Assembly (NCBI GenBank): GCA_013265495.1
Contig: MU057640.1
Span: 248,001-312,000 of the forward strand
Length of the DNA: 64,000 bases
Direction of reading: 5' to 3'
Source of the DNA: Vicugna vicugna
Lineage: Eukaryota
Each line of letters opens with the position of its first letter. Within the stretch, counting starts at the first letter, position 1. The position numbers were made by a program, and so were the translations under genes. Below, piece after piece: positions 1-64,000 of the stretch. The notes below the pieces were generated by a model. It saw only the letters and a program-made list of their open reading frames with translations, was not told the DNA's origin and made no database searches.

Positions 1-3000
1 TTTTCTAGTCAGCACCTTGGATAAAGACAAGATGCTTTAACCAAGGACTGTAATTACATTGCCTACAATATTTACTAAAAATACTGTCAACTAAAATTAT
101 GGTGATGTGTTCCTTTCTTATTTTAAATCAATAATATATCACAGTAAGGTCTTTATGCAGCTTTCCCTAAAATCCATTCAGTGATATTCTGCTTCTCCAC
201 ACATTTTAAATGACAGAATGACAGAATTAACCCTCCAGTAACTATGGTCACTGAAACCATAGGTCTTGAGAAAAACACGGCTAATTCTACCCAAACCTTT
301 AGCTGTTGAGACCTAAATGTTTTATCATGAAAACATACCTCATGAGAGAGCATCCAAGGGTACCTATCTTTAGCATTTTTCCCCTACATTCTAAATTGCT
401 TTCCACGAACCCTCTACATCTCTATGCTTTCCTAAGTGTAAGGATACAGGTGGGGTTATAAATCCAAAGGCTTACTCAACTAAAAATACTCATACCTCCT
501 CAATTCCCTACCACTATCATCCTAAACCAAAGTTTAAATATTAGTATAGCTGATCTTACCTAAATTAGAAATACAGTATTTGGAATGAACTAATTCACAC
601 CACCTTACAAAAGACTATTGCCCTTTGATCTAGAGAGAAAATGTACATTTTTAGAAGAAAAGCTTATGAGCCTAAATATCTTAATCAATTGTTAATGTAA
701 GAAAAACAAAAACAACCAGATATGCCGTGGAAGGAAAGGTTATTCTTGGTTTCAACTCAAGATCTACCTCTGGGTCCTGAACCATAAACAATTTCCTGAT
801 TTCCAATTTCTTCTTCAACTTCAGAAACAGAAAGCACATTCAACAATACTGAGCAGCAAACAGTTAAGAGTTTAGATGTACAAGGGGATCATAGAAATCA
901 ACTGAATATCTGAGATGTTTATGTGACCCACCTATTTGGCTCTTTGCAGAGGAATCAAAAGCTTCCATAGTAAAGTTACTGGTTGGCCAGTTAGAAAACA
1001 GCTCACTTTTTGGCACTGATGTCTGGAGTCCAGAACAGGAACTTCTTTGGGAACTTAAGCAAATACAGAGCTCTTTCTTTTGAGAAAATGTAGGTTCAAC
1101 TAGACTAACTTCCAGACAAAGACATGAAGATGTTTCTACCCACAGTATCTAATCTGTCCTCAATTAAAATGTAATGCAAGTGGCTCTTTCCAATTATCTG
1201 TACTTACTACACTTGGCAGAATTCGTTCTTGAATGTGTGGTTAACAACCACTACTTGTGACAATTAACATTATCTCTACTCTTACATTGTTATTGCTGAA
1301 CAGCCAGAAAGGAACAGGACATGGACTAGATCAGCATAGGTACCACAAATGAAAACTACTTTTACTAGAGGTCAAAAATGTTGCTTCTACAAATTTTACA
1401 AAATCTAAATAAAAGTGTTTAATTGAACTACTATACTCAAGGCACATAACTCCTCTTAAAATTCCAGGTCAGGTTTAAGTATCTCACTCTCTAGGCAAAC
1501 TTGTGTTTTTTTTTTTAATCAAAGTGAACTAGACAACTAATTGTATTCTCTCTTACACCTGGGAAATCAGGAGAATGCCTGAATATTGTAACATAAAAGC
1601 TTCTCGGTGTCTCATTTTCATATTAACTACTTTAAGTCATTGTTTTCTAAATGTCTCCAACAAATCCATAAAGAACAAGTACACTTTCATTTTATCCTAA
1701 AACGTTAACAGATCTGCAATCTATCCACAATATAGCTATATTTGCTTTAGTTGTTTGAAAAAAATTATATCTGCTAGAACCACTCAATGTTTTCATTTTA
1801 CCAATATTGTCAAGTAAAATCAACACTCTAGGAAGATATGCCATGTTTATCTTGTGACTTCAATTACTTGTGGGCACCATGCCAAGTGTACCCACAAGTC
1901 ATTTCTGTTAATTTTTTAAATTTCATTTTATCTGAAATAGCTGTTCTATTTTTAGAGGTGGTTTCAATTCCATTCTTGAAAAATATGAACAGATTTAACT
2001 GTGATTCCTCTTATTAATGACAATTACAAAATAAATCAGTCACACAATTGTGCATTTCCTTCTTTACACAAATATACACTGAAACGATTTACTTCATGTT
2101 CAGAATCTACCATTTGCAAATACCACAATGTAAACCACCTCACAAGCTAATGATCAAACACAGTAAAACAATGAGTCCCAGGGAATTACACAAAAAACTC
2201 TGAAGACAGTGAATCCAAGCTTTATTTTAAATAAGAATTCAGTTACACAGCAAGGAAAATCTAAAAAGTCATGTTGCAAAGAGTTGGGGTTTTTTAGGTT
2301 CTTTTTTTAAGGTTTTAGTGATACGACAGGCAACAGTGCTGGTAAGAGATAAAATACAGTTTCTCTGGAGTGTAAATTATAGTATTTCCTTATAAAGCTA
2401 GGGAAACACAGTTAAGATCATCAGGTGAGCAATAAAACTGCAACTTATGATAAAATGTTCACTCCATTCTTGCTATGGGCAAGATCTTGTCCTAGGTTCT
2501 ACGAATGTACAAGATGAAAAAATATAGTCTATGAATTTATTGCCCTTTCTATCTTGTAATTAGACAATGTGGGATATGGGGATGAAACAGGGTACGAGGA
2601 GCTGTGAGAGAACAATACAAACAATATATACTACAAAGCAGACTAATGTAACAGTAGTAAAATCCTCCTTTATATGAGAGGAGAGGATTGAATTGCCTGA
2701 GAGGAATCAAGGATAGGATTAATGAAGGTTATGTGAATCAAGCAACATTCTAACTATATGGATAGAATTTCAACAGCGAGTTTGGATGGGCAATGAGGAC
2801 ATTTGAGCACAAAGGAAGTTTCTAGAGATACATGACTGACACATGGAGAAGGACTGATGGGAAAAGCTAGACAGACCAGAGCAAGTCTTGAATGGCGTGC
2901 TAAGGATATGAGCTTTATACTGTGAGCAATTCAAAACTAAGGATGCATGAGCAGAGGGCTCACATAATTATGTTTTAGAAATATAGGCAATGCTGTTCCA

Positions 3001-4009
3001 GCCATACAAGAAAGCAAATGTAGATAAATCAGCTAAAATATTATTAAAAATCCAGGGAAAGAAAGGAGTAAGTTTAAAAAAAAAAACAACACTATTTACA
3101 AAACAGTACTTAAGACTTCAACCCTGTATTTGTAAAAAAAAAAAAAAGTCAAATTCATATATTCTAATTAAAACTATATTCATCTACACAGAGAAAAATG
3201 CCTTGAAGATTATGCAACAAAAATGTCTACACTGGTTAGTAATGATGGTGGAATTATGGGTGGTACTTAATGTCTTCTTTATAGGTTGCTCTATTTTATG
3301 AATTTTTAAACAATGTTTTTGTAAAAGAAGGAGTGGTGAAACCAAGAAAGCTATTTCTATTTTGAATGATAGTGAAAGCCTGAAGAGAGTAAAAAGGCTG
3401 TTTTGTTTTTGTAGCGATAGGAAGGTAATAACGGATCTATTTTGGATCCATTCAGCTTGAGGTGTCACAAGGAACTAGGAAAGGAAAACAAGGAAATATA
3501 CATTCAGATTTTAGCTATTTTTTGCTCTGTTGACAGAGAGTAATAAAGCATACATTACAACACAACATACAAAAATTTCCTTTATTTTTAGCTTCACTTA
3601 ATGTAGCCACCACCTGATCAAAGTAATAAGACTTTTTTTCATTCATTTTAGAACGTGTACTTCTAAGAGGGCAACTAATAAAAATTGTGTAGGTTGAAAT
3701 ACATTTTGTACTTACTTACAAAGCTGCCTTAATGAATTAGCTCTGTTTGGAATAGTCTGTACCAGTGTTTTCTCTGGCAAGTTAACCTTGTCCAGCCTCC
3801 CTCACTACCTTCATCCCAACCTGGAACAAGCAAACCAACAGTCATCCACCCACTATGGGCAGATAAAAGACTTTAAATGACTATAAACTATAAATAAACA
3901 CCCTCTTGATGATCTTGTGAAGCCCCATATTAGATTCATTCACAATGAGAAGTATTTACCCTGAAAGAACACAGTTGGCCTAGAGGAGGTAACATTATAA
4001 AAAACATAC

Positions 4010-4170
4010 CCCATTAGAAGCTTTCTTCTTTGCTTTCCATTCATCCAGTTGTGCCTTTGTCTTTGCATCAACTTTAACAAGTAGCTTCTTCTCTCCAATC
4101 TGCAGGTCATGTAATAACCTGAGTGCACGGAGGGTAGATTCAGGCTCCTTATACTCACAGAATCCGAAGG
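4010..4170 (-). CDS. RBM25: RBM25 exon 6 (161 nt; (A)FGFCEYKEPESTLRALRLLHDLQIGEKKLLVKVDAKTKAQLDEWKAKKKASNG), RRM C-terminal part; gene continues beyond left edge
   Basis: Translation matches RBM25. Acceptor ttgctag|CC and donor GGG|gtatgt. The phase-1 entry agrees with exon 5. Confidence 0.96.
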
Positions 4171-4384
4171 CTAGCAATGGATGTAAAGAATTAGTGAAGT
4201 ATCAATGCAATTATGAAAGATGAAAAATATTTATGAAAAATTGAAATCATCAGAGACCAAATATTATAATACAAGGATTATTTGTGTCATTGCTCCTCCT
4301 TTTCCTTCAATTATCTTTGATAAGGATTTCACTTTAATTCTAATTTTTAAAAAATTTTTATTGAAGTATAGTTGATTTAAAGCA

Positions 4385-4464
4385 TTTTTTGAATGGAGGT
4401 ATGGGGGATTGAATCTCATGCATCCTAAGCATGTGTTCTACCACTGAGCTATAATACCCACCCC
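4385..4464 (-). mobile_element. tRNA-Ala-derived SINE (vic-1-like), degenerate
   Basis: Reverse complement of the tatagctcagtggtagaacacatgcttagg head. Confidence 0.75.
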
Positions 4465-4829
4465 AAGGATTTCACTTTTAGCACCCTCAAACAACCAAAC
4501 AAAAAAGAGAAAAAAAAAATAGGGAAAAGAAAGAAAAATTGTAATCAGGCAAATGCTACTTATTAGAAGTGCTGATAAAATATTTGAGAATCAGATTTTA
4601 TGAGTAACTCTTCCAATTATTTCATGATTTCATTCCATCCCTGAGTTCCTAACAGAAAACAGACTACTTGAATCTAAAACAGCACTTTAAATTCTAAGAT
4701 GTTAAACTACAAAAGACTGAACTTTTATTCTTGCTACCAGTCTAATTTTCTATGTTTCATTTTAATAACTAGTCTCATTATTACCATGACTTTAAATTAA
4801 ACAGGTATTAAAACAAAATTAAATTTAAA

Positions 4830-6830
4830 AGAGTAATCTAAAAATTGAAAATCAAATTAAACAAATGAATCCAAATATGTATACAGTTAATAACATAACC
4901 ATATATTCTGAGTCATTTTAAAACAGAAAATTTGGCCATACAACTTTAGTATGATACCTCCTAAGGACAGAAAGACTTGTCAATAAAAAAGAAAATTTCA
5001 ATAATCATATTGTGGATAACAGTGTTGGCGCTATCAGTTTGAAACTATTTTATGTGCAATGTGAGATAAAGTAAGCCAGTAATTATTTAATAGTCCATCA
5101 TCCCGGTACTGAAGCCCAGGTTTCTCAGTGTGGAAGAAAGGAAATACAGATATATGACAGAAAAGATTAAATAAAAACTTTTTAGTCTTGAATTTGAATT
5201 AATGTGCACTGGAAAAATGTAAAAGCAAAGACCAAGCCACTCTTACAATGAGTACACCTAATTCCCAGACTGATTTTGAAAGCAATTTCCCACTAAAAGG
5301 AACCAGAGCTCCTTGAGAAATGGCTGATCTCTTGTCTGGGGTAGAAAAACTACTTGATGAGCTTAGAATATCTTATCCCAGATAACAAGGAAGCTATAGA
5401 AGGCTTCTGTCAAAATCACTGGAGATGCAATTTGTAGAGTCAACTTGAAACAACTTCAGCTTCACTAGTGATAATAATGACAATCCATATTAAGCATAAT
5501 AACAACAAATTGAGTATGCTTCAATCTACAAATTCAAAATGATTCTTTGAGTTTGTCTTTTACTTGCCTTATAATGGTTCTTTAAAAAAAAAGTCACTGC
5601 CAGCTGATGCTAAGGACACAAGTTCATTTTCTTAAATGAAAGAACTAAAGCATTTACCCTATTTTTCTTATACACATTATACCTCTACGTAACCAAATAG
5701 TACACTGAAGAGGAAGTTTACCATTATAGAAGTATTCTACTACAATGAAGATCTGTTCTTCAATGAAGGAATTACGGAATTCTTTAAAACAGACTGTCAT
5801 TTTGCAACCTCCCCCAATGAATATATCAACCTAGATATCAACAATGAACTCAACAGCTGCTACTACTGGGAAAAAAAAAAAATGACCCAGTAAGTCTCCT
5901 AATGGAAGAACACTACCTTCAGAGAATTTTTTTCTTTTACAGAATTCTTACATATAAAAAGCATCAACAAAAATCACACACACAAACTCACATATGATCA
6001 AGTCTCAAGCTACAACTACCAGTCAGTTTACATTACAATACAAAGGACAGAGATACATGGCACGTAATTCTACTGGAGCTGCAACCTGCAAATGAATGAT
6101 GAAATGCCACTGGGCAAATGACCCAGTTTCTCCATCAAACAGTTGCAACTGCAAGGGGAAAAAGAGAGACAGAAGAACTTAAAATATTAAAAGAGACTTA
6201 AAAATATGTCAACCAATTGAAAGGCATGGACCTTATATATATTTGGAATCAAAAAAACTAAAAATTTGACATTTGAGACCACTGGACATCTGATCATTGA
6301 CTGGATATTGAATGAATGTTGGATATCTGAACACTGACTTAATAATTAATAAAAAATTATTTAAGAAAAAAGAAAAAGTTGATTTTTTCTGTCTTATAAT
6401 AGTATTTTGGATATATTTTTTAAAGACCTTATCTTTTAGAGACACACTAAAATATTTATAAGCAAAATGATCTGGTGCTCAGCAGTGCTTAAAAATAATA
6501 TGGGGGAGAGGGTACAGCTCAAGTGGTAGAGTGCATACTTAGTGTGCAGAAGGTCCTGGGTTCAATCCCCAGTACTTCCTCTAAAAATAGATAAATAAAC
6601 CTAATTACCTCCCTACCTGCTAAATAAAGCCAAAAACAAATTCAAAAAAATAAAGTTAAAAATAATATAAGGAAATAGGTAAAGATACAGGTTAAGTACA
6701 ATTGGCCATGAGGTGATTGATATATGTTAAAGTTAGCTGATGAGTACATGGGAGTTCATCGTAACATTCTAACTTTGTATTTGTATGAATATATAATAAT
6801 TCCAATGATAAAAAGTGCTTAAAGAATGTA
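4830..6830 (+). mobile_element. Old L1 (L1MC/MD-like) 3' fragments, interrupted by a SINE
   Basis: A-rich degenerate L1 3' UTR-like sequence; boundaries approximate. Confidence 0.5.
6502..6656 (+). mobile_element. tRNA-Ala-derived SINE (vic-1-like)
   Basis: A box agctcaagtgg, B box ggttcaatcc, 3' cctaattacctccc and A-rich tail. TSD about taaaaataata. Confidence 0.88.
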
Positions 6831-7326
6831 TATCAAACAGGTGTTTCCACCAACAAAAACAGTTTGTTTTTAAGACCAGCAGGTCATCTCATCATCTCTT
6901 CTCCTACTTTCCTCCTAAGTCCTAATTTTTCTGTCTTGATCATATACTCCTGCTGAAACAAAAAGGACTTTTTAAAGTAATCTTATTAAAAACACAGTTA
7001 GTCTGAATAATTTTTTTCATTTCCTTCCTGTTATATATTTCTATTTTCTGGTCTCAATATTCAGCCAACATCTTCCCAACTGCCTTTAAGCCTATTCCAA
7101 GGATGAAGACACAGCATGGTAATCTTCTGAGGAACAAATGGAAACTTATTCTAGAAGTCTTCTGTAAAGGTATAAAATACAGTTTTCATAATTATTTTAA
7201 AAAAAAGTGAAGACACAGCACTAGAAGAACACTCCCACAGTTAAGGACCATGAGAGTAAATACCAACATGATTTATGCATATAGGTTAGGTTAAAACAAT
7301 CAATATATAAAGAAAAAATTACCTAC

Positions 7327-7384
7327 CTTGAAGTTTTCCAGATGCACCTTGTACTCTTTTCCAGCTCAAAACCAAGCCACATTT
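7327..7384 (-). CDS. RBM25: RBM25 exon 5 (58 nt; KCGLVLSWKRVQGASGKLQ)
   Basis: Acceptor ttttaaag|AAA and donor AAG|gtaggt. 19 codons + 1 nt, in phase with both neighbours. Confidence 0.96.
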
Positions 7385-8999
7385 CTTTAAAAGAAAACAA
7401 ACCAAAAAGGATCCTTACCACTTAAGCTAATTTATATAATGAAAATAAAAGCACAATTATATTCCCACTAGGAAAAATAGAAGCAAACCAACAAAACAAA
7501 AGATCATGTCAGCAACTAATTTCTTAACTCTATCAATTCCCACAAACCTATTATATGAAATATATAATAAATCATTTTAAAGGAAAATATAAATGTTTAC
7601 TGATATTTATTTACAAAAAAGCTTCTCTCTTACTAGAAATTTTACAGCATTACTTATCCAAAAAAAATATAAAACAAAATACTCAATATTGTAACAGCTA
7701 AAACAAACTATGATAAATTTGAGTAAATGTAAGTGAGTCCAGAAAGACTATGATTTAAAATACATGTATATATCACAAAGGATTTACACAGAAATGCTTG
7801 ATATGGGATGCAAAACTACCAAGGGACATGAAATTTCAGATAAACAGTTAAGATTTTAATTCTGTAAAGAAAAAGATTTACATAGAATGATCAGAAATAT
7901 TCCAAAATGTTAATGGGGCAGATGTCTGAATGGTGGGATATTAGTACATATAGTTTATTTTCAAAGTTATTCTTAAATATTACTTCTAGTTATTCAAATA
8001 AAATCTAGAAGGTAAAAAAAGTTATTTGTGGAAAATGGTAACTGAAGATTGCCTGTTAGAGCTGAGAGAATGCATGAATTTTTCACATCTCCCCTCAGAG
8101 AAACCACTAAAATGATCATTTAAGAATATAAAAGATTAAAAACTCATTAAGGTCAAACATCACATGAAGGAACAGCAACAGAATTCAGCAAAATTTTGAA
8201 AAGATAAAAGCAAATGGATGGATAATAACTCATTCAGTAGAGCAAAGAAGCCTGTAACTTCAAGAGACTACAGAAGCAGTTACCAATGACAAGGAATTGA
8301 GCTGACTCTAGTAAGCCCAGTGGATCCAGACTGGAGGGGAAAAAGTACAGTGGAGAATAGGGGTGAAATCTGAGGTTAAAACAATCCAGGTGCTTGCCTG
8401 ACACTATAAATAAGGAATAATCAAAGCCTTAGAGTTCTTTTCAAGCAACACCCTATTTCCACCTCCAGAGAAGGCAGCCTATAAGAGTTACAGTCTGAAG
8501 AGAACGTTAACAGGCTTGGGATGTGGAGCACCAAATGTGAAAGATCTAGATGAGATACAGAGTGACTAAGAGGGGAAAAAAGTAAACTTATAACAAATGC
8601 TTGCATTCAGTCCTGCATCTGTAAGCCTACATAGGCAGTAAATCATATACTTACTAGGCATAAAATCGGAAGTTTTCTAGTAAAAGCAACCAGCCTCAAA
8701 GAAAAGACCCCACGTATTAATATTCAAAACTTCTGGCTGCCAGCTGGATTAACCTACAACGATGCCCACCATCCTACAGCTTACAAAGACAAAGGCCTTT
8801 TAATCCCTAACTCTTAAGTATGAACAATCAAAGATCACCAGACAGCTAAGGAATGTCTTAAAACTGAAAGAGAAATGGAAAAAATAAATTCAGGAATCCT
8901 AAGAAAGCTTTAAAAGAAAATACTCTGCTGTACATATAAATCAAGAACAATTTTTTAAAGGGATGTTTCAAGTTGAAAACATATACATATACCCACACA

Positions 9000-9480
9000 T
9001 AAACTTGTACACAAGTATTCACAGAATCAGTACTCAAAATAACCAAGTGGAAACAACCCAGCTGTCTATCAACTGATGATAAACAAAATGTGGTAAATCC
9101 ATTAAATGGAATATTAGTTGGCCACAAAAGGAACAAAATACCACTACTAAGCTATATAGATGAACCTTGAAAATATTACACTAAATGAAAAGACAAAACA
9201 CAAAAAGCCACATATTCTAAAATTCTGTTTATCTAAAATGCCCAGAATAGGCAAATTCATAGAGACAGAAAGTAGAACAATGGCTGCCAGAGGCTGAGGG
9301 AAGGAGAAAATGAAAAGTATTGTTAATGAGTACAGGGTTTCTATTTGGGGTGATAAAAATGTTCTGGAATTAAACAGTGGTGATGTTTGCTCAACTTCCT
9401 GAATATACTAAACACCACTGAATTATACATTATAAAAGTGAACTTTATTGTATATGAATTATATGTCAATAAAGATGCTT
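9000..9480 (+). mobile_element. L1MB-like 3' end
   Basis: ORF2 C-terminal remnant followed by typical aataggcaaattcatagagacagaaagtaga...tgaattatatgtcaataaa. Confidence 0.75.
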
Positions 9481-10299
9481 TTTTAAAATGTCCTCCCAGT
9501 GTTCCATTTAGGGGAAAAATTAGTATTACCTTGTAAAACTGAAGATAAGCATGCCCTGTAACTCAAATCCCACTTCTATGAGAATACACGATAGAATTTT
9601 CTCATGCTTCATGTAGGAAGATTACTACCAGTAATAGTATAGCAAAACATACTATCAAAAAATGAAAATAATCCATGACCATTAATAGAAAATTTGACAA
9701 TTTATGGCATATTTCTACAATGCAATAGTATGTAGCAATCAAAAGTAAATAATCCTAGAGCTATGTATATGCTGGGTGAAAAAAGAAAATTGTGGAGGAC
9801 TAAAGAATTAAAACTTACAAATCATAAATTTTTTATTAATATATAAATATGTAAATAAAGTAAAAATATGCATAGGAATGATAAATATCAAATTTAGGAT
9901 ACTGGATTACCTATATTAATTACCTCTGTGGAAGAAAAAAATGAGAATTAGGACCTTCAACTGTAATATTTTATTTCTTTGGGATAAAAATGTGAAGCTA
10001 ATATTACAAAATACTAAGGTCTGACAAGGGTAGGATTTGTGGGTATTTCCTTTCTAATGCAAGGATCACACGATTTATAAAACAGAAAGGGCAATAATGT
10101 ATTTTACTTATAAAATGAAGAAAAGATTTTAAAATAATTTCTCTAAGAAATAGTGGAGATTATGGAGGAAGTGAGTACAGGGACTGCTGTTTTCATTAAA
10201 AAATCATTCAGTATTTTTTTCACTTAAAATGTGCATGTATCACCAGGATAAAATTTTAAGACTAAGACAGAAAAGAAAATCACTGACCAAGTCAAAAAA

Positions 10300-11110
10300 A
10301 CATACTATGTATGCTCAGAATAAAAACTTGAAGTCAGTCAATTACCTTTTGATGCTAAAATCATTGTTTTAAAGGCTGTTAAAAGGACTGATATTAACCC
10401 AGAGGTTACTTATAAATGACAAAGGGAGTAAAGGTAACCTTACAATACAGAGAGCTGACCACCTTAACCAAGTAACTAAACCTAACACCACCAAAAATAG
10501 GATCAAGAGATATTGTGTGTTCCTTACCATGCTGCACTGAGAACAATATATCACCCATGAACCATTCTTAAAAGAATGCTTACTCTGAAAATAACTATGA
10601 GCAAACAATCAAATTCAAATTGAAAGGGACATTCTGTAAAAGTCCCAGATGCTTCAAAACATCAATGTCATGAAAGACAAAAACAAAACAAGCAAACAAA
10701 AAGACAGAGAACTAGTCTATAATAAAGAAGCTGATGTATGACAATTCAGTGCAATGTATAATTCTTGACTGGATTATAAACCAAACACAAAAAACAGCTA
10801 TTATAGAAATTACTTATGAACTGAATATTTCAGTTAACAATATGTATTAGCCTTAAATTTCCTAAATGTAATAATGGTTTTGTGATCATGTAGGTGAGTG
10901 TCCTTGATCTTAGGAGACAGAAGAAGTCTTCAGAGGTGAAATGTAATTAATGTCACAACTTACTCTCAAATTACAATGAAAAAAAGTTGAGTGGTGTGGG
11001 GGGTGGGGGATGCAGAGAGAAAGAAAGTAAATGTGGCAAAATGTGTTACAAGAGTGTTAAACATTCATTCAACTTTTTTACAGGATTGAAACTTCAAAAT
11101 GAAAAGAAAA
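10300..11110 (+). mobile_element. Old L1 (L1MC/ME-like) 3' region
   Basis: Recognisable degenerate L1M 3' UTR motifs; boundaries approximate. Confidence 0.55.
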
Positions 11111-11200
11111 TTATTCAGGGTCCTCTTTCTGATTTTTTTTAAGTTTGAAATTTATAACAACAAAAAAAACTTTTAATGAAAAATAAACAGTTTAACTTAC

Positions 11201-11368
11201 AGCAAGGAGCTGTCTTATAAGCATATCTGAGGCTTTCTCAGAAATGTTGCCAACAAAAACTGTAGTAGTGGGACCACAGTTTTCATCATTTTCTTTAGTC
11301 TTTAAGCCTGGATGATCCTTTCGTGCTCCCAAATGCTTTCCAACCATGGACACAGTGGGTACTAAGAC
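11201..11368 (-). CDS. RBM25: RBM25 exon 4 (168 nt; VLVPTVSMVGKHLGARKDHPGLKTKENDENCGPTTTVFVGNISEKASDMLIRQLLA), start of RRM
   Basis: Acceptor ctttag|GTC and donor GCT|gtaagt. 56 codons including the RNP2-like VFVGNI. Confidence 0.96.
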
Positions 11369-11553
11369 CTAAAGTGAAGAAAAGCAATAAAATATGAACT
11401 TGTAATTAAATTTCCTATCATGTTTAATGTAACATTAGGCTAAAAACATCCATTTTACAGTATTAAATATATATCACCTTATTATTACAGGTTCTACATA
11501 CTTAATCTAAAGCTCCAAAGCACATTTTTTATTAAAGCAAACTTATTCATGAC

Positions 11554-11607
11554 AAAAGAAAGGTAATCTAAAAGTTCCACGTGGAACTTTTAGATTACCT
11601 TTCTTTT
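11554..11607. repeat. Perfect 54-bp palindrome (27-bp arms, no spacer)
   Basis: AAAAGAAAGGTAATCTAAAAGTTCCAC|GTGGAACTTTTAGATTACCTTTCTTTT, checked base by base. Confidence 0.97.
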
Positions 11608-12980
11608 AAAAACAACTTGGAAAAGCAAATAAAAGTAACTTGGATAGGACTTTTATTTTAATGTTTAAAACATAACTTTTAAACATTTCAGGTATCATAA
11701 ATCACTTAAAATTATCAAATATATTCAGAAGTTTCTTTACAATTGCATTCTATACTAGTATAAAAGCAAGTTTCAATTATCCCTGCTAATCATCCTGCAG
11801 AATATTCAAATACTCCCAAAAGCATGCTCCCCACACTTAAAGTACCTTTTCTCAGTTACTTGTGTTTTGTCTTATTTTTGCCTTGTAACATTCAACTTTC
11901 TAGGAGGAATAGTCTTACTCAACTTTGTATATGGAACTGAATTTAGCAAAATACCCACAGTAGGCACTGAAGTGGTGAACTGGGGGAGCTGCTCCAAACC
12001 CCAAGTCCCACCTTTCCCTAGGCTGAAATGTAAGAAAGTAAGAGTATCTGTCATGTGAAGATTTCCCAAAAGAGCCAAACAATGGATGTCCAATGAAAGA
12101 AAAGGGGGACTGCCCCTTGGTCTGCCTTATAGCATGTTCCTCTTTGCCCACGTAGTTCCCTTCTCATCACCCTTTTAATACAAGTAACAATATTCCCAGT
12201 CCTCTTCAAAACCCACAGGTAGAAAACAGTTGAAAGTCATGAGACCTATTCTCCCTCGTAGTGGAATTCTAAGTGAAGCTTGGTATTCTAATTTACTCAA
12301 AGAAAAATTCTGGTTAATAACAGTTTTAAGAGGTTTATTATTTATTCAGGTGTTATATATAGTACACTAGCGTTCTTAACTAAGACATCTAAAGGATACA
12401 GAAGCCTTTATGAATGTGGAGAATTAAGGTTAAAGACATAAGACTGAACAATGAAACATTTCCGAAAAGGAAGGACTTCAATAAAACCTTACAAAGCTTG
12501 AACATATCATACTAGAGGACAGAGAAAAAATAGCTTGAAGAAGCTAAAAATTAGGTAGACAGGAGGAAAAGAATACTTTCATTCAACTTTCACTTCAAAA
12601 TTTTAAGTTTCTGCTAAATCATTCCTTTCTTTTTTCCCTTCTTCTAAGAGATCAGACAAGTCAGATCAGTCCTATCCCCCAGGACCAACACAAGATGAGT
12701 AAATGATGAAGAGCCAATTTCTAAATCTGAGATAACAAGTATATGAAGAATCTAGAGAATAAGAGGGAAATTTAGGGAGCATATTTTAGGAGCAACTGCA
12801 TATATGTACAGCTGAGTGAAAATAATACTTATTCAAATAAGTAGTATGAAATACATGAATGCTCTTACTCCCTATTATTCTTTTTACATTTAAAATAATT
12901 TACTTAAGTTTATCAAGTTATTTAGATTTAAAAGCAGTAGCACTACCGTATCTCCTAATTCCTCCTGAAGTTATACTTAC

Positions 12981-13030
12981 AGTTGGAGCAGGAGCCATAA
13001 TGCTCATTGGTACAGGAATCATTGGGGTCC
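12981..13030 (-). CDS. RBM25: RBM25 exon 3 (50 nt; GTPMIPVPMSIMAPAPT)
   Basis: Acceptor ttttcttag|GG and donor ACT|gtaagt. Phase 1 in, phase 0 out. Confidence 0.95.
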
Positions 13031-16000
13031 CTAAGAAAAAACATAATGAGTCTTAAAAATACAATTATATATACATTTATATATTCTGTGTCAATTACAT
13101 GCCATACAAATAAGTGCCTCACTCACAGTTCATTTAAGTGGACTAAGGGGGGAAAAATGAGACATTAATGGATGCTTTATTTTCAAAAGCAATGTAGTAT
13201 CAGGTCAGACTATATAAACTTAAGAAACAAAAACACTGCTCTAAAAGCAAAGACTAGTACAACATGCTTTTGCCTTAAGAAATATAAAATTCTGGATAGT
13301 TACTGATTCATTTTCATCTGGTTCAGTATATCCTCAAAACCAGCAACTTTTACAAATACAAATTCACATATAGGTTAACAATGATATTAACGAATCCTTT
13401 AAAGGTAAAAACAAATTCTTTGAAAGTTAAAAAAAAAGTATCAAGTAAGAAATTAACCTGGAAACCTCGGAAGACTCTTGTTATTGTTGGTTACTTAATA
13501 AAAGCAAAAACCATGAAAAAATAAGAGTAATCTCAGTCACTATTATAGGGCTATCTACTGTTGACATTTTAGTGGAATCTGCATTTTTGTTTTCAACTAC
13601 ATTGTTTACTTATCAAATAGCTATATATTGAGAGTCCCTGTGTACATAAGTAATAAAGAAATCTTACCGTTTTACAACTAAGAAAAAGGTGGTAATGAGG
13701 GCAAAATCAGTGAAAGATTAGTCTACTTTTCTAATACAAATTTTAAAACACTTAACTATATCAAGAAGTTCTGAAATTACATTTCCGTTTAAATCTAACA
13801 TTAAGATAATTCTCCATCTAAGACTATAGTAAATTCTTAAACATATAACACTATCCATTTATTTTCCAATAGAACTTATTTAAAATAACTTCACTGTTTT
13901 TAACATAAGATTTTTAAAAGATAAAATTAAGATTCCTATCAATAAGCCTACAGAAGATTGCACAAGATAGAAAAAAAAAAAGACTGCAAATCAAAACTTG
14001 GGTTCATTCCTTGGTTCTATCACTTATTTATGCAATCTTGGGCAAGCTCTTTAACCTCAGCTTCAGTTTCCTCAATTCTAGTATGGTAATTATTTCCTCA
14101 GAGGTCCTGTGAGATTAACAGAGATCATTTATGTGGAGCACTTAAATCAGTGGACACTCAAAACTATCATCAACTTGTATCTAAAATTTCCACTTTATAC
14201 TCTGCAAAACAAAACACAAATATTCCATTTACCAACTATAATCTATGTGACGCCCCTTCCATAGATATATTTTCTATTTCACAAAACATTCAGAAAAAGA
14301 CATATTAGAAAAAAAATTTTTCCTTTGTAACAGTTACTAAACATTTAATAGTATGTTTCCCACCTCAACTTACTAATTTCATGCAATGTAGAATTCACAT
14401 TGAGAAATATATTGCTGCTCATTACAAAGATCTACACATGCTAAAGTGAAAAAAAAAAGCAAAGTGCACAAAGTGTATATACTAGCTGAGGTTTCAAAAA
14501 ACAAGCAGGCCGTTTAAGTAAACATAAGCAAATACACTGGGATACACATAGCATCTCTGGAGAGCTACACACAAGAAACTGCTAAGAAAGGCTGTCTTTA
14601 CAGAAGGGAACTCTCAGGAACTGTGACGGGGACGCCTTTTTTCTATATGCATGCATTACTTTTTAAGGAAAAAGTATGGGCTTTCAAATTTATTTTCTAA
14701 TTTAATATATATGATTGCCACATACATTATTTTATTTAGAGTTCAATTAATTGCACTAACAGGTAACACAAAGTTATACACGAAGATGGGTACTGTGGTC
14801 TTGAATTATTATAATAGTTTAGCATATATTTCAGTTACCTTTTCAATTACTGATGCTGCCCACAGAATGCAGGCAGTAAATGAGCTGCAACTAAAGTCCA
14901 ATTTATCACCCAAGCATGCTTCCCTGAACAGAAATGATTCTGTACGCTGTTGCAAATGGAATAAGAATTGTTTACTAGCATTACCACTCTGTGAACAAAT
15001 GCCCACACTATTATGGCACTGACGAATCAGACGAAGAAATACTGAAAATCTGGCTTTGGGGTCTGTCTGTTGATCCATCTTAAAAGATATGTTGGGAGTA
15101 GTAGCCTTAAGAGAAATATGCCCATTTATCTACTCCTTCCATTTATAATTTGATATAGTGTTCATCAGAAAATGTCACATTTAATATTTTTTTTAATTCA
15201 AAAACAATTAAAATATTTTCTATAAAATCAATCCACTGGTAAGGAAATTAAGGTATTGATTTTTTATTGTCACCTTTCCTGATTCTAAACAAGTGATTAA
15301 GCTTCATTCCCAACCCTTTAAATTTCTTCACAAATAGAAAATAAACTATTCTTCCCTATAACTCTGTAACACAAGGACTTTACTAGAAAGTATCATGGTC
15401 ATTAGTAGATAGTATCAAAAAAACAGATCTTATTAGGAGACTATAAACTTATAAATAAAAATCAGGGTATGGACTCCTTCAAAAATTGATGCCCAAATGA
15501 CAGTGGCTTAGGACATTATCCTCCTTAAGTAAGTAATCTGTTTGATGGTTGACAACTAACTTCATTCAGTTTTCTGTTAAGAATATTTTCTCAATCCTTT
15601 TCAGCAGAAATCTCTTTATAGTCCATTATAGAGCAATTAAGTTACTGACAAATTCAATGATTGGCACGTGGGATAATAAAAGGATAGTATTTAAACATTC
15701 ACACTACATTCCTGGTAGCAAGGGGTAACAAACACACAAGGAACAACTTAAAACAGCCTGCTAAAACCATGTCTTAAAAACTTGTACCAATATTGCATTC
15801 TACCCCCCAAAATATATATGCATTAAGTAGTTGTTCTGATTTTTTAAATTATGATTTACTCTCAAATCCTTGAAGTTTTAAATGATATGCCAGAAAAACT
15901 GCCATGTTTCTCTTGTGGATTTTAACACTTACTCCAACACTGTTATGTACCTGGCCTAGGAGTAGGAGACCCCCAAAGATGAGTCTCTATGATGTACATG

Positions 16001-17054
16001 TTATGAATTAACAACCCATCATATAAGCCAACTGCAATGTACTTCGATTTTGCAGAAGTCAAGCTCTTTAGTAAAACAGTGTAATTTCGAAAAGATAATC
16101 CAATGGTTAAAGCCAGGTCCCTGATGTAAAGTTTTCCTCAAAAAGAAGTACTTCTGGATGATTTACAAGATCATTTGTTGATTTCACCCTGGATTACATG
16201 GATTCTTTATTAAAAGAAAATACTTCTAACATGCAAATTAAGGAGAATTCAAAGATACTATCTTTCAGAAGGAAAGCTGATTTTGTATGAAATGTTTTCA
16301 ACCACATTAAAATATTAAAATATTTTAAACCTATAAACCAGAGGAAAACTCCTTCTCTTAAGCTAAGCAATATTAATTATGAACCTCAAGATAATGGTTC
16401 TCAAATGTGGGTTCTCTTAACTGTGCTTAAATAGATGCCTAGGAATCACCTGTGAACTTGTTAAAAATAGAGATTCCTGGACCCCAATTTCTGAGCATTT
16501 GTTTCAGCAGGGAGGGGTGCAGCCTGAATTTTTTTTAACTTCATAGAACTTTGGAAGAAGCTTGTAAATAGTGATCTGGAAAGCTCTCCAAGATATATCG
16601 TCAAGTATTAAAAAAAAACAAGAGGCAGAACAGTACATATGTTACTACGTATCTGTTAAAAAAAATGGATAGAGTATATACTTATAGTGGCTTACAATAT
16701 GCAAAAAAAAATCTAGAAGGATAAATAACTCTGTTCTATCTTCCTCTTTCAGTAAGGGGACTGTAACAAGTTATATGGAATGTCAGAGATATTCTTTACT
16801 GTGTATCTTTAGGATTTTTGAAGGGTATAAATGTATTACCTATATTTTAAACAAAGATATTTTTTGTAATTTCCCAGATGTTTCTGACACTCAGCCAGAC
16901 ACTAAAACTACCACCATAAGAAAAGGAGACACCACATTTCCAGAACGCTAACAGACATCTTTACTACCAACAGTTACAAACATATCATTTTCCTGAAGTT
17001 AATATTGCAATGACACAGGGATGGGTTAGAAAAAAACAGTATCCACAAACTTAC

Positions 17055-17160
17055 CTGGAGGTACAGGTGGTGGAAAGCCAGGAAACTGTGGGGGTGGGAT
17101 CCCTGGTGGGAGTGCTGGGATTCCCATGGGAGGGCGATTCAAATGAGGTGGGAAAGACAT
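17055..17160 (-). CDS. RBM25: RBM25 first coding segment in exon 2 (exon 17055-17175; MSFPPHLNRPPMGIPALPPGIPPPQFPGFPPPVPP)
   Basis: ATG at 17160, acceptor tttag|ACC at 17175, donor CAG|gtaagt. Proline-rich RBM25 N-terminus. Confidence 0.96.
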
Positions 17161-20100
17161 TCTTACTGCAGCGGTCTAAAGAAAGAAATCATGATAAATC
17201 ATGTTATTTGAAAACTTTACAATTCGATATGCCTGGTGTGTTGGCCTTCATTTTTAGAGTATCTGCAAAATTCTAAAGTTTTCTTACCCAAAGGAGTTGG
17301 CAAAGACCCTCTTTTCTCTGTCTGTCCATTGAGAATTTTTAAAACTTAGATCTTTTCTAAAATAAGTTCCCAAAAGTACACGATCTAAGTTCAGGATAGA
17401 CTCCTATAATCATATGGGAATACATATAAAGGAAGAAAAAAATGTTGAGGTTCAGTTAATATCCAAAAATTAAAAACCAAACATCAATGAATCTTTTTAA
17501 ATGAAACTCAGAATCCAGGAAGGTATCTAACAACTTTTTTTTCCCCTGAAGTGTTCTGATGCACTCATTTTTTTTTTTTACATATCAGCACCCTGAAAAC
17601 TAAATTTACAAAGTTACATGGTATTTGTTGATTCAGTGTTGGCCAGTTCTTCAAGGACAAATGAATGTCTCAGTGAGTCTACAAACTCGGGGGGGTGGGG
17701 GGGAGCGCCAGGGCGGGACCTCCTGACATCAGGTCACATAGTTACCACTCAAATATAAAGACAACATACAACTTATGACAATGAGACAAAAGTCGTAATT
17801 TTTCTTAAACTTAAAAGTAAACCTCTTAACCATTCTTGAATGATATTCAATAAACCAAAGAATAAAATTCAAGAATCAGATGCAAGCATTTAATTTTTAA
17901 AATACACAAAAACACACTTGTATTCATTTGGTTTACGCTATTACTCACAAGAAACTTTTGCCTTTTAGCTAAATGAATAGAAATATTTTAAGAGTCCGCC
18001 CCCTCCTCAAATTTTACATTTTTGTCACCATACTTGTATCCAGAACTACTGGAAAAAGTAGAAAAATGATATTAGAATGTTGTAGGAGAATTCCATGCAC
18101 TAATTTAAAAAAAGCAGTCAAAACAAGTGGGTTGATCTCATATGAGTGATACTGTTAAAAGTAGTGATGTGATTAACAGGAGGTATTTCTATTGGACACC
18201 AGGAAAAATTCCCCATCTACACTACAACTGAAGGAGTCCAGAGTTGTTAGAAGCTTTTAAAAAAGTTTGTCTCTACTATCTTCTTTTCTGTTTTATATAT
18301 TGTTTTACTCACCCTTCAGATGAGAGAGGATAAAAAGTGCATGTCTTCCACTTCCTTGCCCCCTAATCCCAAGTTTGGTATATATCGTTGTATTCTTCTA
18401 AATATCTTTCTATACACAAGCTAATATACAATCACTTGTGATTTTCTGCAAACAATATAATCATACTATATTGTTATGTGCATTGCTCCTTCATTATCAT
18501 TAACATCTCTTCATGTCAGTTCATAAAGTTCTATTTCATTATTTATAATGCAGTAAACTATTACTATATAGATATAATACAACTATTTAACTGAGGGCTA
18601 ACTCCATATTTTACCTCTTACAAACAATGTTAAACATTATTGGGCATATTGGTCTTATAACTCTGAGTACTTGTGCAAATAATTCTATAATACAGGTTAG
18701 TACTATGTGTATCCACACTTTACCACTAAATCATCCTCCAAAACTAGTGTACAAATTAATAATAGCACCACCAATGTATGGGTGTGCCCTTTCCTCATAT
18801 CCTTACCATCACTGGAGTAAGTCAGTGTTTAAATTATAACAATATGATAGGTAAAAAGTTGTTTCAACTTGCATTTCCCTAACCGATGAGGCTGAGTATC
18901 TTTTTACCTGCTTATTAGACATTCCTGTAAAAACTATGTCCTTCATCCTCACAGCTATTCTTCCTGAGTGTTCTTTTTACTTAGCAAGTTAGGATGAGTA
19001 CAGTATTCTATATAATCTAAACTTCAATTTCAAAAAACAACACTACACTTGAAATGTTTAGAAAGCTTTACAGGTAAGATAAATTCATAAGTTCATATAC
19101 TTAGTGATTAAGGTACTGGAAATGCCTTAAAATACTAAGCAGGTACCATTCATAAATTAAAAAGAAAAATGCAACTAATTTAAGATTGTAAATGCATTGA
19201 AATTTTTAATAATCCTTTTTAAATACTTGTTTGCCCCAAAACAAAACAAATATTCTCAATGGAAGGGGACAGAGTGTATATCCTTTTAAAACAGAGAGGG
19301 CTACTGTCCTACTTACAGAAGCTCCTGAATTATCTTTACAATGCTCTACCTCAGCACTTTCTTAGGAGGGCAGTTGGTATTAATACCTGTTGAATAAACA
19401 ATCAATGAATAAATCAGTAAACAAATAAACTCTGAGAACCTCTTTAAATAAATTCATTGAGAAGAAGCTACCATGTGACAGGTACTCCTAGCCTCACAAT
19501 GGTTATAAAGACTGGGTATGAATTCATCTCTAGAATCACTTTTTCTCAAGTATTAAATATAAATACTACAATAAAAAAAACCCTCTATGTTCCTGGTGTT
19601 TAAAATATTTTTCATGGTTTTCAAGTGTATCATTTGAAAGAGTTAACCAGATTATGCTTTGGTTCATGCTAATATAACCATTTTGTTCACTTCTCATTTT
19701 TCTACAAACTATTTCCTTTTAATCTAGAACTGTTCAGAAATTGCTTATGCATCGGCTGAACTTCAAAGGTGAAGGTAATCTTAATAAGATAACAGCCCCT
19801 CCTACGGGAATTCAGAAAACAAACATTTCTGGTGATCTCTGATATACATATTAATGTTCACTTTAAACATCCTAAAATGAGAGTTTCAATCACTTACTTC
19901 AACATAAAGTTTTGTATGTTTTGACATATGGAAAAAGGAGAATAAACTTTTATAATCATAAGTAAAACTTATCATTTTACCTATGGTTGATAATTGTAAT
20001 ACTCTCTTACAATAAATTATATAGGTTATCAAAGTGGGCAGATACTTTGTAGAACGAAGTAGGGAAGACAGCTAGGGAGTATTTTATTTTGAACATGGTG

Positions 20101-21598
20101 GTGATCACCAAGAAGGTAACATTTGAACAAAGACTTGAAAGAGACTGAGGCAGGAAACCCTATTCACACCTGGGGGCAACAGCCTTTCAAGTAAAGGAAA
20201 CAGCATATATAAAGAGCCCGAGGTGGGTACGGAGTGTCTGCAGAAGGACCGACAAGGCTGAAAGCTGGAACATGGTACTGGAGGCAAGTAGGGAGACAGA
20301 TGCCAAGAATTACCTGGGGAAAGGGTTCAAAGACTGTAGGCCACTGTAACAGAGGTTTTGGTTTTTACTCTGAATGAGATGGAAAACATTTCAAAGGTTT
20401 TTGACCTGACTTATATTTTAACAGTGTCACTGGCCACTATGTTAAAATTAAGACTGGAAATGAAAAAGAGCAGAAAATAAGAGATTATTACAATAATCAG
20501 ACAAAAGAGGGCTAGCCTAGAACAGGAAGTAGTGAAAATGGTAACAAGTTATTGGTTTCTGGATATACTTTGAATGCAGCCAATTGCTGAAGGATTATGT
20601 GTGGGATTTAAGAAGAGTTGTAGAGGTTATTTTATTAGCACTGAAATGATTGAAACAGCATTTTAAGACTATCTGAATAGTACCACTTCACTTTTAGAAG
20701 GTTCAAAGCATTTTTACCTGCTCAGCATGAAACAACAAGCAGCTATGCTGGAAGTGCTCCCTACCTCTAGTGTGGCAGTGGTCATATAGGTTTATGCACT
20801 AGTCATAATTCACTAAAATTAAAATGGGTGCATTTTACTGCATGTAAATTTTACCTCAATAAATTTCGTCCCTTCAAAAAATAAAAACTTCTAAATAAGA
20901 TTTCTCTCTACCACTGAACATATGCATGCATTCTACTCTTCTCTTTCTCACTTTTTCTCTTTACTATTTTAAACCACTCTTTTTCTGCACTCTGAAAATA
21001 CCATTACTGCTTATAAGCATTCCTCCATTGCAGATGTATCCCGATAGAAACAAAGTATTTCACCGCAGGATAGGTTTACAGGCTAACCCCATCAGGACAC
21101 TGCGTGCTGAAATTCTGAAGTGGTAAGAGGCAAATAACTAACAGATTCTCCTCAGCAAACACTCATATACAACTTATTCATTCAGTCAATAAAACATCTA
21201 GCTCTAATTATGTGCCAGGTTCTTTTCTGAGCATTATTATTAGTTCTAAAAGAGCAAATTTTAAGTTATTATATGTAGTTTTATAGCCAGTCCAGCTAAT
21301 AATAAATGATTAGTGCAGCTTGCACTGTTTCCTGCTCTTATAGCCCACACATAACTGCCGACATAACTGCCCCAGCCTAAGCAAATCTTTCAAAACATTT
21401 CTCAACTGAATTCCCATGGAACTGGAGTATTCAGGAATTATTCCTAGGAAAAAGTGTTCCATGTCCAAAGAATGGGAGATGCCTAACAAAAAGTTTCTTT
21501 TACAGGAAAACTCAAACACTCAAGTGTTTTGAGTCTCTAAGTTGATCTGAGATTTCCACTTTGCTATTTTACCATTTCAATGATTAATAAGCAATACT

Positions 21599-22139
21599 AA
21601 CTATAGAAAAAGATTAGTGGTAGTCTAGAGCTGGGGTGGGAACGGGGAGTGACTTGCAAACAGGAAAAAGGGATCCTTTTGGAGTAATGGTTGCACAATT
21701 CTGCACATCTACTAAAAAATCCCTGAATTGTACATTTACAACAAGTTTATACTTTAATAAAGCTTTATAAAGCAATACTAAAAAAAGCAATACTGATTCA
21801 GGAAAATTTCAGGCAAAATCCAACTCAGACCTGTAGATTACATAATACTATATCAGTATTATTTCCTGATTTTGATCATCGTACTGCTGTTAATTAAGAG
21901 AATGCACTTGTTTTTAGGAAATTTACACCTAAGTATTTAGTGGTTAAGGGACACCACATCTGCAACTTACTGACAAAAAGATTTCAGAAGAAAACTATGG
22001 AGATAAAAAGGAGAGGATACAGCATATTGGTAAAATGTAAACATTCGGGGAATCTCTGTGAAAGATACCTGTGAATTCTTTGTACTATTCTTACAACTTT
22101 TAAAAAGTTTGAAACTACGTCAAAATTAAAAGTGAAAAA
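21599..22139 (+). mobile_element. Two stacked 5'-truncated old L1 3' ends
   Basis: L1M-like 3' UTR motifs, each segment bounded by AAGCAATAC repeats. Confidence 0.6.
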
Positions 22140-23649
22140 AAGCAATACCAATAATTCTAGTTAGTGGGAATATTATGTTCTTTTTATTTTCTCAAGTTTC
22201 AAAATTCAAAAAAAGTAGGAAAAAGCTGTTCAAAACTTTAAAGAATCGATCAAAATCCTCTTATGAATACCAGTGGTAGTATCAGAAAAAAATATAAAGG
22301 GATGATAAAAAATACACAGAATATTTTTGTAAGATGTTAAAAACGTTCAATGATTACTTTTGCATCCACAGTGTAAGAGTCAATATAATTTTTCTCTAAA
22401 GCATGTGTAAATGAAAAAGGTATATAGCTAATTTGCCTGTAGCCAAAAAACTCGAAAATCCCAGGCTTATATTAAGTCTCAAGTAGTTAACGCAATGTTA
22501 AAATAGACTCATTTTTATTTTGAAAATATACTTAGAGCCTTAACACAGTGGAAAAGCAAACCACAAAACAAGTAGTCAAAACTATCATTAACATATGGTG
22601 CCTATATGCAACAGTGGGATAATAAAAACACTCTCTTCTGAAAAGTATTTGGGTACCTTACCAAAAAAAAAGAAAAAGAAAGGGAAAAAAAACCATTTTG
22701 GGAACCCAAAAAGGTAATCTGTTAACCTCAAGAAGATGAATTATTTAATAATAAAAGTATCAGTTAACATCATAATTTACTTCTGTTTACAAAAGCTTTC
22801 AACATACATTATCTCATTTAATCTCCCAAATTATCTGGTGTAGATATATTGTTCTCCTTTAACAGATGAAGCAGCTGACTCGTCCAAAGGAACACAGTAA
22901 GTGAGTAGGGTCTCCAAGGATCCCCTCTGTCCTGAAATTACCAATCCAAAGGCTGTTTTGGCTTATCACAACGCCTGTTTCTAGTAATAACATACCAATG
23001 AGAAACTTACTAAGGATTAACTTCGACTTTATTAAAATCTATTCAGAGTACACAAGAAGAAATTTTAGAGTCACCATTAGGCTCTTATACTTCACTTAAA
23101 ATTCTTAAATAACAAATATTATCAGTTAATATGGACTAAATTACTTGAATGCCTTTTTAGATCTCTGAATGTTTTTGTTAATAACCTTTTAAAAAATTAA
23201 AGCTCCCAAGACAATATAAAATTGTTTATACACTACTGCAACTACCTAATTCATACTATAGCAGTCTGGTGCAAGAGGAGTCCAATCTCCTCCCTCCTTT
23301 GGTTGGCTCCACTCTGCCCAATATCAAAATGGCTTTTCCATGGTAATATAAACCCACATCACATAACCTCAAAATAATCTTCATACTCCTAGAACTCTTT
23401 CAAAAAATGTATTTAAAAAATAGTATTGAAAACCAAAGAAGGATGAGAATGAAGCACCATATTTTAACGTGGAGCTTGCATCCGCTAGAGTCAACAGAGA
23501 CACAGTTTACTATAACCTCCAGTGGAGGAAGGCGGCAGGACCACAACACTCATCACAATCAGACAAACAAACCAACCTGGGGGTGGGGGGGAGTACTAAA
23601 AAAAAAAAAAGTGGGCAGTAGCAAAATTGAACTAGGGGGTGGGGAGGGC

Positions 23650-24510
23650 AGTTCACCCGGTGGCGGGCTTTAGATGACCAAAGAGGAAGGGAAAGAAATC
23701 AGTTGGTGGCCAGCTCCCCCGCTAAAAAGGGTGGGCGCTGGCCGGCTTCTAGGTAAATTCTGGGACAAGTGTATCCTAGGCCCCGAATATCTACCGTAGG
23801 GCTTCCGCAAGCTAGAGTTAGAAAGGGGTCTCCGAGAAGGGCTCCCCAGGAGCGGACCAATCGTTTTGTGGCAAACGTGAAGCCCAGAAGGGCCGAGTCC
23901 ACTCTGGCGGACAGTGAAAAGGAAAGGGAAAGTGGGCGACAATGCAAAGAGGAAGGCTGTGGCAGTAGGTCCGGCCTCCACGGGCTCCTGCTGGGCCCAT
24001 TGGTTTTCGAGGCCTTACCGAAGTGGAGAAACCTAAGCCTCGTGCCACACGCATTCAGAGGCGTGAACTCACCCGCCGCTGAGGAAACGGTACTGTCTTC
24101 GCGGTCTTCCGGGCTCCAGGTTACGAGTGGGCTCCACCAGTTCGAGGTTTCTGCGCGCCGCTCGCCGGGAGACTGGTTTCAAAGGGCCTACTCACACAGG
24201 CCGCAAATGCCGCCGCGCTGTGCGGGGAGCTTATGGAGGTCTTCCTATTGCCCGGCGTGCACTGCGGCCGGGGGCGTGGAGAGGAGGATCATAGAGAAGA
24301 GCATATATAGATAGTCTTCACTGTTGGCTAGGAATCACCACGCAGTGGCGAATAACCATAGAGAAGGACCGCCTAGTCGGGGCTAGAAAGGCTCGATCTG
24401 TAAATTACAACCCACTCTGCCATTTTTGATTGGAGCTGATTGGATCTTATAATTACGCGACGCCATCTTGAGGTCAAGGTTCCGGCTGGGCACGGCGCGA
24501 GGGCTGTTAG
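23650..24510. promoter_or_regulatory. CpG island / RBM25 promoter with two CCAAT boxes (gattgg 24428-24433, 24438-24443) and a YY1-like CGCCATCTT (24461-24469)
   Basis: Sharp rise in GC and CpG against an AT-rich background; motifs read directly. Confidence 0.8.
24073..24263 (-). other. RBM25: RBM25 non-coding exon 1 (5' end approximate)
   Basis: Lies in the CpG island. Donor CGG|gtgagt at 24073/24072. Resembles the mammalian RBM25 5' UTR as recalled. No minus-strand ATG inside. Confidence 0.75.
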
Positions 24511-24652
24511 AGGACTTCCCACTTTTTGTAGTTTGTGTTTCTGGGATTAGAACCTTCTTCTGTGGGTCATTGAGGTTCGATGGGCTGATAACAGGGCTTC
24601 ACCGGGGACCTCAGTAGAAACCCCAAGTACTAATCTTCCCTGAAAAACAACT

Positions 24653-24733
24653 ATTTTTTAAAATTGAAGTATATAGTCAGTTTACAATTTTGTGTCAATT
24701 TCGGGTGTGCAACCTAATGTTTCAAGTCATTCT
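24653..24733 (-). mobile_element. Extremely 5'-truncated L1 3' tail just upstream of the RBM25 promoter
   Basis: T-run + ttgaagtatatagt..tttacaat resembles the L1 end at 36385; flanked by aaaacaacta repeats. Confidence 0.6.
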
Positions 24734-26349
24734 AGAAAACAACTACTCTTGTTACCAAGGAATAACTGGCAAAGTCTGTGCTGGTTTTTAAGAAAGTACA
24801 ATCACACAGCTTAAACGCGCAGGTAGGACCAAAGAAGCAGTTAAAAGAAGTTTGAAATTCCTAAAATGGCCTGTAAAAATATTTAACAACTTTCATTCTG
24901 TAATGTTAACGTCATAAAAAGAACTTCACTTACTAGATTAATGGAAATAAGCTAATCACCAATGAGTAGATCATTCAATTTGCGGACTGGTCAATTCCTA
25001 GTTAGAGGCATTTGTTTTCCAACTGCTTGCTTCTAAGAAAGCTTATAATTTATTCAATATAAAGTTATTGTCTTCCTGAGTTCCCGGTGCTGGGTATTTG
25101 AAAGTAAATAGGAGTGAGATGTTACTCTTGTTCGGCAGAGCTGCAAACGACGCAGAATAGATGACAAACTGCTAGATATAAAATTGAACATACCTACGCA
25201 CTCCCTATCTGCTTTTCCTGTTTAATTTTACTCTATAACACTTATCACCACTCTACTATATGTTTTTCTTACTTATTTTATGGTTTGTCTGCCTGTACAC
25301 CGCTAGCCCGTAAACTTAGAAGAGTGCGTGTATTGTCCGTTTGGTTCACTGCTGTATATCCCCAGTGCTTATAACAATGCCTGATATATAGAAAGTTCTC
25401 AGTAAATAAATGTTGAGTGAAAGATGATTATATATAGGTACCAACAGAACATAAAATGTAGTGGAAGACTAATAGGGGGAAGGCTGTAACAGTACCACCA
25501 TTTGTAAAATTTATATCCATCTGTTTCTGCTTGCTAGGTTTATTACCTTTAAGAAGGGCAAATGATAACTACTCCCCAGAGCTATTGCAAGGATTAAATT
25601 AACTAATACACGTGAAAAGACTTTTTTAGTGAAGTGCTAGTCAAATGCCAGTTACATTTTGCAAATAAAAAAAGTTTGTTCCTTGTTTTTTTAGAGCCAC
25701 AAGCATAAACAGAAATCCCCTCGGGGTACTTTGTATCCCTGTATATTGGCTACAACATTGTACACAAATTTATGTATTACTTGTGTAATAAAATAAAATC
25801 TTAAAGAGAGGGACGATGTCTCAAGCAATAGTTTGCTAACTTTCCTGTAGTAGACATTTGTTGTTTATGCTGACCTACCCTCCATTCTCCTGACTTTGGT
25901 AAAGGCACTCCAAATTTCTTAAAAGAAACCATCCTTCCATTATTCCAGATCTTTGTAATTTGGATAGAAAATCCTAACCCTTGTCAGAACCATTAATACA
26001 CAGGGACAGACTTATAACCCAATCAGAGATGGTAATTTAGCCCTTACATTGTATCAGGCACTATTTCAAGCATCTTGCAAGTATCAACAACATTAAATCT
26101 CACAGCAACCCAGGGAAGTAGGATCTAATGTGATAAAGACAAAGGAACTAAAGCTTGAAGAAGTTAAATAACTTGCCCAAGTTTGTAGGAATAGTAACTG
26201 ATGGAGGTAATATAGTTCCTGAGTCCATGCTCTCAACCATTACAGTACCCATGTGGATAAGGATGAAACCAGCACAGAGGAAAGCAGAGCTAAGAGAAGA
26301 TGAGAATTTTTGACACTATCATTTGAGAACATGGATCCAGCCATTCTTT

Positions 26350-26430
26350 TTGTTTTTCAGGGGGAGATAATTAGGATTATTTGTTTATTTTAGTGGGAAC
26401 TACACTCTGCCATTGAGCTCTTCCTCTCCC
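26350..26430 (-). mobile_element. Internally deleted vic-1-like SINE
   Basis: Head and tail present, middle absent. Flanked by near-identical GGATYCAGCCATTCTTT (26333-26349 / 26432-26448). Confidence 0.7.
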
Positions 26431-28302
26431 TGGATTCAGCCATTCTTTAACACAGTTATGCTTCTATTCTTTTTGGTATGTAAGGCAAATAAATTCCTTT
26501 TCCCAAATCAGTCTGAACTGAGTTTTCCATCCCTTCAACAGAAAGAGCCCTAAATAATACAGTTATATATCACTTGTAGACGACAGGCCAACCCATTCAT
26601 TTATAATGATAGTCCATTCCCTCCTGAGTTTTTCCTCATAGGCCCTTGCTAAGGAAAGCGGCTATAGATAATTAATTTGGATATTGGTAACCACACTATG
26701 TGCATTCTGGCCCTATTTCTATGGCCATATCTGAGCCAACTGGTCAGCAAAATATCACGTGACTGATAAAAAAACATTCTTTAGCTGGACCAAGCAGATC
26801 TTCTCAAGAATCTAAACTGAAGATGCAGTGGAGTCAATGAATTGATAGCAAAAGAGAAATGCAGTGATAGGTGAAAACAGGTCAAAAACAGGTCACTAGA
26901 ATAGGGACCTTTGTGCCCTGGATTGAGAGGAGTAGATTACTGGAAATCTCATCAAGGCACCTGAGCTGTCATCAGAACTGCTGGAGCTAAGGCTCCAGCT
27001 TCATCTCCTGATGAAGATCTAGTCTCCCAGAGGCCCGGACATGTACCTTCAGTTCCTTCTTCAGCATTTCAGGGCACCTGCCACAGCATGATCATCTATT
27101 TCTCGCATAGTTTCCCTATTGGACATTGAGTTCCTTCAAGGAAGGTACCATGTGTTTATTCACCTTTAAATGGCCAACCTAGATATGTAATATTCACAAA
27201 AGTAATGTTTGATTTTTAAAAATCACAACCTGTTTTTAAAATATAACAAAATAGTTTTAAACAGCCAAGTATCAATCAGTTTTTCTCTACATCTCTGCCT
27301 AGAGCTCCAATTTATGCTACTTTACTATCAAGATTTAGACTTAATGCAAATTCAAACTGGCATTATTAAAAATTTATGTGATTATAGAAGATAGATCTAT
27401 TGCTGTATCAGGCCTTCTGAAATTATCAAAAAACAAGTAATAATATTGGGTGAAAGAGGAAATGGGTGTAAAAAAGGACAGTTTTCCATATGAAGTGATG
27501 AGTTAGACTGTGCTTTGGGCTATAAAGAAGAGATCAAGTAGCCTTGAAAAATGGAGGGTTTGTTAAAATATAATGATAGAAATATGCAAAGTACTAGTAG
27601 CAGCACTTAGTCTAGCCTGAGGATCTGGGGAGGTCAGGGAAGGCTTCCAGGAGGAAGAATTACCCTGAGCTATGTTTAACTGGGACTACAGAGGGAGGAC
27701 AAGTGATGAATAACATGTGAAAATTGCTCCCTTTTATTAGTAATCATAGAAGTGCTAATACCGTCTTGAGATATCATTTCAAACCACTTTGTTGGTTAAA
27801 AAAATAGAAGTCTAATAATACAAGGATGTAGAATAACAAATACTTAGGGGTGGCTGGTGGAAAGGTATATTGGTACAACTCTTTGGTGTAACCTAGAAAA
27901 ATAAAGCATGTGCTTTCCCTATGACCTAGCAGTTCCACTCCTAATTTTGTTCAGAGAAACTTTTGCATATATGTACCATGACACATTTTCAAAAATGTCC
28001 ATGGCACTATTGTTCATAAAGGAAAAAAATTATGGAAACTACTCAAATGTCTGACGAGAGAATAGACCTACATATTTTCAAAAAAGTCACATGAGCATTA
28101 TATAAAAACAGAATGAATAAACTACAGTCACACACATGAGGTGATGAGTAAAAACATATAACTCTGTATATTGTATGATACCATTATTTTAAAGATAAAA
28201 AAACTGGTATAAGTAATAATCTGTTGTTTAATGAAACATGTGTAAATGTATATGTGGTAAAATGATACTTGTTTTTCAACTTTCATTCATTAATAGGCCT
28301 AG

Positions 28303-28428
28303 GGGTTTTTTGGGGGGGGGCGGTAATTAGGTTTGTTTGTTTGTTTGTTTATTTTTAATAAAGGTACTGGGGATTGAACCCAGGACCTTGTGCTAAGCAT
28401 ACACTCTACCCTGAGCTAAACCCTCCCC
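28303..28428 (-). mobile_element. tRNA-Ala-derived SINE (vic-1-like)
   Basis: taattagg...ggtactggggattgaacccaggacc...tgagcta is the reverse complement of the family sequence. Confidence 0.85.
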
Positions 28429-29954
28429 TGTAAGTTTTTTTTTAATATTAAATCAGTATATAGAAATCTGCTTTATTTTTAAAACTGCTACATTTTATTC
28501 CATAATATGATTGTGTCACAGTGTCTGGACTAGAAAGTTTTTAGAAACAAGAAACAGACAATTCAACTCAAAACGGCTTAAACAGAAAGGAAATGTATTT
28601 GCCCGATCAGCAGAAAGACTAGATAGGTTACCTTTCAAGGCCAAGTAGTTCTGAATCTCAGTAATTTTATCAAGAATGAGGTTCTTCCTGTCTTTATTTT
28701 TTCCTACCTCTCTGCTCTACCATCTACAATGTGGGCCTCATTTTAAGGCTGGCTAGCTCCCCTTGTGGCCATAGGATGACTACATTGAGTCCACATGATT
28801 TTTTTTTAATTTAGGAGAAAGTATAAGTAGATTTCAGATGTTCTTCCGGAACATCAAGGAAGAACTATCCAGAAGCCCCAGGATTGAATCACATCCTAAA
28901 CTGAGTTTCTTGCTCCTGCCTGAATCAATAATTGGCAAGATAGATACAAATACTCTTACAAAATCAGGCCTATCCCTTGAGCTAAGAGTGAAGTCAGCTT
29001 TTTCTGAAATCTAAGGTCTATGCTGGAGAAAGGTGGATATTTGAACAAAATTAGAAATCTGTTAGAAAAGAGGAAGAGGGAAATGGATACTGACAAGGCA
29101 GTCATTGTCCACTACACAGTTTATTTCTTCATTCTTTTTTAATGAATATTGGTCTCCAATTTGTATGCATCCTGCAAATACCATGTTTATACATGTTTCC
29201 TTCAAAATGTGTGTCCATAATTCTCTAGGACTGATACTTAGGAGTGGAAAAGAAAGGTGGAAGGGTATGCTAATTTCTAAATTTGAATAGGTACTACCAA
29301 ATAGCTCTTCAAAAGGGCTACAACAATTATATTTCTACAAATACATACATATACATACACATGTATATAAACCTCACTGTAATGGGAGACAATAATACTA
29401 AATTTAGTTTAACCTACATTCCCCTGACCTCCCCTAGTGAAGGTGAGTATCTTACCCTACAACTGTTATCTGAACCTGGTCTCCACCAATCCTATGAAAC
29501 TACATCAACATTTTTGCCAAGTCCAGTGAACAATTCTTAGCCTTTATTTTATTTCACTTCTCTTGTATTTAAAACCTTTGACCACTACGCTTTGACAGAT
29601 CCTCTTTCTGTGGTTTCTGTGTCCCACACTCTTCCTCCTACCGCAGTGCTTCCTGTTCAGTCTCCTTAGGAGGGTCCTCTTCTTATGCTCATGTCTTAAA
29701 ATGTTGGTCTTCCTCAGTGTCCTGTTGCAGGCCTTCCTCTCTTCTTACTCTAAGTGATTCCACAGCTGACTTAACTGCTTTTAGGGATTCAGCAATCATG
29801 TGTTCCCATATCTATATGTACACGTATAGCCGAGATCACTTGAATTCCTTTCACTTAGCAGCCAGCTACCTACTGAGTATCTCCATTAGAATACTCCCTG
29901 GGCATCTCAAACCCAGCCTGGGCATAGCTACACTGATTATAGCTTCTGCTGTTT

Positions 29955-31920
29955 TTTGTTTTGTTTTAAAAGTAAAGTTCACATAAAACTCACAATTTTA
30001 GACATTCTTACATCTACAATCCAGTGGCTTTTAGTACATCCACAATGTTGTGTTACAATCACCGATTTCAGAACATTTTCATCAACCTAAATAAAAACTC
30101 TGGACATTGATCAGTCACTCCCTATTGCCCACTCCCCATAGCCTCTGATAACCACTGATCAGATTTTTTGCCTCTGTGGATTTGCCTATTCTGGGCACCT
30201 CCTATAAACAGAAACACAGGATATGTGGCCTTCTCTGCCTGACTTCTTTCTCTTAACATGTTGTCAGGGTTCACCCATGTTGAACCATGTGATGGTACTT
30301 CATTTCTTCTTTGGATTATATATGTTATATGGCTATACCACATTTTATTTATCCATTCATCAGTTGATGGACATTTGGATTATTTCCACCGTGAATAATG
30401 GTACTGTGCACATTTGTGTACATAATTTGTTTGAACATGTTTTCAATTCTCTTGGATATATCGCTGGGAGTAGAATTGTGAGATCATATGATAATCCTAT
30501 GTTTAACTTTTTAAGGAAATACCAAAATGTTTTCCACAGTAGCTACACCTACCAGCAAAGTCTGAGGATTCCAATTTGTCCACATCATTGCCAATACTTG
30601 TTATTCTCTGAGGTTTTTTTTTCTTAATAATACCTGTCCTTATAGATGTGAGCTGGTATCTCATTGGAGTTTTGATTTACATTTCTCTAACAATGATGTT
30701 GAGCATCTTTTCATGTGCTTTTTCTCCATAAATATATCTTCTTTGGAGAAATGTCTAGTTATAATCTTTGCCCTTTTTAAGTCTGTTGACTTTTTATTAT
30801 TAAGTTTTAAGAATTCTTTATGTATTCTGAATTTAGACCCTTATCAGATGTACGATTTCCATTTTTCCCCCCCATTCTGTGGGGGTCTTTTCACTTTCTT
30901 TACAGCATCCTTAGATGAACAAAATTTTTAAATTTTGATGAAGTCCAACTTACTTTTTTTTTTTTGCTAGTGCTTTTGATTTTATATTTAAGAAACTGTA
31001 GCCAAATCTAAGGTGTCTTAGTGTGTTCCAGGCTGCTGTAGCCAAATGCCACAGACTGGTAGCTTTATGAGCAGCAGAAACTTACTGCTCGCAGTTCTAG
31101 AGGCTAGAAGTCCAAGATCAGGATGCTAGCATGGCCAGGTGAGGGCCCTCTTCCTAGCTGCCGCTTATATCCTCACAAGACAGAGAGGGGCTAGAAAGCT
31201 CTGTGGGATCTCTTTTATAAAAACACTAAACCCATTCATGAGGACTCCACCCTCCCTAATCATCTCCCAAATGCCCCACTTATTAATATCATCACCTTTG
31301 GGGATTATGATAACAACATATGAATTTTGGAGAGACAAACATTCAGACTTTGGAACAAGGTCACATAGATGAACCTGTATTTTTCTGAAAGTTTTATAGT
31401 TTTAGTTTTTACACTTAGGTCTTGGATTCATTTAAGTTAACATTTGTATATGTTGTGATATAGGGGGTCCAGATTCATTTTTTTTTTGTATGTGGATATC
31501 CAGTTATCCCAGCACCATTTCTTGAAAAGACTAATTTTTTCTCCGTTGAAAAGTCTCAGAACTCTTGTAGAAAATCAACTGACAAGAAATGAATGTTTCA
31601 AGACTGCTATTCAAGGTTCCTTGCAATTCCACATGAATTTTAAGATCAACTGTCCATTTCTACAAAAAAAAAAAGGTAGTTGGAATTTTGATAGGAATTT
31701 CATTGAATCTGTAGATAAATCCGGGGAATACTGTCATCATAAAAATATTAAGTCTTTCAATCCATGAACACAGGATGTCTTTCCATTTATTTTTATCTTC
31801 TTTAATTTCTGTCAATAATGTATTGTATTTTTCAGTTTATAAGTCTTGCATCTCTTTGGTTAATTTTATTCCAAGGTAGTTCATTCTTTTTCATGTTATT
31901 TTAAGTGGGATTATTCTCTT
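29955..31920 (-). mobile_element. Old antisense L1 (L1M), left portion
   Basis: T-rich antisense L1 ORF2/3' UTR motifs (tccattcatcagttgatggacattt; atccatgaacacaggatgtctttccattt). Confidence 0.8.
31014..31355. mobile_element. MaLR (MLT1A/MST-like) solo LTR inside the old L1
   Basis: Starts tgtcttagt; MaLR motifs (cagttctagaggctagaagtccaagatca); about 5-bp Yaagg duplication. Confidence 0.75.
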
Positions 31921-32226
31921 CTGAAACCATGAAACTCCTGGAAGTAATTAAACATAGCTAGCAAGCTACTTGACATCAGTCTTACAATAATTTTTTTGGA
32001 TCTGACACCAAAAACAAAGGCAACAAAAGCAAAAATAAACATCAAACTAAAAAGTTTCTGCATGGCAAAAGAAACCATCTATGAAGTGAAAAAGCAACCT
32101 ATTGAATGGGAGAAAATATTTGCAAGTCATATATCTGATAAGGGGTTAATATCCAAAATACATATAGAACTCATACAACTCAATAACAACAACAACAAAA
32201 CATCCAATTAAAAAATGGGCAGAATA

Positions 32227-32801
32227 CATATGCAGCAAAATGAATGGACCTAGAGATTATCATACTAAATGAAGTCGGTCAGAAAGATAAATACCGTATA
32301 ATATCAGTATGTAGAATCTGAAAAAAAAAGATATAGGGGGAGGGTATAGCTCAAGTGGTAAAGTGTATGCTTAACATACTCAAGGTCCTGGGTTCAAACC
32401 CCAGTACATCCTCTAAAAATAAATAAACAAGTAAACCTAATTACCTCCCCCCCAAAATTTTAAAATATAATTAATTAAAAAAAGATACAAATGAACTTAT
32501 TTACAAAACAGAAACAGACTCGCAGACATAGAAAAAATGGGTTACCAAATGGGAAAGAGGGGAGAGAGGGATAAATTAAGAGTTTGGGATTTGCAGATAC
32601 AAACTACTATATTTAAAATAGATAAACAATAAGGTCCCACTGTATAGCACAGGGAAATATATTCAATATGTTGTAATAACCTATAATTACAAAAAATATA
32701 AAAAAGAATATATATATAAATGTATAACTAAATCTCTATGCTGTATACCAGAAACTAACACAACATTGTAAGTCAACAATACTTCAATTTAAAAAAAACC
32801 C
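32227..32801 (+). mobile_element. Younger L1 3' fragment nested in the L1MA-like element
   Basis: Has its own 3' end (aacacaacattgtaagtcaacaatacttcaat + A run); 7-bp repeat cagaata at 32220-32226 and 32802-32808. Confidence 0.75.
32336..32476 (+). mobile_element. vic-1-like SINE inserted in an L1 fragment
   Basis: Family sequence; TSD about aaaaaaagata. Confidence 0.88.
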
Positions 32802-33625
32802 CAGAATATCTGAATAGACATTTTTCCAAAGAAGACATACAGATGGCCAACAGGTACATGAAAAGATGCTCATCACTAATCATCAGGGAAATACAAATCA
32901 AAACCACAGTGATATATCACCTCACATTAGTTAGAATGGCTATCATCAAAAAGACATGAGGTAAGAAGTGTTGGTAAGAATGTGGAGAAATCGTGCACTG
33001 TTGGTGGGAATGCAAACTAGTGCAGCCACTATGGAAAGCAGTATGGAACATCCTCAAAAAATTAAAAATAGAACTACCATAGGATCCAGCAATTTCACTT
33101 CTGGATATTTATTCGAAGAAAATTAAAACATTAATTCAAAAAGATATATGCACCCCCATGTTCATCGTAGTGTTATTTATGATAGTCAAGATATGGAAAC
33201 AACCTAGATGTCCATCACTGGATGAATGGATAAAGAAGATGTGAATGAAATATTATTCAGTTATAAAAATAATGAAACCTTGCCATTTGTGACAACATAG
33301 ATGGACCTTGTGTGCATTATGCTAAGTGAAGTAAGTCAGACAGAGGAAAACAAATACTATATGCCTTCACTTTTATGTAGAGTCTGAAAAACAAAAGAAA
33401 ACAAAACCAAGCTCAAAGATGCAGAGAACAGATTGGTAGTTTCCAGAGGTGGAGTTTGAGGGTGGGTAGAATGATGAAGGTCCAAAGGTACAAACTTCCA
33501 GTTATAAAATAAATAAATCATGGGGATGTAATATACAACATTGTGACTATAGTAAATAATACTGAATTACATATTTGAAAGTTTAAAATAAATCTTAAAC
33601 TTTCTTATTACAAGAAAAAATTGTA

Positions 33626-35116
33626 GCCGCGGCTCCTGAGATTTGGCCAGGCCGTTGTCGCCTTCGCTGTCGCCGCCGCCGCCATGGCTCAGTACAAGGG
33701 TGCAGCGAGCGAGGCGGGCCGCGCCATGCACCTGATGAAGAAGCGGGAGAAGCAGCGCGAGCAGATGGAGCAAATGAAGCAGAGGATCGCCGAGGAGAAC
33801 ATCATGAAATCCAACATTGACAAGAAGTTCTCTGCACACTATGACGCCGTGGAGGCAGAGCTCAAGTCCAGCACTGTGGGTCTGGTGACCCTGAATGACA
33901 TGAAGGCGAAGCAGCAGGCACTGGTGAAGGAGCGGGAGAAGCAGCTGGCCAAGAAGGAGCAGTCGAAGGAGCTGCAGCTGAAGCTGGAGAAACTGCGAGA
34001 GAAGGAGCGCAAGAAGGAGGCCAAGCGGGAGATCTCCAGCCTGTCCTTTACACTGGAGGAAGAAGAGGAGGCAGGCGAGGAGGAGGAAGAGGTGGTCATG
34101 TATGAGGAGGAGCTGGAAAGGGAAGAGGTCACCACAAAGAAGAGGAAACTGGGGAAGAATCCAGATGTGGACACCAGCTTCCTGCCTGACCGAGACCGGG
34201 AGGAGGAGGAGAATCGGCTCCGGGAAGAGCTCCGGCAGGAGTGGGAAGCCAAGCAGGAGAAGATCAAGAGCGAGGAGATTGAAATCACGTTCAGTTACTG
34301 GGATGGCTCTGGACACCGGCGAACAGTCAAGATGAAAAAGGGCAACACAATGCAGCAGTTCCTGCAGAAGGCACTGGAGATCCTGCGCAAAGACTTCAGT
34401 GAGCTCAGGTCAGCAGGAGTGGAGCAGCTCATGTACATCAAGGAGGACCTAATCATACCCCACCACCACAGCTTTTACGACTTCATTGTCACCAAGGCAC
34501 GAGGAAAGAGTGGGCCTCTCTTTAACTTCGATGTTCACGACGATGTGCGGCTGCTCAGTGACGCCACAGTGGAGAAGGATGAGTCGCACGCAGGCAAGGT
34601 GGTGCTGAGGAGCTGGTATGAGAAGAACAAGCACATTTTCCCCGCCAGCCGCTGGGAGCCCTACGACCCTGAGAAGAAGTGGGACAAGTACACGATCCGG
34701 TGAAGGTGGAGGTGCACGGTCCCCCTTTCCCCGCGGCTCCAGGACTCTGGGCACCTGGCCCTCTCTCTGAGACAGGATGGGCCAATCATCTGCTGCCCCG
34801 GCGCTGTCATTACTGCTTTTTTCTTTTATGATAAAGAAACGTCCATGTCAGTTGGAGCACCTGCACTGTTTCATTGAAAAAAATTTTTTTATCGAGATAA
34901 AACTCGCATAATGTGAAATTCACCATTTTGACCACTGGCAAGTGTACCATTCAGGGTTGTTTAGTACATTCACACTGTTGTGAGTCACCCCAAAAGGAGA
35001 CCCCACATCTGTTAGCAGTACCCCCCAGCCCCTCGCACCCCCAGACTACTTTCTGTCTGGATGGATTTGCCTGTTCTGGAAGTTTCGCATAAATGGAATG
35101 ATATGAAAAAAAAAAA
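33626..35116 (+). pseudogene. FAM50A: Processed (retrotransposed) copy of FAM50A mRNA: 58-nt 5' UTR, ORF, ~400-nt 3' UTR, poly-A; may be a functional retrogene rather than a pseudogene
   Basis: No introns. Poly-A at 35106-35116. Identical 14-bp TSD AAGAAAAAATTGTA at 33612-33625 and 35117-35130. It interrupts a contiguous L1 3' end. Confidence 0.93.
33684..34703 (+). CDS. FAM50A: Intact intronless FAM50A (XAP5) ORF, 339 aa, in a retrocopy (candidate retrogene; expression unknown)
   Basis: [20 protein letters not shown]...WDKYTIR matches FAM50A in sequence and length. Kozak gccgccATGg; no stops or frameshifts. Confidence 0.9.
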
Positions 35117-36382
35117 AAGAAAAAATTGTAACTATATATGGTGATGGATATTAACTAGTCTTATTGTGGTGCTTATTTTGCAGTGTATACAAATACTGAA
35201 TCATTATGTCACACACCTGAAACTAATATAATGTTATATGCCAATTATACCTCAGTTTTAAAAAATGACTTGGGAGATGTTGTCTCTTCCATTTTCTAGA
35301 AGAATTTGTGTGGAATTGTGTAGAATTAGTATTGCTTCTTCATTAAGTGTTTGGTAGAATCCAGCCGCAAAGCCATCTGGGCTTGGAATTGTCTTTGTGG
35401 GGAGGTTTTAAACTAAAATTCAACTTAATGGATAAAGGGTTATTTAGGTTGTTTCTCCTTGAGTCACGTTTGGCAGTTTGTGTCCTTTAAGGAATTCGGC
35501 CATTTCTTACAAGTAGTAAATTTATTGACATAATGTTATTAATAATATTTCTTTATTATTATTTTATTGTATATAGGATTTATAATGGTTTTCTTCCATT
35601 TCATAATGGTTTCTGTGTGTTTTCTTTTTCTTTTTTCTTTTTTTGTTAAGTCTAGATATAAATTTATCTTTTAAAAATCCTTTCAAGGAAACGTCTTTTG
35701 GATTATTTTCTCTTTTGTTTTCTATGTCATTGATTTCTGCTCTGATCTGAATTATTTTCTTCTCCCTGTTTATTTTGGATTTAACTTGCTCTTGTTTCCT
35801 AACATCATAAGATGGTAGCTTAAATAACTGCTTTGAGACCTTTATTCTTTCTGAGACAAGCATTATATTCTACCAATTTCTCTCTAAGCATTGTGTTTAT
35901 TTCTTGATTTTTCATTTTCATTTAGCCCAGAACTTTCTAATTTCCCTTGTGGCTTCTTTGACCAAAGCATTGTTTAGAAGTGCATTATTTAATTTCCAAA
36001 TATTTGCGGATTTTTCAGATATATTTCAGTTATGTATTTCTAGTTAATTCCATTGTGGTCAGAGAAAATATTTTATATGACTTCAATACTTCTAAATTTA
36101 TTGGGACTTGTTTTATTGTCCAACAGAATTTAGCTTGATGAGTATCCTGCGGGCACTTGAAAAGAATGTGTATTCCACTGTTGCTGGGTAATGTCACTAT
36201 GTCAAGTTGGTTGATAATGTTATTCACATCTTCCATATCCTTACTGATTTCCTTCCTATTTTTTGTGTCAATTATTGACAGTGATATAAAAATTTCCAAC
36301 TCTATTTGTGGATTTGTCTATTTCTCCTTTCAATTCTTTCAATTTTTGCTATCTATCTGTCTATCTATCTACACACACATAT

Positions 36383-37089
36383 ATAGAAGTATAGTTGATT
36401 TACAATGTTGTGTTAGTTTCTGGTATACAGTATAGTGATTCAGTCATACATATTATATTTTTCCATATTCTTTTTCATTAAAGGTTATTATAAGATATTG
36501 AATATAGTCCCCTGTGCTATACAGAAGAAATTTATTTTTTTGATCTATTTTTGTATATAATGGCTAACATTTGCAAATCTCAAACTCCAAAATTTATCGC
36601 TTTCCACCCCCTTTGCCCCAGTAACTGTAATATTGTTTGCTATATCCGTGGGTCTGTTTCTGTTTTGTAGATGAGTTCATTAGCATCTTCTTTTTTTCTT
36701 TTTTTAAATTCCACATATGAGTGATATCATATGGTATTTTTCTTTCTCTTTCTGGCTTACTTCACTTAGAATGATGATCTCTAGGTCCATCCATGTTGCT
36801 GCAAATGGCATTATTTTATTCTTTTTAAAGGCTGAATAGTATTCCACTGTATAAGTATACCACAATTTCTCTATCCAGTCATCTGTCAATAGACATTTAG
36901 GTTGCTTCCGTGCCTTGGCTATTGTTTATAGCACTGCTATGAACATTAGTATGCATGTATCTTTTGAAATTAGAGTTCCCTCTGGATATATGCCAGGAGT
37001 GGGATTGCTGGATCATACATATGTCTTTTTTTAGTTTTCTGAGGAATCTCCATACTGTTTTCCATAATGGAAACTACAAACTACATTCT
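36383..37089 (-). mobile_element. Relatively young L1 3' end nested in the old L1
   Basis: ORF2 C-terminus DDWIEKLWYTYTVEYYSAFKKNKIMPFAATWMDLEIIILSEVSQKEKEKYHMISLICGI plus 3' UTR. Confidence 0.85.
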
Positions 37090-37412
37090 GTGGGTTTACA
37101 GGTTTCAATAAATTTGGAAAACTTTTGGCCATTTATTTCTTGAAATATTTTCTGTCCTCTCTCTTTCTCTCCTTTCCTTTTGTGATATCAATACATGAGA
37201 TTGCTTGATACTGTTCTGCAGATTGCTGATGTTCTGTTCATTTTTTTTCAGTCATTTTTCTTCCAGTGTTTCATTTTCAGAACCTTCTATGGCTATGTTT
37301 CCCCTGACTCCGCCCTGTAGTGTTTAATCTATTGTTAATCCTACATGGTGTATCTTTCATTTGAGATAGTGTATTTTTAATTTCTAGAAGTTCAATTCGC
37401 TCTTTCTAAAAA

Positions 37413-37458
37413 TATATATATATATGTGTGTGTGTGTATATATATATATTTATATATA
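37413..37458. repeat. (TA)n(TG)n(TA)n compound microsatellite
   Basis: Read directly. Confidence 0.9.
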
Positions 37459-40400
37459 CTTCTCATGCTTTTCTCTGGCTTCTTGAGTGAATGGAGGATA
37501 TTTGTCATAACTATTTTAATGTCCTTGTCTGCTAATTCTGTCTCCTGTGTCATGTTTGGTTCTGTTTTTGTTCATTGATTTTTCTCCTGCGTATAGCTCA
37601 GATTTTCTTGCCTCTTTGCCTATCTGGTAATTTTTTATTGGATGCCAGATATTGTGAATAGCCTATGTTGTTACTTACTGGATTTTGTTTGATTTCTTAA
37701 TGCACATTGGACTTTGTTATAGGGTACAGTTAAGTCATTTGGAATTTGTTTGATCCTTTTCATGTTGCTTTTTAAACTTTGTTAGCCTAGGTCCAGGGCA
37801 GCCTAGGCTAATTTGACCTCATTACTAAGGCAAAATCTTTCTGAAGTCTCTTGGATGTCTCAATTATTTATTTATTTATTTTTGGATGTCTCAGTTATTA
37901 AAAAGTCTTTCCACTCTGCTGGTGGGAACATAAAATATCCAGGCCCTGTGTGAGTTGTAGGAATTGTTCTATTCCCCCTGACTCCTTTTCCCAGCCTCAA
38001 GTAGTTTCCTCATATTCTCACACAAAGACTTGCATAGGACCTGTCTATGGATCTCCTGAGTTCTGAGAAGTTCTCTCTTCTCTTGCATTTTCCATTTTCC
38101 TCTGTAAATCCTAGTTCTCATAACCTCCACATACTCTGAACTATGTCTCGTCGACAAAGTGAAACTGCTGGGATCACTTTGGGTTTCCCCTCCCCACACT
38201 GCAGCTGGAAACTCTCTCCAGGTAGTAACACTGGGGCAAGGCTCACCTCATTTGTTTCTCTTTTTTCCGAGATCAATGTCTTTTGCTGCCTGATGTCTAA
38301 TGTCTCAGAATCATCATTTCATATATTTTGCCTAGTTTTCTATTTGCTTAAGGTTGGGGGGTGGGTAAATCTGGTTTATGTTACTTCATTATGGCCAAAA
38401 GCCATCATTGAATTTTAAAGATTAATTATTGCAATTTTTTCCCCTAAAAGTTTTGCCTGGTCATTTTTCATGTCATAATTTCTTGCTAGTTTTATCAAAC
38501 CATTTCAATGTTTCTCCGTATATAATTAATATATTTGATAATTAAAATAACTAAGAGTCTCAGGGGTAAAAATTTCTTGCTTCTTACTGATTCTTATTCA
38601 TTGGGACTTATTCTCTAGCTTATATTTAGCTTAAGATCATCTGTGATAATACTTAAGAGCTTGGGTTGAGGTTGCTTTCCTCCAGAGAGTATTTCATTTG
38701 TACTTGCTGTGTGCCAAATTGCACTACCAGCCTGGGGTCACTTCAATTCAAACCTCAGACTGGTAAAACTATGATGATAAAACTATGTTTAAAAATTCTA
38801 AGAAACTTTTATGACAATTATCATTATTATAAAATAGTCCACCTGGAGTCACACACACTGACAGGTTTCTTTTTTTCCTCCCTTTGCTGGCAGGTAAATT
38901 GCTTTTCTTTCCCACCCTTTGACTCCAAGCTTTCTTTTTCAAGGGCTGTCTTTTATTGTCCAGAGTTTAGCCAGTCTCCTGTTCTTCTCCATAGTTATTA
39001 GTTATCAAGACTCTAGGATAGTTCCCCAGGGCTTCCCCACTAATTTACCACGTTGGGGTTTTTAACTTTCTTTCTTTACTTTCTCTTTTTAACACTTGGG
39101 GAGTCCTCTTATTTTCTTGTCAGTTTAATAATGCATTTAAATGTATATTTGTTGTAGTTGATCCAACATCTGAGTACTCTGCTACACAAGTCTTTTTAGA
39201 ATGCCATGTCAGGCATACTTAGGGAAATGGAAGTCTCATTCTGAATTCCAAACTGTTCTTTCTTCCTTCCTTCCTTCGTTTCTTTATGGTTACTCTTGAC
39301 TCGGTCCACGGTCACACCACTGATTTAACGAATGTCTCAACAACACTTACACAACAGGCATCTCTCTAAACATAGAAAAGAGATTACAGGTAGAGCACAC
39401 TCTCAGTTGCAAATTCTGCTCTATTCACTGCTTTTGGATGTCAGTTCTAAATTCCCCAGGCAGAGATTCTGACTGGCACAGCTGGGGATCAGGCTGATAC
39501 AATACAAATGTGATTGGTCTGGGCCCATCTCTGTGGGTTAGAGTGGCCTTTTCCAGAGAAAGAGAAAATTATGCACTGAGAAGTTACTTTGGAAGGTATC
39601 TATTTTACCTTTTCTATCTACTACAGAGCTTCAAAAGAGTTCATCATTATGCAGGTCCAAATGACATAACTGTTTTAGCTTTAGTAGTAAAAATAAAGGG
39701 ACAATGTTTAAACACTGCCTGAATTCCTATGTTGAGTATAACTTTTGGTCATATTTTTGGTTTATTCTCTCAACTCATGGAATGGTCCACATGGGCTTTC
39801 TAGTACCTTTTTCACAGAGAAAAAGTTTTTAATTTGATGAGGTCTAATTTTATCAATTTTCTCTTTTATGAATTATGCCTTTGGTGTCTTGTCTAGGAGC
39901 TCTTCACCTAGCCTAGGCCTCGAAAATTTTCTCATATGTATTCTTCTTAAGGTTTTATAGTTTTGCATTTTACATTTAAATCTATGATCAATTCTGAATT
40001 AATCTTTGTGTAAGGTATGAGGTTCAGGTTGAAGTTAAATTTTTTGTGTGCCTATTTTTTGTCCAATTACTTCAGCACCATCCTTCCTTTAGGACAGAGG
40101 AGAGATTATCCTTCTGATACTGGATTGCTTTTGCAGCTTTGTCAAAAATTAGTTGCGTGGATTTCTCAAAGCTGAGAAATAGAGAAGGAAACAAGGCCCT
40201 GAGCATGTTATTTGACTCCAAGATTGAGATTTGGCTGAAACTATAATTGCCAGATTGTTCAGTTATGTGAGGCAATACACTTTTTAAAAATTAATTAATT
40301 AATTAATTAATTTTTATTTGTGACTGAATTTGAACTTTACTTACATCCATGAAATACATCACTTTTCTTCTTTCTTTAAAGTATACTTTTATTTATTTTC

Positions 40401-40590
40401 CTTGTCAAAAATTATATTTCTTTCATTAATTAAGGTAGTCTGATTTGCAATTTCTGCCTTAACTACTGGAAGAAGAATATAGCTCATAGGTTAGTGGACT
40501 CAGATATAATCTGATGAAATATATTATCATATTAAAAAAAAAACTACCAACCAGAGCAGAGTAAGTCATCCATTTAAGAATAGAAAAAGC

Positions 40591-40879
40591 GGGGGAGGGT
40601 ATAGCTCAGTAGTAGAGTACATGACTAGCATGCATGAGGTCCTGGGTTCAATCCCCAGTACCTCCATTAAGAATAAATATATAAATGTAATTACCTCCCC
40701 CTCCAAAAAAAGACAAATAAGCAAAGTATAGAAAAAGCAAGAGGGAGGGTATAGGTCAGTGGTAGAGTGTGTACTTAGCATTCTGGGTTTAATCCCCATT
40801 ACCTCCATTAAAAAAAATAGAAATAAATAAAAATAAATAAATAAACCTAATTACCCATCCCCCAGGAAAAGAAAAAAAA
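40591..40879 (+). mobile_element. Two tandem vic-1-like SINEs (about 40591-40725 and 40741-40879)
   Basis: Two tRNA-like heads, with tagaaaaa-containing duplications before, between and after. Confidence 0.88.
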
Positions 40880-41246
40880 AAGAATAGAAAAAACAAACCA
40901 CCCTACCCCCCTGAAAAAACCCAAACCCAATCAGACAAACAAACAAACAAAAAAAATGGAACAAGCAAAGTCCTCTTGGTAAAATACAGGATTGCCTGCT
41001 TTGGACACTTGTTATTTTGTGGTCCAACATCCAACCTCCTTTCCTATTTGGAGATAATCTGCCAGTATGTCATGTCTCCTACTCCAGAACTCAAGAGAAA
41101 AATATCCTCCCTCTCCACTTCCCTTATATTCAGGCCATAAATATGTGATCCGTGTGAGACAGTAGATTCTTCTTATCAGAATTATGAATCTTGAGAGTGA
41201 TATAAAAATGCAGAGACAGTTAAGAAATTATTCACAGCACCACTGC

Positions 41247-41733
41247 TGTATTAGTTATCTGTTGCTGTTATAACAAATTACCACAAACTTAGTCGCTTTA
41301 AACAACCATAATAGATTTTTTATCTTATAGTTTTATAGGTCAGGATGCAGGCCTCACTGGGCTAAAATCCAGGTGTTGGCTAGACTGTGTTCCTTTCTAA
41401 GCCTATAGGGGAAAATCTGTTTCCTTGCCTTTTCTAACTGCAAGAGGCCTCATGGCATTCCTTGGCTCATGGCACCCTTTCTCCATCTTCAAAGTCAGCA
41501 ACTCTGAATCTTTCTTTCATTGTATCTGTCTTTGACCACAGCTGGGAAAATTCTCTGCTCTGTGAGTAGATTGGATGCACCTGGAAAACCCAAGATAGTC
41601 TTTCTATCTCAAGGTTCTTAACCCTTAGTCACATGTGCAAAGTCCCTTTTGCCATGTAATGTAACAGTAGTACGGATCCCCACAGTGATCAGAATATGGA
41701 TATATTTGGGAGACCATTATTCTAACTACCACA
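41247..41733. mobile_element. MaLR MLT1-like solo LTR
   Basis: tgtattagtt...taacaaattaccacaaacttag...ctaccaca termini. Confidence 0.8.
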
Positions 41734-42399
41734 GTTGCCATCATTGAGAGTGCAGTGATGGCAGCAGCATAGAGAGTGGAGTGGAAAAGTCTTCAGTGGA
41801 GACCAAATGATGCTGTCCCACCCTGACGGCCTATGGTGAGAATTTGGTTGTGATTCTTGCTAATTGCCTCCCTTGACTAGTTTTTGAGCCAGGTTTTCCA
41901 AACATCTCAACAAGATTCTAAGATACCTAATAACCTCCAATAAAATAACTTTCTTCTTAAATTATTCAGAGCGAATTTCCAGGCTCTGTCTTAGTGGATA
42001 GCCATGTAATGTAGAGCAGAAAGGTAACTTTAGAGGAATTCAGTTATTCTGGCTCCATTGGCAAAGACCATTTCTATACATGTTAGCCTTTTACCATAAA
42101 TACTCAGTTGATTTGACTGCTTTCCTCTTGTTCTGATTCTATACTCCTCAAGCACCTTTTCAATAGGCTTCTCCTATAGGACTATTATCATGGGAACAAA
42201 CATGCTGTGTTAATTTTGAGCATTCTGGTCTGGGTAACAGTAATATCTAATTGTAAACTATTGGATTAGTATCCCCAGGCTGGTAAGCCTAGTTAGTTAG
42301 TAGGTGTCTACCCCTAAGAAATTGATCCATCTAGAATAAGATCAAATTTCTATGTTTGCAAGGCTAGTTGGATCTGGGCTCTGACAAATCCACTCCTCC

Positions 42400-42510
42400 T
42401 ATTTTTTTATCTGGGGGATGTAATTAGGTTTTTTTTTGTTTTTTTTTTAATGGACGTGCTGGGAATTGAACTCAGGAACTCATGCATGCTAAGCATGGAC
42501 TCTACCACTG
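42400..42510 (-). mobile_element. vic-1-like SINE, slightly 5' truncated
   Basis: Family sequence reversed; TSD tgggctctgaca (42375-42386 / 42511-42522). Confidence 0.82.
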
Positions 42511-42649
42511 TGGGCTCTGACACATTTAGGGAGGAAATGAGTGCTATCCCTTAGCACCATTTGGGAAACAGACTTAGCTTAATCCATACTGGGTAACTGG
42601 ATATAGCCACGTGAATTTGGGAGTGTGTATTTTAATAGCTAAAGACCAA

Positions 42650-42683
<34 letters not shown>

Positions 42684-42692
42684 CGTGTGTGT
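42650..42692. repeat. (TG)n(CG)n(TG)n compound microsatellite
   Basis: Read directly. Confidence 0.95.
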
Positions 42693-43387
42693 CTGTTTGT
42701 AGTGAGGACTCCCTTTAAGGGAGAGGCTGAAGGGGCAAAACTGGAAACCTGCCTTCTACTTGTTTTGTATGTCCTGTTGTGGTTAAGAACTTTAAAATGC
42801 TGTGTTGAATGACTTCAGAAAATTATTAAGTCCAAGAGCTTGGTTTGCTTATGTTGTAGATTCTACTTTCATGTCACTTTTTACTTTATTCTTTTTTTAA
42901 TTTAAATTTTTAAATTGTATTTTTTATGGTGAAATATACAAGGGAAAGTACAAAAGACATTGTAAATGGTTTAAAGCTAAAGTATCAAGTGAACGTTGGT
43001 GCAATCACCACCAAGGTCAAGAGTAGAATACTGCCAACAAATACCCAGATGTCCACCATGTGCCCTGATCATATTGGCTTCCTCCTTGAACTAACCACTA
43101 GCTGGACTGTTCCTTTTTTGTGTGTAATGACTCATAATATGGAAAACTGGCCCATCCTACTGGAAACAATGAAAAATGTTGGTAAAATAGTGAAGAGTCA
43201 AGAAGATGAGGAATTATTACACCAAAATCTAGAGGAAGGCAGGATCCAGAGAGTAAGTAGAGCAATGATATAACTTTTACCCCAGGGTATGTGTCTCACT
43301 TGAGAACTTAAACTCATTTTTTTCTAGGCATACAGGGCAATTGGAACAGAAGACTAAGTCCAGGGCCTGGTAGAAGGGAGAAGTCTA

Positions 43388-43542
43388 GGGAAGGGAGGGT
43401 GTAGCTCAGTGGTAGAGCACATGTTTAGCAAGCATGAGGTATTGGGTTCAATCCCCAGTACCTCCATTAAAAATAAACAAATAAATAAATCTAATTACCT
43501 CCCCCTCAAGAAACTGACCAAAAAATTAAGAAAAATAAAAAA
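43388..43542 (+). mobile_element. vic-1-like SINE
   Basis: Family sequence; 16-bp TSD agaagggagaagtcta. Confidence 0.9.
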
Positions 43543-45379
43543 AGAAGGGAGAAGTCTAAAGCTGGGATCTTAGAGGGCTCTTGTTTCAGTGTAGGGGTGA
43601 ATTGCAAGTAAACACACCCCGACTTAGACTGTAAAGAAAGTTGTCTCAGAAAGGGAGATTGTGGGGAGCTGCACAGGGAGTACCGGACCCATAAGCCAGC
43701 CCTTCCAGGGTGGGATATGTAGCCTAAATATACATCTCCTCGTGGTTTAAAAGAAAATCCCAAACAATGATAGTTTAAAGTGGTCTCTACTGGCAGAAGC
43801 AAAACTAAATCCTCTCTGGAGGAATGAACCTTTATCCTGGCCTTCATAATTCCCACAAATAATTTTCCAAGGAAAATGTAGCTAATAGTGAAAAATAACT
43901 AAGCACAGAAAAAATGAGAATGAGTAAAACCATCTGAAAACAAACAAATCTGATAATTCCAATGATCTACTAAAGAAATAAAAGTAAACTAGTTTTTTAA
44001 AATTATTATTAACAGATTGCACTTAAATAGTAAAAAATTTCAAGAATATAAGTTGTTTAAATGAAGTCTTTCTTCTTCCTCATCGTAGTTACACTCCTTG
44101 GAGGCAACCATTTTCTATACTTTTAGGGGTTCTTATTTTAACTTAAAAAATGTACCTTAAAATGGGCATGTTGGCTTTAACAAGGATTAAATGTCATTTT
44201 GTTCTCAGGATATATTAGTATCCTTATTTTATGATTAGGGGTATGAAGCAAACTATTAAGGCTCCAAAAAGTTATAGTGGTAGGTTAGGAACCAAACCTT
44301 CCAGGAAACTTTTATGGCATGCTAGCCAGTACCAAGAGCCTAGCTCAAGACCTGTTATCTTAATTTCCTTTCTAAAATCCATCTTTTCCTCTTCTCTATT
44401 AAAAACTTTGAAGTTTTAAAGTGCTATAGGTAGCTTAGCTCTTCATATTCTGGTTTGTGATGTGGCATTTCTCAGCCATGTTGTGCTGTTAGTCCCACTG
44501 TTGGCTATCTGCCCAGTCTTGAAAACATAATTTTCAGCAATATTACCTTCATACATAGCTTATTCCTTATTATGTAGATTTGGTTTTCTTATTGGTCTAG
44601 TTATGTCCCTTGAATCATAAGGTAAAAAATCATCTCTTTTTAAGTCAGGGGATTGGTTCTTGTCCCGGCTTTGTAAATAACTTGCTGCATGACCTTGGCA
44701 AGTCACTTAACCTTCGTTTTCTCTCCTGGGTTAACAATGATCAAGATAGAATTACAGACTATTAGAATTGGTAGGGACCTCAGAGGTTAAACCATATAAT
44801 CCTTTTATTTCATGGAGAGTTTGTGTGATTTACCCAAGTGCTTTCTAGAACAAGCACCCAGTCTTCAGCATCTCAGATCAGTGCTCTTTACATCAGGCGT
44901 TCTTTTAGTGTTGTTCTAAGAAAAAAACGGAAAAAAAAAGACAAACCAAAAAACAATACCAAACAAAGAGTGAAAGCACTGAACAAATATAAGACCATTT
45001 ACAAAAAGCCAGATAAGTGTTAACCATTAGCCTGTATTGTGGCCTGAAAGCTTACCTGAATAAATGTACCAAGATGATTTAAAATTCTAAAGTTCTTAAA
45101 GTATGTAGGAAAGGTCAGAAAAATGAATGAATGGAGAAAAAATTAATAGTTGGCTTGGAGAATACTTTGAAGGGAAAACAAAACTCTCACAAGACTACTT
45201 ATATTCTCTTTTAAATGCTTTCTGGTCTTTCCTTAGTTGAAGGTGAAATTGGCTAAGTGGACACTGCCTGTTTTTATCCATTTCTAAAAGAATGATGTGC
45301 AATAAGGGTTACTTGCCTCTCCTCTACTACATATTACAGCAGTTCTCTAATACAGCGCCACTCCTTCTCAGGCCACTAC

Positions 45380-46200
45380 CCAAAACAACGCGCAGAAACC
45401 TGCGGAAAACACAGTCAGGGCAAAAACTCCAAGTCCCAAAATGCTCGAAGGCCTGTTTCTGCCGCCTTCTCGCAAGAGCAGTCTCTTTAGTACTGGGAGT
45501 TGTAGTTACTCAGGGGCTTCACTTCCAGGGTGTTGGGGAAAACGCACCTTCGGAGAACTACAATTCCCAGGAAGCTGTGCGCGCAACTCTCCGCCCTCGC
45601 TGGCGTCAGGCTCCACCCCTCCCGCTCCTCCCTCTCTGGGCTGCACCGCTCACGCCTTCCTGTTAGTCGGAGCTGGGAGAAGTTCACTCGAATCAGCTGA
45701 TCCTAACTGACAACAGGAGGAGAGGAAGCCCGGAAGGCAGCGAAGGAGGTGGGGGGCGGAGATGGAGATGAGGATGGATCCGCCGGTGCCCTGAGGGACA
45801 GCCCCCGCCTCCACCGGCGCCCTGCGGTCCCCCGACGCCGCCTCGCTGCAGCAGAGCTGCTCCATGGTGGGGTCCCCCGGCCGCCGCGGGCGGGGAGGGA
45901 AGGGCACGGCCCTGCGCCGGGCCAGCGATAGCCCTGGAGCTCCCTCTGCCCCGGGGAGGCAGGGGGGGCAGGAGCGGCTGGGGTGGGGGTGGGGTGGTAT
46001 AAACAATGGATTCGGCTCTGGCCTCTGCCAGCGTAGGGGGGATTTGGGGGGACCTTCTTTGTTCTTAGACTCTGCTACTGCCCCTCGGGTTGTGGTGGTG
46101 TTGTCTGGGAGGAAGGAAGGGTGAGGAATCCTCGGCTGGAGAGAGGCGTCGGGGTTGGGAGCCCGCGTGGGCAGATGGTTTGTTTGGTCAGGTGGGCGGT
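45380..46200. promoter_or_regulatory. CpG island / ZFYVE1 promoter with ZNF143/THAP11-type ACTACAnnTCCCA motifs
   Basis: GC/CpG-rich. Motifs at 45426-45444 (degenerate), 45494-45506 (minus) and 45557-45569 (plus). Confidence 0.85.
45620..45748 (+). other. ZFYVE1: Probable ZFYVE1 non-coding exon 1 (TSS approximate)
   Basis: Immediately downstream of the promoter motifs. Candidate donor GAG|gtgggg at 45748/45749, followed by G-run-rich intron-like sequence. Confidence 0.5.
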
Positions 46201-47668
46201 GAGGTATCTTTTTGAAGGTTGGTTTCATATTTTTTTCAGTTGTGACAAATTTTGATTTTCGTTTCCGTTGTGGGAGCTGGTTGGGCACATCTGTAGTTAG
46301 GGTGTAAATAGGGTCTCCTAGTCACTCCCTTAGCCTTCCTTGTTTATCTAAAAATAAGATTGGTGGATTGATTACTGTAGGGGAAGAGTGAATACCTGAA
46401 AGGAGGGCTTTACATTTCCTTGTGGAGTGTTAGAATGGGTGTCAAGGCTAAGGGGAATTAGAGATATAATTGTAGAAGTGACAAAATCCCCAGTTATCTT
46501 TTTTCTTTCTTTTTTTTGGAAGTTATTTTTAAGTTGGATTTTGAGTGACAAAGAAAAATTATTTGCTTTAACTCACTGCAGGCCTGGCTTTGCTGTGGGC
46601 CTTAGTGGAGGAATTCTGTCTCCTGTTGCTCCCTTTTTTTGCACTTAGAGGAAAGGACAAAAGGAAGTACAATAATTGTTTTTAAACATGGAATGGTGAC
46701 TCTTGTTTCCAGGTTTAGAGTCCTTAATAGGCATCTTTCTAGCATCGAAACAATCCAGTTACAAGGGTAACTGTATCTGCCCAGGACTTTGATGGAGCTA
46801 AAATTTATTATTCTTCTTTAGCTTTTTATAAGTGTTTTTCTTCACCTTTCCCAGTTATGGGGTGCAGGTCGGGGTGCAGAGGTTTGTCCCTCCAAAAACT
46901 ATTTGCTTATTAGTGCTTGTGATTCTGAATTTAATAACTGAATGAACAGAGAATTTCTGTCTGGGAAATAAATCGACAAAGTCTCTTAAATGCCTTGAGC
47001 CTAGAGGTGGTGGTTGTTTTTAAAAGGAGGAGCCATAACCACAATTTTGAGAAGAAATTTCTAGGATCAGAATGAGCCAGCATAAGTTTTACAATCAAGA
47101 ATGAGATTTCTCTGAGGAGTTTTGACCTCATATTTAATCACAACCTTTCTTTCTTTTTTTTTTTTAAGGTGCACTGCTGTTTTTAGATGAGTGAAATCCT
47201 TTTCCTTCTTTTATTCTAGGTATCCCCTGAAATAGTGACTTGAGGCTGGATTATATTGCAAAGCTCCTGACCACTGTCTTTCATTACCAAGACCTTGTGG
47301 CTGAGGCCCAATTCATGAGTCCATCTCAGTGCACCCGTCAACTCTCTCTCAGATAGCCATAAAAGACCCTTTCAAGTTAATTTTGACCACGTATTTCCCT
47401 GCACTTTATGGAGGATGAAACTATCAAACCAAATCAACGTTGCTGCTGATACAGGAGCATGGGAGGCAGAAAATTAAACATTTAAACAGTAATGAATGTG
47501 TGAAGAATTCTAACAGGCCACTGAAGGTTTAAAAAATAATTTTTTAAAAAAAAGTGTTCAGTACCCTGTGGAAGTTCTGTGCAGTCTTCAGGCTCCCAGC
47601 TTTTGTCCTCACTTCTGGGGAAGGCCCAGGAACGTTATATGGTGGGTGATTTCCTTACCAGTCTGAAT

Positions 47669-48151
47669 ATGAGTGGCCAGACTTCCCCAGCAGAGAAGGG
47701 CCTGAATCCGGGGCTGATGTGCCAGGAGAGCTACACCTGCAGCGGGACTGAGGAAGCCGTGTTTGAGTGTGATGAGTGCTGCAGCCTGCAATGTGTCCGC
47801 TGCGAGGAGGAGCTCCATCGGCAGGAGCGCCTGAGGAACCATGAGCGGATCCGGCTCAAAGCAGGCCACGTCCCTTACTGTGACTCCTGCAAGGGCCCCA
47901 ATGGGCATTCCCCAGGTGTGAAGCAGAGGGCGGTCGTGAGGTGCCAGGCCTGTAAAATCAACTTGTGCCTGGAGTGCCAGAAGAGGACTCATTCCGGGGG
48001 TAACAAACGGAGACACCCCGTTACTGTGTACCACGTCCCTGATGTCCAGGAGTTCCTGGAGGAAGAGGGGATGGATGAGGAGGCCAAGAGGAAGAAGATG
48101 ACTGAGAAGGTTGTGAGTTTCCTCCTAGTAGATGAAAATGAAGAAATTCAG
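47669..48151 (+). CDS. ZFYVE1: ZFYVE1 (DFCP1) first coding segment, 161 codons, Cys/His-rich zinc-binding (B-box-like) N-terminus; exon probably starts at 47220
   Basis: MSGQTSPAEKGLNPGLMCQESY...VSFLLVDENEEIQ matches ZFYVE1. Donor CAG|gtaagc at 48151. Candidate acceptor ttttattctag|G at 47220. The next exon was not found in the window. Confidence 0.94.
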
Positions 48152-48289
48152 GTAAGCTCTTGGTTATGGCGGGGTTCCTGTGGTAAAGGAGCAGATCTGT
48201 TGTTGGCAGGTAGCTCTCAGGGAAAGTCCAGGAGGCGCTCACATTGTAATCACTGAACGAATGGCAAGACCCCTCAAAGCTTAAGTTGC

Positions 48290-48480
48290 ATGGAGTCAGA
48301 TTTAGTTACTTGCCAGCTGCATGACCTTGGGCTGAATTACTTTACCTCTCTGAGCCTTAGTTTTCTCATCTGTAAACTGGGGACAATGCCTCCTTCATTG
48401 GGTTGTAGTGAGGATAAAATGACTGTTTATAAAGCCTGTTACATAATAAGTGCTCAGTATGTGGTAGCTATTATTAGGAT
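48290..48480. mobile_element. MIR SINE
   Basis: MIR core tgaccttggg...ctctctgagccttagttttctcatctgtaaa. Confidence 0.75.
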
Positions 48481-50835
48481 CATTATTAGGAAGAACTGAT
48501 TTGGGACAGTTTTCTGAATGAGAGCACTTCGCCAAGTTGTAGATACATGCGAATGAGGAGGGACTGTGTGTGTGCAGGGAAAGAGACACTGACATTGGGT
48601 CCCATGGGAGTGCTAGGCAGTAAGTCAGAACCCTTCTAGCTCCATTTAGAGAGGCAGGTCTTAGAAAAGTGGCTTTCCATAAGCATAGGACCCTCTCCAG
48701 TTGGCCTCTCATTTCCATGTACTGGCTTCTGATCAGTAGAAGCCAGTAAGGGCATCTGGGATTACAGAAGGACGAGAGAATATTTGATCTGATTCTGAGT
48801 TGGGGAGAGGGTAGATTGTGATAGAAGTAGGTTGGGGAGATGGAAGTGTGTGGCAGGTAGGGGCGATTGGGGAAGGGCTGGTATAATGTTCATACTTTCC
48901 AGTGAAGGTAATATCATTAACGTCTACTTTCAAGTGAAGACTGTGTGAGTTCGCTTCACTTACAGGCTGTATAACCAAGGGCAGGTTAAACTCCCTGCCT
49001 CAGTTTCACTTTTTCATTGTGTAGTTGAGAAGATTCAGAGGTTAGGAATGGAAGTGGAAAGGCCCTTATCACAGGGCCTGGCGGGTAGAGTCCAGCACCA
49101 GGTCGTTGCGTTTGTCAGTATCGGGGAGGATTTGCGGCACATTGACTCAGTACTTTGAGCTGTGATGACTCCTCAAGTCTCCAGATTGGAGGAGTACCTC
49201 TCTAAGTTACCATTTGAGAACTCTAATTTCCCACTAAGTATTTTTCATCTGTCTATTTTCTCCTTAGATAAGATGATGGAAATGAATTGTGTCATGATTC
49301 CTATATACTTCCATCGTCAGCTGAATACTTGGCTGACACAGACTTCTCTTTCTTGGCTGAGAGGAACTAATAGTTATGGAAGAGTGACCCAGATCCCATG
49401 CTGCCTCCCTTGTTAGCGATAATGTCTTCATTATGGATTATGCTCTAATTGGGTGACAGGGTGGACTAAATATTTTATAAATGGAACACTTGGATTTGGA
49501 TGATTCTTGTTGGTTTTGCCAGCAGTTCTCTTTAACGCCAGACTTTGGAAAGTCATACTTCGGATTGTTGTCACTTTAGTAAAGTGAGAGGCAGATTTGG
49601 GATGGACCAGTAACCCTCATGGGTATTGTGTCAGCACCAGGAAGTATTTTTTGAGGGAAGGAGGGTGTGTCTTGTTTTCTTTTTGTAAACACTGATACAT
49701 ATTCCTTAGCAGAATATTAGGAAAATATAAGGAAGTGTATTAAAGAAGACAGATCCCACTACCCAGAGATGATATTCGTCCATCTTTTTTCTTGTAGTAC
49801 ATAATATGTATACAATTGGGTCGTTTGTAGAGACTTCTGCCTTCATTAATATAGACCATTTTGTGGGAAATAACAGTTAATAATCGCAAGCAGCACTGGT
49901 TGGGACTAATGGATTAGACATAGAATTTTAGGTGGTGATTTGTTCTCATAGTCATAAGTGGAAAAATACTTTGAGAAAATATCAGATTCACTTTTCCAAT
50001 GTGAATATCCAAAACAATTCGATGATTGTCTGATAGAAATCTTGATGATAAATTCAGCTAGTTTGTAAACTCCTGGAGAGCAGGACCGTGTCTTCTGCCC
50101 TGTATCTTGTATGATGGTAGGCATGTTGCCAGAGCGAAAAATACTTGTTGTTTGGTTGATGTCACATCTCAACTTCAGTTTTGTAAAAATGAGTATCACA
50201 CCAATACTTAGTTAAAAAAAAACAAACAAACTAAAATCATAAAAATTGGCTTAGAGTGACAAGTTTCCCTCCTCCTCTATCCCGTTAGTCTCCTTTGTTA
50301 GAACAATCACCATTAACAGTTAATTGCAGAAAACCAAAAACAGTTAATTGCATGCCCTTCTAGATTTTTTTTCACATATATTTATGAATATACACACATC
50401 CTTTTTATTTTTCAACAAAAAGGAACCAGATATGCTTCCTGTTCTGTCCTTGGCTACAGAATACATCTTGTAGAATTTACCAGCACATTGAGGTCTACCT
50501 CATTATTTAAAGGCTGCCTAGTACTCTGTAGTACTCTGTTGAATGGTTTTTCTATAATTTTAGCCTATTAATGGATATTTGAGTTATTACAACCAGGAAT
50601 GTATTGAATAGTCTATAAATCTATTTAGAAATGGAGTCATTTTGTCAAATGATACGTACATTTTAAATTTAGATCTATATTACCAAATTTCTGAACCTTA
50701 TTTTCTTAGCTTCTGCAGTACTTCTGAGTCTCCCCTGGGTTCTGGTCTTGGCTCATCGTAGTTAAAATTTAAAGAGCTCTTACTGTGGTGCTTGGCACTC
50801 TTAGCATTTGAACTCATTTAATCCTGATGACTTTG

Positions 50836-51315
50836 TGTATTAGTTTCTTACTGTTGCTGTAATAGATTAGCACAAATTTAATGGTTTAGGACAACGCAAA
50901 TTTATTCTCTTATAGGTTGGAGGTCAGAAGTCCTAAAATGGGTTGATAGGGCTGTGTTCCTTCTAGAGGTTCTAGGGGAGAATTTGTCCTTTTCTTTTCT
51001 AGCTGAAGAGGCCTTTGGCGTACTCTGTTTTAGGGCCGCATCATCCAGTTTCAAAGCCAGCAGTGTAATATCTTCCAGTCGTTCTCTGTCTTCTTCTTCT
51101 GTTGTCACATTGCCTCTGTGTCTCTGGCCCTTCTGCCTGCCTCTTACGAGGATCCTTGTGGTTACATTGGACCCACTTGGATAATCCAGCATAATCCCCC
51201 CACCTCAAAGTCATTAATTCAGTCACATCTACAAAGCCTTTTTGCCCCATGAAGTGACATATTCTCAGTTTCTGTTCATTAGAATGCGAGGAGTGGGCAA
51301 TTTCAGCCTACCACA
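50836..51315. mobile_element. MaLR MLT1-like solo LTR
   Basis: tgtattagttt...cagcctaccaca termini and internal MLT1 motifs. Confidence 0.8.
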
Positions 51316-51334
51316 CCCCATGAAGGACGTTGTA

Positions 51335-51672
51335 TGTCTTAGTCATCTGGGCAGCATAACATAGATGGGGTGGCTTATAGACAACAGAAGTTTATTTCTC
51401 ACAGTTCTAGAGGCTGGGAAGTTGAAAATCATGGCGCCGACAGATTCAGTGGCTGATGAGGGCCTGTTTCATGACAGCTGTCTTCTCGACCTATCCTCAC
51501 ATTGCAGAGAGAAGCCTCTGGGTCTCTTTTATAAGGGTACTAATCCTACTCATGAGAACTCTATCCCTGTGTCCTCATCGCCTCTCAAAGGCCTTACCTC
51601 CTGATACCATCACATTGAGGGCTCGATCTCAACATAGGCATTTTGGGGGATACAAGCATTTTATCTGTAGCA
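51335..51672. mobile_element. MaLR (MLT1A/MST-like) solo LTR
   Basis: TG...CA termini; perfect 5-bp TSD TTGTA (51330-51334 / 51673-51677). Confidence 0.85.
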
Positions 51673-52329
51673 TTGTATTTTATAGATGAGGAGGACGCTG
51701 AAGCACAGAGAGACAAAGTGACTTGCCAAGAACAAGTTACAGGAAGTGGCAGAGGATTTGAGATCTAAGATCCTTGCTCTGTGACACTCCTGCATTCTCT
51801 CACCAAGTCATTTAAACTTGCTCATCAAACTTTATGGTCAATAGCAGCAGCTCAGCAGTTCCTCATCGCTGCTGGGAGGATCCAATGAAACAGCCCTGTA
51901 TAAATGCCAGATGGTTATCACTGAAGAGCCCTTTCCTCATAGCAGCGAAGAGTCCGTGGTTTAGGACCCAGCTTTATTTTTCTTTCATGTTTCTAGTCAT
52001 TTGTGGGTTTTGATTGTTTTCAGTTTAGTACATAGGGATTATTTTAGCTGCTTGTAGGCTTTTACTGTTATATGTGGTTCCCTCAAATGCTGTGGTCAAG
52101 AATCTTCTAAAATTTATCATTTACAATTTGAGTATTACTCAGTTTCTTTTGGAAAACCTGAAAGGACAAAAATACTCCCTGTTAGAGATGAAAATTTTAT
52201 CGTTACCCTGTTGCCATTTGAGTGTATACTAGAGTGGTACATTTAAGGAGAAACTGATTTTTGCTCTCAGAAGCAGGAACTCGTTTGTGGCTCTTAAATG
52301 GATACATTTGGCCCTTGTAGGCAAAGACA

Positions 52330-53110
52330 TTCATTCAGTCATCACATTGATTGAATATATGTTATGTTGCCAGGCACTTTCTAGGTTCCAGGGACACATG
52401 GATAATAAGAGTTGGTCCCTGCTGTCATAGAGCCTACCATTCAAGTGAGGAAAGAAGAGTTCACACGTGTAAAACACACGAAAAGATGGTTCAGATGTAT
52501 TATTAAGGAAGCGTGCCTGGGAAGTCACTTTTGCCAGGTGGTCAGGGAAGTTTTTATTGTAGAGACGACTTTTAAGCTGAGACCTAATGGCTACTACTAC
52601 CTGGGAAAATAGACCTCCAGACAGGAATGGGATCCAGAGCTGGTGGGTTGGCATATATGTGTGTGGGAAGGGTGCCAGTGTGGCCGGAGTGAGCTGGCGG
52701 AGAGTGGTAAGGATAGAGGTGCAGAGTTCAGCAGGTGTCAGTTCAGGTGGGGCCTTGTAGGCCACGAGAATGTGTGGATTTTAAGTGTAATGGGAAGCCC
52801 CAAACTGCTGTATGCTAGAAGGTCACATGAGCTGGTAGAACTTTTTAAGAGATGGCTCTTGACTTTTGGTGTGAAGACTATATCTTATTGATTGTAGGAG
52901 GGTGAGAGGGAAAGCAAGGAAACCACTTGAGAGGCTGCTACAGACGCTGAGGGGAGACGTGGCTTCAGTTTGGTGTGATTGTGGACACAATGAGATGGAA
53001 AGACATTGATGAATCTGGGACAAAGTTTGGATGTCAAGCAGGAGTGCTGGTAGGGTGGAAGGGTGAGGGAATGAGAACTCAGTGGTGACTCCTAGGTGTT
53101 TGGTTTGTGG
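52330..53110. mobile_element. L2 LINE fragment
   Basis: cattcattca...tatgttgccaggcact end and degenerate L2 body. Confidence 0.6.
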
Positions 53111-53164
53111 AAAGAACACCTGCTTAATACTCCAGGTTTTATTGACTTAAATTGATAAAATAAA

Positions 53165-53288
53165 TTTTTAAGTGGGGGAGGGAGGTAATTAGGTTTATTT
53201 ATTTATGTATAAGGAGGTACTGGGGATTGAACCCGGGACCTCATGCATGCTAAGCATGTGCTCTATCACTTGAGACATACCCTCCCCC
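53165..53288 (-). mobile_element. vic-1-like SINE
   Basis: Reverse-complement family sequence with A and B boxes. Confidence 0.88.
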
Positions 53289-53357
53289 AAAACAAATTCT
53301 TTAAGAACTGAATTCACACAATAAAGAGAGATGAATCTCCTTTGATCCTATCTAACA

Positions 53358-53565
53358 CAGTAGTTCTCCCTGGGAGTGAGTTTGCTCCCCCAGGGCACAT
53401 TTGCAAGGTTAGGCGACATCTCTGGTTGTGACAGCTAGGGGATAGGGGATTGTGTGCTAGTGAGTAGAGGCCAGGGTGCTGCTAAATGTCTGAAAGTGCA
53501 TAGGGCAGCCCCCACACAAAGAATTACCTGGTACAAAATGTCAATAGTGCTGAGATTGAGAACTG
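53358..53565. mobile_element. MER20 (hAT-Charlie) DNA transposon
   Basis: cagtagttctc...agaggccagggtgctgctaaa...caaaatgtcaatagtgctgagattgagaactg resembles the MER20 consensus as recalled. Confidence 0.8.
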
Positions 53566-55082
53566 ATCTAACAGGTGAAGGTTTGGTCTGATAGGTGATC
53601 TGGGTTCCTGTGAAGCAGAAAACAACCAATACACCAGTTTTTCCTCCCTCTTTGGGTTCTGTTCATTCCTCAGAAGTAATTTAACTGAAATCAATATTCT
53701 TATTTGGCGTATTTTGCAACCTCTGTGGTGAAATGGTTAGACTTTCTGCATTGTATTCATTGATTTTTCTAGACCTCAGTGCAACAGTACTTGGAAAACC
53801 AAAGGACTTAGGGATCCATTATTTAGAGCCCACAGTAGGTAAATGATCCACACTGACAAGTCATCTATAATCTCTTGAAGTTGAAGACCACACCCTTAGC
53901 AAATAACTCAAAGGTTAGAGGAATAAAGTTCTAACAATTAGAGTTCTCAGTGGATGTAGGGGGTAGTGTTTTCCAATCTGTTGGGTCTTGTGAGGGATCC
54001 TGACATCTTGTCTTATCAGAACATTTTTAGTGAAAGAGAAAAAACGTGAAAAACATGTTTATATAAAATAAAATTATATGCATGTAATTTATATATATCA
54101 CTTTATAAATATGAACATATTTAAACCCCATGCAAGTTGCTCTTTTTTTCACAACCACCCCATTCTCCACTTTGTTTCTTTTCTACAAACGTCCTATAAC
54201 TGCCCTTTTTCCAGGGGAACAGAGCAGCACCCTGACCAGCAGTTACACCTGTTTCATCTTCGTGCTGACTGACCCCTGACAACAGGAGAACCAGGGAGCT
54301 TTTCATTCCAAAAGACTCCTAAGGTTAAATCCCCTCCTGCTGAACATGCAGGGGGATGGGGAAGCCCAGTAGCCCAGCAGTGGGGTCAATGAGAAGCTAA
54401 GAAAGTGTCCCTCCTGAACTCAGAAATAGACAGCCTTGGGCCCTGTCTGAAATGGAAGGCCAAGGTGAGTCTTCGCTGTCCTTCCTTCTGTTGTCAGTGG
54501 TGGCCCTCATCTCACTGAGACCGTTGCTTTAAGAAGACCCATCACGTTGTTTGGCTGCTTCCCTTGTTTACAATCCCAGAATAGTGTGGCTCAAAATACT
54601 GTGACTTGGCTTTTTTTTTTTTTTAATTGGCTAAAAGAGACATTATTCTAGTGGGATTCAGGAATGGAAAATAGCAGAGGATGTTTTTGTACTGTTGGGA
54701 ATCCGTGACCACAGACTGGCTGTGCTGGTCTGCCCCATTCCTGTGCTCCTTCTGCCTGAGCCGCATCTGCTGCTGACCCCTGGGCCCTGTGCTCTGCTTC
54801 CTGGTCTAGGGTGCCCTTCTGGGGCTTGCTCTTTCCAGGACCTCTCTTTCAGACAGGCTGGCAGAACACCCTCAGGTCTTAACTTTGCTCCGTAGGTCAG
54901 GAGCCTGGGGAGCATAGTCTTCTAAATTGTGGAACTTCCCCATTTTTTTCTTCGAATGGTTGAACTATTATAATGTAAGGACTAATTCTGGTGCTGTGGC
55001 TGGTTAGCCCTTTGGCAATTTCTGGTCAGAATCTGAATGTGTTCACTATTGGTTGTCAGGCGCTATATTAAAAAATGCAGGA

Positions 55083-55202
55083 GGGGGAGGGTATAGCTCA
55101 AGTGATAGAGCACATGCTTAGCATGCATGAGGTCCTGGGTTCAATCCCCAGTGCCTCCTGTAAAAATAAATAAATAAACCTAATTACCTACCCCCATCAA
55201 AA
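55083..55202 (+). mobile_element. vic-1-like SINE
   Basis: Family sequence; TSD aaaaaatgcagga. Confidence 0.9.
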
Positions 55203-56979
55203 AAAAAATGCAGGAAAAACATTCCCCATAGATCTGCTTAGGAGCTGTCTGTCAAAAATAATAAGTTATAATTGGATGAGCAGCAGAGGCGTCCTCCTGC
55301 TCCACTGCCTTTTACTCATAGGAACCCAAGTAAAAGCCCTTTTGTTTAGTAATGGTAGTAGGGGGAGGGCATTGTGTGGTATTACTGGGAAACCAGGGTT
55401 GAGGGTGACTCAGACAAACAGAGGATGAAAGAGCCCCTATTATGTGCCTCCAGTTTTGCTCAGCATCTTCTGAGCTTTCTCAGCCTTGGGCTCATTCGGT
55501 TACAACAGGCTCCTGGCACTTAACCTGGGAGGCTATTTTGTTTAGCACAGCGCTGTTTAAAATTTGACCCATACAAGTCATGAAAACTACTGTGAGTCAG
55601 CTTTTCAGGGAACCTATCTTGAACTATTTCAAGTTACCTCTAATTTGTGTGATTCTACTTTTTTCTGGTCTGTGCATTCCTTGAAGTGATTGATTTTTTT
55701 TTTCTGGAATTGGGCAAATATTTGGCTTTTTGAACCAGGGTTAATGTACAGGCAGATTTCTTATTAAGTTGACAGTGTGTATTTTCCCTGTGGCTGCATC
55801 TCCTGGCTGTACCGCCCTTGAGTTTATCCTGGAGATTGTGTCTGTCGCTTGGAAGCCTTCTGATGGCCGGCTGGACTTTTCTGGGGAGTCCTGCCTGATT
55901 TGGGAGGAGCTCCCATGAGATCATTTCTGTCTGAGGTTAGAACTGCTCAATGTAGTGAGCACATCTGATTGGTAATGGGCAACCAGAAGAAAGCTAATGG
56001 GCGAGACCACAAAGAAGGGAAAGAAAGCAGGGATACAGAAAGTTCCAGGTAAGAATAATTGGAAAGACCTATGGGAAGGGGCGCAGAGGGACTTTTGGAG
56101 GCAGGAAAGGGTGGAGGTTTCCTTGGAGGCTGTTTTGTTTGTTTTGCCCCTCTTTCCAATGGCTTTTGGCCAGTAATTAAGAGGCTCTTTTTGATCGGTT
56201 TGTGAGGTCGGCTTGGTGGTGGCTGGCATTCTTGGGCAGAGAAGTGTGCCTTACACAAGCACCTGGCTTCTGGCTTGACTTCACTGGAGGTTGATTCTAT
56301 TTTCTGGTAGCTTCTGCTTTTTTTTTCTTCCTCCTTCCTACTTTCCTTCTACTTGTGGCTGGATTATTGCTGTCTTAGGGAATTTGACTCTAGATATTAG
56401 AATACTTGAACAGACAAAGTCTGATTCTGGCATGTAGTTACCGACACCCCAGGTTCAAGTTAAGAGAGAACATAATTCAGCAATTCAGCAATCATAGAGT
56501 ATTCTAGAAATTCCTCTGCTTCTCAGCCCAGTCTCTTCTGCTTGGTGAATATGTCATCTCCATGGGTAATCTGTTTTCCCTAACTTCTCGTAACCTTGTC
56601 TTTTAAAAAGAGCTTAATTCAGTTTACATGTATCATTCAGTGGCAGTCATAAACATTTCTTGAGCGTCAATTACGTGCTTTATTAGTTTGAGCAATCTCT
56701 GTGAAACATGTTTCAAAATGAAAATTCAGAGGTTAAGCAAGACAAGGGAGGGATGGTAGAAACCCTTGTTCCTGGGAAAACCCTGTTCTCTTTTGTGCTT
56801 GTCTCTGAGTAGGGGCTGTTTGAGGATCCCACAGTTCTTTCTACGCACCCTTTCTGGTCCTGGTGACTGTGAGCTTTGTGGCCAGCAGGTCACAGGGTGC
56901 GCTGTTGTTCCCCCATGTCTCAGTTTACTCTGTTATTTGGATCTGGATCATCTGACAGACAGACAGGCAGAAAGATAGC

Positions 56980-57145
56980 CTGCTTTGCCTTTCTTTCTCT
57001 TTCTTCTCTTTCCTTCCCTCCCTCCCTGTTCTTCCTTCTCCTTTTCTTCTTTCCTGAATCCTCTCCTCTCTCCCCTTCCCTCTCTCTCTTCCTTTCCTCT
57101 CTTTCTCGCCTTCTTTTCCTCTTTCCTTCTCCCCCCTCCCCCTTC
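56980..57145. repeat. CT-rich low-complexity polypyrimidine tract
   Basis: About 165 nt of almost only C/T. Confidence 0.9.
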
Positions 57146-58058
57146 ATGAATTAAGTTAAATCTACTAGTGCCAGGGGAAAAGGATTTCTTTCTAGGATTA
57201 AATACAAATGATTTTAAGCTTATCTACTGCTTTGAATTGTTCATACTTTTCTCTTCCTTTCATTACTACAGAAAATTGAGTTTGCTACTTAAAAAAAAAA
57301 AAGAATTGACCTAAAGAGGTTTTGACTATAAAGTTGTCCTCCTTGACCACCATATTTAAAAGAGTAACCTCTGCCCATACCTTACAGTCCTAGTCCTCTC
57401 CTGGCTTTTCTTCATTCCACTTAGCACCATTTGACATCATGTGTACTTAAAAATCAATTCTTGTGGTATAATTTGCACATAATATAATATATACATTGTA
57501 AGTTCTGTGAGTTTCAACCAATGTATATACACCTGTGACCACTTCCACAGCAGTCAGGAACTAGAACATTTCCATCCCCCAGAAAGGTTCCCTTGGGCCC
57601 CTAGGGAGTCAATCTGCAGTAATCACTGATCTGTTTTCTGTAACTATAGATTTGACTTTCTTAGAGTTTCATATAAATAGGATAATGAAGTATTGTTCCG
57701 TGTCTGGCTTCTTTCACTCACTGTCATGTTTTTGAGGGTCACCCATGCTGTTTTTTCTCTTCTGTTCATCCACATCAAGAACAGAATTCAGCACGTATCT
57801 CATTTGACATGTGCTAATGAGAACAAATCAGTTTAACCATTCATCAAACATTTAGTGAGTGCCTACTATGTGCTGACAGTTGAGGGAGGTAGAAACTGGC
57901 ACTAGACACTGAACTTGCGTATGGGGAGAGGGCAGCCTAGTAGTAATTGAAGATAAATACATAGAAATAAGGCGGATGATGTCAGAGCAGTGTAGAGAGG
58001 ATATAACGGAAATTCAGAGGAGGGTTACTATTGTCATTGGCTTTAAGTAGTTATAATA

Positions 58059-58144
58059 GGGGGGTGGATATAGCTCAGTGGTAGAGTGCATGCTTAGTAT
58101 GCATGAGGTCGTGGGTTCAAACCCCGATACCTCCATTAAAAAAA
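58059..58144 (+). mobile_element. Short SINE consisting of the tRNA-Ala-like head plus A tail
   Basis: Head ends ctcca+ttaaaaaaa with no cctaattacc segment; TSD about agttRtaata. Confidence 0.82.
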
Positions 58145-60176
58145 GTTGTAATATATGCCGTATTGTTACTTCATCAGGGCTCCACTAGAAACCAGGCCCC
58201 TTTCAGCCTCTACCTCAGACACCAAAGACCTCCTTATAAAGCTGTGTCATCAGTTAAGGTCTGTGACATAAACTGTGAGACGAGCACTTTAGTGAGTCTC
58301 TGATGAAGTAATAATTTTTGGAATTATGTCATTTTTTTGAAGACTGAATGCTTTCTTGTGCATAATATATATATTATGTAATCTTATAACAGCATTTTAA
58401 AAAAATTAAAAATATACATCCTTTTGAGGGGGAGTAGTGGTATTTGTTGAATAAATATCTTCCTTGTCCCATTATCCCTAATTCTCTAATGAGGCATTTA
58501 TTGGAAACCTCATCTCTCAGGAGGGTTTTTACTGGGCATAATGGAATGAAATTCTGTGGTGGTGTTGGTGCCGAGTGTGGCCTCGAGGCAAACCAGGGCA
58601 ACTGTAGTAACGTGGGTCGCACTTGTCTAGCATTTGCTGCGAGCCTCCACTGTGCTGAGTGCTCAGAGTGCATTATCTCACTTAATCCTCACAGTGACCT
58701 TGTGAAGTTGACTGTATTGTTATCCTCATTTTGCAGGTAAGAAAACGAAGGCCCCGAGAAGTTAAATAACCTCTTTAAGGTTATTCTAAAGTCAGTGAGT
58801 GGGAGAGGCAGGTTGGTTGAACTCTTAATGGGCATACTACACTGTTCTCTTCCCCAGGGAGAATATAGCATCTAGACATTCAGTGCTCTGTTCATTCCTT
58901 TCTATTTTTAAGCAGATATGTATAGATTTTCTACTGTGTCATGCATGCCCTGTGCTAGGGCTGCAGTGGTGGACAACACAGCCCAGACTCTTGCCAGCAG
59001 GGAGTACATTCTAGTGGGAAGTCCAGAGCCAGGAAAATGGGAAGATGTTAACAGAGCTGGTGGGTGGGGAATGGAGGCTGTGAGCAAGAGAAGGGTTGAG
59101 TAAGCTGTCCAGGGTGTGATCCAGGGAGAGGTGGACCTGAACCTAGCTTTCCTGTCTAGCCTGTGATTGTTACTCCTGCATCCCAGGGCCTTTACCAGAG
59201 CTTGTATCTATTTTTATAGCTGGCCAGATACGGGTCTACCATGCCACTTAAAAGGAGGGGCTTGCATCTTCCAGGTGGAAGCTCCTTGGAAGGGTCCCAC
59301 GAGGATGATGTGGTCTTGAGGATGACTCAGTCTTTCCAGTCTGTCTTCAGAATTCAGCATTGCTTTGGAAAGTTTTTGATTCAGATATAAATGGAGAGCT
59401 GAACTGAGTGAGTTGGGTGAAGTCAAAGAAACTGACCGTGGAGCTAAAAATGATCCTTTTTAAAGAATTTGTTTTGTGGATCATCTCTGTATAGGAACAT
59501 TCTCTTTCCTGCTGGAGGAGGAGGGTTGCTGCAAGCAGTGCTGAGAGGCCCTGCGTCAGAAGCACCACTGGTAGTTAGAAGACATGGGAGGAGGATTCCC
59601 AATCTCTCAAGTAATGAAACACTCTGGGGACACTGGAGTGGAAGAAAGTGACCTTTGCCCTTACCAGATGTACTCAATGTGTTTGTGAAGCCAGCCTTGT
59701 GACTTCAGTGGTCTTAAGAAAACATTTGATTGAGAAACAATTGCGTTTTTACATGAAACTCTATTGATACATACATGGATAAACACAAAGCTATACACTC
59801 CTTTCAGGATAGAATGAAAGGAAATTTTCTGAACTTCGCTGGGTTTTACTAGAACTTTCCAGGCAATAGGGATTTGCTATTGGAATGGATCCTCCTTTGG
59901 TTTTGGACTTTAAAAATAGACTGGCTACTGATCCATTTGACATTGTTTAAGTCAAGTCCTGTCTGAAAATTAGGCCATGGACTTAAATCATTGCCTGCAG
60001 TTCTTTTTAACGTGATGAAAGTTGCTCTGGATTTTTCGAGGAGAAGTTCTCTCGCTTCCCTCTTCTGCTTTCCCACAGAAGAGGGAACATGTTCCCTAAA
60101 TTCTGTACCTGTGCTGGTCTGACATCATCAGGTCAGTGCCAGACACTGGATGAAGCTTGATACATGTCTGTGGATT

Positions 60177-60640
60177 TGTCCACTGAGAAAAAACCGCACT
60201 GCCTGAAAGTTGAGAATTATGCTTTATTCAGCGACCTTACTGAGAACTGGAGCTCTGAGGAACCTTTTGAAGGGGTGAAGGAGGAGCCAGGATACAGAGG
60301 AGTTTTTGCGGGGGTGGGGTGGGAGATGTATTTTTTTTTTTCTCCAGCAAAACATCAAAAGATTATCACTAATCTTGAAAAACAGACATCTCAAGTTAAT
60401 GATTTTAATGCTTTTATATGTGTGGGAAGATGCAAGAGTCTGGGCTCATTGAAATTATTCCTTTGATATGCATCTTAACTCTCTAGGGCCAGTATCCTGT
60501 TTTTCTCCATCCTGAATTCCCCCAGAGCGGGCTGTGGGGGGGTGGGGCGGCTGCAGTGGCTGATGGCTTGATGGGGGCAGCCAGAAAGGTAGGCAACATT
60601 CTCTGTTTACTGAAATGGCAGGCAACATTTTTTTGGTCCA
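60177..60640. mobile_element. Solo LTR, probably class I ERV (464 bp)
   Basis: TG...CA ends with 4-bp TSD GATT (60173-60176 / 60641-60644); minus-strand AATAAA (tttatt) near the left end. Confidence 0.65.
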
Positions 60641-63600
60641 GATTAAATGAAACTATCAAGTTCTAGTTTCCTCTAGGATAGTGGTCCCATTTCTGAGAAG
60701 ATTGAGAATCTGGCTTGGTTTCTTTGGGTTCTGTCTCTTCCTCTGAACTCAGGCAAAAATGGAATGAAAGCAAAATAAACCAGAGACCATCACATAAAAG
60801 TAATTAATAGCAGCTTAACTTTGGGAATAACTTGTCGATTTATGTTTGTTTTAGAATCTCAATGGAAGGGTAGAAGATAATCTTTGTTGGCTCAGGAGTG
60901 GGATTTATTATGAGCGTTAGGTTGTGATTTGGGAGCACCCATTTGGGGAAGAAGTTGATTTGTGCCCTCAGCTACAAGGAACACCTTTATAAACATTTAG
61001 AGAACTGCATGATCGGTGCAAATTAGATCCTCTTCATCTACAGAGGTCAGAACTGAAAGGACCTCAATGCTGAGCTTCTTTCCTTTGGAATCTTTTCTGC
61101 TGTCTTCAGAGATTTTTTTTGTGTGTGTTTTTTAAAGAGCCTCTGACTGTGCTCTGTTGAACTTCCCTCCTTCCAAGGCTTTTTACTTAAGTTCCTTCCC
61201 CATCTCTTGCTTTTCCCTTCCCAGGCGTCCTCAGAACAAAGTCCATGTGTTCATTCTTCCTGGAATGATCTCCGAGGGCTGAGGACAATTTCTTAAGGGA
61301 GAATGTCATCATCCCCCATACCCGCTTGGGCCAGAGGTTGACTGTTCACTACCATAAACTGCTCTCAACTCTAAATTGGAACAGTGGAGATCATTGAGTA
61401 GTTACATTTCATTTTAGAAACTCTCCTTGGAACTGTGAAAATTGAAAAGCTTGGTGGGTCAGAGAGAGAGAGAGAAAGATGTGCTGTTTGGTATCTTAAG
61501 GATCGATATGATATTAGACAGTCCCTTGACTAAGAGGCAGCTCTAAAGTCAGTATTAATAGTAATGTGTTATTTTGATTAGAGGGAGGGGAAAGGAGTTA
61601 TCCAAAGCAAGCAGTGAGAGCTTTCATTTTTAGGTAGCATCAGTTCAGATCTTAGTGCATTGCTGATTTAGTCCCTGAATGAGCAAATTGTGAGCCACAA
61701 GCAGGCAGTCCTCTCAGTAGCTCTAGGGGTTGTAGACTCAATATCTTGTTTCTCTGAAGCTTCAGTCATTAAGTAACTTTTCCAGGGCCACAAAGTGGCA
61801 AAGCCAGCAGTGGAATTTGGGTGTTGCTGCCTGCAGTCTAAGAGATGATGTTCTAGCCAGCTCAGGGCATAAGGAAGGCAGAAGTTGGGGAGGAGTGGCT
61901 TTGGGGTATTGTTCCTGCTTTTGCTGTTGTGTAAGGGCCCAGGACCAATTAGAACATGTAAGGTTGGGTGGGGTGGCCAGCTGGCAGGGCTCGAAGTCAG
62001 GTAGCTTGTTTAACTTCAGGAGTGGAGCAGAGAGGATCACTGACTGCAGGCCGAATGAGTCTGGCAGGAGCCCTGTTCCCCGTCTGGCCCCTTCCTTCCC
62101 TCATCAAAGGGAATCTTCGTATCTTTGCTTGGCCTTCTCCTCCCGACTGAAAACCAGTCTTGCTACCACCCAGGCTGTTCATTCTGGCTTAGGGGAAAAA
62201 ATGCTCACAGGTTAAGGGTGAATTGAGTAGTACAGCAGGAAGCAAAATCATGTTGAAAGGCAGACGATGGAAAAATGAAGCCTGTTCTCAGTTTGATGGA
62301 CATGTTCTCATTTATCTGTTGATTTGATTAGCAACCACTACCCAGTCAGGGGAGGCAAAGATGGTTATATCCTCATTTTACATGTGAGAAATGCCATCAG
62401 TGCATGTTAAATATTTATGTGGGGTTCCTCAGTAGAAAAACCAGCCTAAGGCTGTGAGCTCCTCCTCCTGGAATTCTTTGTGCTGGACTTAACTGCACAC
62501 GCCCAACACATGAATGTGTATGCCTAACACGCCCGGGACACATGGTGCCAAAGTAATTTCCCCCCCAAATGCTGACAGGAGTGTTTTATTTTTCACCCTG
62601 GACGGGTTATTTATGTATACTATGTACATCATTTCATAATCAGTATGAATCTTCAGACACTTAGATCTGTACCTGATGGCCCCTGCAGGCCCCTCTTCAG
62701 GTGCCCACGCTTGGAGAGCAGTTGTTTCGTGGGCTACCAGATTCATGATGGAGTAGATTTCCAGGGGAGACATTCCCTAGGCCTTGTCATCTTCCCGGGG
62801 TGGATGGCTCTTGTAGCCGGCCACTTCAACTTTATCTGACTCCTTGCTGGTAGAGTTTAGGTAGCTTTTGTTTGCTTTCTCTTATGGCTAAGTTGTTAGC
62901 AGCATGGAACCAGGCTGGCTCAGTGACACTGGTCCAAAATGGGCTGTTCTGTGTAACTTCTTGTTCCTCTCAGTTGCCTGGGAGATCAGTGAGCCCATCA
63001 CCAAGTTCATCAAATGCTGCTGTGTACTGAGTCCTATGGAAGATACAGGGTGGAGAAGGTGATTAAAGTACCTAGCAAGGGGCCTGGCATTCATTCACTC
63101 ACTCAGTAACTAGGTACGAGCTCCTCCTGTGTGCCAGGCTCTGTCCCACGTGCTAGGGATGTAAAGATAGATTTGGTTCTGCCCCCATAATCCAATGAAG
63201 GGCACTGTCACAGTGGTGGGCATTCGGTAAATTATTAACATTATCATTAACATTAAGGCTATTAATGTAACAACAGTGATGTTATCAATAGAATAATGAG
63301 TGCTTTACCGTCCTGATGAGATGATGGGAAATGAGGGCTTATCCTATTTCACACCCAGTGGTGTGTCTACATTTTTCTAACTTCTCTTTATCAAACCAGC
63401 AGACTCCTGAGAATCAGGATGCGAGGTGTAAAGGTTCATGACTCCTGTAGCAGGAGTGGAACATGGCCTGTTTGGATTAGGAGCTTTGACCCTGGGGCTC
63501 TATATTCTGAGAGGAGGGGACCTGGGCATTTTTCTGGAACTCTCACTGGCACCAAGTCTCTTCTTTCCTGGCTTGACTTTTTATATGCACTGCAATGTTC

Positions 63601-63652
63601 TTTAAACTGTAAACAGAGGAATTATGGATGGATGAAGTTTAGCCAATAAGTT

Positions 63653-64000
63653 CTTTTTTTTTTAACAGCTTTATTTGGATGTAATTCACATACCATGTAT
63701 TTGTTGTCCTTTTAAAGTATACAATTCAATGTTTTAATATATCCATAAAGTTGTGCAACCCTTAGCACTGTCTAGTTCCAGAACATTTTCTTCGCCCCAA
63801 ATAGAAACCCTGTACCCATTAGCAGTCATTCCCTAATCCCTCTTTCCTCCAGCCTCTGGCAACCACTAATACACTTTGTGTCTCTATGAGTTGACGTGTT
63901 GTGGACATTTCATATGAAGGGAGTCATAGAATATGTAATATTTTGTATCTGGCTTCTTTCACTTACTGTAATGTTTTCAGAGTTCATCCATGTTGTCGCA
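63653..64000 (-). mobile_element. Antisense L1MB-like 3' end, running off the window
   Basis: T-run followed by typical antisense L1M 3' UTR sequence. Confidence 0.75.

Follow-up and report, generated by a model that had tools for sequence, protein, structure and literature searches.

The feature in the window, the 64-kb stretch of vicuña DNA that we analysed, is most likely a young processed retrocopy of FAM50A made by LINE-1 (L1), near-silent and neutrally evolving, whose gene-like features were inherited. Positions 33626-35116 are a full-length, intron-less copy of the FAM50A cDNA with an unbroken open reading frame (ORF). We consider the retrocopy young because it has only six differences in 1481 nt from its parent, and because its target-site duplication (TSD) and A-tail are undecayed.

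The whole insertion, on the plus strand, spans positions 33612-35130. Two 14-nt copies of the TSD (AAGAAAAAATTGTA) flank it on the left (33612-33625) and on the right (35117-35130), and they are 100% identical (14 out of 14 nt). The retrocopied 5' untranslated region (UTR; 33626-33683) is 58 nt long, GC- and CpG-rich, and collinear with parental exon 1 from position 46891 of contig C8878. It leads into a start codon in a Kozak context (gccgccgccATGG) and an intact ORF of 339 codons plus stop (33684-34703). The 339-aa product matched the Pfam XAP5 domain (PF04921) over residues 197-337, with an E value of 3.6e-56 and a score of 190.2 bits against a gathering cut-off of 25; the predicted protein belongs to the XAP5/FAM50 family, with the XAP5 domain at its C-terminal end. 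The retrocopied 3' UTR (34704-35105) stops at the parental cleavage site. Its final ~230 nt consist of an interspersed repeat that is present already in the parent's terminal exon, as judged from the many dispersed 73-85% matches in the assembly to insert positions ~1250-1480. It is followed by a poly(A) stretch of 11 consecutive A residues (35106-35116), the first of which may be templated, and this tail passes into the A-rich TSD. Because the parental genomic DNA reads TGTTTC at that point instead, the tail is non-templated. The retrocopy contains 62 CpG sites at an observed/expected ratio of 0.57, compared with 0.23 for the whole window, and this high CpG content looks like mere youth. Thus, every element that the earlier note had listed (an intronless 339-codon ORF, a GC-rich 5' UTR, a Kozak context, a 3' UTR, a poly-A tail, and 14-bp TSDs) is present in the sequence, and the retention of CpG sites against a CpG-poor background that it had described is borne out by the two ratios.

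The parent gene lies in the same assembly (C8878:46891-53410) and has 13 exons and 12 GT-AG introns. Insert positions 1-1481 are collinear with the 13 parental exons, the last of which (exon 13, C8878:52999-53410) corresponds to insert positions 1069/1070-1481. This collinearity with GT-AG-flanked exons of a same-assembly parent shows directly that the copy is intron-less. The parental promoter sequence is absent from the retrocopy. The parent adjoins ATP6AP1 and GDI in an Xq28-like synteny (ATP6AP1-GDI-FAM50A), and the copy sits beside ZFYVE1, in agreement with the out-of-X copying proposed in the earlier note; we presume the parent to be X-linked and the ZFYVE1 locus to be autosomal, by analogy with the human gene order.

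Comparison with the parental cDNA showed 1475 matches at 1481 positions. Four of the six differences are private to the window copy, and two are common to it and a second retrocopy. The private differences are C>T at 33644 and G>A at 33649, both of them CpG transitions within the 5' UTR, an A>G change in the coding sequence at 34029 that causes K116E and is the only private coding change, and a copy-specific letter G in the 3' UTR at 34803. The shared differences are a synonymous C>T change at a CpG in the coding sequence (34670; cDNA position 1045) and a difference in the 3' UTR at 34797; all six positions refer to the plus strand. This divergence corresponds to an age of 1.2-1.5 My at a substitution rate of 2.2e-9 per site per year and of 2.7-3.4 My at 1e-9, which suggests that the retrocopy was inserted roughly 1-3 My ago. 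The earlier claim of an independent young copy of the multi-exon FAM50A gene is supported.

The insertion split the 3' region of an old L1 lying in sense orientation on the plus strand. The left part of this host element (33300-33625) has at least 39 other matches in the genome, with 76-82% identity, and the right part (35131-35265) comprises the terminal ~135 nt of this L1. The two flanks abut within 0-17 nt in 8 out of 11 other L1 copies examined, which is the structure of an empty site; the right-flank match is absent in the other three. At the left edge of the TSD, the bottom strand reads TTTTTTCTT/GT, a T-rich stretch whose dinucleotide past the presumed nick differs from that of the L1 endonuclease consensus (TTTT/AA). 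The sequence shows that a mature, fully spliced, polyadenylated FAM50A mRNA was reverse-transcribed and inserted in the 3' end of the old L1 fragment, with duplication of 14 nt of target; we attribute this to LINE-1 target-primed reverse transcription. The copy would have brought along 58 nt of 5' UTR without the parental promoter. The polyadenylation signal, the 339-codon ORF with its Kozak context, and the CpG content would then be inherited features, too recent to have decayed. In all likelihood, the copy has little or no transcription and evolves neutrally, and its CpG sites appear to be starting to decay as they do in methylated DNA.

The insertion site falls within an interval of ~21 kb that separates the divergent promoters of ZFYVE1 and of a gene that we presume to be RBM25. 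A CpG island at 23501-24500, the presumed RBM25-like promoter, lies ~9 kb from the insert (GC 0.57 and CpG observed/expected 1.0 at 24001-24500), and another at 45501-46000, the presumed ZFYVE1 promoter, lies ~10.4 kb downstream of it (GC 0.68, CpG observed/expected 0.62). No CpG island or L1 promoter adjoins the insert, these two islands, 9 and 10.4 kb off, being the nearest. The earlier note had placed the site between RBM25 and ZFYVE1. For ZFYVE1 this holds: a plus-strand coding exon from the B-box region (47660-48100) matched an ANCHR-like B-box (E 3.8e-11) and was 91-93% identical to cetartiodactyl ZFYVE1 proteins. For RBM25, the gene name is presumptive: it is based on the known RBM25 sequence and on an RRM-like exon on the minus strand (3998-4201) with a sub-threshold Pfam match (E 0.009), the only match obtained when 115 minus-strand ORFs at 1-24.6 kb were compared with Pfam. 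Attempts to name the neighbors by protein-cluster search returned generic B-box clusters alone (scores ≤0.87), and a PDB sequence search returned only weak matches to U2AF65, RBM19, and ZNF295.

We then considered selection. Relative to the parent, the coding sequence carries one nonsynonymous change and zero or one synonymous change, the latter being common to the second retrocopy. Because there are just two coding differences, dN/dS has no power for the window copy, and the comparison of synonymous with nonsynonymous changes that the earlier note had suggested could be carried out (one of each, the synonymous one shared) but yields a ratio that is powerless either way. In a neutral simulation (4000 trials), the ORF stayed intact in 66% of cases; since the probability of intactness given neutrality is ~0.66 at such an age, the intact ORF is uninformative on function. 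The frequency of change at CpG sites was ~11 times that at the remaining positions (Fisher p 0.04, or 0.006 with inclusion of the shared difference at the CpG of cDNA position 1045), a comparison based on two or three events. Of the four private changes, two are CpG-to-TpG/CpA transitions in the 5' cluster; as far as the sequence can tell, these are a signature of germline methylation and not of a protected promoter. K116E is a charge reversal, and all six other members of a seven-sequence alignment, which includes the C6962 copy described below, its three Camelus orthologues, Camelus FAM50A, and human FAM50A, have K at this position. The step from an intact ORF to a candidate retrogene is not supported, given the 6 differences in 1481 positions, the 66% neutral intactness, the CpG decay, and a second intact, neutral-looking copy. 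Our sequence analysis yielded no evidence of function for the window retrocopy; selection is possible, but a test for it would have no statistical power.

Further copies of FAM50A occur in the same genome. The second full-length retrocopy (C1645:508798-510285) has an intact 338-aa ORF, its own flanks, and its own TSD of ~10 nt. It carries 10 private substitutions and three deletions; its coding sequence has four nonsynonymous and three synonymous changes plus a one-codon deletion, a pattern indistinguishable from neutral (p 0.15). It derives from the same parent mRNA and has an open frame like the window copy, but it is ~2.5 times more diverged. On the parental sequence, its 5' start lies ~25 nt upstream of that of the window copy, and the two copies also differ in their cleavage site. 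A segmental duplication was considered as the origin of this copy and rejected, as the flanks are dissimilar and the TSD, 5' start, and cleavage site are separate. Because the C1645 copy is also young, full-length, and ORF-intact, intact FAM50A retrocopies are not special in this genome.

The third retrocopy (C6962:5679195-5680237), which Camelus also has, has an ORF of 332 aa, 89% identity to the parent, and a dS of 0.29. Its pairwise dN/dS is 0.15, and the probability of an intact ORF given neutrality is 0.00025. It shares the parent mRNA and an open frame with the window copy but, in contrast to it, is old and constrained. The C6962 copy thus shows purifying selection and is a better retrogene candidate than the window copy; this constraint indicates that the lineage is able to retain FAM50A retrocopies. 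There is also a FAM50B-like intron-less gene on C10751, the FAM50B orthologue of this genome, with 335 aa, 75% nucleotide identity, and a dS of 0.73 to the parent; its coding sequence is CpG-island-like (observed/expected 1.09). The presence of this separate gene and the match of 1475 out of 1481 positions to the FAM50A cDNA confirm that the window copy is not FAM50B, as had been stated before.

NCBI and UniRef list a protein identical to the 339-aa product, E116 included, from a contig of 96,118,724 bases, so at least one public annotation has a protein-coding gene model for it. The matches listed in the present assembly all lie at ≤23.7 Mb on their contigs, and the insertion is probably present in a second assembly, possibly from the same animal. 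The exact protein was found on one contig only and in no Logan assembly, where absence from assemblies does not equal absence. DNA sequencing runs with four organism labels contained 0.73-0.78 of the sampled retrocopy words, a share that is reduced by repeat collapse in contigs and, when low, does not mean absence. The k-mer expectation was 0.90 for a genome without the window copy and 0.74 for a genome with the parent but neither the window nor the C1645 copy. Reading the presence of the retrocopy from these shares was rejected as uninformative. RNA runs contained 0.31-0.36 of the words; the parent mRNA alone would give 0.66.

We regard it as quite unlikely that the window copy is an incipient functional retrogene, that is, one transcribed (e.g., in male germ cells, where the X is silenced) from a recruited promoter or its own CpG-rich 5' end and encoding a FAM50A-type spliceosome-associated protein like FAM50B. 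X-derived retrogenes are often functional and testis-expressed. The family offers a precedent for such out-of-X copying in FAM50B, a therian autosomal retrogene from X-linked FAM50A that is imprinted and testis-high in human (PMC3141237). FAM50B and the window copy have the same parent, an origin by mRNA retrotransposition, an intron-less XAP5-domain ORF, and a location outside the parent locus. FAM50B, however, is ancient, with its own promoter and documented expression, whereas the window copy is ~1-3 My old and has no visible promoter. A functional reading would also fit the intact ORF with its parental Kozak context and polyadenylation signal, the older C6962 copy with its purifying selection (dN/dS 0.15), and the gene model for the exact protein in NCBI and UniRef. 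Yet none of the tests run favored it. Intactness is expected from youth (P 0.66), the copy came without a promoter and has its nearest CpG islands at a distance of 9-10 kb, CpG decay has begun in the 5' cluster, and the sole private coding change, K116E, reverses a charge where all other aligned sequences have K; a weak further point is that the protein comes from one contig and no Logan assembly. Slightly more improbable still is that transcription of the window copy has already begun, with male germ cells as the most plausible site, and that it is the newest in a recurrent camelid series of out-of-X FAM50A copies. The series would in that reading comprise the ancient FAM50B, the constrained, camelid-specific C6962 copy, and two copies younger than ~7 My.

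A near-silent, L1-made retrocopy, the explanation we prefer, closely resembles L1-generated processed pseudogenes and the recent full-length retrocopies (retroCNVs) catalogued in canids and equids in the available text of PMC9435743 and PMC10249811: a full-length cDNA, a poly(A) tail, a TSD, near-identity, and an ORF intact by youth, with no essential difference in the window copy. It is compatible with a segregating retro-copy-number variant that is not fixed, a matter of population status only, which we hold possible if rather doubtful. The insertion is very young, such recent retrocopies are often polymorphic in those same accounts, and the DNA word shares of 0.73-0.78 fail to demonstrate the copy in any run; however, these shares are lowered by repeat collapse and unreadable as absence, and the E116 protein on the 96-Mb contig places the insertion probably in a second assembly, whether or not from an independent animal. 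An old retrocopy homogenized with its parent by gene conversion is very improbable: nothing specific speaks for it, identity is even across the 12 exon junctions and both UTRs, and the TSD and poly(A) tail are undecayed, although conversion can refresh neither. The near-identity to the mRNA might also suggest an assembly artefact or cDNA contamination, but we put the chance of this close to nil, given that the 64-kb window around the insert has no N, the insert's exact 14-nt TSD splits an L1 whose halves abut in paralogues, it carries four private substitutions, and the same protein occurs on another public contig.

Our literature search on FAM50A retrocopies found no published account of the window insertion, and a search on camelid retrocopies returned nothing relevant. 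As it stands, the retrocopy is of small import, being one more recent L1-made copy. Its main use would be in the phylogeny and population genetics of camelids, where it can serve as a clean insertion marker that is datable; it is also a trap for FAM50A read mapping and annotation. The product of its exact ORF is already listed by NCBI and UniRef. If expressed, it would be a rare X-to-autosome retrogene observable within its first few million years, before a selective signature accumulates. For the question of retrogene birth, the C6962 copy is a more promising object than the window copy.

The insert (window 33626-35116, plus strand) carries an uninterrupted open reading frame (ORF) of 339 codons at 33684-34703 on the plus strand, whose product matched XAP5 in Pfam (PF04921; E = 3.6e-56). 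Its GC-rich leader is 58 nt long and ends in gccgccgccATGG; a 3' UTR and then 11 A lie downstream of the ORF, and identical 14-nt direct repeats (AAGAAAAAATTGTA) are located at 33612-33625 and 35117-35130. The insert contains 62 CpGs, with an observed/expected ratio of 0.57 versus 0.23 for the 64-kb window. The earlier note, made from the sequence alone, had described just such an intronless FAM50A ORF with a GC-rich 5' UTR, a 3' UTR, a poly-A tract and target-site duplications, and with CpGs retained against a CpG-poor background; it was right on every point open to checking.

With the insert as query, we searched the assembly that contains the window (2.03 Gb, 12,405 contigs). This search returned five kinds of match: the window copy, another full-length copy on contig C1645 (99% identity), copies on C6962 (89%) and C10751 (75%), and a series of short matches on C8878 (96-100%). 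The C8878 matches correspond to the 13 exons of a FAM50A gene at C8878:46891-53410, with GT-AG boundaries in 12 out of 12 introns. When spliced, this parent gene gives 1481 nt that align collinearly with insert positions 1-1481, beyond which the parent genomic sequence reads TGTTTC and the insert reads A's. Directly upstream of the parent, and in its orientation, lie exons matching an ATP6AP1-type gene (V-ATPase subunit S1/Ac45) and a GDP dissociation inhibitor (GDI). The locus carrying these ATP6AP1-type and GDI-type exons (C8878:35400-45390) includes 137 N. From the order ATP6AP1-GDI1-FAM50A, that of human Xq28, we infer that the parent is X-linked in this animal.

A separate, intron-less FAM50B-type gene encoding 335 aa is present at C10751:2850229-2851236 (L005:1501-2508, minus strand). 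Its dS is 0.73, and its coding sequence is very CpG-rich (136 CpG, observed/expected 1.09), as would fit a CpG-island gene such as human FAM50B. The proposal that the window copy is an independent, young out-of-X retrocopy and not FAM50B is supported. We also observed that the FAM50A 3' UTR ends in ~230 nt, cleavage region included (window ~34880-35105; C8878:~53180-53410 in parent exon 13), with 73-85% identity to dozens of loci elsewhere in the genome. Because of these matches, the 3' end of parent FAM50A can be traced to an interspersed repeat, as its polyadenylation signal probably can.

The 326-nt left flank of the insert matched at least 39 other genomic places at 76-82% identity and is an old L1 3' region. 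Among the 11 other L1 copies retrieved as loci, the right flank (~135 nt) trailed the left flank by 0-17 nt in eight and had no match in three. The contiguity in those eight copies indicates that the insert interrupts a single L1 copy precisely where the 14 nt are duplicated, the structure expected from target-primed reverse transcription. The nick context on the bottom strand, TTTTTTCTT/GT, is T-rich and non-canonical. CpG islands are located at 23.5-24.5 kb and 45.5-46 kb of the window, a ZFYVE1 exon at 47660-48100 (plus strand; 91-93% identity to named cetartiodactyl ZFYVE1 proteins), and an RRM-like exon, with a sub-threshold Pfam match and presumably from RBM25, at 3998-4201 (minus strand). 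Because of these islands and flanking exons, the insert can be placed between a pair of presumed divergent promoters, at distances of 9 and 10.4 kb; it lies upstream of ZFYVE1 and in the same orientation.

Insert and parent cDNA disagree at 6 out of 1481 positions, with no indels. Of these differences, four occur in the window copy alone: two CpG transitions in the 5' UTR (cDNA positions 19, C>T, and 24, G>A), an A>G change at position 404 producing K116E, and an A>G change at position 1178 in the 3' UTR. At position 1045 (window 34670), a synonymous CpG site, and position 1172 (window 34797), the window and C1645 copies share a letter that the assembled parent lacks; at position 1045, the old C6962 copy has the parental letter. 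These two sites represent parent-side changes, an old allele of the parent gene or a CpG site hit in parallel, and the agreement of both young copies points to parallel CpG decay or parental polymorphism. With substitution rates of 2.2e-9 and 1e-9 per site per year, 4-5 substitutions in 1481 nt give an age of 1.2-1.5 My and 2.7-3.4 My, respectively (Poisson limits ~0.3-3.6 My at the faster rate). CpG positions had changed ~11 times more often than others (Fisher p 0.04; p 0.006 counting position 1045), the pattern of germline-methylated DNA. This decay, in very few events, speaks against a protected promoter in the 5' CpG cluster.

The earlier note had proposed the ORF-intact copy as a candidate retrogene. 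The window copy shows one synonymous and one nonsynonymous difference from the parent (Nei-Gojobori), a count that gives dN/dS no power. Our neutral simulation of the parental coding sequence allowed for hypermutable CpGs, a transition bias and indels amounting to 12% of substitutions; at window-copy divergence, 66% of 4000 trials retained start codon, frame and stop codon alike. Intactness is therefore uninformative. At the K116E site, lysine was present in all six other sequences aligned (the C6962 copy, its three Camelus orthologues, Camelus FAM50A and human FAM50A).

The C1645 copy (C1645:508798-510285, L002:1498-2988, minus strand) is likewise young and full-length. We found no similarity between its flanks and the window; it has its own duplication of ~10 nt (AAGTTCTCTC), and relative to the window copy its start lies ~25 nt more 5' on the parent sequence and its cleavage site 2-3 nt more 3'; because of these features it is an independent retrotransposition event. 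Its private changes comprise 10 substitutions and 3 deletions, and its frame is open for 338 aa, with A11E, R84W, E102K, P259S and a one-codon deletion. Its four nonsynonymous and three synonymous changes plus that deletion did not differ from the neutral expectation (p 0.15), and a neutral ORF of this age stays intact in ~27% of simulations. Being intact yet neutral-looking, it shows that ORF-intact young FAM50A retrocopies recur here without need for selection. The window copy is most likely a processed retrocopy that evolves neutrally and is silent or nearly so; that it is a functional retrogene is improbable, being unsupported by the tests run and mildly contradicted by its CpG decay and this sibling.

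The older retrocopy, at C6962:5679195-5680237 (L003:1524-2522, plus strand; 89% nucleotide identity), has 82 mismatches in 999 aligned coding positions, and its 332-codon frame is still open, an outcome with a probability of ~0.00025 in the neutral simulation. Pairwise dS is 0.29 and dN 0.043 (dN/dS 0.15), and the synonymous excess is significant even with just half of the synonymous changes assigned to this branch (p 7e-5). Its CpG observed/expected ratio is 0.58, as high as the parent's, amid CpG-poor flanks. By eye, the 3' UTR gives way to unrelated, L1-like-looking sequence ~20 nt past the stop codon. Among named proteins, the nearest come from Camelus dromedarius and C. ferus; they are annotated 'Protein FAM50A' (94-95% identity) and stop 32 residues early. 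Because they share its derived residues and 7-residue deletion, this copy probably arose before this animal and Camelus diverged, and the genome is probably that of a camelid other than Camelus. The C6962 copy is a better candidate than the window copy for a camelid-specific functional retrogene. The exact C6962-copy and C10751 proteins were both absent from a 15-billion-protein collection.

FAM50B is an autosomal therian retrogene derived from X-linked FAM50A; in human it is expressed from the paternal allele, with the highest level in testis (PMC3141237). Of this history the window copy shows the first step and none of the later ones: no promoter of its own, CpG island or constraint was seen. 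It belongs to a well-known kind of element. In canids and equids, recent full-length retrocopies with intact ORFs are reported to be common and in many cases polymorphic (PMC9435743, PMC10249811); our literature search found no paper pairing FAM50A with retrocopies.

DNA sequencing runs under four organism labels contained 0.73-0.78 of the words sampled from window 33350-35400. RNA runs (reproductive-system or other metatranscriptome labels) contained 0.31-0.36, about half of the 0.66 that the full parental mRNA alone gives by k-mer count, probably reflecting partial contigs or the FAM50A of a slightly diverged relative. Such shares do not show whether a run contains the window copy: a genome without its insertion still gives 0.90, and one without either young copy 0.74. 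NCBI and UniRef list a protein identical to the 339-aa product, E116 included, from a single contig of 96,118,724 bases, which suggests that the window copy is also present and annotated in a public assembly at chromosome level.
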